64,000 bases of DNA from Octopus vulgaris (Eukaryota), in contig OX597815.1 of NCBI GenBank assembly GCA_951406725.2, positions 11,470,001-11,534,000 on the forward strand, in the 5' to 3' direction. Each line of letters opens with the position of its first letter. Position 1 is the stretch's first letter. The translations under genes were made by a program, and so were the position numbers. The notes beneath the pieces are model-generated. The model saw only the letters and a program-made list of their open reading frames with translations. It was not told where the DNA came from and ran no database searches. Positions 1-64,000 of this stretch are shown here, piece after piece.

Positions 1-519
1 AGAACTTCGAATGTAAAGATATACGATTGAATACTACTTGAGACGTTTCGCTGATTCTAAATAAATATCATATGAAAGCCTGGAGATTTCTCTGCGTTTT
101 AAAGAATATATCATCTAAAACCTACTTTGTGTTCCTAAAATATCGGAGCTAAGCAAAATTACTTCTTTTAAGTTATCATATCTGGTACTTTTCAGATATG
201 CCCTAAGGTTTCTAATTCGATAACCTTGCGCAGCTGTCTTCTAATATTTTGGGTCCACCAGAGATGTGTAATGGTAACTTGGGACAGAAAACTATGTCGA
301 AGACAGTTGGTGGGAACATTCGAAGAGTGCATTGCAATCATTCGCACTACGTCTCTGGTTAGAGATTGGCTTCCAATCTTTCTTCCACTAGTCATGGAAG
401 TGCTAAAAACAATCACAAGGGTTTCCTTTTCTCTTCTGATTGAGCCATATATCATGTCTTCAGACATGAACATTCACCCCCTCTATCTCACACATGATTT
501 AGTATGTGAATGAATCGTT

Positions 520-900
520 ACTACTGCAGCCAATATTCAAGTCTATCGAGTAACTTCTCACCTTGTTTTGCCCAGTATTTTCTGTCCTCTCGTTGCCTGG
601 TTGTCACGCAAGTGATTAAGCTTTGAGTTCTTATATGTTCTATAAACGCAGTGGGTTATCTCCACATAAACTTTAGAAACTTTCTTTTGTTCTCCGCTCT
701 TCTGAAAACTTTGACTTATTTTATTCTATTTATATAGTACGTTATATGAATTCGCAGAGGAGACCACATCGCTGCAGGACCTGCAAATGCTTATACATAT
801 TTCCTAAGTTTCCTGGTCGCACAACCATATTTTACAATGGGTTCCGTAATTGCTCCTTGAAATACTTTCTTTATTGTTATTGTTAATGTACTGTTAATGC
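520..900 (-). mobile_element. Highly degraded LINE 3' fragment, probably RTE-type
   Basis: Minus-strand fragments such as KVFQGAITEPIVKYGC resemble RTE ORF C-terminal motifs; many stops and frameshifts. Confidence 0.35.
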
Positions 901-1139
901 ATTTGGCAATATATATGTTTGAGCAAGAGTGAAGTCAAGCGGCGTAGTGGTTGGGAAGTTTCGACTCACATATAAAAAAATCGTGGAATCAATTAATTTC
1001 TGGGCCTACCAATGTCTTGTATACTTAAGTGATGTACGTAATTTCTCGTTACCTGTCAATTGCTGCTGCAGACTTCTCCCCCACCATTTTGGTCGAGTCA
1101 GTTCCTTGATTTATATATATGTATGTAAACCTAAATAGT

Positions 1140-2970
1140 ATGTTTCGGCTCAATGTTGGCCCAGGTCAGGTCTAGCTTAATAGCAACACTTGATAGGATC
1201 TGTTAAGTCATTTTAAATTCCAGTTTTGTGGTATCATGGTCCATTCATGTAGAGAGATGTTGATCACTGTGATGTGTCTAGGTGTAGGTGGCTCTTCTGA
1301 TATTCCTTGAAGAAATTTGTCCAAGTCTCCTTTGAAGGTGATGGGATCTTTTTCTTCTTTGATAGGGCAGGACCTGCTGAGGGAAAGAAATTGTATTGCA
1401 GTGAAATTATTTGTTGTAAATCTGAATTGTGTAGGGGAAGTAAGACACATGACCCTAGCTAGGATGATTTCTGAAACTGATGTTAAGGTGATTGCGCAAC
1501 GATGTTTGTACATTCTCCACATGATACAAATTATATGTTGCTCACTGCAAACCACAAGGGAATAAAGTTTTATGTTTAAGGTGGTCCCAATAATCAGGAT
1601 CAATCATACCTTTTATTTCTTGTAGTGATTACTCTCTAGGGTGACTTCTCAGTGTTTTCTTTGGTGTGTGGAGACCATAGAGGAAACATTATTCTAGGCG
1701 TGGCTGTACAAACGAAGGGAAAAAAGGGAATGAGGAAATCTTTCTCTCTGGACCGCAAAGTTCTGAGGACCCAAGAGCTCATCCTGCAACTTATTTGTAC
1801 GTGTGAGCACTCCAGCCGAGATTATTGTCAGTAATTACCCCTAAGTCACCGATATTATTGGATGCTGTGAGTAGTTACCCGAATGAAGAGAATAAGGATG
1901 TTCGACGCAGTGGTTTTTCCAAATTGCATAAATTCAAATTTTCCCTCATTAACCTCATCTTGTATTTGTCCGCCCATTGGCTTACAGCATGTAGATCAGA
2001 GTGGGGTTCAGTTCTCCATTGATAATGCTCTAGAGCTCGGCGTCATATACAAATATTTTTGTGTTACTGTGAGATATATCAACATATTATCAGAGATAAT
2101 ATGTTGGGATTTTATTTCGTTTACATCCCTTGAGTCAATACCAGAGGCATCAGTAACGAAAAAAACACTATTGTTTCTATCGTACTACGGGCATTTCTTT
2201 AGAAACCTGATAGAGAATTATGTTATCATCTATCAAGGACCCATCGGTTGGGGTAACTGTCCTATGCTTGTTAGCATACGAATAGATCACATTTGGGTTC
2301 TGTCTGATCTTTTGGTATATACCCAATTTTCCTCTGCAACTCTTTGATAGTCGTTGTAGGTTTCCAAGCTGTCTGCAGGTGATATTTTTCTAATGTAAGC
2401 CTCCTTTTGTCTGTTAAATTTGATGTTGTTAGTGGTAGTATCTTAATTGCTTGATGTTGTTATATTGAGTATTTACGATTCTTCTGGTGATAGTTTGTTC
2501 TCCCTTGGGAGCGTATTGTGTGTTTCGTCGGAGCGTGTTTTGAATATTCATAAATGACAATATGCTCAAAATTCTGACATGTTTTCCAGTATCTACCTGT
2601 TGTATGGAAGTTCGAATTTCTGAGATAAGTCTGAGTGGAATGAGGTCACATGACGAAACAAAAGTGGGCACTATTTTCAGCTGGATAACGCATTATTGAG
2701 GTTACAACTCACTGGTGCCATGGAGTTAGAGGGTGCTCTAAACTCATTGACCAGAATAGCTTCTAGCCGTTCCATGTGTGTATTACACGTTATAGAGTGT
2801 TCTCGTGATATCTGATTTTATTCTCGATAATTTTATATGTTCCGTAAAAAGACTGCGAAGCTATTCTTTCAGCGATGTTATTGTAAATATGGTTGTTTCA
2901 CCGTCCTTAGGGTACATAACCCAACATTTATTAGAGCACTAATTTTATTTTCTACCCAATGGCATTTTAA
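1140..2970 (-). mobile_element. Degraded CR1-group LINE (ORF2 linker, RT C-terminal part and 3' end)
   Basis: Frameshift-corrected minus-strand reads: KIRQNPNVIYSYANK, SDLHAVSQWADKYKM, DLGVITDNNLGWSAH, WVLRTLRSRE, PRLE*..LWSP, FKGDLDKFLQGISEEP; related to the LINE at 33.5-34.7 kb. Confidence 0.8.
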
Positions 2971-3071
2971 CTATACAATATATATATAGAGTCAAAACAA
3001 AGGCTCGAACCTAATCGCGATTAAACAAAAAAAAAACATTTAACAAAAGTAGAAACAGCAGCGATACAATA

Positions 3072-3295
3072 GAGGCGCAATGGCCTAGTGGTTAGGGCAG
3101 CGGACTCGCGGTTGCAGGATCGCGGTTTCGATTCTCACACTGGGCGTTGTGTGTGTTTAATGAACGAAAACACCTAAAAGCTCTACGAGGCTCCGGCAGG
3201 GGGTGGTGATCCCTGCTGTACTCTTTCACCACAATGGCGGTGCCCCAGCATGGCCACAGCTCAAGAGCTGAAACTGGAAAAAAAAAAAAAAAAAA
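3072..3295 (+). mobile_element. tRNA-derived SINE family C, short form with CR1-derived 3' tail
   Basis: Pol III A box (tggcctagtgg) and B-box-like ggtttcgattc; tail ggcggtgccccagcatggccacagctcaagagctgaaac plus poly-A; homologues at 25536 and 29770. Confidence 0.85.
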
Positions 3296-3529
3296 CAAAA
3301 CAAACAAAATAGACCCTGGAAGCTAAAGTTTCTCTTGTAGGAAGAAGTCTTATTGCAGCGCATAGAAAATTGCTAGTAACTCAATTTCAAGGAATTTAGA
3401 TGAGTTCTAGGCCACAGAAGTCAGATGAAATATTTGACATATTGAATTATAAGCAAAAAGAGATTATAACAGCTTTGTGTGCTGTTGTTAAATCGTTAAA
3501 ATGTCTTTTCCTCGATATGAATTTAATTT

Positions 3530-3942
3530 ACTCTTTACTCTCTTTTACTCTTTTACTTGTTTCAGTCATTTGACTGCGGCCATGCTGGAGCACCGCCTTT
3601 TTAGTCGAGCAAATCGACCCCGGGACTTATTCTTTGTAAGCCCAGTACTTATTCTATCGGTCTCTTTTGCCGAACCGCTAAGTGACGGGGACGTAAACAC
3701 ACCAGCATCGGTTGTCAAGCAATGCTAGGGGGATAAACACAAGCACACACACACATACATATATATATATACATATATACGACAGGCTTCTTTCAGTTTC
3801 CGTCTACCAAATCCACTCACAAGGCATTGATCGGCCCGGGGCTATAACAGAAGACACTTGCCCAAGATGCCACGCAGTGGGACTGAACCCAGAACCATGT
3901 GGCTGGTTAGCAAGCTACTTACCACACACCCACTCCTGTGCC
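3530..3942 (-). mobile_element. tRNA-derived CORE-type SINE family A (OR2-like, name from memory)
   Basis: Minus strand: ggcacaggagtgg..gtggtaag, gggttcagtccc, CORE-like cttgggcaagtgtc, internal (TA/TG)n, tail ending (gtaaaaga)n; near-identical copy at 7607-8016. Confidence 0.9.
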
Positions 3943-4254
3943 TATTTGCTAATAATAAATTAGTGAAGGCAACTCTTTGAAACATTGAGCGAATTCTGAA
4001 GGTTTTGTGTTTAGTTATTCTTATTTAACTAAAAAAGTAGTTACGTTAACCATTCAGACGTAATCAAATAGTGCATATTAGACTACATTAGTCAATATGC
4101 CTATCCCTTTTGAAAAGATAGTTTGGTACCATTGAGGTTCGGCGACTGTTTGTATGAAGATGCATGATCGCGCATTGGTTTCTTTACTGGCTGCTATCTG
4201 TCATAAAGACATAGATATATCTTAAAATCGTTATGCCATTAAAATCATATATAT

Positions 4255-4666
4255 TGCTTTACTGCCCACAAGGGGCTAAACATAGAGGGAACAAACAAGG
4301 ACAGGCAAAGGGATTAAGTCGATTACATCAACCTCAGTGCGAAACTGGTACTTTATTTATCGACCCCGGAAGGATTTTAGGCAAAGTCGACCTCGGCGGA
4401 ATTTGAACTCGGAACGTAACGACAAACGAAATACCTATTTCTTTATTACCCACAAGGGGCAAAACATAGAGAGGACAAACAAGGATAGACAAACGGATTA
4501 AGTCGATTACATCGACCACAGTGAGTAACTGGTACTTAATTAATCGACCCCGAAAGGTTGAAAGGCAAAGTCCACCTCGGCGGAATTTGAATTCAGAACG
4601 TAACGACAGACGAAATAGCTCTAAGCATTTCGCCCGGCGTGCTAACGTTTCTGCCAGCTCGCCGCC
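4255..4666 (-). mobile_element. tRNA-derived Nin/Deu-domain SINE family B (OR1-like), head-to-tail dimer
   Basis: Head ggcggcgagctggcagaaacgttagc; two copies of the Nin/Deu-like block gactttgcct..tcc/acct..cggggtcgat..aagtaccag. Confidence 0.88.
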
Positions 4667-5243
4667 CATGTCATGAAAATTATATATCAAGTGACAAGTC
4701 AGTGTAATTGCACCCATTCTACTTGAATATACCACGAGCGAAATTACACGTATGTAAGTTACTAAAATTTATGTGCGAAAAGAAATAGGAAGTTGTGACA
4801 AATTTTCTATCTGTTGAGTGTATTAATTTAACATGTGAGTGTGTGTGGCTATGTATTTGGAATTCGAATACTTTCTGAGTTAAAAATATTCTATTGAGGT
4901 CATCATTGCTTTTCACTGATTCTCGGTCGATCGAAAATAGGCAACTGCCTTATTTTTGGTACAGAGAAACTTTACAAAGGAACTATTCGTGTGACTTTAG
5001 TTTTAGTTTAAACGTTTGTGGACGTATGATAGTATGAAAATCACCATGTAAGCTGAATAATCGATTCTGATTTGTGAAAATTTCAATCAGAATCATAATC
5101 TCACTTTGCCCCCTGTAAAATATGATATGAACCAGGTATATAACCTGCCCCCCATTTACATAGAGAGAGAAATGATGCTAAAATCTTTATGATTTGCTTT
5201 CAGTAGTAGCAAAGAAAGTGAATCAAAATGACTTTAGTTGAGA

Positions 5244-5629
5244 CTAGCAGTATCGCCCGGCGTTGCTCGGGTTTGTTTCGACCATTTAGAATTTGAACTT
5301 TTGAAAAGTAAAAGTTTTGCATTATGTAGCTTGTTATTCTCTTTAAGTGAACATTTTTTCTGGTTGAAATACACCGAAAAATGGCGACACAGCAGTCAAA
5401 AAATTGTAAAAAACAGGGATTTTCATACTAAAAAAGCACCTTTTTGATGTAAATAATTTTTGGTGTTAGCATGTTCCGATTTGAAGTTTATCTCCTACGG
5501 CTGGAAGAGCAAGTCTTCTATCATATTTTCAATTTTGGTCAACTTGCGCCGCAGGGTCTCGGAGGAGATAGTGTTAGTTGAAGGCTACCAAACCTGCCAT
5601 ACACAGACAACTTCGGCTTAATAGAGAGA
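5244..5629 (-). mobile_element. Non-autonomous Helitron-like element
   Basis: Minus strand begins TC and ends with hairpin cccgagcaacgccggg then CTAG, inserted between A and T; same 3' end as 22272-22666. Confidence 0.75.
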
Positions 5630-6853
5630 TTAGAAATGAAGTTCATTGATCCCGTTTATCGGTGTCTCAATTAGACAGTACGTTACTCACAGCAATTGCA
5701 CTAAAATGCTGGAAGATAAATAATCAAGGTAACAGTAATGAGAAGCTTCACTGCATCTGAAAGTTGCTTTTGTAAAACTGGAAGCTTTTCTATGAACGAT
5801 GCAAACAGAAGAAGACGACCTGCTAAATGTATCTTAAATTTTGCTGGCTTTTTGTATGAGTCTGGCAAAGAAATGAATCATTTGTAACATTTAATTTCTA
5901 CCGTTACGACACACGTATTACCTAACGGAATATAGCGCTTTTGCCACAGAGTCTAATGAATTATTTTACCAATAATTTTCTCCGCAATAAACCACATAGG
6001 GAACTTTCTTTGCGAACACAGCTTAATCCTTGAAAGTAATTTTCATGTGTTATGTTAACACGTTAGAGATGAAACAGCGAATAAACTTGGAAACCCTTAT
6101 ACAAATCAAATATTCTGAGATGTTTTCATTGTTCTCCCTTTTGAATGTTTTGGAATTTTAAGAACATTTCTGTATGAAGTTAAAATATAATCATGTTATA
6201 AATATTCAAGGAATTGCTAATACAATTCATTTGTTCCATTTTAACTCATGTTTCAAATTATAGATTTATGAACTGTTAATTGATTTTGTTATTTATTCTA
6301 AACCCTTGTGGCCAATAAAGAAATAGTTATTTATTCTAATCACATTTCTCTGATTGTCACTTAGTTTCTCAGAAGAAAAAAAAAAACTGGAAACAAATGA
6401 AACCTAATGAAGTTCGTCAAACATGTAAAGCCATTAGTTTTTCTTTCTCTTATCTCGTAGTGCAGATGAATAACAGAATAAACCGTGCGCATCTCCAATC
6501 CAAATGTCAAAAGCAGCTGATAATGAAAGGAAATAAAAAGTGAACATTTCATGAATTGCTTGAATACAAAATAAGAAGACGCACAACATCAAAATTAAAT
6601 CATATAAAATTTAAAACACAATGGAAAATTACAAAAAATAATGAACCACAACAAAGGATAACAAATGATTCAGTAAAGTACTGAACGCTTTAATTTAACT
6701 GACTGCTTTTTAAAACAGTGTTTATCTTCAAATAACAACAAGTGCAGTTCATATTTAATCTATATCCTTCACAAATTCACTTACACTCCACTACACTCTG
6801 TGTATGCGCTCTGTAAATAATAGATCTAATGATACATACATACCTACATGAAT

Positions 6854-7055
6854 TGCCATGATAGATCGTTAGCCACTACACACATTTTTTCTCTCCTTGT
6901 TCCTCTCCTTGTTTTTTCTGTGTCCCTTTCTGTAGAAGAGCGTAGGCTGGAAATGTAAAAGACTTTTTTCTATTCCAGAGCGTTATACTAATACATCTAT
7001 TTGTTTTGTACACCACCTGTCTTCGTCTTTTGGTTTTTTTTTGTAAACTCTCCCT

Positions 7056-7056
<1 letters not shown>
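6854..7056 (+). mobile_element. About 200 bp Penelope pLTR-like element with minimal HHR-like motif (family H1)
   Basis: Same termini and sequence as 31069-31261 and 38786-38978; ttt CTGTAGA a gagc-gtag-gctg GAAA t GTA aaa at 6926-6961 (mutated copy). Confidence 0.7.
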
Positions 7057-7111
<55 letters not shown>

Positions 7112-7606
7112 CTTCACCGATCATATGATGTTGGCAAAAATGTATTTTTTCTTTAAGACCAGGTAAGTTGATTTTCTACTAATCTCAAGTATAACCCACA
7201 TTAAATCACTGATGTAGGATGATCCTGCTGCTACATATACAGAAACTGAATATCCCCAATGAAGTATCATCAGACAGGTAAAGATTAACTCAACAGCCTT
7301 GTACTACGAACTGACTGACAGACGCATTACCTTCGCTGTATCTCTTTGTCTTTCTCTTACAAAACTTTCAAGAGCTTAAGATTTCCTCACATCGAAGTTC
7401 ACTTGATACACGTTTTGTTTCTTTTATCATCTTTCTACAAATTTCACAATCTTCAGCTCTTCCTCATGGTATCAAACCGATCAATCTACCTTGGCAGGGA
7501 TGAAGTTGATACTTCCTTCATCTCAAAATAGATTGAAGTGTAAATATCAATGTGTGCTGCTCAGTGAAATTTTCTCCACTTTTTATTCTAATTTTCATTA
7601 TCACAT

Positions 7607-8016
7607 ACTCTCTTTTACTCTTTTACTTGTTTCAGTCATTTGACTGCGGCCATGCTGGAGCACCGCCTTTAATCGAGCGACTCGACCCCGGGACTTATTC
7701 TTTTGTAAGCCCAGTACTTATTCTATCGGTATCTTTTTGCCGAACCGCTAAGTAACGGGGACATAAACACACCAGCATTGGTTGTCAAGCAATGCTAGGG
7801 GGACAAACACAGACACACAAACATACACACACACATATATATATACATATATACGACGGGCTTCTTTCAGTTTCCGTCTACCAAATCCACTCACAAGGCC
7901 TTGGTCGGCCCGAGGCTATAGTAGAAGACACTTGCCCAAGGTGCCACGCAGTGGGACTGAACCCGGAACCATGTGGTTGGTAAGCAAGGTACTTACCACA
8001 CAGTCACTCCTGCGCC
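7607..8016 (-). mobile_element. CORE-type SINE family A (OR2-like)
   Basis: Full-length copy highly similar to 3530-3942. Confidence 0.9.
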
Positions 8017-8530
8017 TATAGCTGCATTTCTTCAATAAGTTTAAAAAAGAGGCGTCCCACACTGTTAAAATGCCTTTTCTGTTCATCAACATTTGTCTTG
8101 TACATTTCATAGAGCGAAAGGTTGCACGAAAAATGTTACATTGTAATTAACAGTGAATTTGACGATAAACAGAATTAAACCAGTTTGCCGAAATCTAATA
8201 ATCGTTGCAATACTAACTTGTGAGTCGTTTACCTTTATCTAACTTTTAATTTCTTTAGTGATTCTTTAAATTTGCATAAATGGAGTGAATTGCCTTCCCA
8301 TGAAAATTGGAAGCAAGTTAAAGTCAACTGGTGTTTATCAGGTTCATCGATACCTCCCCCCCCGCTTCATGTGCTGTGCGCACGTATCGACGAACATGGA
8401 TAGCTACCCTTTCAACCTCACTCATTACTTTGTTATTGTTCCGGTCTTTCTCTAATCAACTTGTAAATCCATTGATTATCTTGTTTTCACCGTTTCTTTC
8501 AATCAAATCCTTAGTGATCACCAAAAGTTC

Positions 8531-9077
8531 AAAGTTTCCCTCCCTATATGTTGTCTAATGAACTTAACAAGTCTTCTTATATCACTAAGAATATTTCGTT
8601 CGTTTCTGCTCGGAGAAGGACTTCAAAGTGTGTTATATTTAATATTTAATTCTTCCAGAGTTGATTAAATAAAGTACCAGCCAAATAGTAGTGACTCTAT
8701 TCCTATGAACGATCAATAGTACTAGAAAAAAAATGTAATAGAAATTATAAAGAACCTGGACAAGCGATAAGAAGTCCTGCTTTGACGCTTGGTTTCAAGA
8801 CGATTGGTATCGGCAATGATGCTTCATTACATGACCGCATGGTTTAGTGGAGAAAGTGAAGAAGAAAACCGGTTTTTGTACAGGCTACAGAGACTTGGTC
8901 TGAATACTTCCAACAGAGTGATTGTTCAGGGTACCAGACAGTACTGTTAAACTGGGCTAGAGAGCTAGTGTACAACTCAAGAAGAAATGCAGCCCTTCAA
9001 AGTTTCCCTTCCTATATGTTGTCTAATGAACTTAACAAGTTTTCTTATATCACTAAGAAGGTTCCGTTCGTTTCTGC
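8531..9077 (+). repeat. About 80 bp direct repeat pair (8531-8609 and 8997-9077)
   Basis: caaagtttccct.cctatatgttgtctaatgaacttaacaagt.ttcttatatcactaagaa...cgttcgtttctgc occurs twice. Confidence 0.85.
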
Positions 9078-12000
9078 ATGGTGACATGTGAACGATATCA
9101 ATGGCATAACTTAAATTATGAAATATGGGAAATGTAATATGCAAAAAGTGCAGAAAATATTACACGAAATTGTATATTGAAGACGTCTGGTTTCAAAGAT
9201 ATCTAACATAAAACTCGTTGAGATTAAACTAAGATATTACAGATTAGAACTAGATATTCACAGACTCAAAATTTTGAACTCACTCATTTGGAATAAGATT
9301 TTATGCCATAGTAATTACCGATAACGGTAATGATGCTATTTATCCAAATTTTCTGTGCAGCCATATATCTTGTACGATTAAGAGATATTCAACATTTAAT
9401 GTACAAGATGCTAGTCTATCTCAGGAAACGTTTAAAACTAAATCTACTCATTATTTCTTATAGGTCTGTAAAGTAAAGCATACTGGCACAATGAAATTCG
9501 TAGAACAGATTTTTGGCAAAATTCCTAAGTCAACGTGCTGTAACATGGAGACATTAAACACACAGTAACGGATCACTGAATTGCAAACTAACGAAATTGC
9601 TGCAGGTCATTTGAGGCATTACAAAACTGAAAGGGAAAAATGAAAATGAAAGGAGTAAAAAAAAAAAACCTCATAAATTTCACTGTCAAAATCTTGTTTT
9701 ATTTTGTGGTAGGATACCATAGGATGCTGAATCCGGTAGTGTTTATGGCTAAATTGTAACTTCTCGAAACAGAAATGGAAAATCTAAGACTTTCGTTTAG
9801 GTTTCCAAGACAAAACTATAGAATGATTATATATTACAGAACATCACTTTCCCCTCTATGCATTACTGATATTAATGAGGCTTTCAACGATTTGCCTTCA
9901 ATGGTTTTCGTTCCGATTTAAATTGATAGACATAGCAAGTTTTATCCTGCAGAACATTTGGCGCGGAAAGTGTTCAGAAAATGACTTCTATTTTCGAATG
10001 CATTTGGTTAGTAATATTCAATAGGCTATTACTTGCTCCGATAGCAAAACCGTACACAATCCTGCACTGGATATAAATTCTACAGGAGAAATAATAATAG
10101 ATCAAGAGGGAAATGACGACATAGAGAGACATAATGTTGTATGAAAATAGAGAAAGAGAGAAGAGAATGAGAGGAAGTGCAGAGGTGAGTGAATGATAAA
10201 TTATATTTACTCTGAAAGTAATACATATACTTCTCTTCGTCTTTATAAACCCCGTATTTATATAAATGCGTAAATATAATTTCACACACACACACACACA
10301 CATACACATACTCACACACACACATACACACACACACACACACACACTCACATACACACACACACAAATATGATGCGGGAAACCGAGTATGGGAAGTTTC
10401 TCAGCTTCAAACAGTAAGTGGCTGGTATAGAGAACAAAAAGTGAACAGTATACGATAAGAAACAATAATTTATTGGCATCGAGTTACGTACTTTTCTCTA
10501 TATCGAAGTTGTTGCGAGTTTCTATACAGTTCATTGTTAGCAACAAATACACTGCTAAAATTGCGAACAGAAAATCCAAATCGAGTGAACGGAACAGGTA
10601 AAATGAACGCTACATATGTTTCTTAAAAAGCTGAAGCTCATGATGCAATAATTATGCAATGAAATCTGACCAACATATCTAATCATCAGGCTGAGATTAT
10701 CTTAATGAAGATTACATTGTTGTGTGGAAATTCAAAGTCAGCCACAACACAATAATGAGTTCAGGTGAACTTACCATTGTGTTCTCTCGTTCTTTCTAAC
10801 TTTTGTAGATAGGTTGATGCCTATGTGTCATATGCTTCGATGTCATGGCTGGAACTGAAATGGAAAGCACCCCTCAGCTGACACCCTGCAATGTTAAAAA
10901 TCAAGGGACATAGATAACTTAGTACTACATAAAATATACATTGAAAATATGTCACAACTTTCACAACTGGATTGATTTTAATCGTCGCTCTACTCGATAT
11001 GGGCTCACTTAATGCAAAGCATCAATAAACACTTAGGGATTTGTGGGTTTCTCAGCTTCTTAGCACTTAGAATAAATTACTTGTTAACGTGTTCAGTGTG
11101 GTTTATTTGGAATGGGACATGAGAAACAAAGAAAGAAGATGTTTGAGCGGAAGTAAGGAGCTTTGTTTAGATAGGTGTGGTTTGCAAATTTTCGTTTACA
11201 AAGTTGTAAAGAGAGAAGGGAATAGAGAAAGCGACAGAAAGAGCGCAGGAGAAAAAGAGAAATAGATGCAAAAAGGGAAACAACGAGAGGTGAGAGAAGG
11301 AGAGAGAGAGAGCGGGGGGAGAGAAAGAGAGAAAAGGAAGGAGAGAGAGAGAGAGAAAGAGAACTAATGAAATTTACTTTTTATTCGTCTGTGACAAAGC
11401 ATTTGTAATGTCACGGTCTGAGAATTATTTACTACTCTACTGGATGGCGATTTTCTAGTTATGATTATCCTAATTTCTGCACAAAGAAACACCACAGCCC
11501 CGATAATAATTCTGCATTATGATATAATGTTTTCCCTTCAACTGTAAGAAAGAAGCTATACAATGTAAAAAGATTTAAATGAAATATTTTTGGATCATGC
11601 TTTCTGAAGAGCGTCGACAGTACAAGGAGAAGTGAACTGACTTTATCGGGTAATCAAATACATATGGTAGTGTTGAATCGCTTGGAGCCTACCATTTTCT
11701 CTGCTGTATTCACCACAGATGTCTTAGAAGTTTTGACGCCATATTCGAAAGTATTCTTTGTCAGTATTTAAATTTTCGTTTTTAATTTCTCTGTCATCGG
11801 ATTCAATTGTTAGCAGATTTTCAGAAACTGAAAATATTGAAAAAACTATTAAAGTCACAGAAGCAAATATTCTCAGTTTTGAACGTTCTGGGAACGGTTT
11901 TCATAACACAGTCTTGATTTCTACTTGCTTTCCTTTTTCTTAAATAAAATATAAAAGCAAATCACAAAACGATGAGACAACAACAACAACAATAATATCG

Positions 12001-13067
12001 GCAATAACGTTACCGCTGCAACCGACGACACCGGGAAAACAATAAAACAAAAAAAAAAAAAAAACAACAGCAACAACAACAACAATAACAAGGAAATACA
12101 AGCATCAAATAAAAAGTCAGAATTTACATGTGGAAAAACAGAAATCACGATGAAAAATAAAATAACTCCAACTGCAATGTCAGCAACAATATCAACCAAC
12201 ACAACAATCAATAAATACAAATAATGACAAAAATATGGAGAAAAATAAACGAACGAACTAACAAGAACAACAAACAAACAAAAAAATATATATTAAAGCA
12301 TTCTTTCTCATAAGGACCAATCTATCTTCAGAAAAAATTCGCGAGAAAGAAAATGTAAAAAAACGAGATATAAACAAAATGTTTCATATTTTGAAGCATA
12401 ATTCTTTGGCCTTCTCTCTCCTCTCCTCCCTCTACTCTCCCCCCTCTCTGCGTATATATGTGCATGAGTATGTGTGCGTATGTGTGTGTGTATATCTGCA
12501 CACATGCACACACACATTTATAGATACATACACATACACATACATATATATATAAGAAGAGACATAAATATTCATAAATACATATGAATGCACACACACA
12601 CACACATATACATAACACACACACACATATATATATACATGTATGTATAAATATATACGTGCATATACATTATACTAAGCCACACACACACATATATATA
12701 TATATACATGTATGTATAAATATATACGTGTATATACATATATACTAAGACACACACACACACACACACACATATATGCGTGTATGTGTGTGAGCCTCTG
12801 TGTGTATGTCTATAATCCATGATTTATCTAGCCAATGTGATTTTGTTCTATGTAACTTACATTCATAACCGCCATCTTTCATTACACGTTCAACTAATAA
12901 TATCTGTCAACGTTTAAGTTAATTTACTCATATTTCACTGGTTCTCAGCAAATTCTTTTGCAGAGTCTAGGTGTAGTTATATTTAATTTTATTTCAAGTT
13001 TTATAGCTTCGAAACAACCCGTTAACAGTATAGCACAGCAGTATCAGAAATGTATTGAGGGTGAGTG

Positions 13068-13130
<63 letters not shown>

Positions 13131-13424
13131 GAGAGAAAGAAAGACGCAGAAAGAAAGCGTGTGTGCATCGGATATATATATGTGTGTGTGTGTGTGTATA
13201 CATAAAAAATACTATATTAAGAAAACAGTATTATGCAATGCACATAAATATATATATATTTATAAAATTTGCATACCTGTGTGTAGCAATACAAGTTGTA
13301 AATATGTGAAAAGAATGTAAAAGAAGTTCAGACAAGATCCGTGGAGACGAACAGACACCTGCATGCATATATGTGTGCTGCGTGTGCGCATGCATACGTA
13401 TAAGTGCCCATATATAATATTATA

Positions 13425-13468
<44 letters not shown>

Positions 13469-14213
13469 ACAATTGTGCGAGCATCTGTAAACATATATAT
13501 GTATGTATATAAACTTGCATTGCATTGATAGACCAATAGTCAGTAATTTGTGATCGATACATGAATCAAATAGGAAGTGGATATCCTATCGTATTGATAA
13601 AGGCAGCCTAAATGTGTACTGAAAGAAATATAATATCAATTCTTTCTCATCAATATCATTTGTTCATTGAGTCGACAATATCATACGTAGTATATCTATC
13701 TATGATATTCGATTTCGGAAATGTCCGTTTGAAGCACAATAAAACGAGATAGTCTATTAAAATATTATTAGCCTACCAAACTGCACTAACATAAATAGTT
13801 ATGGTGGGGGTGGTGGTGCACATATGGTGAACCAGTCCAAACATCTAATCTGTCTCTAAGTTGAATAGAGCTTGCATCACGGAAGCATTATTAAGTATCT
13901 TATTTAATAGATCAGGTGGATGGCAAAGAAAGGAAATATTGGCCAGACAGGGAAAGTGTGTGTGTGTGTGTGGGGGGGGGACGCGAGCTCTGATAGATGT
14001 TGGATAGACACGTGGGCTGGTTTTGCGAAGGAATGCATCAAGTCCATTAAATCTATGCTGTGTATGACGGGTATTATTTTAGAAGACTATCAGGAATAGC
14101 ATTGAGCAAAGTCAATTGTAATGCTTATAATCAAAAACTGTAATTCTTTTGCGAAATTGGAATCTTTAGAGTTTACTATGACATTTATAAAAAAGTCTAA
14201 GATAGATACATTA

Positions 14214-14396
14214 TTTTCTACTCTAGGCACAAGGCCCGAAATATTGAGGGAGCGGGCCAGTTGATTAGATCGTCCCCGGTACGCAACAGGTACTTAATTT
14301 ATCGATCCCGAAAGATGAAAGGCAAAGTTGACCTCGGCGAAATACTGCTAAGCATTTCGCTCGGCGCGCTAACGATTCTGCCGGCTCGCCGCCTTC
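14214..14396 (-). mobile_element. SINE family B, short-tail variant
   Basis: Family B head and Nin block; tail gggccttgtgcctagagtagaaaa. Confidence 0.8.
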
Positions 14397-16600
14397 CTAA
14401 GATAGATACATTGACAAATACTTTTGTGTAGTGTGCTTCTTTGTCTAAATTTCACGTACATATTATATCGAACCTGTAATGTTGAAAAGCAAAGTCGACC
14501 TCAGTGTGATATGAATTTATGTAACGTGACCTTAGGACATACCTCTAGTTACTTTGGTTTTGTACAAATTCTGCCATTTAACATAGTTTTCTATGGTAAT
14601 TACATATCGTTACCAGCAATATATTATATTATAATCTGAAACAGATTTTCAACTTTCGATAACGTTTAAACATTACCTTTGAGGATAACAGGAACAATTA
14701 ATTAAAAGAGAAACAAAAGATTGAGGATACCTGTATACTTACGGTCACTCAACTTATTATACATTGTTACTGAAATCTTTGAAATCACTTACTAGTCTCA
14801 TTCCCAAAGCTAGAACTTATTGGTTAGATCTGCAGCAGACAGCATGGTCACGGTTTGAGTGTCTTTGATCATAGCTCTGCAGACCTGGGGTCAAACAATA
14901 ACAACATAATACAGACAGTGTTGATGAATTCTTACACAAACACAGCAAATGACTGTTCAGGAGCAAATCGACCTTAGATCTTCACCGGAAATTACTATTG
15001 GGGATATCGGAATATCCTATTTATGATACAGAAGAAGTATTTCACTTCAAAATACTCGCTGAAAAATTGGAATACTGTAAGTTCTTTAATCCAAGGTTAC
15101 TACATTCTCATGAAGCTGCTGTTCGAAGAATCATTTATAATAACTTTCGAAAACTTAAAGTCATATTGGATGCATGGTCTAATCTATTACAGGCTTATGA
15201 TTTAGATTGTTAACAGACAGTTGCAACCGGCAAATAGGATTATCTAGCCAACTCACTTATGCATGAAATGCCAGCAGTCATTATAGATTCGGAGAGACCT
15301 GACTTGTAAATAAAGGTCACACTGGATAATGTAGTGCTTGATGGTTAATAAGTGATAGTTAAAATGGAATGCCGTAGTTCAAAGGCCTGAACGGTCAGCA
15401 GTGAATGGCAACGAGCAGAAACAACATAATTTCATTGTATTTCGGTTTACGTCTACTAAGTATCACGATTTGAAGATAGTGTTTTTGTTCTATTTTCTTC
15501 TGTAACACATAGTATATCTTTAACATAGTATCATTTGTTACTGTTGTCTACCTTAGCCACAGTTCAGTCGCGATTAAACAGATTAATGAACGAAGCATGC
15601 GAACTAAAATAGGCAATGTCCATGAACTTTTCCAGCGGCTACGATGTAATTAGAAGTGGGGTGAATGAAAGTCTCCTCAAAATCGTAGACCTGGTTCGAC
15701 TACATGTAACAAATTGAACTTCACTAGAAACTCTAAGGATCAAACAGAGTGTTAAATCGAGAGGCATTTAAACCTTCCAACAATGAACTCTGAAAGCAAA
15801 GATCTGCCACGAATACTTTAAGGCAGCTCATACAACCCAATAACGATTCCACCAGTCCACAGCCAAACTGATAAAAGATGTGACGTCAGTAGTATTTTGG
15901 AAACAAAATACAAGAAACCGGACTCTAAACTGCAAAACATGTCATCGCATGTTGATCTGAAATTCAAGTAGTGGTCACACCGATGGTTGTCACTATAAAC
16001 ATAGCTGGAGCGTTATTTTTGGTGTTTCTTGCAACACTTTTTCTATGAGTCAAAGTCAAAATCCGATCGAACAAACATATATGATCATAATCATGACGAC
16101 TATGTTCACCGCGTGTTTTGGGGGTCTCTGGCATTATATTCTTCTATGGGTATTTTCAGTTTTAAGTCTGTAGTTTGGGAATTATAAATATTTAATGATC
16201 ACGTAACACGCATCTCTAATGGCTTAGGTATGAGTAAATCTGGAACCCGCGATGCGTCATCATATGTAGACAGATATATAAAGTTTGTATTTCCCAATTT
16301 TATTCATATCGCGAACAACTTAAAATCTAAATACAATCTTGTAGGTTTCAATAAGGTTGTTGACTCATTCATACGAAGTGGTGAGTGTGGGGTGGGGTTG
16401 CATCGGATTTTACTCAAAATGTTCAACGTTTGATTTATTTCTTTTAATACAAAGTTTATTGGTCGATTGGCTTCATTTGACCTCCTTCTCGCCCACTGCC
16501 ACTTAAGCACTGTAACACTATTTTGTTTGTATGAGAAAGGAGAGGAGAAACAGATGAAGGAGAACAAACAAACAACAGATAGGAGACACTAGAGGTACGC

Positions 16601-17120
<520 letters not shown>

Positions 17121-17819
17121 AAACAAATGCCCACCAACATTATCATATGTATAAATACAAAGATATATCGATTTATCTATCTTTAGTAATTTGTCTCTCT
17201 GTCCCGTGTCTCTTCTACTCTATCTGTATATGTGAATGTTTAAGCTGACAGCTTTTCATAAAGTATACGAAAAGAGAGACAGTGATACGTCCATCGGAAG
17301 CCATCGGATATATTAATGGCAAATTTCAGTAAGCTTTATTTTCAGTGCATCATCGATTGTTGACCTTTTGTAAATATCGCATACTCATATATTTTCAGTA
17401 TTTTATTATCACCACATTCAATCGATTGACTTGGCCCGTGATTCTGGCAGGGCACCACTCCAGTCTACTAAACTATCATGCCATAATGTTGAACTTTACT
17501 CCGTCTATCAAGTAACCATTGTAATATAGTAAATAAATCTTCAACTATCGGAAGAGTCAATTTAGGAAATAAGTGATACAACTTCTTTCCTTTGTTATCA
17601 TTCAATGATAGTAAAATTTTATGTAAAGGGCATTTCACCCCATAGACAACTCGGTTAAAATACTGGGTTTTCTTTCCATGTGATATACGATTCCTTGTTT
17701 CATGTTTGCCAATAGAAGTTTCTGTACTAAGCCGACATTTAATCGTTTCTACGAGAAGACGTTTATTGGATTCAAAGTAAACTCATGACTAATTCTGTTA
17801 CTTGAAATTTAGAAGTATT

Positions 17820-18033
17820 CTTTTCTATTCAAGTCACAAATCACGATTTGTTTTAGGGGCGGGGTCTAGTCGATTAGATCATCCCCAGTCGCAGCTGGTA
17901 CTTAAGTTATCGACCCCGAAAGGATGTAAGGCAAGGTTGACCTCGGTGGAATTTGAACTCAGAACGCAAAGACTGACGAAATACTGCTAAGCATTTCGTT
18001 CGGCGTGCTAACGATTCCGGCAGCTCGCCGCCT
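17820..18033 (-). mobile_element. SINE family B, short-tail variant
   Basis: Head ggcggcgagctgccggaatcgttagc, B box gagttcaaattcc, Nin block. Confidence 0.8.
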
Positions 18034-19380
18034 TTGAATTTAAGAAGTACTGACAGACGAATAGAAACGATAAATCTTGTATCATAGACACATGTAAGTT
18101 TGGTGATTTAAAAAAAAATTCCGACTAGGTTCTTCGGTAAATACGTAACGTAATGGAACAAAGAGTAAAATAAAATCATCCAATGTGTCTTAAAATTTAC
18201 CTTAGGTTAATTATTAAACATTGTAGTGTTGTTGAGATTAGGACTAGTGATGAAGTTAAACCACATTTGGTTTCGGATGTTGATTCTTCGCCTTGTAGAC
18301 TTATACGATTTACGGTATTTAGTGTTGGCAAGCAAAGTCATCTTCAGACATGCATTTTCTAAACCCATTCTATACACTGGAACAGTACAGGTATGTAAGG
18401 TGTTTCTAACATTTAACATGTAACAGTTTTGTTACTGAGTTTCTTGCTTTGTTTCCTTTTTGCGAAAGGAAATTACAAGTAAATAAAAAAAATGAATAAG
18501 AATGGCATATATATGTGTGTGTGTGTGTGTTTGTATGTTCGAGTGTGTGCGTCTAGGAATTCTTTTATGTATCTATGTTAAAGTATGATATATAAATTAG
18601 CAACAATTCCAGTTTGTAAACGAAATATATAATTATCTCATAGTTCTTATACAAGGGAAATATCTTATATTTCTTAATAAGAAATAATTCCAAAATGATT
18701 TCCGCAATCTATTTTTGTTTTTCAAGAAAAAACAAATAACGGTTTTGCACGGTAAAAGAATACTTTTGATTACACTTAATGATTATTATGTGTGTGTCAT
18801 TAGAGAGTAATTATGTGACGATTCTCAAGTATCATTAACTAATATCGACCCAGAATTATGTCGCCATTGTCGTTTTCCAAAGATCTTAAACTCCCTTAAC
18901 CAACGACCAAACTCAATCAGTCATTATACTTAATTCAATGCAGCGCCTGAACAACGACGAAAAACATTTTCTTTTCAGAGAAATTACTAATAGAAGAATG
19001 AACCATATAGAATATCTCAAAATAAGAAGAATTAATCAAATAGAAAATATTTAACATTTCGGCGTTTTTTGCAAATATTGCGCCGTAATTCTGAATAATT
19101 AGGACGCTGGTGATAATGACTTTCCACATTAATACAGGGTTAGAATACTGTAGAAATATACGAATGCAGTTTCGATGAAGCCCACTATGTTATGTGGAAG
19201 GAAAGAATTGAAAGTTGTTTTGGTGGAATTTAATACAAGCTAATCCATACACAATCTCTTTAATTATTCGGCTTGTTACTAATCTGTCACACCGACAAAC
19301 TTAGAAGGATGAGAATAGTAATCATTCATTAACGAGAAGGAAAAGTAAATTTGTTTTTTAAAGGAATGGAATATTCAATA

Positions 19381-19619
19381 CCTATTTCTTTACTACCCAC
19401 AAGGGGCTAAACACAGAGGAGACAAGCAAGGACAGACAAACGGATTAAGTCGATTATATCGACTCCAGTGCGTAACTGGTACTTAATTTATCGACCCCGA
19501 ATGGATGAAAGGCAAAGTCGACCTCGGCGGAATTTGAACTCAGAATTTAACGGCAGACGAAATACTGCTAAGCATTTCGTCCGACCGACGTGCTCACGAT
19601 TCTGCCAACTAGCTGCCTT
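19381..19619 (-). mobile_element. SINE family B, long-tail monomer
   Basis: Head, B box, Nin block and tail gtttagccccttgtgggtagtaaagaaatag. Confidence 0.85.
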
Positions 19620-20299
19620 AAGGAGGGGAATATCCAATACAATTTTATCAATCGGGAACATGAAGAGCAAGTTTTACCCTATCAATTTTAATCAAGTTCT
19701 CAGTTAATAAATGTTTTTCGTGCAATTAGTGAAATTTGCAGGCACAGTAGATAAACTACAACCCCACTCGTCCATAAAAACGGTTTGAAGTGTATACAAA
19801 AGTGAACTCCTAAGTACACAACGATATTAGAAAACGAAAAATCTGCATGTTGAATCAACATCTTAGATTTAATAAAAAGGCAATATATCTTCGAAATTAT
19901 ATGGATAGACATTGACATTTTCTCTGTTACAAAACAAAGACGTCTAAATATTAAAAAAAACAAACAAATCATAAGAAAGTAATGACTCACTAAAGATTGT
20001 GGAACAGAATAGTGTGCGATGAAAAACATGGATACACAGTTGAGGAAATTGAACAAGTAGTACAAGTAGTACGATCTATGAATCATAGGAGAAAACACGT
20101 GTCAGTGAGGGTAATAATGTTTTACTTTATATAGAGAAAAGGTATAATAGAGAACGAAGAAAATTGCTTCAACTTTAAAATAAGCCACGTTTTACGAACG
20201 GAACATGGTTATTAATTATGAGAAGATTAATTTGAAAGAGAAAAACTACAGAAAATAGTATAGGGACTGAATACAATATTAGGGAAAATCAAAAATCGT

Positions 20300-23260
20300 G
20301 AATATAACTGATGTAAACGATAATTACTGCCTAAGTTCATGGAGTTAAAAGTTGAGCGGGAAAAATGCTGCAGAGACCCATGGTAGTAAAGGTAGTTGCA
20401 ATTCAAGATATCTAGGAAGGTCAAATGGAAGGCAAATAAAGAAAGATGACTAAAGATTAAAGTAATAGAGAATTTCGGAATGCGATATAAAAACAGATAA
20501 GAATGTTACAGACTGTTGAGTCAGATAAAAATACTCGAGACAAGCAAAACATATCAGTACCAGCAGAGCAGCGCTTCCAGAAAGAATGTTATCAAAAGCG
20601 AAACAATGAAACCGAACGTCCGGAGAATTATATTAAAAATACTATAGCATCGTGGAACATTATTATATTAGAACAAGAGTATAAAAGACAATAAAGAAGC
20701 GGAATATGAACGAGAGTTTAAAACAGATTTAGAAAATATGTAAAAAACAGTAGAATATAAATATATTAGAGAAAAACATTTGTAAAGCTGCTTCACGAAA
20801 ATAAAATTGGGAAGCTACTGAATCTGAGGGTAGTCCGGGATTCTAGTTTTAACATCTTACAAGTAAGTACGAGTATTTAAGACCGAATCCTATTAATTGA
20901 ATAGAAAATGGATCAATAGCATGTCTGACAAACAGTAAGAGATTGTGTGCTAATACAGAAAGACAAAGAAAATATAGGGAAGGCCAGTTAATGCAGACGT
21001 ATTATATGCTTACTATCATTGCACGGGAAATGGTTAACAATTCTTAAACAATTAAATTGCTTAGCTTTCTGGTGGAGAAAGAAGATCGAAAGAAAATACA
21101 GAATAAAGACTAGGAGAACTGCTGGTATATTGTCCATCAATTGCAATGTGAAGTACGAATAAGCAAAAAAACAACATATAGTAACATTCCAGGTAGCTTA
21201 TATTTGGATTGGTTCAGGACATTTTAATCCATGAGAAAAATAGCAATTTTTCCAGAAAAATATTGCAATCGGTGGAAATAGAAGCAAAGTGTGCAAGAAA
21301 ATAATTAGGAAAATTAGTAGAGCAATGTTTCCGGGGAATCTGCCCTCTCGATGATTACTTTTCATTATTGTGATGATAACTTTGACAAGAATAATACGAA
21401 AATCCAGAATTACTTAAAAGCTTTTGAAGATCAGGGAGAAAATATATCGCCTAATAAACAACGATGATTTGCAACTATACACCGAAGATAAAAAAGAAAA
21501 ACAACAAAAAAACAATAAAGAGAATATTAGCGAAAGTTTGGAATGAAAAAGTGTACAATTTAATTATGATGTTATGAAGGGAAATCCAAAGAGTACCTCT
21601 GATAAGACATATATACGATAAGATAACTAGATCGCTGAAAGATAATGAAGAGTATATCTAGCCGTGCTTGGTCTTGGATGATGAGATAAGGGAAAAGGAA
21701 ATGAGCGAGAAATTCTCCACTCCAATGGATGCAAAAGAATGGTTTAGAAGGTGCTTGATATAAAAACTACATCGAGATGATGTTATCAAGGCAATCTGTT
21801 TTCTGAGAAGAAACAACAGGAGAGGGTTGTTAAATGCAGAATATACCATACCTTGAAATCTGAAATTTATGGATTGTGAAAAAGGTACGTTGTGCATCGT
21901 AAGGTAAAAACTATTTGATGTGGTTAGAAATATCAAAGAAATCACTGAAACATGCTTTCCAGATGCTTCGGTGATTCTGCCAATCCAGCGCCCTAATATT
22001 AATGGTGTCCAATTTATGACAGTAATTTTGATGGCGGGTATCAGTCGATTACATCGATCACTGCACAATAAGATTAATTTTTTTTTTTTGGGGGGGGGGG
22101 GATCTACCGAAATAAAACAAAAATTGAAATTGTTAAGGACAAATTCAGACAATCCTGTATAAATAGAAATCGTTGTCGTAGGTAATTTCAAAGATGTAGC
22201 TCTACGAAAGAAACAAACTTGAGTACCAACACAAAGAACGATTTATTCGATAATTAGTAGCCTTAATATTATCTTTATATATAAAAGAGAAGTTGTGTGT
22301 CTGTCTCCTACGATTTAGATTCCTAACTACTCCCACATTTTGCGGTGCAGTTTAACCAAAACCGGGTATCTTATAGTCGTGATTCATATCGAGCCCTTCT
22401 GGATATTAGCGCGCGTCTACGATGATCTACGATTAAAAAAAAAATTACCATAATTTCTTTCCATTTTAATGCATTTTTTTCGCTATTATATAAGGGAAGT
22501 AACTCTCTAAAAATGTCTACGATGAGTCAACGATTTAAAAAAAATTTACCATAATTTCTTTTCCATTTTTAATGCATATTTTTGCTATTTTTGGCTATAA
22601 CTCTCTAAAAATGCTTATATAGTTATTTCCCTTACAAACCCGAGCAACGTCGGGCGATACTGCTAGTTGAATATAAAGCTTCGCAAAACGTACAGTGAGA
22701 ACATTCCCTTTAAAATTTGAAAAGGAAACATGAAAGAAAAGAAAAAAAGGAAACGACGAGATGTTGGATTACATATCGAAATGGATAAGAGGGAGGTATA
22801 ATATAGATAAAAGTGCAAATACTTGAATTGTAGGAAAATTTGACGTGAATGCTAATGTTCGTATTCTGGACTACAATGAAATACTTAAAAAGATCCTATC
22901 AACAAAGTCTTGTACGATAAGACATTACGAAGGCATGAACCTCTTCTTGCAGAATACCAAAAGTTTATGAAGAGGCAATAAATGCAAAACAAAAACACAG
23001 AAAGGAATGGAAAACGACTTGATGCTGCATCAGCATTGGTAGGAGATAAAGCATATTGAATGAAAATATGGAAAAATAGCATTCAAAAGAATCGAAATGC
23101 ACAATGGATTTGAAGGGAAAATAGTATAAGAAATTGCAATAACGCAGCAAGCATGACGGAGCATCACAAGCGAGAAATTTAACGTAGTGAAACAGCAAGC
23201 AGCTGGAAAGTTCCCAGAATTAACGAAGCATCCGAAACACTTGTTGAAATACGTAACTGT
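20300..23260 (+). mobile_element. Very degraded R4/Dong-type LINE, interrupted by a Helitron
   Basis: Frameshifted relics of the GDSLSPLLFII, xxDDLQLY and YLGVL...EIREKEM motifs at 21330-21710; boundaries approximate. Confidence 0.55.
22272..22666 (+). mobile_element. Non-autonomous Helitron-like element
   Basis: a|TC start, internal ~85 bp tandem duplication, 3' hairpin cccgagcaacgtcggg, CTAG|t end. Confidence 0.8.
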
Positions 23261-23949
23261 TATTCATTTATTTTAACAACAATATTCACTGAATTTATAA
23301 AGGGACCAGCGTTAGCACTGGAATTGTTACTAGATTGCAAAACTATATTGATTCCGAAAAGATAACCACAAGAGACTCAGCAAAACTGCCGACGTATGAT
23401 GTGTTTGGCAACGACATACAATTCGTTACATCTGTATTCTATAGCATAATGGCAGCTCACCCGGAAAATAATTATAGTTTTTCTAGGAGCGGAGCAGCAG
23501 TGTCGGAGAGGGATGCGAGATTTTAAAGAGTAGCAATTGTTAAACCAGCATTTATCAAAGGCCGGAAAATAAACTTAGCATGACATGGACTGTTTAATCA
23601 AAAGCGTTTCATTGAAAACCTCACTTTGGAATATTACGGACACTGCATATGAATAAACCAACAACAGCATTAACAAAGTCCATCAACTATGACACGTAAA
23701 ACTGGAAAACATCACTGCAGGGCAAACAGAATAAATGTTTCTGGGAATCTCTTCAGATTTATCAACTGAAGGTTATGCAATCACAATCAGCAACATACAT
23801 ACATACACCTATACGCACATGTGTGTACATATATATATACACACACACATACATATATCTATATATATACACATACACACACACACGTATATATATATAT
23901 ATATAGAACTTAGAACTTAGAAAGGTTTTGGCCAGTATCGGCCCAGGCC

Positions 23950-24023
<74 letters not shown>

Positions 24024-24112
24024 ACACTCACATGTATATATATGCACATGCACACACACATATATATACACACACACACACACACATATATGTATATATA
24101 TGTATGTATATA

Positions 24113-24418
24113 TAGGAATGTGTGGCTGTATGCTAAAAAGCTTGCTTCCCAACAACAATGTTCGGATTTGAATCCCAGAGCATGACACATTATAGAAGTG
24201 TTTTCTACTATATATCGCCCAGGCAACCAAACCATTGTTAGTGGATTTGGTCCAGGGAAGCTGAAAGATATTTCTTTATTGCCCACAAGGGGCTAAACAT
24301 AGAGGGGACGAACAAGGACAGACAAAGGGATAAAGTCGATTACATCTACCCCAGTGAGTAACTGGTACTTAATTTATCGACCCCCAAAAGGATGAAAGGC
24401 AAAGTCGACCTCGGCGAA
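24113..24418. mobile_element. Degraded family A SINE 5' half (+) abutting family B SINE 3' part (-)
   Basis: gtggctgtatgctaaaaagcttgcttcccaac head; minus-strand Nin block and tail at 24269-24418. Confidence 0.7.
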
Positions 24419-24618
24419 GTTCCAGGCTTTAATGGTCTTGGGAAAAAACTGGTTGATGGCCCAAAATCCGATTTCTTTTACTAGTCTTAGAAAAACTGAG
24501 GGAGTGCTGCGATTTGTGTGTAAATCTGAGAGTGGAATGTGTTGAATAAAATCATAATTAACTGATCTTCCTGTATTTCTTTTACCCAAAACGAGTAACT
24601 TTTCATCACGCCTCGGAA

Positions 24619-24694
<76 letters not shown>

Positions 24695-25535
24695 TGTTGT
24701 ATCTGGGGACAGTAATTTTCTTTTTGTGTCTTATGATTTAACACACTCATCGGTAAAATTTCCACTTTTTTCTAATTTTTATTTTCCTAAAATTTTCGTT
24801 GCGTCTGGCAACCTTTTTCGATTGTTTTGACTCTGTCTCTTATTTACACTGCGTTCCCTTTTGTTTGTTTGTGTGCATGTGTGTAGGTCAGTGTGTGTGT
24901 GTGTGTGTGTGTGCCTATACATGCATGCATGTACGTATATATGTATGTGTGTGTTTGCATGTGTATGTACGTTTATATGTGTGTGTATATGCAAACCAAA
25001 TCCCAAAACGAAATATATATATATAGTGGTAATCTGGATGGAGTGCTGGTATAGATGGAGTGCTGGTAGAGGAGATATATATGTAAATGAAATTAACGAC
25101 TTTGTTTAAAATTCACTGCAATTGTTTCGACGCATTCTCACACCTATAGTAGATAGGCTAGATGTAGGGAAATCGTCCTCTTCAAAGACACTCCGATATC
25201 CTTGCATCTCACAGTCTGGAAACGTGGTGCTGCGAACTGATTTAGGTATATTTATGTCGTTTGTCTACAGAAAGAAATTTTCTCCATGACAAAATATAGT
25301 GAATAGCTTGTTTACGAATTTGAACTTGCCACTGACATATTCGAACTGGTAATGACATTGCAAAACGTTTAGAGTGAGAAGTAGGCCGAGAATTGACCAT
25401 TTCAGTGCATGTCAGCTGTTCTTTGTCCTCTTTAGGGGTCCAAATTGACTTCCTTCAGCCCTCGACAAAGGTAACAGTTTCACGTCTCTCTCTAAAGTTA
25501 ATACATTACCGTCTATTCTGTATACTTCTAAGAGT

Positions 25536-25918
25536 GGAGGCGCAATGGTCCAGTGGTTAGGGCAGCGGACTCGCGGTCGTAGGATCGCGGTCCCGATTCC
25601 CAGACCGGGCATTGTGAGTGTTTATTGAGCGAAAACACCTAAAAGCTCCACGAGGCTCCGGCAGGGCGTGGTGGTGATCCCTGCTGTACTCTTTCGCCAC
25701 AACTTTCTCTCACTCTTACTTCCTGTTTCTGTTGTACCTGTATTTCAAAGGGCCGGCCTTGTCACTCTCTGTGTCACGCTGAATATCCCCGAGAACTACG
25801 TTAAGGGTACACGTGTCTGTGGAGTGCTCAGCCACTTACACGTTAATTTCACGAGCAGGCTGTTTCGTTGATCGGATCAACCGGAACCCTCGTCGTTGTA
25901 GCCGACGGAGTGCTTCCA
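25536..25918 (+). mobile_element. SINE family C, long form with a different 3' tail
   Basis: Same head and body as 3072-3230, then a ~220 bp tail ending cgtcgttgtagccgacggagtgcttcc. Confidence 0.85.
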
Positions 25919-25929
25919 CCCATAGTTCT

Positions 25930-26215
25930 AAGGTCGACTTTGCCTTTCATCCTTTCGGGGTCGATTAAATAAGTACCAGTTACGCACTGGGGTCGATGTA
26001 ATCGACTTAATCCGTTTGTGTGTCCTTGTTTGTCCCCTCTATGTTTACCCCCTTGTCGGTAGTAGTAAAGAAAGAGGTATTTCATCTGTCTTTATGTTCT
26101 GTGGTCAAATTCCACAGAGGACGACTTTGCCTTTCATCTTTCGGGGTCTATAAATTAAGTACCAGTTGCGACTGACCCCCTCCACAAAAATTTCGAGCCT
26201 TGTGCCTAGAGAAAA
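25930..26215 (+). mobile_element. 5'-truncated family B SINE dimer (long-tail unit plus short-tail unit)
   Basis: Two Nin blocks in tandem. Confidence 0.8.
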
Positions 26216-26559
26216 ATGTGGGTGACAACAATCACACAGCAATTAAATATCACAGGGTGTGATTTAATCGATCTTCTCTTAACCTGTATGCCGAAGAATA
26301 ACTTTTGGGAGCGGATACTTAGCTGCAAAATTTAGTGAGTCATCTTGGATCTGATAGGTTTTTCAGCAGGCTTAGATGACGCTTAAGGTCTCTGACTTCT
26401 TTGTCAAATACATTCGTATCGTGTGTAATTTTTTTCTTCTTTTCTTATATACTTTTCCTATGTAAACTAACAATGTTACTGTATTTGCCTCTGTAATGAA
26501 CTTTCCGCAGTCAACCTAGCGGCCAATATTCGAATTTATTATTATTGTTATTGATGTCT

Positions 26560-26861
<302 letters not shown>

Positions 26862-27009
26862 CTTGCACCGTATGGTTTCGTCACTAAATGTCCAAAGCAC
26901 ATCTTCATTTTACATCTTTATCGACGTTCAAATTTTTCTCACATCATTCAAAAATGTAATTATTTTTCCAGTTCATATTTTTTTTCATTTCTCCCCTCTT
27001 TTTCTTTTC

Positions 27010-27205
27010 CTTACGTACATACATGCATGCATGCATACAAACATACATGCATACATACATACATACATACATACATACATACGTACGTATGAGTATGTAC
27101 TGCGTATAATAACACACATATACATAAATATACGTTCACATCTCTACGCAAATACAAATACACGTGTATGTACATATATGTATATATATGTATACATATA
27201 TACAT

Positions 27206-27287
<82 letters not shown>

Positions 27288-27302
27288 ATGCACACACACT
27301 TG

Positions 27303-27362
<60 letters not shown>

Positions 27363-27420
27363 TATGTGGATGCACACACATTTGTATAAATATGTATATA
27401 TATATACATACATATATATG

Positions 27421-27458
<38 letters not shown>

Positions 27459-27510
27459 CATATATATGTATGTATGTATATATGTATGTATATGTATCTA
27501 CGTATGTGTA
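27010..27510. repeat. (TACA)n/(TA)n microsatellite with a duplicated ggatgcacacaca.ttgtataaata unit
   Basis: Direct inspection. Confidence 0.9.
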
Positions 27511-28159
27511 AAGTGAGCACAGGTTTGGTGTGTGAGCGTAGACTTGTACATATTTGACTGTCTCTCAGTCACCAACCCTCTCTCTCTTTCGCACTTACCC
27601 ACCATCTGTGTCTCTCACTTGCTCTATCACTTCCTTTCTCTTTCGCTGTGTTTCCATCTATCCTATCTGGCTCTTACAATGATTGGATGCCATCATCTGG
27701 AAATGTCATGTACAATAAAATTTAGTTTTCCTTCACCGGAGGCTGAATGGACAATCGATAAATTTCTTATTTCAATATCTTCAATCCCAATTTTTCCATT
27801 TAAATGAAAATACTAATAATACTGATGATGGTGTTAATAATAATAATAAAAAACAAAACAAACAAACAAACAATAATATTATTAATGATAACAGAGATAA
27901 GCATAATAGAAATAATATATTAATACTATTTCTTATAATAATGAGTTAATATTTGTGAGAATAAGTAATAAGAAAATCAGTGTTATAATCTATCAGCGTC
28001 AGTTTGAACAAGAACAACAACAAAAGTGATTATAAAATGGGAATGGAAAAATAATTTCCACGTGGATTAATTATTCGCGAGAGGCGTTAACTGCACAGTT
28101 AAACCTACACACAAGCATGCATACATAATACATACATACGTACGTACATACATACATTC

Positions 28160-28520
28160 ATGCATACATAAATGTCGTGGAAGAATACAGCCGGAATGCC
28201 TGTCAAGACCTAAGTAAAATCGATGCATACCAGATGAGACATAATAACACATTTCTCTGCGAATGTGGATATAATGTGAAAGATTAATAATAATAATAAT
28301 AAAAAAAAAATAGCAAACCTGTATGCCGAGTTAACTAGAAATCTTCGAGTTATTTTGCATAGAACATTTAGATTCATACCAAAAGTTTTGGCCTAGGGAA
28401 ACGTAAAAATGGCTTCTTGAGAAGTCATCAAAAAAACAGATAAACAATGGCTATCTGAGTTATTACGGCCATAAGCAGTTAAAAACATATTTAAAATATG
28501 TATTACATTCTTCATATTTA
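28160..28520 (+). mobile_element. Degraded R4/Dong-type LINE 3' fragment (restriction-like endonuclease region)
   Basis: YAELTRNLRV...FRFIP..LG-like remnant. Confidence 0.45.
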
Positions 28521-28927
28521 GTATCCAATCTACTCGCACATAGATGTGTTGACATATATAAAAGTCAATACATACAAATTCAATACATGAATATATAAAG
28601 AATATATTCTTTATACCCCCTTTACATCTCCTTATATCTCTTTATATCTTTATGCTCTACATTTTTATATTTTTCTATACTTACACTTTTTATACATTTT
28701 TTATCCCTCGTCCTGAATTCTCGCCCCTCCATCTTCACGTATATACATGTATTTATTTATTTACATTACTTCAACATCCATTTTTCCTCATCCTACATTG
28801 AGAGAAGAAAGAGATGGACGCTTCAATTCTATGCTGCTGCCGCATTATGTCGTACGCGAATGGGAGGATTTGCATCCCCAACCAAGAATTTTTGATGTAA
28901 CACATGTCCTTGTGGAAGCTGTTGTGC

Positions 28928-29005
28928 GCGGCTGAAGAAGGCCACAGACATACATTATGCATTGTTATAAATATGTCTAATAAAGGCCCGAAACATATGT
29001 ACCGC
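28928..29005 (+). ncRNA. Type I hammerhead ribozyme (family H2)
   Basis: gcgg CTGAAGA a-ggcc...ggcc-c GAAA catatg TA^ ccgc; stem I gcgg/ccgc, palindromic stem III acatatgt, GUA triplet. Confidence 0.85.
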
Positions 29006-29036
29006 TGAATCCTTCGCATCATGTTTTTATTTTGAT

Positions 29037-29097
<61 letters not shown>

Positions 29098-29769
29098 TCA
29101 TAAATTATATGTTATAAAAATTATTACCTTTGAAGGTTATTTTTTCCATGCTGGCCACTTGATAAAATCGTTATTTTATTTTAAATTAACGATCTTATCC
29201 TTATATATATGTGTATGTATATTTATATATATATATGTATGTGTGTGTGTATGTGTGTGCGTGCGTGTGTGTGTGTGTGTGTGTGTGCGTGTCTATTGCC
29301 AGATTACATGGTTCTAAATTCGAATGAAAGGGTCTTATATTTTGTTAGAAACTGGGTACCTGCATTTCAATGAAAAATTCTTAAAATATGATCAGAACGA
29401 CATATATATATGGAGATATCATATCAAACCATACTAACATCAACTTACACCGTGAATCAGGAAATATGCTCTGCACCTTATCAGCAAAACTGTCATCTCA
29501 AAGATGCGACCATAAAGGAGGAGTTCTTTTCTAGTTAGGCTGGATTATCAGAAACATACGAACCTTTTCTCTATACGTGGATGTCAAAGGCCGTTAGACT
29601 CGCTAAAGTTGCAGATATGATAATTCGTCTCCACATTCTACCACTGATAAAATAAAGCGTAGATGAATATATATCTTGACAACATTTTTCTATGTTAATT
29701 TTATTTTCAGAGAAACATCCATTTTTATTGATGAATCTAAAGGATGCGCAAATGCCTAATAAAATTTAT

Positions 29770-29991
29770 TTATTTATTTTTTCTTTCTAGTTTCAGCTCA
29801 GAGCTGCGGCCATGCTGATGCACCGCCGTTTAGAAGAGTACAGCAGGGTTCGCCACCATCCCCTGCCAGAGCCTCGTGGAGCTTTAGGTGTTTTTGCCCA
29901 ATAAACACTCACAACGCCCAGGCGGGGAATCGAACCCGCGTTCCTACGACCGCGAATCCGCTGCCCTAACCACTAGGCCATTGCGCCTCCA
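29770..29991 (-). mobile_element. SINE family C, short form with CR1-derived tail
   Basis: Reverse-complement homologue of 3072-3295. Confidence 0.85.
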
Positions 29992-31068
29992 CATTTGTAG
30001 ATAACTTCAATAAATATATGCAAAATATATCAAAAGATTCAAAACAACTTGGCTACGGCAGTCTTAAAAGCAAGTTGTGTTTTGAGCAGAACAAAATACA
30101 AAAACCACTTCTAAACGAATGGGAAACGAACAGAAAATTTAAGCCCCCAAGAATTTTAACACTACCCGAAATTGCCACAATAATAGTGGTATTAGACACT
30201 TCAGCCTTAGGCGAAAGCGAAGTGCCCAGGTTTTAACATTAATTGTAAATGATTTTCAATATCGAACAGCGGAGTACATTTGTAAACAACTAGCTTCCCT
30301 GGTAGGAATTAAGTGAATAGGGAACTACTGCATCGAAGTAAAAAGAAACGTGAAGATAATTCACTCTGTCTTTATACAATTATACGTGTAATTAGTGGGG
30401 TAACACCTGCCTCACTGCCAATTTCTAGAATCTGAGCTTTATAAAATTCGAAAGGAAACGATGAATCCAGAAATGTCAAGGCTTTAATGGAACTGTCAGT
30501 ACAAAATATATAAAACATTCCAGAATTTAGTAAGTAATGGATAAGTATTGACTTGTGCCGTCATATGGGAGGGAGATTTGGAAATAGGGAAGTGGCGCAA
30601 TTTCATTTTCATATACCTGGCTAATTCCTCGGCGGCCACAAAGAAAAATCTTCCATGTATTTGTAGTTTCAAAAAGCTAGTTTCTCGACTTTAGTTTTTG
30701 TAGTGGCAATCAACTATACGATAAGAAGACAACTCCCGGAGTGTTTAAAGCCTTTAATCTAACAACAAGCATCAAAAAAGTAAGACTAGCTTTCTCAGAA
30801 ATTATTTAGATACATATCTAATTGCACAAGAGCATGCTCATTAAAAAGTGAAAAGCACTGTTGTATTGCTGCTGTTTCTCATGAATGCATTCGCATTTTT
30901 GCTTTTTGACAAGTTTTGTTTTCCTCCAACATGGGTCCAATGAAAACTAGTCGAGTTTGTCGGTTTAGTTCCTGACAGCTCAACTACTTACGTCTGGAAC
31001 AAGTTTAGTTGTTACCTAGCAGCATATTTATGGTTACCAGGCATACATACGTATATTGATACATATAC

Positions 31069-31261
31069 GCCATGATAGATCGTTAGCCACTACACACATT
31101 TTTTCTCTCCTTGTCTTTTTCTGTGTCCCTTTCTGCAGAAGAGCGTAGGCTCGAAACATAAAATACTTTTTCTATTACTGAGCGTTATACTAATACATCT
31201 GTTTGTTTTGTACACCACCTGCCTTCGTCCTTTTGTTTTTTGTTCGTAAACTCTCCCTATA
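31069..31261 (+). mobile_element. H1 pLTR-like element with minimal HHR-like motif
   Basis: ttt CTGCAGA a gagc-gtag-gctc GAAA c ATA aaa at 31130-31163; flanked by an imperfect duplication tatattgatacata / tatactgatacata. Confidence 0.72.
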
Positions 31262-31339
31262 CTGATACATACTTGTTTACATCATACATACATGCATATA
31301 TACACACGCTTTAATTCATACTCAAAAACATGTAAAAAC

Positions 31340-31580
31340 ACATGTCTATCAATAGACATAGATTAACACAGACGACAAAAAAGAGTTTTAAAATTATCCT
31401 CTCTGCACCTATAGGATCTGAAGATCAGATAAGTCACCAAAAAGTACACATGCTAGGAGCAATAAGCAAATCTTCTCAAACACACAAAGAAAGATTAAAT
31501 CGGCAAGTGGTAACATGTAACACAATATAACCGGCTGCATGGGCAGGTCATCGGTAATTTAATCGACTACCCTGATACTA
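31340..31580 (+). mobile_element. I/Nimb-like LINE 3' end fragment
   Basis: Homologous to 36010-36245; frameshifted PLCT.GSEDQISH zinc-knuckle remnant. Confidence 0.55.
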
Positions 31581-32815
31581 TAAATTGTGTCCAAATGTGA
31601 ACACTTCTTAGAGACCATATTTCATTTCTCAAAGAGCAGGGGCACCAGTGAATGTTGCCCTGCAGACGATGGGTGTTGTGGCTGCTCTTGTGTGTCGTTA
31701 CGAGTGTAGATACACAGACATCGCAGTATTTCATGAAAGCTCCATTTTCTGATCTATGAAGTTCTTGCAAATGAAATTGAGGAGAGTGAATATAGCTTGT
31801 ACAAAATTCTACTAATTCCTCAGAGACGAGAAATTTTGCACATGGTGGTACAGTAGTTGATGTTACGAAAACATACTCAACGATCTGCTAGGTTTCTAAT
31901 AGTTCTTTTCATCAAGAAAACCCGATTGGTTTGCCTGCTTCGTCATGGATAATACACTTTTAGTACATGTTACAAGTAGCAATCGAATGGCTTGACTAAA
32001 TATGAATACTACATTAGCGCGAGTTTCTACATTGTAGAGGGGCGAAATGAATTATTTATAAACCTAACTTTTACACGATTCGAACGTTTAAGCTACGTTT
32101 TGTAACAAAAGATTTCAGGTAGCAAATGGAATTTAAAGAAAAAAGAAACCTATTCAATTCTACTAAGCAGCAGAAAAAATAGTTGATATGTCATGCGAAT
32201 GATACTCAATACTGTGCGGAAGTGTGCGTACGTGTATGAGTGGGTGCTTGGGTGCGTGTGAGTGTGTTAGTGTGCACGTGTGTATATATACACACATGCA
32301 TATATGTACGTGTGGGCATGTATATATACATATGAATGAATATACATTTATACATAATTCTATATATTTTACATATATATATACATATGTGTATAATCTA
32401 TAATTCTATATCTTTTACATATAGAAGCATATGCATATATATATACAGATAATGTGTACATGAATATATGTGTAAGTGAATGCATCAACACACACATGCA
32501 TAAAGCATCTATATATCAACTTCTTTATCTATACACATTCATTCATATAGATATGCAATACGAAAGCATTAAAAAATATTAGATTTAAATTCATACAGTC
32601 GTATCACGTAGGCATTCTAGCGGATATATATAACAATACTTTCATCTACCGAAAATTATCCAACGCACACACATACAGAAGGCAGATATATATGTGCAGT
32701 TATATATTTATATATACCTATACTTATATATCGATATCATCTCTCTCTCTCTCACTTCCTTTCTCCCTCTCTCACATTCTCTCTATCTTTCTGTATTTAT
32801 ACATATATCTATACC

Positions 32816-32867
<52 letters not shown>

Positions 32868-33499
32868 CGTACAAAGATTACACACTAATGTATTATATCC
32901 ATATATACTCGTACATATTCCTTAAGCATTTTCATTTTTTCTCCTTTTTCGGCATATGGACATAAAATTTAGCGATAGATATTGTTTATATATATTATTT
33001 TACTAATTTTTGCTAAATTATCCTGACTTACATCTGAAAAAAAATTCTCCTATTATTCCAATTGTTAACGTACGTGCCTCATCTACTCGATAATTTTAAT
33101 TAAATTGTAAATAATATTTTGCTTTTGAATATTTTTTTTCGTATTCAATTTTCACCAGATCTGTTTCATGAAATGGAATTTCTGTATGGAATTTTCATTG
33201 AGTTGATTTCTTTTCAAAGTAAAATTTCAGAAAATTAATCAGCAACGTGAAGCACCTAGTTGCATAAACATAAGATAATACCTCATAGATACACATACAC
33301 AATAGCACATACACATTAATTATGTCTTCTTGTCTGTAGCTGGAGAACTATAAGAGGAGGATAAAATTCTGTACACACACACAGACGCAGAGACACACGC
33401 CCATACACATACAGTTTCCAAGAATGACACATGCAGAGTACATTTATCATTGCCCTCACAAAGTCTGCTATATAAATGTTCTTTATTCCTATGTTTGAT

Positions 33500-34665
33500 A
33501 TTTAATGGGGCCACCTCCAATAACACGCAAATAGTGAGCGGTGTTCCGCGAGGCACTGTTTTGGGACCACTGCTGTTCATAATGGCACTGTTTTGGGACT
33601 ACTGCTGTTCATAATGGCCCTCTCAGACATGCCCTCAGTCACGCAGAGAGCCATGATCACAAGTTATGCAGATGATACGAAAGTTTCACAGGTACTACAG
33701 AACCCTGATGACAATATGTACCTGTAACGTGAGCTGGATGAAATATAAAAGTGGGCTGAAAAGAATAGCATGCAGTTCAATGCTGAAAAATTTCAAGCTT
33801 TATGCTATCAACATGCAAAACTAAATGCAATACCCAATAAATACACTGGACCTGGTGGGATTGCAATCCCAGAGGCACAATCAGTGCGAGACCTGGGTAT
33901 TTACATGAGTAATGATGCAACCTTTCACGTGCATGTTGCTAAATTTGCATTGAAATGTAAGCGGCTGACCGGATGGATTCTTAGATCTTTTAGAACAAGA
34001 GACCAGCAAACCATGATGGTCCTCTGGAGGACACTTGTCCTAAGCCACTTTGACTATTGCTCTCAGCTATGGTCACCAACCAATGTCAAATTAATCACAG
34101 AACAAGAGGCAATCCAACGAAAATACACGAAAAAGATAGCCTCTATGCAGCATATAAGATATTGGGAAAGACTCAAGAGATTAAGATTCTATTCCTTAGA
34201 GCGTAGGCGAGAAAGATATACCATAATATACATCTGGAAGATCCTGGAAGAACTTGTCCCAACCTTTAGCATCGAGAGTTACACAAATACTAGAATCGGG
34301 CACCACTGCATGGTGCCAAGGACTCCAAATTTGCCATCATGATGTAGGACAAAATACTGCGATAGCCTGGGCTTTAGAGATCCACAGCTCTTCAATGTCT
34401 TCCCGAAGGACATGAGAGACCTGCATGGGGTGGATGCAGATGTCTTTAAAATAAAACTGGACCTCTTTCTGTCAGGTGTCCCGGATGAACCAACTTCACG
34501 GCAGGAGGTACTGATGAGGGCAGCTGCATCAAACTCTCTCATGCACCAAATGGCAATTGCTAAAAAGCATTCGTGAAGTAAAATCATGTAGCAACACCGA
34601 ATGGCAGTGCCCCAGCATGGCCACAGCTCGTGAGCTGAAACTAGATGAAAATGAAAATGAAATGA
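33500..34665 (+). mobile_element. 5'-truncated CR1-group LINE (RT pseudogene) with intact 3' tail
   Basis: VSGVPRGTVLGPLLFIM, YADDTK (33664), ORF 33770-34342 (RDLGIYMS, DYCSQLWSP, YSLERRRERY), FKIKLDLFLSGVPDEP; tail ggcagtgccccagcatggccacagctcgtgagctgaaactaga then (tgaaaa)n; 32 bp tandem duplication near 33552-33617. Confidence 0.92.
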
Positions 34666-35202
34666 TTGGTTGTCTACAAACTATCTACCCATAGGTTTCG
34701 GACACAGTACAAGGGTAAGTCACATGTTGTTCTCTTTTTGCGGAAATATATCTAGAACATATAGATGATGGGAAAAAATACTTGTATAAAATATATGCAG
34801 AACTTGTGACCATTAAGCGAACCAGAGTTTCACTATGTCAGAAAACAATAGCATAAACACTTTTTCAGTTACAGAATAAAGACGCATCCAAGCTGTAAGC
34901 AGCAGAGCGATGCACAGCAATTCTCCAAATTTTGTCAATAAAACCGAATTAGGGTGTACAACGCAAGCGTAAAAGGTATAAAATTATCATAAGCAAAAGT
35001 GTGAATGGAAAACAATAGAAGTGGTAATGAAAACCATCTTTGCAGTACAACAACACGCTCCAGTCGTAATGTGTCTTGTTAATATATTGAGGGGTCTCCC
35101 TGTTCAGGATTTCAAGTGAACATAACTCGAAACAATTTAATTTAACCCAATGATTAAGCAGAACCTCTGAATCATTTGTAAGTCAATATTTTGAAGAGAA
35201 AG

Positions 35203-35802
35203 AGGGCGGCGAGCTGGCAGAAACGTTAGCACGCCGGGCGAAATGCGTAGCCGTATTTCGTTTGCTGTTACGTTCTGAGTTCAAATTCCGCCGAGGTCGA
35301 CTTTGCCTTTCATCCTTTCGGGGTCGATAAATTAAGTACCAGTTACGCACTGGGGTCGATATGGTCGACTTAATCCGTTTGTCTGTCCTTGTTTGTCCTC
35401 TCTGTGTTTAGCCCCCTTGTGGGTAGTAAAGAAATAGATATTTCGTTTGTCGCTACCTTCTGTGTTCAAATTCCGTCGAGGTCGACTTTGACTTTCATCC
35501 TTTCAGGGTCGATTAAATAAGTACCAGTTACGCACTGGAGTCGATATAATCGACTTAATACGTTTGTCTGTCCTTGTTTGTGCCTTCTGTGTTTAGCCCT
35601 TTGTGTGTAGTAAAGAAATAGGTATTTCGTTAGCCGTTACGTCCTGAGGTCAAATTCCGCCGAGGTCGACTTTGCCTTTCATTCTTTTGGGGTCGATAAG
35701 TAAATATCAGTTACGCACTGGGGTCGACGTAATCGGCTTAATCCATTTCTCTGTCCTTGTATGTCCCCTCTATGTTTAGCCTTCTGTAGGCAATAAAGAT
35801 AT
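35203..35802 (+). mobile_element. SINE family B head-to-tail trimer
   Basis: One head followed by three ~195 bp units, each with B box, Nin block and tail; imperfect flanking duplication aatattttga. Confidence 0.9.
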
Positions 35803-35804
35803 AA

Positions 35805-36245
35805 ATATTTTGAGGAAAACATTTGCAGGGATAGCAACTGCAGAGTTTGAAAATCCGATCCACAGATACACTGCTAAACTATGGATGTGTTATTGTAAAC
35901 TCATCAGGTACACGAAGTAGCCTAGAGGGCACTACTACAACAGTCTATAGCAGGGAAGGAAGCCTCGATACATCAGCTTTAATAAAAGGAAAAGCAGTCA
36001 GCATCTATGTTCTATCAATAGATATAGATAAACACAGACGAAAAAAAGAGTTTTAAAATTATCCTCTCTGCACCTAATGGATCTGAAGATCAAATAAATC
36101 ACCAAAGCTGTGCACATGCTAGGAGCAATATGCAAATATTCCCAAACACACAAAGAGACATTAAATCGGCAATTGGTAACATGTAACACAATATAACAAG
36201 CTGCATGAGCAGGTTATCGGTAATTTAATCGACTATTCTGATATT
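35805..36245 (+). mobile_element. I/Nimb-like LINE 3' fragment
   Basis: KAVSIYVL (resembles the xxxIFRLRTGH motif) followed by a PLCT.GSEDQ knuckle remnant; second copy at 31340. Confidence 0.5.
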
Positions 36246-36739
36246 ATTATTTATTGATATTTTTTTCTGGAGAACTGTTCGAAGAAATGTTGGCATTTTG
36301 TTCTGTTGACGACAAAAAACTGCGCTTGCGCAGTGGATTTGAAAGATTATAATGTATAAGCAAGAGGCACATGTTTGATTAGCCACGTACTTATATGTTT
36401 GATCTAGGCGTACCTTTTGATGAAGACTTCGCCTAGAAAATTATTTTATTTGCAAACAAAAATCCAGAAACCATGGTCCAGGAAGTAGATGGTAAATGTT
36501 TTTACTTTTCATTCCCTTTGAGTTTTTATCCCTAATAGTGGTTCGGACTTTAGCTGTTCCTTCTAGCGTGAAAAGAATCCTATAAAGGATACCTCTTATG
36601 TATTTAAGTGCACTGTATTCATAAGAAAAATATATAGTCTATTGACTAATTTTTCTAGACGCTAGGCCACAGATAGTAAACAGTTCTAAATTTCTAAATT
36701 ATTTATTACGCTGATATTATATATATATATATGTGTATG

Positions 36740-36788
<49 letters not shown>

Positions 36789-37286
36789 TGCTTAAACATA
36801 TACATCACTCTTACACACATTCAATCTACTCGCCACTAATACTACCACGACACTGGACACACACACACACTACTACTCAACACACGCTGGCACGCTACAT
36901 ACGCCCCCACCCCTTCCCTCCCTCCCTTCCTCCTTCCTCCCTTTTCTCACTACTGACCTTTGTCTGCTATGCTGCTGCTATGCTGACCACCGTCTCGCCC
37001 TACCTCACACGCCTACACACAGACGCACACACTAACACATACATATATTTTTTGTTTTTTACCTCGCCTCACACACACACATACACACACGCACACACTC
37101 ACACATACACACACATCTGTTGCGTTACCAACCTTGTCTCCACTCTTTTGCCTTTAAAAACCCACTTTGCTCTTGTTATCGTAAACATCCGCCTTTCACC
37201 ATGTGCTACTCCTAACACCAGCCGTTTTTTTCTCTATCTCCGTTGCCCGCTCCGGGATCTTTCTTTCCTCTCTCTTCCTTCTTTAT

Positions 37287-37321
37287 GTTTCCGACGAAGA
37301 GCTCCGCTCGAAACGTCATAC
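37287..37321 (+). ncRNA. Minimal HHR-like motif (CCGACGA core variant) in a pLTR-like element spanning about 36780-37410
   Basis: gttt CCGACGA a gagc-tcc-gctc GAAA c GTC atac; downstream ttcctgagcg shared with family H1; flanked by (TA)n on both sides. Confidence 0.6.
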
Positions 37322-37407
37322 CTCCCTGCTTCCATTTCCTGAGCGCCTATTAATAATAATACTGTAATTGTTCCATTGTTGTTGTTTTTTTGTTTCCCGT
37401 TTGGATT

Positions 37408-37438
<31 letters not shown>

Positions 37439-37458
37439 ATTATATATATATATGTATG

Positions 37459-37529
<71 letters not shown>

Positions 37530-37648
37530 TTGAGTAGTTGAATTAATTATCTTATTAAGGATAATTCAAATTAACCGATACCTGGGTAGCAAATTCACAT
37601 CAGAAAAAACACGGTTGAAGTTACGTGCCTAGGGCATAGATTACGTGC

Positions 37649-37731
37649 TTTTCCTGATGTGAAAGCGGCATAATGTACCCCTTATTCCTTCGCAATTAGG
37701 AATATGCTGCCTTCGAAACGTATGTCGAAAA
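37649..37731 (+). ncRNA. Type I hammerhead ribozyme with A9U core variant (family H3)
   Basis: ttttc CTGATGT gaaagcggcata...tatgctgccttc GAAA cgtatg TC^ gaaaa; inverted partial copy at 37584-37603; element 37530-37790 lies within (TA)n. Confidence 0.78.
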
Positions 37732-37791
37732 TAAAGGAATTTTGTTAATTTGTCGGTCAGCTCCATTCTTTCATATATTTATATTTTTAAA

Positions 37792-37858
<67 letters not shown>

Positions 37859-38785
37859 CCTCCGTTTGTCCATTCTGACATCTAATGTGCAAGATATTAT
37901 TTCCCTCTTCAGGCAATGTCTGTTTCATGGTGTGTGCGATGTTACATAAATTTGATCACTATAAACAAATCAGCTGGGCATGCTATCGAGCAAATTTTAG
38001 CGGAATCCACTTCTGCTGTCTACTAAGTAAGTAAGTAAGCAAGCAAGTAAGTAAGTAAGTAAATATGTATATATGTATGCATGTACGTACGTACGTATGT
38101 ATGTATGTATGTATGTATGTATGTATGTATGTATGTATGCATGTAAGTGTGATTTTCCTTTGAGTTTCATTTTTGTTCGCCTTGAAAGACTTCAACCCGG
38201 TCGTTAACAAAGCCACAACATTTTTTGAATGAAGAGAAATTCCTGTTGTTTGTACATAAGTAATTAATTTCGTGCGTTCGTTGAACTGCCGATGTTCACA
38301 CCGAAGTGTGCATTTATTCTCGCATGGAGAATTTTTGCATGTCTTACAAATCTTTACAGTGACACTAATAGATTGGATTTCCAGAATCCGCGTCAGGTTT
38401 TTTTTTTTCTTTGCTCCTTTTCCTCGAAACCAAGTATTTAATATGATTTTTTGCAAATGTCTTGGTACTTAACCCAATGCACCTATGATGATAGGTACAA
38501 ATATGGATTTATAGTCAGTGTACAACAGCTGCAATTTACGCTACAAATTTCTGCGTATAGTATTGTAAATATTCTTTGCAACTATATTATGCCCCAGGGT
38601 TAGGTAGTAACTCATGCAGATTTTTGGAGGTAGTTGCTGCTGATGTGCATGATGTTTTTCACACTTATATGGTAGAGCCGAAACTTTTTTATCACAACGT
38701 GTAGGTTTGGTGGTATCTTTGTTCCTCCTTGTTTATCTGATATGCAGTAACTATCTACTGTTCCTAGATAGCGAAGGCATATCCT

Positions 38786-38978
38786 TATAGGGAAAGTTTA
38801 CGGAAAAAAAAACAAAAGACGAAGACAGGTGGTGTACAAAACAAACCGATGTATTAGTATAACGCTCAGGAATAGAAAAAGTCTTTTACGTTTCGAGCCT
38901 ACGCTCTTCTACAGAAATGTACACAGAAAAAACAAGGAAAGAAAAATGTGTGTAGTGGCTAACGATCTATCATGGCAT
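38786..38978 (-). mobile_element. H1 pLTR-like element with minimal HHR-like motif and 16 bp flanking duplication
   Basis: Minus strand ttt CTGTAGA a gagc-gtag-gctc GAAA c GTA aaa (38881-38917); ggcatatccttatagg at 38776-38791 and 38974-38989. Confidence 0.8.
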
Positions 38979-39656
38979 ATCCTTATAGGTTGGATCTAAT
39001 GTGTCTATTGTCGGTCCAATGTAGGGTACACTTCCTGTCAATGCCCTTGTTGTTTGTGTGTGTGTGTGTTTGTATGTTTGTGTATGTATGTGTATGATAA
39101 AACATCTAGTTTTATGTCAGGTATTTATCTAATGCTGTAAGAACACCGACATCCAAATCAGAGTTTATGGATATTGATGTCAAAATTAGTGTGTGATAAA
39201 TGGTAAAAAAAAAAAAGGAAAACATTAATGAAAGCATGATAGCAGCAAAATTCGAGTCAATGAAAACCGTAAGAATATTTATATTCAGTTCCACACGCGA
39301 ATAAATAGATTTGTAAATCTTCTAATAATTTGGCGGTAAGACATACGATAGAAAAGGAGTGAAAGTAGGATAAGAACAACAAAAGAAAAAAAAAGGAAAA
39401 CTCATAAGGAAGTCGTGCGAATCTTAGATCATTACCATTACCATTTTGAAAATGATAAAAAAGAGACAAAAAGGAAAAGTCTTCATACAAAGCAGATCGT
39501 TACAGGATTGAAGTGAGAGTATCAGGTTTCTAGTGTGTACGTGTGTGTTTTTACGTCTTCCTTTATTTTATTTTTCACTGTCAGATTTCACTTGTGTACA
39601 TATATGTGTTTGTTACATCTTCCTGCGAGCCTGCTGTGTGCTGCGGTTTTCTATAA

Positions 39657-39659
39657 GTG

Positions 39660-39691
<32 letters not shown>

Positions 39692-39885
39692 TGTATGTAT
39701 GTATGTATGTATGTATGTATGTATGTATGTATGTATGTATGTATGTATGCATGTATGTATGTATGTATGTATGTATGAATGTGTGTATGTGTGTATGTCT
39801 GTATGTATGTATGTATGTATGTGTGTATGTATGTATGTGTGTATGTGTGTATGTGTGTATGTGTGTATGTGTGTATGTATGTATG

Positions 39886-39918
<33 letters not shown>

Positions 39919-40182
39919 GTGTATGTATGTGTGTATGTATGTATGTGTGTATGTGTGTATGTGTGTATGTGTGTATGTATGTATGTGTGTATGTATGTAT
40001 GTATGTGTGTACGTATGTATGTATGTATGTATGTATGTGTGTATGTGTGTATGCATGTATGTATGTATGAATGTATGTATGAGTGTATGTGTGTATGTAT
40101 GTATGTATGTATGTATGTATGTATGTATGTATGTATGAATGTATGTATGAGTGTATGTGTGTATGTGTGTGTGTGTGTGTGT
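39657..40182. repeat. (TATG)n/(TATGTG)n microsatellite
   Basis: Direct inspection. Confidence 0.97.
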
Positions 40183-40906
40183 GGACTGGGTTTGTATTTA
40201 GAAGTTAAATATATCTATGGATTTTTGTATCTATGGTAGTGTTTCTTACGTGTGTATGTTTTTGTTTTTGCATGCTGTTGCTGGATCTGAACATTGGGCT
40301 TTTTTTGTACAGTTGTGTTGCATAGCGATGTGTAACGTGTATTGTGTGTACATTAGCTTGTGGTGCATCTGCGTGTATTCTTAACATTCATATCTGTGCG
40401 TGTTTATTTTGCAGTTGGTTGTGTGTATGCTTTTGTTTTAATGTTTAAAGCGCACACGCGCACGCACGCACGCGCGCGTGTGCATGTCTGAAAGAAATGT
40501 GCAGAGGTATGCGATTGTTGAATGAATGTGAAGCCCTTCGTATTTCATGCGAGTTTCTGAATTATCGTACTGTCGTTCAAATGCGCTGTTTTAGTTGTGT
40601 GCTGATATGAGCTGTTTGAGTTCGTTGTTTGTGTATGCGCGTTTGGCTTTCGTGGTTGCATGTACATATATTGACTGTGTGCAGTGATAATGCATGGAAA
40701 CTCGTGTCTACCTGCTTATAGGGCTTTTATATGTATGTGAATAAGGGAGATTGTAGGAGGCGTGTGTGCATGTCTTGCATGTTGTTTGCTGTTAGCTACA
40801 TTTAAAAAAATTTTTAGTGTGTTTGCTTGTTTATAGTGTGTACGTAATATGAAAATTGGGTGCGTGTTCGGTTCTTTGTCCTGCTCGCTTCGAAATTTAT
40901 CTATTA

Positions 40907-42140
40907 CACTGGGCAACAAAGATTTTCCTATTGAAGTAAAAACATGTTTTAGACTAAATGAAGGATGCCGATTCCGAATCCGCACTCAGAATTGTTCTAG
41001 CATGTCAGAAACTTGAGTTATGCGCATGCGCAATATTATAAATATATTTTCGGCAAGATATATGCCGTATTATAAAATTTACTAAAATGAAAGCGGTCTT
41101 AATTCAAAATTTTAAATAAAACAAGCGATGGGAAAGTTTTTTTTATTTAGTTCAGCAATAGATGGCGCTGATGTACTCTGTGAAATGCCAAATATGTCAG
41201 ATTGTTCTTGGTAACTCTCAGTGTTGTATACGCTGCCGTCACCTGCGGTATGGCTCTGCGTGATTGCTGTTTTACCTGTATTCATTATGTTAGATAATGA
41301 ATAGGAGAGACTGTCTTTTTATTATGTCTGTAGAAAAGTTGCTCCAACTTTTAAAAAAATCCTATAAATATAATTTCGGGTGTAAATTTGGGGATCAAGA
41401 CAAGAAGCGGTCAGATCATAAATGCTGCACTGTGAGTTACTCGGGGCTTACACAGTGGCTGAATAGAAAACGGAAGGGAACGTCTTTTGCTGCACCAATA
41501 GTGTGGCGTGAGCCAGCCATTCGTGTCCCTGATTGTTACTTTTGCATGACTAATATTATTGGTATCTCAAATACCAAAGCAAAAGATGTGTATGCAGATT
41601 GTAAGTCGACTCTAAAACCGGCCCCACATGACTTCGAAAACCCTGCACCAGTTCCCCTCTCACATGCTTCACTTGAACATCTTGACACGTCGCACGATGA
41701 ACCCTTGATTTCCCTATCGACGAAGAATACGCAGTTGATTCTAAGAAAAATGAGCCAGGTTTGTTTAATCAGGAAGATTTGAGCAATATAGTAAGATACC
41801 TAGCATTGTCAAAAGAGAGGACAGAGGTTTGAGATCCAAACTAAAACAACAGAATATCCTACAGCAAGGTACGTAAATTTCCATTTTATCTGTTTTTTTC
41901 ATGCAAGAAAATAATGCTTGCTTCGGTACTGAAGTTAATGCACTCAGGCAAAACTAGAACACTTGCTTGTGGCTAACGAATGGAACTTGTTTATAGACTC
42001 GTGTATGGTTAGCCTCAAAGCTGTGTTGTCAAATAATGGGTGGGAGTACTTAAGATTTTCGGTAGGTGAAGCTTGCTCTACAGTTGAGTATATGCGTCAG
42101 TAATGGCATCAAATTTTGAGGTGGGATCTCGAAGTCATAG
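40907..42140 (+). mobile_element. Degraded Chapaev3-type (EnSpm/CACTA-related) DNA transposon, 5' part
   Basis: Begins tta|CACTG; ORF 41297-41782 FGCKFGDQDK..HKCC...PIVWREP....DCYFCMTN; downstream WNLFIDSCMVSLKAVLSNNG relic. Confidence 0.75.
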
Positions 42141-42314
42141 TCGATGTCAGCATCGAATTAACCCCCTTAGTAAAATAGCCGATACCTTAAATAACTTTCT
42201 CTAACAATATGTCAGTAATACCATATAAAGTTCGGTACATATAAACATAGAAGATATGAAAATATTCGGCGAACTCAGAATAACCTTCTATACATAAATA
42301 CAAATTCTATATAT

Positions 42315-42510
42315 ATATTGTTATATTTCGGAATGGTCACATAGCCAATAAAAACACACGTACTATATATTTGGTGTTATTTTTGGCCGAAATAAGATTA
42401 AGATTAATGTAAAAAATAAATAACACTGAAGCAAAGTAATACCAAATATATATTGCGTGTGTTTTTATTGGCTATACTGGCAAAATGACCATTCCGAAAT
42501 ATAACAATAT
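42315..42510. repeat. Imperfect ~65 bp inverted repeat next to (TA)n
   Basis: tattgttatatttcggaatggtca..atagccaataaaaacacacg (42315-42380) is inverted at 42436-42510. Confidence 0.8.
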
Positions 42511-42563
42511 CTGTTTCAACACACGACTTCACATAAAAAATCTTGCACCACAAATATATAAAC

Positions 42564-42626
<63 letters not shown>

Positions 42627-42772
42627 AAAAGCAATAAAGATTCAAGTTAATTTAAATGAATTTACTTGAATATGGTACCTAACTTAGATGCACCAAAAAA
42701 ACTATACTGATTTAACAATACAGTAATGTGGGGTGATTATAAGCGAGAATGAAGCAACAAGAATGGATAGGT

Positions 42773-42863
42773 TTTTAGTACAATCGTTTCATACAAGGAC
42801 AGGTTTTATTAAAAGTTGCAAAAATTACAGCATATAAACGTGTCCCGTACTCATCAGCTAAAA
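42773..42863 (-). ncRNA. Type I hammerhead ribozyme (H4, inverted copy)
   Basis: Reverse complement of 43912-44002. Confidence 0.85.
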
Positions 42864-43471
42864 TACATGTGAGTTCTCTAGACATCCTAGTGGTTGAGGC
42901 TATACTCATGAAGTAATGTAGATAATTAAGTAACATAAACAGATTTCAAAAGTTCATTAAAGTTCTTTAAAGATGATGTACAGTCTTATCACAGAATTTT
43001 AAAACAGAATTTAAAAAAAGTCTTAATAGCATCACAGAGAAGGTGACCCAATCCATAGTGCACATATGAATTTCCAGAGATATGATGAGGGATTACATAC
43101 TCACAGAAGGCAAATTTATCCATTGTTAATTACAACGAGGTGGGTTTCAATTCCTGCTTATTAGCATTACAGAGAGGGTGAATTAATCCTTTGTATAGAT
43201 GCACAATTTCCAATGGTGTAGGTTTTTTTTTTCCTTTTCTTCTTCTTATTCTCTTTTTCCTTTTCTCTTCTCTTTGAGTCCCCCTTCCCCCCCCCTTTTT
43301 GCTCCCTCCTCTTTTATTTTCTTTCTTTTATTTTCTCTCTTTTCTTCTATGCCCCTCCCTTTTCTATTCTATACAGCTCTAGTAAGCCCTTCAGCCTTTA
43401 AAAGTTAAATAGCTACAGCCTCTTGTAAATAGCAGTAATGTGATTAATGTGGCAAATACCTAATCACATAG

Positions 43472-43786
43472 CAAGAATTGATACCTACCTCATTGTGTTC
43501 AACCATTGATAAATTTATCGCCTGTGAATATGAAATTCCTTGGAAATTTACACCTACACCATTGGAAATTGTGCATCTATACAAAGGATTAATTCACCCT
43601 CTCTGTAATGCTAATAAGCAGGAATTGAAACCCACCTCGTTGTAATTAACAATGGATAAATTTGCCTTCTGTGAGTATGTAATCCCTCATCATATCTCTG
43701 GAAATTCATATGTGCACTATGGATTGGGTCACCTTCTCTGTGATGCTATTAAGACTTTTTTAAAATTCTGTTTTAAAATTCTGTGA
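43472..43786 (+). pseudogene. 105-codon frame with one internal stop, made of two diverged Cys/His-rich repeats, upstream of the HHR
   Basis: QELIPTSLCSTIDKFIACEYEIP...VHLYKGLIHPLCNAN / KQELKPTSL*LTMDKFAFCEYVIP...VHYGLGHLLCDAI; several synonymous differences between the repeats. Confidence 0.55.
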
Positions 43787-43911
43787 TAAGACTGTACATC
43801 ATCTTTAAAGAACTTTAATGAACTTTTGAAATCTGTTTATGTTACTTAATTATCTACATTACTTCATGAGTATAGCCTCAACCACTAGGATGTCTAGAGA
43901 ACTCACATGTA

Positions 43912-44002
43912 TTTTAGCTGATGAGTACGGGACACGTTTATATGCTGTAATTTTTGCAACTTTTAATAAAACCTGTCCTTGTATGAAACGATTGTACTAA
44001 AA
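43912..44002 (+). ncRNA. Type I hammerhead ribozyme (H4)
   Basis: ttttag CTGATGA gtacgggaca...tgtccttgtat GAAA c gatt g TA^ ctaaaa. Confidence 0.85.
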
Positions 44003-44073
44003 ACCTATCCATTCTTGTTGCTTCATTCTCGCGTATATATATATATATATATATTTATATATACATATATATA

Positions 44074-44180
<107 letters not shown>

Positions 44181-44919
44181 GTATGTATATGTTGAATTTG
44201 TTACAGTGAAGCATTGTGTGATATTACATTGAAGAAACTTGTTCGGTAAGTCCAGAACAATGCGAAGTAAGATATAAAGTTAACTATAAAAATAAAAGAA
44301 AGTGAAGTTGGAGTTTTAATTCTATATTTCGAGGAGGTTATGATCCCTTCATAAGTACAAGTGGACAAGTAGAGGATGGGAAACAGTTCGTTGCTCGGAT
44401 GTGTGCGTACTGGGGTGGACGGTGATGTTTGCGGACTGGTGTTGCTATAGTAACTAGTCTGTTTCATGTAGTTATTTTCTGTTATTCATAGCTAGTCTTA
44501 GTTTATAGCTGGCAAGTAAAAAAAAACAACAAAATTTTGAGGTGGTGGGGTTGATGTCACTATGTACCCTACAATATTTATGATACGTATATTTCAATCT
44601 CCATTTCAGATAAAATACAAGACAAGGAAACAAAGGCAACACGAATTAAGCACCAAAATATTACGTTGCCAAAACACACAAACATAAACGTAGCTACCAA
44701 CAGTATTCCAAATATTTAACGGTTCTTTTATTTCTTGTCATCTGGTTTACTTATTATCGGGTACGTATATGTGCCGAGGCAATTGTTATGTTTAGTATAC
44801 AGGAACATACACGTAACAAAATACATGTACAAGAACTCACTCCCGCACAGACAAAACATGCAATCATAAACAAGCATCTATATAACTTCACACAAACACG
44901 CAAAACCAACATATATGAA

Positions 44920-44971
<52 letters not shown>

Positions 44972-44974
44972 CAC

Positions 44975-45018
<44 letters not shown>

Positions 45019-45029
45019 GCACACATATA

Positions 45030-45078
<49 letters not shown>

Positions 45079-45118
45079 CATTCACACAAACACCATCAAA
45101 ACCAACATATGTGTATGA

Positions 45119-45190
<72 letters not shown>

Positions 45191-45421
45191 TTATATATAT
45201 ATATATATATTATTGGCCTGTCCGCTTAGCCAGCGGGGTGGCGTCATTTGAAGGCTAAAACAATGCGAACGCATTGTACCCAGCGATGTGTAACAACATC
45301 TGATAGCCTGGTCGGTCACGGTGACGGATATATATATTATATTATATTATATATGTTAGTGTGTATGTTTATATGTGCGTAGTTCTTTGTATGCATATAC
45401 ATACCTTAATATAAATATTTA

Positions 45422-45530
<109 letters not shown>

Positions 45531-45813
45531 ATATATGTGTGTGGTTGTATGTGTCTATATGTCTATATTCGTGCATGTGTATCTCCATTCACGTGGACAT
45601 TGTACTGTAGTTTTGAAATTCTTTTATTTGGTTCTTTAAGATACGATGAGCTGTACTCGCCTCGAGATAATTTCTCAGTAAATATTATTCCGTTATTTCT
45701 CTAATCTGCGCTTTTCTTTTAATTCCTACAGATATTTTAATAACGTTGTTTTAATATACATACATACATACATACATTATATATATACATACATATGTAT
45801 ACGTGTATATATG

Positions 45814-45880
<67 letters not shown>

Positions 45881-45917
45881 ATATAAATATATATAGTTAG
45901 ATATATATAGATAGATA

Positions 45918-45962
<45 letters not shown>

Positions 45963-45989
45963 CGGATACGTATATGTGTGTATATATTG

Positions 45990-46305
45990 TTTTATTCTTT
46001 TACTTGTTTCAGTCGTTTGACTGCAGCCATGCTGGAGCACCACCTTCAGCCGAGCAAATAGACCCCCAGGACACCACCATTGGCTGTCAAGTGATGTCGG
46101 GGATGGGGAAAACACACATACACACACACACACACACGCACACATATATATATATACGACGAGCTTCATTCAGTTTCCGTATACCAAATCCACCCACAAG
46201 GCTATGGTTGGCTCAAGTCTATAGTAGAAGAGTCTTGCCCAAGTTGTCACGCAGTGGGACTGAACCCGGAACATGTGGTTGGTAAGCAAGCTACTTACCA
46301 CAGAG
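45990..46305 (-). mobile_element. SINE family A with internal deletion
   Basis: Head, CORE-like block and tail as in 3530-3942. Confidence 0.8.
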
Positions 46306-46969
46306 CCGCTGGGCCAAATGAATGCAGCATGCACCATATTTGATTTGAGATATATGTAATGAACAATATTACTTGAATCTGTATGAGTTTTAGAACCCTG
46401 AAAACTAAGTGCAGAATTTTTATACAAAATTCAAGCGGTTATCAGGTGAGCTTATTTAAGCATCTATTGGTTTTTAATGTTACTATATTTTTGTTTTCAT
46501 TTTAACATCAGCTCCTTTATTGAGATGTCCACGTGGTACAGCTGAGTGTAGCTTAGGTTATTATGTTTTAGTGACAAAAATTATCATGTATTAATGTAGC
46601 TGATTTGTGTGACCAACATTATTGTTGGTAAGCTTTAATTTACATGGGCAGGCGAGAATTACATACTCCGCTTTTTTGTCTAAGCATGCTACGCCTAGTG
46701 TTATAATAGGGGTCTTAACTGGAAGCGGCATAAGGAACATACAATAAGATATGTAAATGTTGGTGGAGTATGTTCATTTTTCTGACGGTTGCAAATTGGC
46801 AATTGCGAGATCCATGGAATTAAAGGAAGATGATGGTTATTTAGGATAATCCCTGTGAAGAAAAATGTTTTAATCGTCATATCTCCAGTTGAATGTGTAC
46901 ATGGTGATAGATTAATGCATGTTTAATTTTGTGTCTTAAAATTGCACTTGTATTACACTTTTGTTTCTG

Positions 46970-47410
46970 CACAGGACATTCCAGATTTAAGATGATACAC
47001 TTTACAAATAATGAGTCATTGAAATATTCATATAAAGATTATCCCACATTGGTCTTCTTCGGAGAGCAATCAACCGGTGTTCACCCGCAAAAGGTAACTC
47101 AAGAAGACGTTGAGGAACCAGCTTAAACTTGTCCTCAACTCCTACAACATTCAACCGGCACAACTTGAACTCTTTGCAAACCTGGCGCTCCTTCTGCGAC
47201 GCAGAAGCTGTCCATTTTGAGCTAATTCGAAGTGAGAAACTTGAAGAAGAGAGACATCAACGTCATCTCAGACTCACCATCAACATAATAGCCAACATCT
47301 TGTATCATCTGTATTGAAGGACATGCCATTCCAGGATCGGACTCTTTTCACATCTAAAAACTCACAAAATGTAGGATAAAACTTGTAGATGGCAATGTCG
47401 TCGTCAACAA
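46970..47410 (+). mobile_element. RTE (BovB-like) LINE 3' fragment
   Basis: PTLVFFGE, TWRSFC...FELIRSEKLEEERHQR and the terminal RTCHSRIGLFSHLKTH zinc-finger remnant. Confidence 0.75.
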
Positions 47411-47587
47411 ATAAGTATGCCTCGCATAATACCAATGTGATGGTATTAATACTTATGTATGATATTAAGGCAGTGAGCTGGCATTTCGTCTGTCTTTACA
47501 TTCTGGCTTCAAAGTAGACTGAGGACGACTTTGCCTTTCACCCATTCACCTGACTTCGTATTTTGATTTTTGGGAATTCTCCTCACT

Positions 47588-47624
<37 letters not shown>

Positions 47625-47629
<5 letters not shown>

Positions 47630-48273
47630 TGAATATAAGGGTAGCAAAAAATTCTAGAAAAAATTCTCCACTACCAGCGGTCCAGCGAGAAAGAAAAGAT
47701 AGTCAAAGACTATATAATATACATTCAAAAATATAAGGAATGACCATAATAGGACATTCGACTCACTAGAAAGAGTCCTATTATGGCCATTCCTTATATT
47801 TTTGAATGTATATTATATAGTCTTTGACAATCTTTTCTTTCTCGCTGGACCGCTGGTAGCGGAAAATTTTCTCTAGAATTTTTTGCTACCCTTATATTTA
47901 TTAATTAATGATTTTTTGGCTAATTTTGAAATTAAATCAGCAGTTTATATTTGCTGCTGAGAAGACCGCGCGATTGCGGTAGATTTTGAAAATTTATAGC
48001 ATATCGACTGGAGGCTTCCTTACCCACGCCTCGTGAATATATACTCGTCCTTGGCTTCTCTGCTGATGAGGCACGCCAGTTGTAAATAAATTTAATTTAA
48101 TTTAATTAATTTGTTTACCAAAGTTTGCCGAAATTATGCATAGTCCAGAGATGAAAGGGGTAAACGTTTTTATTTCTCTTTCAATTTCAGAATTACAAGT
48201 ATTAGCGGTTTGAGTTTGACTGCTCTTTCTAGTGAATCGAATGTCCTATTATGGTCATTCCTTATATTTTTGA

Positions 48274-48280
<7 letters not shown>
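47625..48280 (+). mobile_element. HHR element (family H5): 468 nt partial tandem unit with an inverted 5' arm, inside (TA)n
   Basis: gtcctattatgg at 47775 and 48243; 47625-47775 is the reverse complement of sequence spanning the unit junction. Confidence 0.88.
48057..48151 (+). ncRNA. Type I hammerhead ribozyme (H5)
   Basis: tctctg CTGATGA ggca...tgcc GAAA ttatgcatag TC^ cagaga; palindromic tatgcata in stem III. Confidence 0.9.
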
Positions 48281-48335
<55 letters not shown>

Positions 48336-48371
48336 TTGTGTGTATGTACATATATATATATTTATATATAT

Positions 48372-48526
48372 GACAGGCTTCTTTAAGTTTTTGTCTACCA
48401 GTTCCACTTTGGTCTTGGCTCGAGGTTATAGTAGAAGCCAGTTGCCGAAGTTGCCACGCAGTGGGACTGAATTTTGAAACATATGGTTAGGACGCAAACC
48501 TCTTACGACAGAGCCATGCGTGCGCC
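48372..48526 (-). mobile_element. Degraded family A SINE 5' half
   Basis: ccacgcagtgggactgaa and gacaggcttcttt blocks. Confidence 0.7.
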
Positions 48527-49079
48527 TGATTTATGAATGCATATGTATATGTATTTATAAAATACTTGCTGATCATTATTTTATATTGTTCTGGAATATT
48601 GTCTCGTAAAATGTATGTACGGGCAATGTTTTACACATATTCAGGTAGGCGGTATTTTGAAAAGTTAAGAGTTGTACAAGATGTAAATAAAAAAAAAGGA
48701 AAGAATCACAAAATGGTTCGTTACTCTGCTCACGTCATATGTTTCCCTTGACAATATTGCATTGGTTTTGGTTTAATTCTATTATTGTATAATGAGGTTA
48801 AATTACATTAATTTTAGTGTTCGGTGGTATAATGACGGCTTCTAAATACAGCAAGATATCACCTTACTGAATATGTTAACTGTGTAGATATCATATTGAC
48901 TCAAAACAAGTACGACGCGATTAAGAGTACCAAATATTATGTCACGTTTGAAATACACTTGAGCACTTTCATTGGTAAACATAAAAAGACAGGTGCTTCT
49001 GATAATCTTTGCGGTAGTTGCTAATTTACTGTTGAGGTATGGATGTGTTTGCAGCAGTAAATGTTTACTTACTTGTACT

Positions 49080-49430
49080 TGTGGCGGCATTCACCCTGGG
49101 AAGGTTGAGTCGGCTTCTTCCTTGGAAGAAGTTTCGTGGGAATATGTGGATATCACAAGCGGTCTCCAAAAATCCCGCATGTATAGACATCCTGTTTGCC
49201 GCAGATTGTCCGCAGACGCAGGGACAAAACGACCGAGGAACCACCGGTTGTCGAAACAGACACTCCGAGGATTTTCACCAGAGCCCCGTCTGCCGGGTTG
49301 TGGCCCTAAATACCACTCCGTGTCAGACCAATCCGCTTTAGGTGGCCCTACCAGGAACAAGAAGTTCCCGACGGCATAGCTCTGACACTACCCGTTCCAG
49401 CGTCCCCACCACGGTGGGAGGGGATGGACT
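49080..49430 (-). mobile_element. RTE-clade LINE 5' UTR fragment
   Basis: Minus strand ccgtggtgggg...gagctatgccgtcggga..tcctggtagggccacc..ggtc matches the conserved RTE/BovB/Expander 5' motif as I recall it; locally GC-rich. Confidence 0.65.
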
Positions 49431-49779
49431 TTGTTATTAACCATTCCAAGAATCCGCCAAGATCCGACAGAACTTCTAAGCGACTGTTATTTCTATGTAG
49501 CAGAAGTGTCTACTAATAACGGACCGCAATATTGGAAGAATCCGCTCTATCTGAATATGTCATCTCAATTGTACAGGTGCCACTTGATGAGCATCTGACA
49601 ATTTCAGCCTGTTTAACCTTGGAATAAACAGATGAATTTAACATTACAATGAAAATTGGAAGGAATCAGCAATCTCATGCTAAAAAACAAAACAAACATA
49701 AAAACTTCCTAAACTTGGAAGAATTTGACGAATTTCTTAGAGACCGGAATCGTACTAAATCTACTACAGTTCTGAATGG

Positions 49780-50740
49780 TTGAATAAAACCCCGTTGATG
49801 CAAATGTAACAATTTTAAGGTGCCAGGCATAGCATGCAGCTTTCCCAGATTCTATTCAGTGTGCTTCTGTTCTGATATTAAAAGGTCTCAAGTGATTGAT
49901 TTTACCTCCAGCCTGATCAAAGACCGTTGCCTAAAATCAATCACGTTCATTGACAACTCTATTACAAGTCTGAAAGCATTGCTGCTTCTCAGCGCCAACC
50001 TGTATCCATTCATCTCTGGTGGTAAATGCGGTAACTTGAAAGAAGATTACCAAAACATTAATGTCTTACTCTAAGAGATTAAATATGATGACTATATGTC
50101 GGATGTATAAGATGATTTCAAGATGTCGGTATTTATGCTCGGATTGCAGTGGAAGATATACTAAGCAGCCTTGCATTTTATGTGAGATAACAGGGATAGA
50201 CAAAAACAAGCAGCCGAGTACTCAAGATGTAAAGAACAATGTATGCTTAGCGAGAGCCCTTCTGCCTCTGCACCCTATTAAACTAGGCTTGATAAAATGA
50301 TTTCTTTGCAACCTTAAATTACGTTACGGAAAACTTTTACCAATATACGAACGATTTACGTGAAATTGATCTGTGCAAATTTAGTTCCTGTGTTTATTGT
50401 GCTCCATTTGAAGTAGGGACTTCTATGCAAAACTCTGAATATAAAAGTGACGGTGTTGGCGAAAACAACTCGGAATGCATTGAAGAAGGTTGCCCGTTGG
50501 TTTCCGGAGCAGCAACACGATGGAGAAGTACACGACCCTTAATGAAGAACTGTTTGAAAGTTACAGAAATATGTAAAATGTCACTTAAGATCCACTATCT
50601 GCATTTTCATATTTCGATTTTTCTACGTAGTCTTGCTTCTATGTCAGAAGAATATGGTGAATGTTACCATCGGGATATAGAGCTGATGGGTGATTTCATT
50701 TGAAACTTCTTTTCAGAAGATAGTTGATGGCACAGGAAAC
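49780..50740 (+). mobile_element. Degraded Chapaev3-type transposase, central and C-terminal part
   Basis: FIDNSITSLKALLL, LKEDYQNINVLL, LPLHPIKLGLIK, MSLKIHYLHFH...SEEYGECYHRDI. Confidence 0.78.
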
Positions 50741-51099
50741 AAATACAGTGTAATGTTTACTATTCATCGTATTGATGTTTTTAATCAATTGTACCATCTC
50801 AATTCTATATAACTTTTTGCATTATTCATGATTGTTCGCAATAATGTTTTCCCAATTTTATTAATAAATTAGATAACACTGTTAAAATTATAATAAATAG
50901 CATTTTAGTATAATAAACATTATAATGTTTATAAAAACATTATAAAAGCTAATGCGACTTTTGTTTGCTGCGAAAGAGAACTTTCATTAAGATCAGTTAC
51001 ATAGTGTAGATTTTATACCATCATATCTATATTTTAGTAACATATAGTATAGAAGTAAAGTGCTGCCAGTAAGATTATGTGTTGAGAGAAGCTAATTTC

Positions 51100-52660
51100 T
51101 TATTTCTTCTTCTTTATGCGGGCAAGTACCTTTCCAACCACAGGCAAAAGAGAAGTCTCACGAAAATTACAACACAGATCCTTTGGCCCGGATTTATACG
51201 AGGAGAGTAAAATGGCATCAATCCAGTCTTGAGACACTTTCTCAGTTCTCCAACTGTCACAAATTAAAATATGTAAGAGTTCAAAAATTTTGTCACCCCC
51301 ATATTTCAAGACGTCAGCACAGATTCCATCAGACCCCGGAGACATATTTTTATTCAGCTTATTCACAGCTAAATAAATGTCATTTGGAGTTGGTTCAAAT
51401 GCCATCTCTTCTATAACAGGAAGGCGTTTGATTCTTTCTCTCGTTCTCATGTAAACGGATGTTAGTCTATTCAAAAGCACAGAAAAATGTTCTACCCAAC
51501 GCTTATGAATAGAAGCGGTGTCAGTCAAAAGAAAACGTCAATTTGCTGTTGTCACTGGAGCTATTGAGGAGGAATTTGGGCCATATACCTCCTGAACATA
51601 AGAGTACAAACCCTTCGTATCATTTCTATCAGCTGCTTCTTGTGCCCCTTTTGCTCTATTATTAGAGCAAGAGTAGTCTGCACTTTCCTTTTCCGCTTTC
51701 TGTAAGTTTCGTTTGAGATGGGGTTTAAGGAAAGAAGTGTATTGTCTAATTTTTTTGTTCGAAAAGTAAATCATGAATTTCTGCTCATTTTTCTGAGAAC
51801 CAATCACTGAGATTTATGAGATTAAAATCCCACTGACGGACTTGCAGCCTGAAATACTTTTGTTTTGAAATCTTCCCAAGATTGATACTTTTTATAGCAT
51901 CGTTGAATCTTTGAAAGTTGCTTGATTATCTAAATTTTGCAACATTTACTTTTTAGGTACCTTATGACCAAACTGTTGATTTTTAGGCATTATCGAAAAA
52001 TCTATTTTTCCACGCACTAGATGATGGTCACTCCAGCTGTCTGCTACTCTCATGACCCGAATACTAGATACGCCTTTCATATCACGTTTCCTGATAAGTA
52101 TATAATCTATGAGATGCCAGTGCTTAAACAGAGTGACGCTGACAAACCAAATTATTCTCAGTACAAAACGTCAAAAGAGCTACTCCATTTTTATTGCATT
52201 TTCCAATCCCATGTCGACATAGAACAGGCTATGAAACGTAGTCCTTTCCAACTCTTGCATTGAAATCTCCCAATATGACCAGCTCGTCAGAAATTGGTAC
52301 TTACCTCAATAATTGTGCTAGATCGCCATAAAAGTGTCCTAGAATTTCATCAGAATGGGACATTGTTGGTGCATAACTACTGACAACGGTAATAAACCTA
52401 CCATTTGTTAGTTTAATACGGCATGGCGTATTCTTGAGAGCAAATCCAACACCAGATTCCCCACCTTGACCCTTGTATAGAGCTCTCCAAAATATACTAT
52501 ATCCATAAGTAGGTTAATTTATTTGAGCCTCACCAGAGAGACGAATTTCAGAGAACGCAATTATATCAAGGGAATATTTCGTGAACTCACATGCAATAAG
52601 TGTAGTACGCCTTATATACACTTGCTTTACGAATATTACATTTAAGATTCGTTGGTAGTA
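51100..52660 (-). mobile_element. Degraded RTE LINE (APE endonuclease plus RT N-terminus), 3'-truncated
   Basis: RRTTLIACEF, DIIAFSEIRL, SSYAPT, LVILGDFNARVG; ORF 51100-51528 RWVEHFSVLLN, PGSDGICADVLKYGG, SLLPVVGKVLARI. Confidence 0.9.
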
Positions 52661-53303
52661 ATGCTTTCCTGATTGCTAATCACAGGTGTTTCCATTTCAT
52701 TTCAATTGCATTGTCAACACTCGGGAACAAGGATTGATTGCCACAACTCATTTATATTATATTATGAATATAAAACATCTTAGTAAATTAGAACATTTAC
52801 GACAAAAGCATTCCTTATATATTGCTCCATAGTCGGTGATCAGTTCAGAGCCAGATGAATTAATCTTAATGACTGAAAGGGGGAGTTACTATTACGCTGA
52901 TGGATGAATCCATCGTGACAGATTTTGCACTCGTACCCAATACATAGCTACAAAATGAGTTTTCACATCACCACATTGCTTTTTGTTTTCTGCATTTCGC
53001 TGTAGGAAATCACTTATAAGTGTTTTCAGATTTACGTTTTGTTGACTTCAGAAAATGCAATTAGATTACTTGCACAGCAGGAAGTGCCCCTTAATTATGT
53101 TAAAATTTGAACTATAGACCTCTGACGCATTTGTTTCTCCCTTTGTTTACAAAATAAATGGAACATTAAGAAAGTATTGACAGAAAAACAAAATATACTG
53201 TCTTTAACCCATGTTTAGTTATTTCGAAAAGATAATTTAGTTATCAAGTGACCGAAAACTCACCGATCTAAAAGCAAAGCACAAGTAAAAAGTAGACACT
53301 TTC

Positions 53304-53374
<71 letters not shown>

Positions 53375-53531
53375 TATATACATATACGCATACACATAGT
53401 TAAATATATATGTGTGTGCGTGTAAGTGCAGATATATATATATATGTGTGTATGTGTGTATATGCATATATGTATATCTATCCCTATATATATGTATGTA
53501 TATATATTTTTTTTTTTTTTATATATATATT

Positions 53532-53594
<63 letters not shown>

Positions 53595-54153
53595 ATATGT
53601 ATATATGTATATATAGAAATTCAGATTCTTCGTTCAGATATTACTTTAAGGCTACATTAAATTATCTATAATAGCTATCGGCGATTTCCTTTTTTTTTTC
53701 AATTTTGCCATAATTGTTTTGCTGAGTGGTTAGCAAAATGTGTTATGTGTTTTGGAAAAAAAAGTTGAAAAAAAAAGTACACAGCAGAAGCTAACATTTG
53801 AAGGTTTTATTTTGTATTCAAACAAGATTATCCGTAGGGTTTCTCTTGATCTATCAGTGAAATGGTAATGTTTTGCCTTTTCAGCAGAGTTACGGTGTGC
53901 GCTGAAATTGTATAATAAGGTGAAATAACTTAGGTTGAGTTTAAATGTTGGCAAAACTGTTAAGAATAAACAATGAAACGAGACAACCCATTCCTTAATT
54001 CTCCTCCTGTACAAATACATATATTTACACGAACATCCATTTACATCTACACGACCGCCTCCCCATACAACCACACACACACATACACACACATTCATAC
54101 ACGCACATATGTATGTATGCTTGTGATATATGTATGTATGTATATATATACAC

Positions 54154-54205
<52 letters not shown>

Positions 54206-54237
54206 ACATACATATATATATATACACATATATATAT

Positions 54238-54295
<58 letters not shown>

Positions 54296-54302
<7 letters not shown>

Positions 54303-54568
54303 ACAAAATAAGGGCAAAAGACAATTTTGTCTTTTTTTCGGCATATTTGGCATTAGAATTTTTTCTTTGCCCTTTATTTTGTAAATTATTTATAAATTTA
54401 ACCTTTAAAGGTATTTTTTGATATGCTAGCCATTGATAAAATTTTTTTCCCGAAAAAATTTTATCCTACATTAGTTATTTGTATATATATGCATATATAT
54501 ATATATATATGTATATATATATGTATATATATGTATATATATATGTGTGTTTATATATATACATACAC

Positions 54569-54610
<42 letters not shown>

Positions 54611-54895
54611 CAAAAGAAAGAGTGAACAAACGGTATGGACGTATTATTTTGGTGCCTCGCTTTGCCATATACGACTATGAGGATTTGCATTTCCAACGAA
54701 ACTCGTCTTTTTCCAAAAATTCTTCTCAAACCTTCTATAATGTAATACATGTCTTTGGTGTGGTAATTGTGCGCGGCTGAAGAAGGCTATTGACATACAT
54801 GTTACATCAATTATGCATTGATATAAACTGTCCAATAAAGCCAGAAACATATGTACCGCTAAATCCTTTGCATCCTGATTTTCTTTTGATAAATA
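54296..54895 (+). mobile_element. HHR element of family H2, circularly permuted relative to 28.7-29.2 kb, with 5' fold-back
   Basis: Fold-back 54296-54389; block 54392-54470 is homologous to 29115-29203; ORF plus HHR at 54610-54890 homologous to 28800-29040. Confidence 0.75.
54773..54859 (+). ncRNA. Type I hammerhead ribozyme (H2)
   Basis: gcgg CTGAAGA a-ggct...agcc-a GAAA catatg TA^ ccgc; compensatory stem II change relative to the 28928 copy. Confidence 0.85.
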
Positions 54896-55175
54896 TACCC
54901 TTACACCTACACCACTAACTGGCATATATAGGTGCTTACAGTTATCAAGTATTCACTATGTGTCTTGAAGCATCTTTCAGGGTCTGTTTATATTTATTTT
55001 TAAAAGACAAGGGTAAAAAAAGAAGAAACAACCTGGAAAAAAACGTGAAGAATTTATGGTGCAGAATACACTTGCCTCAGGTGACACGCAGTAGCACTGA
55101 ACCCGAACCATGTGTTTGGTAATACAATATTCTAAACGACTGCGTCTTTCTATATATAATGTATATATATATATA

Positions 55176-55595
55176 CTAGCAGCATAGCCCGGCGTTGAGG
55201 TATGTAAGAGCCCCTAGTAGGCAACGACTAACAATCTAGTCCTTTCCCTCTAGGGAACGAAGGCGCATCTGTAGGTTGCAATGTCTTCTCTTCACTCGAA
55301 TACTTCTGTGTATACGATGTTCCTAGCTGTCCCTTTGGGCGATAAAAAGGTCAAGGAGTTGTGTCCCCCAGACAGAAAATGTGTTGCATATAAAAAGCTT
55401 AGATTCTCGACCCCACGTCGAATTTATCGATTTTTTTCAGAACTGAGGGAACTTTTCAAACTTTTCGCTGCGTTAGTTTTGAATTATGACATTGGGCTAT
55501 GTATGTGTCAAGTTTCATCAGAATCGGTTGAAAGCCGTGGTCATGTGTTTGGTAAACAAACTACTTCTAAACAACTGCGTCTTTCTATATATAAT
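55176..55595 (-). mobile_element. Non-autonomous Helitron-like element with a tandem partial copy of its 5' end at 55110-55160
   Basis: a|CTAGcagcatagcccggcgttg end similar to 5244; duplicated catgtgtttggtaa...ctgcgtctttctatatataat. Confidence 0.65.
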
Positions 55596-55598
55596 GTG

Positions 55599-55649
<51 letters not shown>

Positions 55650-55650
<1 letters not shown>

Positions 55651-58600
55651 TATAGAGTGTTACGTGTGATGTACAGAAATTGAATATTTCTTTCCTTCAA
55701 TTTCTGTACTTCACACCTAACACTCTCTACTTATCTCCTTGGATGTACAAAGTGTCAGAATGAATGTATCACAAGCAAACTCGTAGCCGAGAAACATCAA
55801 ATATACAGAACTTCTCACAGAAATATCTAATAGGTTGAATTTATTTATTTCAAGAGTGGATACAATCTTCACCAATGCAGATAAAACTGTGAATGATGCC
55901 CGTACAGAAGGTGCTGTAACAATAGAGACAAACAACAAAAATGTAGGAAGAACGAACTCACTTGAAACCAAGTCTCTGTAAGTTCCACGACAAAACACCT
56001 TGAAGCCACATCTCTGGAAAAAAATACTTCTTAATCAACGGAAACATGCATATTGGAGAAGCATTCGATGCAACAATATAGAAAACACCTACCAGAATTG
56101 GCGAAACAAAGGAAGCCTAATCCTGCCCAGAAAATTTTTTATTAAAGAAATAGGAATTGAATCATTGGAAGAGACAATGACACTTGCGAATTTAGCTTTA
56201 TGCCGACAAGAAACAGAAATCGCTCTTGTACAATCAAGAAAAATAAGACACGAAGAGAAAGTAAAAAATATTGACGCAGTCGTATTTGCTGAAATTGCTG
56301 AGCAGAGTGAAAATCAATGTCATGAAAACCTGCAAAAACTATGGAAAGAAGACACAAAACGGGAAGAAGAAAAATCCATAAAAATGTGGTTCACTAACTA
56401 TGAAAAAAGAAAAACTATGGAGACAAATCCATTATGAAAACGAAGCCACATCAACAAAAGAAAAAAGAAATACGAAGAAATCGAAACCAAATACTAACCC
56501 CAGAGGAACAGGACTGAAGTATTGAACCTGTAATAACCCAAGAACGTACGCGGAAATTACCTCCATCTCACATCAAGTACAGACTAGAAAACCATATTCT
56601 AAAATATATAACACTGCAAATAGCCAACACATGAAATATAGAAGACAACCATCAAACCATAAATTCAAACACTATAGATAGATAAATACAAAGGAAATAA
56701 TACATGAAAGACGAATGACATACAGACAATCACCAACCCGTAACAACATGCACCCCAGATGGATGAATACATGGGTAGAAAAACAAATAAAATACAGACA
56801 GCACATGTACTATAATAGGAATAATAGTCATCATGATAACTCAAGCTACTCACGATTTACGACCAAAAATCCCATATATCCTGAATGGCGAAAAAGGCAT
56901 GGAAGATGGGAAGAAAAGAAAACTTATAACCAACGGAATTCGTATAAAAGACATGAACTATCCTTCCGCCTACATGGGAACCAGAACGCCGAAATCATAA
57001 AATGGAGACATGGTAATACAATTCCTTTTTTAGGGAGAAACAACCAAAATTGCGCACTTGCCTAGATAAAATACATAATTTAAATGAACACACAGAACAT
57101 ATAGACCCGAAGATCATAAATTTGTCAAATAAACAAGAGTCATATGAATCTCCCATTAAAAGGTTTCAAGTTTATCCCGACACCCACCCCTAATTTCACT
57201 GAACTGAAATCTGATATTGAACACTTCAACTGCCACTTCCGACTTAGAATTCTTCAGCAGTAAAGAATTAAATGACGAATCAATAGTCAGAAATAATCCC
57301 ACTTCCCCCTACAAGGGAAAGGACAAATAGTTAGACGCGTATATAGAGACGATTTAAAAATTTCCCCTAAATACCAACAGATGCAAACAAAACCTTCGTG
57401 AAGAAGAAAGGCAAGCCTTACAAACACTGAAGAATGACAACCCAGTCATTCTAAAAGAAGCCGATGAGGGAGGGGCGATAGTAATAATGGACAAGGGCTA
57501 TTATAAAGATAAAATACTGGAAATGTTAACAAACTAAACCTACTACAAGGAAGAACCAAGACACTCAGAAAAAACGATAATGAATAAAATCAGAAGACTA
57601 ATCAATGAATTCCAAGATTCCTTCACAGACAAGGAGAAAGATTATATATGCAACTCTGTAATCAAAGAGAGCAATTTCTACGGATTTTGGGTACAAAATC
57701 CACAGAAGCTCCGAAATACAAACTGCCATAAATAAGCAGAAGAACCAGTACGCAAAAATACTAAACCCTGCTGACCTCAAACTAAGGCCAATAGTTGCTG
57801 GACCTCAAGCACTAACACAACAACTAATTCATTTTTTGTAGATATACTCCTAAACCCTGTAATGCCTAGTCATGTACAGGATGGCATAGACTCCATCCAA
57901 CACATCCCTCCCACTGTCGCAGAAGTTGCTATACGCACAAGTTTTGATGTCACCAATCTCTATACTAATATACCTCACACTTTAGGTCTAGAAGCCTCAA
58001 CACTGGGTGGAGAAACATAGAGAACGGATAAATGAACGCTTCAAGACTTACTTCACCACCTAGGCCACACGCCTAGAACTAAAATAAAATACCTTTAGAT
58101 TCGACAATAAAACATACCAACGTATAGGGCATGGCTATGGGTACGCGATTTGCACCCTCATATGCAAACTTAGTTATGGGATACTTGGAAGAAAAACTCT
58201 ATGAGGAAGTAGAAAAATCTTTTGATCAGGAGAATAAGAACTATATCATTAAAAAGTGGAAACGCTTCCTTGATGATTGCTTAATTTTCTGGGACAAATC
58301 GAATGAAGATCTAACTATATTTAACGTTATACTGAACACACTTGACCTATGCATCGAATTCATGACAGAATCCACTTGCAATGGACTACCATTCCTGGCT
58401 ATCCACATAAAAGTACAGAACTCCACTGTCACAACATACACAAACCAATATTTAAATTTCTATTTTTGCCATGTATCACACATCAAAAGAAACATCCCAT
58501 ACAGTATGGCAAGACACATCTTTGCTATAGTAACTGACCCCAAAATACGTGAAATACGACTCAACGAACTTAAAGGGTTCTTCAAGATGCATAAATACCC

Positions 58601-59310
58601 CTTATGATTAATTAATGAGGGAATTAAATTGGCGATGAAACTGAACATCACCCAACTACGCACACATGAAGAAAAAGTTAATGAAAACATGATTCCGTTC
58701 GTTAACGCATACAGTCCTGGAATAAACAACATCTTACACACCATAAAATCGAACAGACATATACTCATACAAAATTCCAAAATGAACAAATCTGATTGAA
58801 AAAAACACCTTTCGGAATATAAAACGTTAACCAAGAAGTCTTAAAAAACATCTCAAGAGCAGAATTCAAATCACAGAATAAATTAGAATTCTTAGTAAAA
58901 TAATGTGGGATAGGAGATGTGTAACATGAAACAACATCAACAACTTCAAATACTTGGAAAGTGGTTCCCACATAAAATTCAAGAGCGGATCCCTTTTCAA
59001 AATAAATGCAGTTATGAACGTCAAAACGCAAAAGCTTATATACTGCATTACCTGCCCAAACTGCAAAGTAGATTACATTGGCGAAATAAATAATTCCTTC
59101 TGCCAACGAGCAAGAATCCACAGGCAACACATCCGACAAGAGGAATTACGCAAGATTCCATTAAGTAAGAGTTTGGAAATATGCAGTGATGGAAAATTCA
59201 AAATGTTTCCCTTTTACAAATGTGCACTCCCAAAATTGGATGTTTCAAAGAAAAGCGGAGACAGTACATTTTGTATTCTAAATGTAACTCAAACATCGGA
59301 AACGTAATGC
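55650..59310 (+). mobile_element. Decayed Penelope-like retroelement (Naiad/Neptune-like): upstream ORF, RT and GIY-YIG endonuclease
   Basis: ILKEADEGGAIVIMD, LRPIVAGP, SFDVTNLYTNIPH, MAMGTRFAPSYANLVMG, WKRFLDDC, KRNIPYSMA, LIYCITCPNCKVDYIGE..RARIHRQHI, FKMFPFYK; 35 bp 5' fold-back at the (TA)n junction; many stops and frameshifts. Confidence 0.93.
55760..57065 (+). pseudogene. Upstream ORF region of the Penelope-like element (charged, helical-looking part then basic low-complexity part)
   Basis: ORF 56000-56437 WKKILLNQRKHAYW...LPRKF...LWKEDTKREEEKS and ORF 56715-57065; colinear with and upstream of the RT region. Confidence 0.55.
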
Positions 59311-59384
59311 TCATCTCTGTAAATATTCTGATGTAAATATGTGTGGCATTGAGATGTTCTGAGCTTTGCGTGTTCCTCTAGTTT

Positions 59385-59532
59385 GTCGCCGAGGTCGACT
59401 TTGCCTTTCATCCTTTCGGGGTCGATAAATTAAGTACCAGTTACGCACTGGGGTCGATGTAATCGACTTAATCACTTTGTCTGTCCTTGTTTGTCCCCTC
59501 TATGTTTAGCCCCTTGTGGGCAATAAAGAAAT
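59385..59532 (+). mobile_element. 5'-truncated family B SINE
   Basis: Nin block and long tail. Confidence 0.85.
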
Positions 59533-59826
59533 ATATACTAATGTTCCCTAATGCAAAAACATGAAATTGAAAGAGACGTAATCGAAGTTACACAGTATAA
59601 ACATGGACATGAAATACACACACGCACGCGCACACACTCGCACACATACACACGCGTGCGCGCACGCACAAACACTTCATCAGAGGATTCTCTCCCAAAT
59701 TGAATGTTTGAAGGTAAAGTAGAGAATTTGAATTTTTTATTCTAAATGTGGCTCATCTCTACAAATGTTCAAAGATATACATGTAGCTTGGGGATGTTCC
59801 TGCTCTACGTATATATGTTTTTATGT

Positions 59827-59859
<33 letters not shown>

Positions 59860-61095
59860 TATACCAATTAAGGACTGAACACGAAAAGTGGACAGTCAAC
59901 ATGCTAGATATAGACGTCAAATCGCCATTCTCCACAAAGATTATGTTCTCAAATAAAACTCAGCACAAAACCAAAGCAATAAAGAAGACAAATGAAAATA
60001 TACGAAATAAAATAATTACCCATGTACTGATCAGTTTCGGTTATTATTATCCGCAAGGATAACTGTAATTTCATCAGCATGGTCTGTTATGAATATAATT
60101 TGCTGGACTAGATGCAAAAACGACACCGGAGTGTCTCGTGCATGGAGTTCAACCGATTATATTCGAATGTATTTTTCAAATGCCTTTACTTTGGCGCGCT
60201 GAGGCCCGAAAAATCATATATATATAAATATAGGGTTTTATTTATTTAATTACAAAATATTTAATTTCCAAATATTATACTAATGTTTTTTTCATGCAGA
60301 ACTACATTTCATCCAAAAATTCTCTCTAAAATTGAATATTTGTAAGAAAAGAGGAGACGGTGCATTTTGAATACTAAATATAACTCAAACAGGAGAAAAA
60401 GAAAGAGAGGGGAAAAAGAAGGAAAATGGGAAGAGAAAGCAAAATGAATTTCAGTGATGACCACACCGCACGAGTTTCTTTTTTTTTTTTGAAGGGGTCA
60501 CCGTCCTTAAAACCATTCCAATACAATGGTAAATAAGTAAATGAATAAATGAATAAATTAATGTTGAATAGGAAGGGGTATCACCCTTCTCTCTCTTTTC
60601 CCCTTTTTTCTTTTTTTTTCTTTTCCTTTTTTTGTTCTTTTTTTTTCCTTTATTTTTGTTCTTTTTTCCCTTTTACGATCCCTTTTGATCGAAAACCTAC
60701 GCCACCTTTTTTTTTTCTCCCCGAAAAGAAAAGCTCTACCTTGTAACTTGTCCCATCTGTGTGCAGCCCTGTGTGGCCAATAAAGAAACTTATCATATCT
60801 CTATCTATCTATTTATCTTTCTATCTAACTATCTATCTATCTATCAGTCAGCCTATATACATCCTTACATTTCGATCTATCCATCCCCATTGTCATGGAA
60901 CCTCACCACCAAAAGAAACAAAGACAATATTCTCTTCTAAACAAAACCTCCCCAAAAACATCTGTTTTATATAAATGAACGAGCGTTTTGTACATTCACA
61001 GGGTTTTATTTGACAAGTTCGAGAAACAAAAGAAAGCGCTAATAATAATGATGAAGAAATAAGATATTTTCCAAAATTCTGACGAGCTTTTTGCT

Positions 61096-61142
<47 letters not shown>

Positions 61143-61144
<2 letters not shown>

Positions 61145-61982
61145 TATATAATTAGGGCTTAGTAAAATAAATTATTTTGCCACATACTGAACTTGCTAGA
61201 AATAGCAGCCAAAAAAAGTTTTTTTGCCATTTCCACTACTTAAAGAAAATTTCTCTCAGATAATGTTTACTCAAAATAACTCACGAAGGTATGGAGGTAA
61301 AAACAGAAAAATATCACAAGTACAAAGATTATTTGAGAACGTTAACGTTTCTAGATTAGCCAAATAAACTCAGCATTTCTTTCGTCAGCTCAACATTTCT
61401 TATTTTGGATTTGGAAGCACTAAAAAGAAAGAACATACCCTTTGGCGACTTATCACCTCAGATGACCCGTTCAGACTGCCAGTACCAACAAATTCAAAAT
61501 GTGCAAGCGAAGATTCACTGCTCTCCCCTTCCACCCACGTGGGTTATCTAGCAAACATTATATTTTAACGGTGAGAACCGAGGCAATATGACAGAGAGAA
61601 ATGAATTATATCAACAATTGAGGGTAAAATTAATTAGTCATTAATCAATTTCACCAAGTATTCAGTATGTAAAAGGACCATTTAAGGCGAATTCAAAATA
61701 TTACATTATATAATTAGGGCTTAGTAAAATAAATTACTTTGCCACATACTGAACTTGCTAGAAATAGCAGCCAAAAAAAAGTTTTTTTGCCATTTCCACT
61801 ACTTAAAGAAAATTTCTCTCAGATAATGTTTACTCAAAATAACTCACGAAGGTATGGAGGTAAAAACAGAAAAATATCACAAGTACAAAGATTATTTGAG
61901 AACGTTAACTTTATTTGAGAACGTTACATACTGAATACTTGGTGAAATTGATTAATAACTAATTAATTTTACCCTCAATTGT

Positions 61983-61989
<7 letters not shown>
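61143..61989 (-). mobile_element. HHR element (family H6): ~562 nt partial tandem unit with an inverted 5' arm, inside (TA)n
   Basis: Direct repeat 61143-61346 / 61705-61909; 61924-61989 is the inverse of 61607-61672. Confidence 0.88.
61333..61393 (-). ncRNA. Type I hammerhead ribozyme (H6)
   Basis: Minus strand ttgag CTGACGA aaga...tcta GAAA cgttaacg TT^ ctcaa; palindromic stem III; first stem II pair mismatched. Confidence 0.75.
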
Positions 61990-62045
<56 letters not shown>

Positions 62046-62605
62046 CACACATGTGAATTGTATATTTTATGTGTTGTGCTCTTGAGCAATGGACTCTATT
62101 TCAAGCTTCTCCAGCATAGATTATGGGGCTTAAATGTTTCTTACTTTCCATTAGTAAATGATTTTCGCCGGTATATCATATTGATAGTTATAGGTTATAA
62201 TAACTATTAATTATATCCATTTATTTAGAATGATTTATTATTATTTTTATAAAGTGATCTAACGTATTACATTTATTTTAATTTGAGAATTAATTTTGTT
62301 AGACAATGTATCATTTAATAATTAGGTGGTATATTTATTAATTAATATCAAATTTAGTAAATTTGTTTTTATATTAGTTGATATTTAGTCAACTATATTA
62401 TTGAGTAATATATTAAATCTATAGAAACTACACATATATATTAATTATATAGTTGGCTTATTTAATAGCTTGTCTATATTTGAACCGTTTCTTATTTTGA
62501 TTACAATATTAATGGCTTGTACTAGCATTGTGTATATTAATTAATTTTGAAGTATTGTATAATTTAAGTATTGTTTTTCGTTTTCACTTAATGTATATTT
62601 AATAT

Positions 62606-62658
<53 letters not shown>

Positions 62659-62717
62659 TTTAAAAGATTATTTACGTATATTTATTAATTAATTATTTTA
62701 TTATTGTAGTTTATTTT

Positions 62718-62824
62718 TAACCTGATGAGTGGATATATATATATACATCGAAGTGATGTTACTACTACTATTATTTTTTTAATATAATCATTTCTTAAAT
62801 ATAGCCACGAAACACGTGTCCTTA
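62718..62824 (+). ncRNA. Type I hammerhead ribozyme (family H7), first stem I pair mismatched
   Basis: taac CTGATGA gtggatatat...atatagccac GAAA cacgtg TC^ ctta; in a very AT-rich element about 62200-63000 with (TA)n. Confidence 0.78.
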
Positions 62825-63000
62825 TTCTACCAAATATATCCGTTTTTATTATTATTTTGCAATCTAATTAATCATCGGTATATTATTGTTATATTTCTAT
62901 TATTTAATTTATTATATTTCTATTATATGTAATTTGCTAGATGGTGTAATTTAATTGTTCATTTTGAATTGATAAAAGGTGTTTTTTTCTAATTTTTATA

Positions 63001-63155
63001 TATATATATACTGAGTAACAGCTTTTGTTATATTTCAGCTGCTTTTGAATAAAGCATATTACTGTACCTCTTGTTTCACATTTATGTACTTACTCCGGTA
63101 TATATATATATATATATATACTGAGTAACAGCTTTTGTTATATTTCAGCTGCTTT
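63001..63155 (+). repeat. 110 bp partial tandem unit punctuated by (TA)n
   Basis: tatatatatactgagtaacagcttttgttatatttcagctgcttt at 63001 and 63111. Confidence 0.8.
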
Positions 63156-63404
63156 GTCTTCCACCCCTGCTTCACAACCGAAGTTGGAGTACTTAAGTCC
63201 TGATGACTTAGCGGTTTGACCTAAAATATTGATAAAATAAGTATAAGGTTTATGATAAATTAAACATTGCGATCGATTCATTCGCCTGAAAGAAAACGTT
63301 TTCTACATGGTGTTGTCGAGGATTGGCAGAAGTCTAGTGAGTGAAATATGTAAAAGATTTATATATATCTACTATATGTTTATATATTTATTATTTTATT
63401 CTGT

Positions 63405-63615
63405 TATTCATTTACTTGTTTCAGTCATTTGACTGCGGCCATGCTGGTACATCACCTTTAAGCCGAAGAAATCTACCCTAGACTTATTCTTTGTAAGCCT
63501 GGTACTTATACCATCGGTCTTCTTCCGAACCACTAAATCACGGGGACAAAAACACATCTACATAAGTTGTGATGTGATAGTAAAGGTAAAACACACAGGC
63601 ACAAAGATGCACCCA

Positions 63616-63696
<81 letters not shown>

Positions 63697-63862
63697 GTAT
63701 GTATATCTATGACGGACTTCATTTCAGTTACCGTCTACCAAATCCACTCACATGGCTTTGGGCGCCCCGGGGCTATAGTAGAACACAATTACCACGCAGT
63801 GAAACTGAACCCGAAGCCAAGTGGATGGGAAGCAATTTATTTCCACACACCCTCGCCTACAC
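63405..63862 (-). mobile_element. Degraded family A SINE with expanded internal (TA)n
   Basis: Tail ttacttgtttcagtcatttgactgcggccatgctgg; ccgtctaccaaatccactcaca; ccacgcagtg..actgaaccc. Confidence 0.8.
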
Positions 63863-64000
63863 CCGTGTGTAATATTTGTGTGTAATATTTAACGGAAACA
63901 TTTTCAAGATATGATTCCTGCTTCATTGAAAATATGTTTGTAAATTATACATATGTATTTATGTAATATATGTTTTTGTCTCGCTGTCAACTAATTATCT

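Follow-up and report, generated by a model that had tools for sequence, protein, structure and literature searches.

A 468-nt element of Octopus vulgaris that is probably a non-autonomous, retrozyme-like derivative of a Penelope-like element (PLE) inserted in a (TA)n tract

The analysed window is a 64,000-nt stretch of the Octopus vulgaris genome (GCA_951406725.2, contig OX597815.1, positions 11,470,001 to 11,534,000, forward strand), and the coordinates given here are counted from its first letter. As listed in Table 1, the locus under study holds two copies of one sequence arranged 5'-to-5' at 47775, with both 3' ends pointing outward into microsatellite. The forward copy (47775-48281) is 507 nt long and has a period of 468 nt, in such a way that its first 39 nt are found again at its end (47775-47813 and 48243-48281, spacing 468, 38 of 39 identical), the last 5-6 nt of this redundancy blending into the (TA)n tract. 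Position 47775/48243 is the start point of the inserted forward copy, and a predicted hairpin spans it. Once reverse-complemented, the inverted arm gives an ungapped alignment that covers the last 20 nt of the unit and continues into its first 131 nt, with identity at 144 of 151 sites, and BLAST gave E values of 5e-114 for the palindrome and 2e-25 for the arm against the unit end. A preliminary description had given a 468-nt unit with its first ~38 nt repeated at the end, and an arm at 47625-47775 linking the unit end to the unit start over ~130 nt; both hold, the redundancy being 39 nt with one mismatch and the arm running from -20 to +131.

The 3' end of the inverted arm lies 92 nt beyond that of the forward copy (98 nt by motif register), both ends being on (TA)n with a TA-like overlap with internal sequence. 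A GACTC/GAGTC micro-palindrome was noted by eye at the head-to-head junction. The locus contains 1.08 units, with a single ribozyme. A target-site duplication could not be discerned there, and from the alignment the redundancy is not one either, because the template continued to at least +131, as seen in the arm. A SINE-like repeat fragment lies to the left of the element and a different dispersed repeat (48372-48527) to the right. In a host read-through transcript of 47625-47905, the 131-bp, 95% complementary arms would pair into an extended double-stranded hairpin that might be edited or processed into small RNAs.

Table 1. Features of the 468-nt element and parallel elements in the window
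Feature	Position	Strand	Remarks
Forward copy, one 468-nt period	47775..48242	+	34% GC, strand-specific secondary structure
Inverted 5'-truncated arm (unit -20..+131)	47625..47775	-	144/151 to the circularised unit; without hammerhead
Head-to-head junction	47756..47775		19-nt spacer between arms, 1-nt overlap (G47775)
Type I hammerhead motif	48057..48151	+	predicted cut after C48145
Small hairpin spanning the wrap point, followed by CCTTATATTTTTGAAT	48239..48281	+	covers the 39-nt redundancy; putative RT start site 1
16-bp hairpin, then CCTTATATTTATTAAT	47855..47905	+	where the inverted arm ends; putative RT start site 2
Left (TA)n tract, insertion target	47588..47626		adjoins 3' end of inverted arm
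Right (TA)n tract, insertion target	48277..48327		adjoins 3' end of forward copy
Mirror-image parallel, unrelated sequence	61140-61989		562-nt period, 211-nt redundancy, 66-nt inverted arm
Recent PLE-type insertion	42625-44032		two 481-nt inverted arms, 99.8% identical, (TA)n flanks
Broken RT+GIY-YIG PLE	~55646-59350		fold-back palindrome (55646-55734) at its start, on (TA)n
Further hammerhead-like motifs	28924-29005, 54769-54860, 60020-60086	+, +, -	long domain II, palindromic helix III, imperfect helix II base

The hammerhead has a 6-bp helix I (48057-62 with 48146-51), the core segments CUGAUGA (48063-48069) and GAAA (48130-48133), a GUC triplet (48143-48145) and a domain II of 60 nt (48070-48129) with a helix II of 4 bp at its base. 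Helix III is a 12-nt palindrome (48133-44) that is also able to form a 4-bp stem within the monomer. The motif is above chance, the descriptor giving three motifs in the 64-kb window and none in 60 block-shuffled windows. Rfam showed no hammerhead in the whole window at the gathering threshold, in the region of the element at E<=5, or among the 150 of 282 matches listed for the window; its sub-threshold matches to miRNA hairpins in this region were dismissed as generic hairpins. The earlier claim of one canonical GUC hammerhead is upheld for core and triplet and had to be amended for size, which is not that of a canonical type I (60-nt domain II, Rfam blank). Since Rfam misses hammerheads with a long domain II, the number of ribozymes in such genomes may be underestimated.

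In the folding models, the active monomer fold of the ribozyme lies 3.3 kcal/mol above the minimum, and the dimer reaches -54.1 kcal/mol versus -37.4 kcal/mol for 2 x monomer. On these energies, the hammerhead would cleave well probably only as a dimer. PLE hammerheads have a palindromic helix III and work as dimers (PMC4209133), a behaviour that the modelled energetics fit. The predicted ribozyme boundary is at 48145/48146 (unit +371/+372). In the predicted fold of the circle, the pair probability of helix I is 1.5e-5, and the ribozyme is predicted to be sequestered in that form. With its single ribozyme, this copy cannot release a monomer by itself.

Neither a long ORF nor the RT and GIY-YIG reading frame of an autonomous PLE is present in the unit, whose GC content is 34%. 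A profile from 11/22 PLE homologues revealed no PLE coding remnant in the element, with a best score below zero, and the same profile gave E values down to 1e-72 on the remnant at 55.6-59.4 kb. Folded as a circle, the unit is 64% paired, with a z of -4.8 on the ribozyme strand versus -1.8 on the opposite one (60 shuffles); control windows (n=18/19 folded) ranged from -1.7 to +2.3. The gain from long-range pairing equals that of the shuffles (z 0.4 and 0.1), the signal being made of local hairpins. Opening the circle at the cut site ranked 29 of 78 linearisation points, nothing special, and 15 of 93 in the 562-nt element. On a tandem template, both end sites would fall within a domain closed by a predicted 13-bp helix (+147-159 with +409-421), which is also compatible with linear RNA. 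The comparison of arm and forward copy for compensatory change gave two stem changes that keep pairing, uninformative because both are transitions. The modelled structure marks the unit as a selected RNA but shows no circle, and it lends no support to a circle or to a cut-to-cut monomer.

As regards the two 3' ends, both show a hairpin followed by CCUUAUAUU, a motif likewise given as hairpin plus CCTTATATT. A hairpin and the same 16-mer precede the ends, with 16/16 matches at +18, 14/16 at +116 and 11/16 for the next best among 468 positions, the pattern having been picked post hoc at a single locus. The hairpins come partly from a sigma-70 scan, of which only they were used, the promoter part being irrelevant to a eukaryote. 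No signal emerged across families, where 1 of 31 non-simple ends matched (P 0.26); the pattern was ill-chosen and missed the present element itself. The putative RT start site 1 would lie 136 nt past the ribozyme cut, and site 2 would lie 228 nt past it on a tandem template. The offset between 3' ends is 92 nt here, against 95 nt for the 562-nt element and 118 nt for the one at 42.6 kb, that is, tails of 92-118 nt versus the 30-40 nt published for PLEs. The ends overlap TA-like sequence, whereas the element described in PMC11167929 starts without target homology. Tails of ~92-118 nt and the hairpin motif at both 3' ends are minor novelties. With both 3' ends mapped and a motif common to them, the 468-nt unit provides a specific prediction of where a PLE reverse transcriptase starts.

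Elsewhere in the window, the 562-nt element has (TA)n at both 3' ends, a z of -5.4 on its presumed sense strand and, on the minus strand, a hammerhead-like motif with its core at 61388, a GUU site at 61338 and a weak helix II, Rfam giving no match on 61150-61975. In its upstream repeat, the predicted ribozyme cut is no more than ~10 nt away from the 5' end of the element. Its use as a ribozyme-free negative control was dropped, since the hammerhead-like motif makes it a parallel case. In the insertion at 42625-44032, each arm ends in a GUA hammerhead with a 60-nt domain II (cores at 42857 minus and 43918 plus), the left arm is 118 nt longer, and most of the PLE layout is present. The broken PLE gave weak Pfam scores (E 0.006 and 0.04); its homologues carry RT and GIY-YIG domains, and the CX2-5CxxC linker of Neptune/Nematis-type PLEs is present in 11 of the 11 long ones. 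No DNA similarity between this remnant and the 468-nt element was found in the window, so that the remnant shows that such an enzyme existed in the genome, not that it is the partner. Pieces like the end of its ORF recur near 59692 and 60328.

Several other repeats were observed. The hammerhead-like motif at 28932 stops at (TA)n, ~37 nt beyond its GUA site, and fold-back palindromes stand beside TA tracts at 54299-54390 and 42315-42510, likely as more PLE 5' junctions. An 82-nt direct repeat (94%; 8528-8609 and 8996-9077) also has its copies 468 nt apart; this was taken as coincidence and not as a relative of the element, there being no common sequence, and no hammerhead in the scans. A 185-nt SINE-like repeat is abundant and partly tandem (4252-4617, 35254-35810), with dispersed copies, e.g., at 47483-47547 and 59387-59537.

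We consider it likely that the 468-nt element arose as one insertion of a retrozyme-like, non-autonomous PLE derivative, produced by target-primed reverse transcription from two ends, a mode known as twin priming. A PLE RT/GIY-YIG protein would have acted in trans to mobilise it from a source locus with more than one unit that gave a longer-than-unit RNA. The endonuclease would have nicked both strands of the (TA)n tract in which the element now lies, and the RT would have begun inside the RNA, past the ribozyme, at +39 and at +131, where the two copies end. Each start would fall just after the hairpin and CCUUAUAUU, where a UA-rich stretch could pair with the primer. One cDNA would have extended for 507 nt through the intact ribozyme and the other would have ended after 151 nt, and the two, which now stand head to head, would have been joined probably by fold-back or microhomology.

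Published PLE insertions show partial tandem copies, an adjacent inverted 5'-truncated copy, a tail at one end and microsatellite targets (PMC8557442). Head-to-head palindromic junctions, interpreted as self-priming, are described in PMC3846280 together with common internal deletions and with pLTRs that enclose non-coding sequence. In PMC11167929, a PLE protein was purified and shown to nick the two strands of the target and to extend both; its reverse transcription begins at two positions inside the RNA, past the hammerhead, the distance between which corresponds to the tail, and its main substrate in vitro is uncleaved RNA. The layout of the 468-nt element, as read from its sequence, matches these insertions except in tail length, and the preliminary description had overlooked that the whole of it (inverted 5'-truncated copy, tail, (TA)n target) is a PLE insertion signature. 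In the element we find the inverted 5'-truncated head-to-head copy, a type I hammerhead close to the repeat, (TA)n on either side, and a pLTR-like partial direct repeat flanking the body, short because the upstream copy is truncated; instead of a 30-40-bp tail at one end, there is a one-sided extension of 92 nt.

A reading that we regard as possible, though with less conviction, is that the insertion is the cDNA of an expressed, covalently closed 468-nt retrozyme RNA, copied slightly more than once around. It overlaps the PLE insertion reading and differs from it only by requiring a circle and tandem arrays. It would account for a copy of 507 nt, longer than the 468-nt period, in which the cut site is crossed intact, and for a structured unit; moreover, animal retrozymes are expressed as circles of ~170-400 nt (PMC7229834), retrozyme consensus lengths are 51-972 bp (10.64898/2026.07.22.740005), and a circular intermediate was proposed for PLEs (PMC4209133). 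However, the arm (-20..+131) does not reach the cut at +371/+372 and, in the coordinates of the unit, lies wholly inside the predicted ribozyme-defined monomer, no tandem array of 468-nt period exists at the locus, and neither long-range nor end-defining structure was detected in the element. Furthermore, the RNA used by PLEs in vitro is mostly uncleaved (PMC11167929), and in a Xenopus study 8 of 9 dimer constructs showed no cleavage (10.64898/2026.07.22.740005). The intact, uncleaved crossing of the cut by the forward copy is explained as well by an uncut tandem transcript as by a ligated circle, and we lean slightly towards the former as the template, a circular RNA being possible.

The preliminary description had read a continuous template, i.e., a circle or multimer, from the arm. 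A longer-than-unit template is still the simplest reading, but the arm, which misses the cut, is no proof of a circle; the label 'retrozyme-like' is a fair one for a short, ORF-less, structured and hammerhead-bearing unit. Tandem multimers of 468 nt, which that description had suggested looking for, were absent from the tandem list and the self-comparison of the window, and no second copy of the unit was found in the 64 kb. A 24-nt stretch of the ribozyme motif had 0 exact matches in GTDB genomes, which are uninformative for an animal element, and a 46-aa frame across the wrap point also had 0 matches. Both the status as a family and the period of 468 nt depend on a single locus, and the absence of other copies says little because the collections compared could hardly contain one.

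Somewhat more doubtful is the proposal that the 468-nt and 562-nt elements are both offspring of circular retrozyme RNAs with long-domain-II hammerheads, in which the duplicated hairpin and CCUUAUAUU set both RT starts. Tails of ~95 nt and TA-paired priming would then be explained by this cis signal. If true, a full PLE signature on retrozymes would be direct structural evidence of PLE enzymes mobilising retrozymes, a link argued from co-occurrence and pLTR similarity in 10.64898/2026.07.22.740005.

It is rather improbable that the 468-nt period is an accident of one insertion and that the source was a longer PLE-type element, either because fold-back copying of the arm supplied nt 1-131 of the forward copy, which were joined to a second, 5'-truncated cDNA, or because a long element lost its middle part. 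The near-palindromic junction with its 19-nt spacer follows the self-priming pattern of PMC3846280, where internal deletions are likewise common; the homology between arm and forward copy stops exactly at the (TA)n border, and a single copy is known. Against this, a second seamless junction would be required exactly at +131, no ORF remnant lies on either side of it, and the predicted 13-bp helix would enclose both end sites on a tandem template. The 562-nt element has, in addition, a true short periodicity: since its 211-nt redundancy cannot come from its arm, short periodic templates exist in this genome. Finally, a DNA-level rearrangement or assembly artefact (fold-back chimera, microsatellite break repair or a MITE with terminal inverted repeats) is very improbable, although long inverted repeats beside (TA)n are hard to assemble, since the arms differ at 7 of 151 sites, the inverted arm has 20 nt missing from the adjoining forward start and is internal-facing instead of terminal on both sides, the ribozyme is intact, and unrelated sequences show the same layout.

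We compared the PLE derivative proposed here with known systems. Endonuclease-containing PLEs (of Neptune/Nematis type, judged by target) have in common with it the partial direct repeat, the inverted 5'-truncated head-to-head copy, the palindromic junction, the (TA)n target and a type I hammerhead upstream of the 3' ends, whereas the element has no RT/EN ORF, a period of only 468 nt and an offset of 92 nt instead of 30-40. Non-autonomous PLE derivatives (MRC1/Chlamys and the pLTR-captured sequences of Adineta) are likewise ORF-less, form pLTRs and move in trans, as proposed for the element; Chlamys mostly lack canonical hammerheads, and no autonomous partner with matching ends was identified in the window. 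The minimal hammerheads of PLEs described in PMC4209133 are also of type I, with palindromic helix III and predicted dimer action, but have a helix II of 6-8 bp, far shorter than that of the element.

Literature on octopus hammerheads, octopus Penelope and cephalopod retrozymes yielded no account of this family, and repeat libraries or supplementary alignments may hold it or hammerheads with long helix II. The portion of PMC13282606 drawn on here reports recently active Penelope families in Octopus vulgaris and mentions no ribozymes, and 235 hammerhead matches are given for giant squid (PMC6962438).

Animal retrozymes are described as tandemly repeated units, each with a type I hammerhead, that are expressed in circular form and have PLEs as their proposed mobiliser (PMC7229834), and they have been called non-autonomous PLE derivatives, with solo monomers counted and activity requiring two ribozyme-bearing units (10.64898/2026.07.22.740005). 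The 468-nt element resembles the non-LTR animal retrozymes in being short and non-coding with GC below 50% (468 nt, 34% GC, no ORF and no LTR layout), in having one type I hammerhead per unit and a highly self-paired RNA (64%, z -4.8, local hairpins), and in sharing its genome with PLEs; solo monomers are known among them. It differs from them in the 60-nt domain II and in the lack, at its own locus, of a tandem array of at least two units with a hammerhead each, and from most of their circles in that its ribozyme is predicted to be sequestered. It behaves like the offspring of a tandem retrozyme without being tandem itself. As one more PLE-type insertion in a genome with several per 64 kb it is unsurprising, and its value is that of a compact test case: a retrozyme-sized unit with a PLE layout, which bears on which enzyme moves animal retrozymes.
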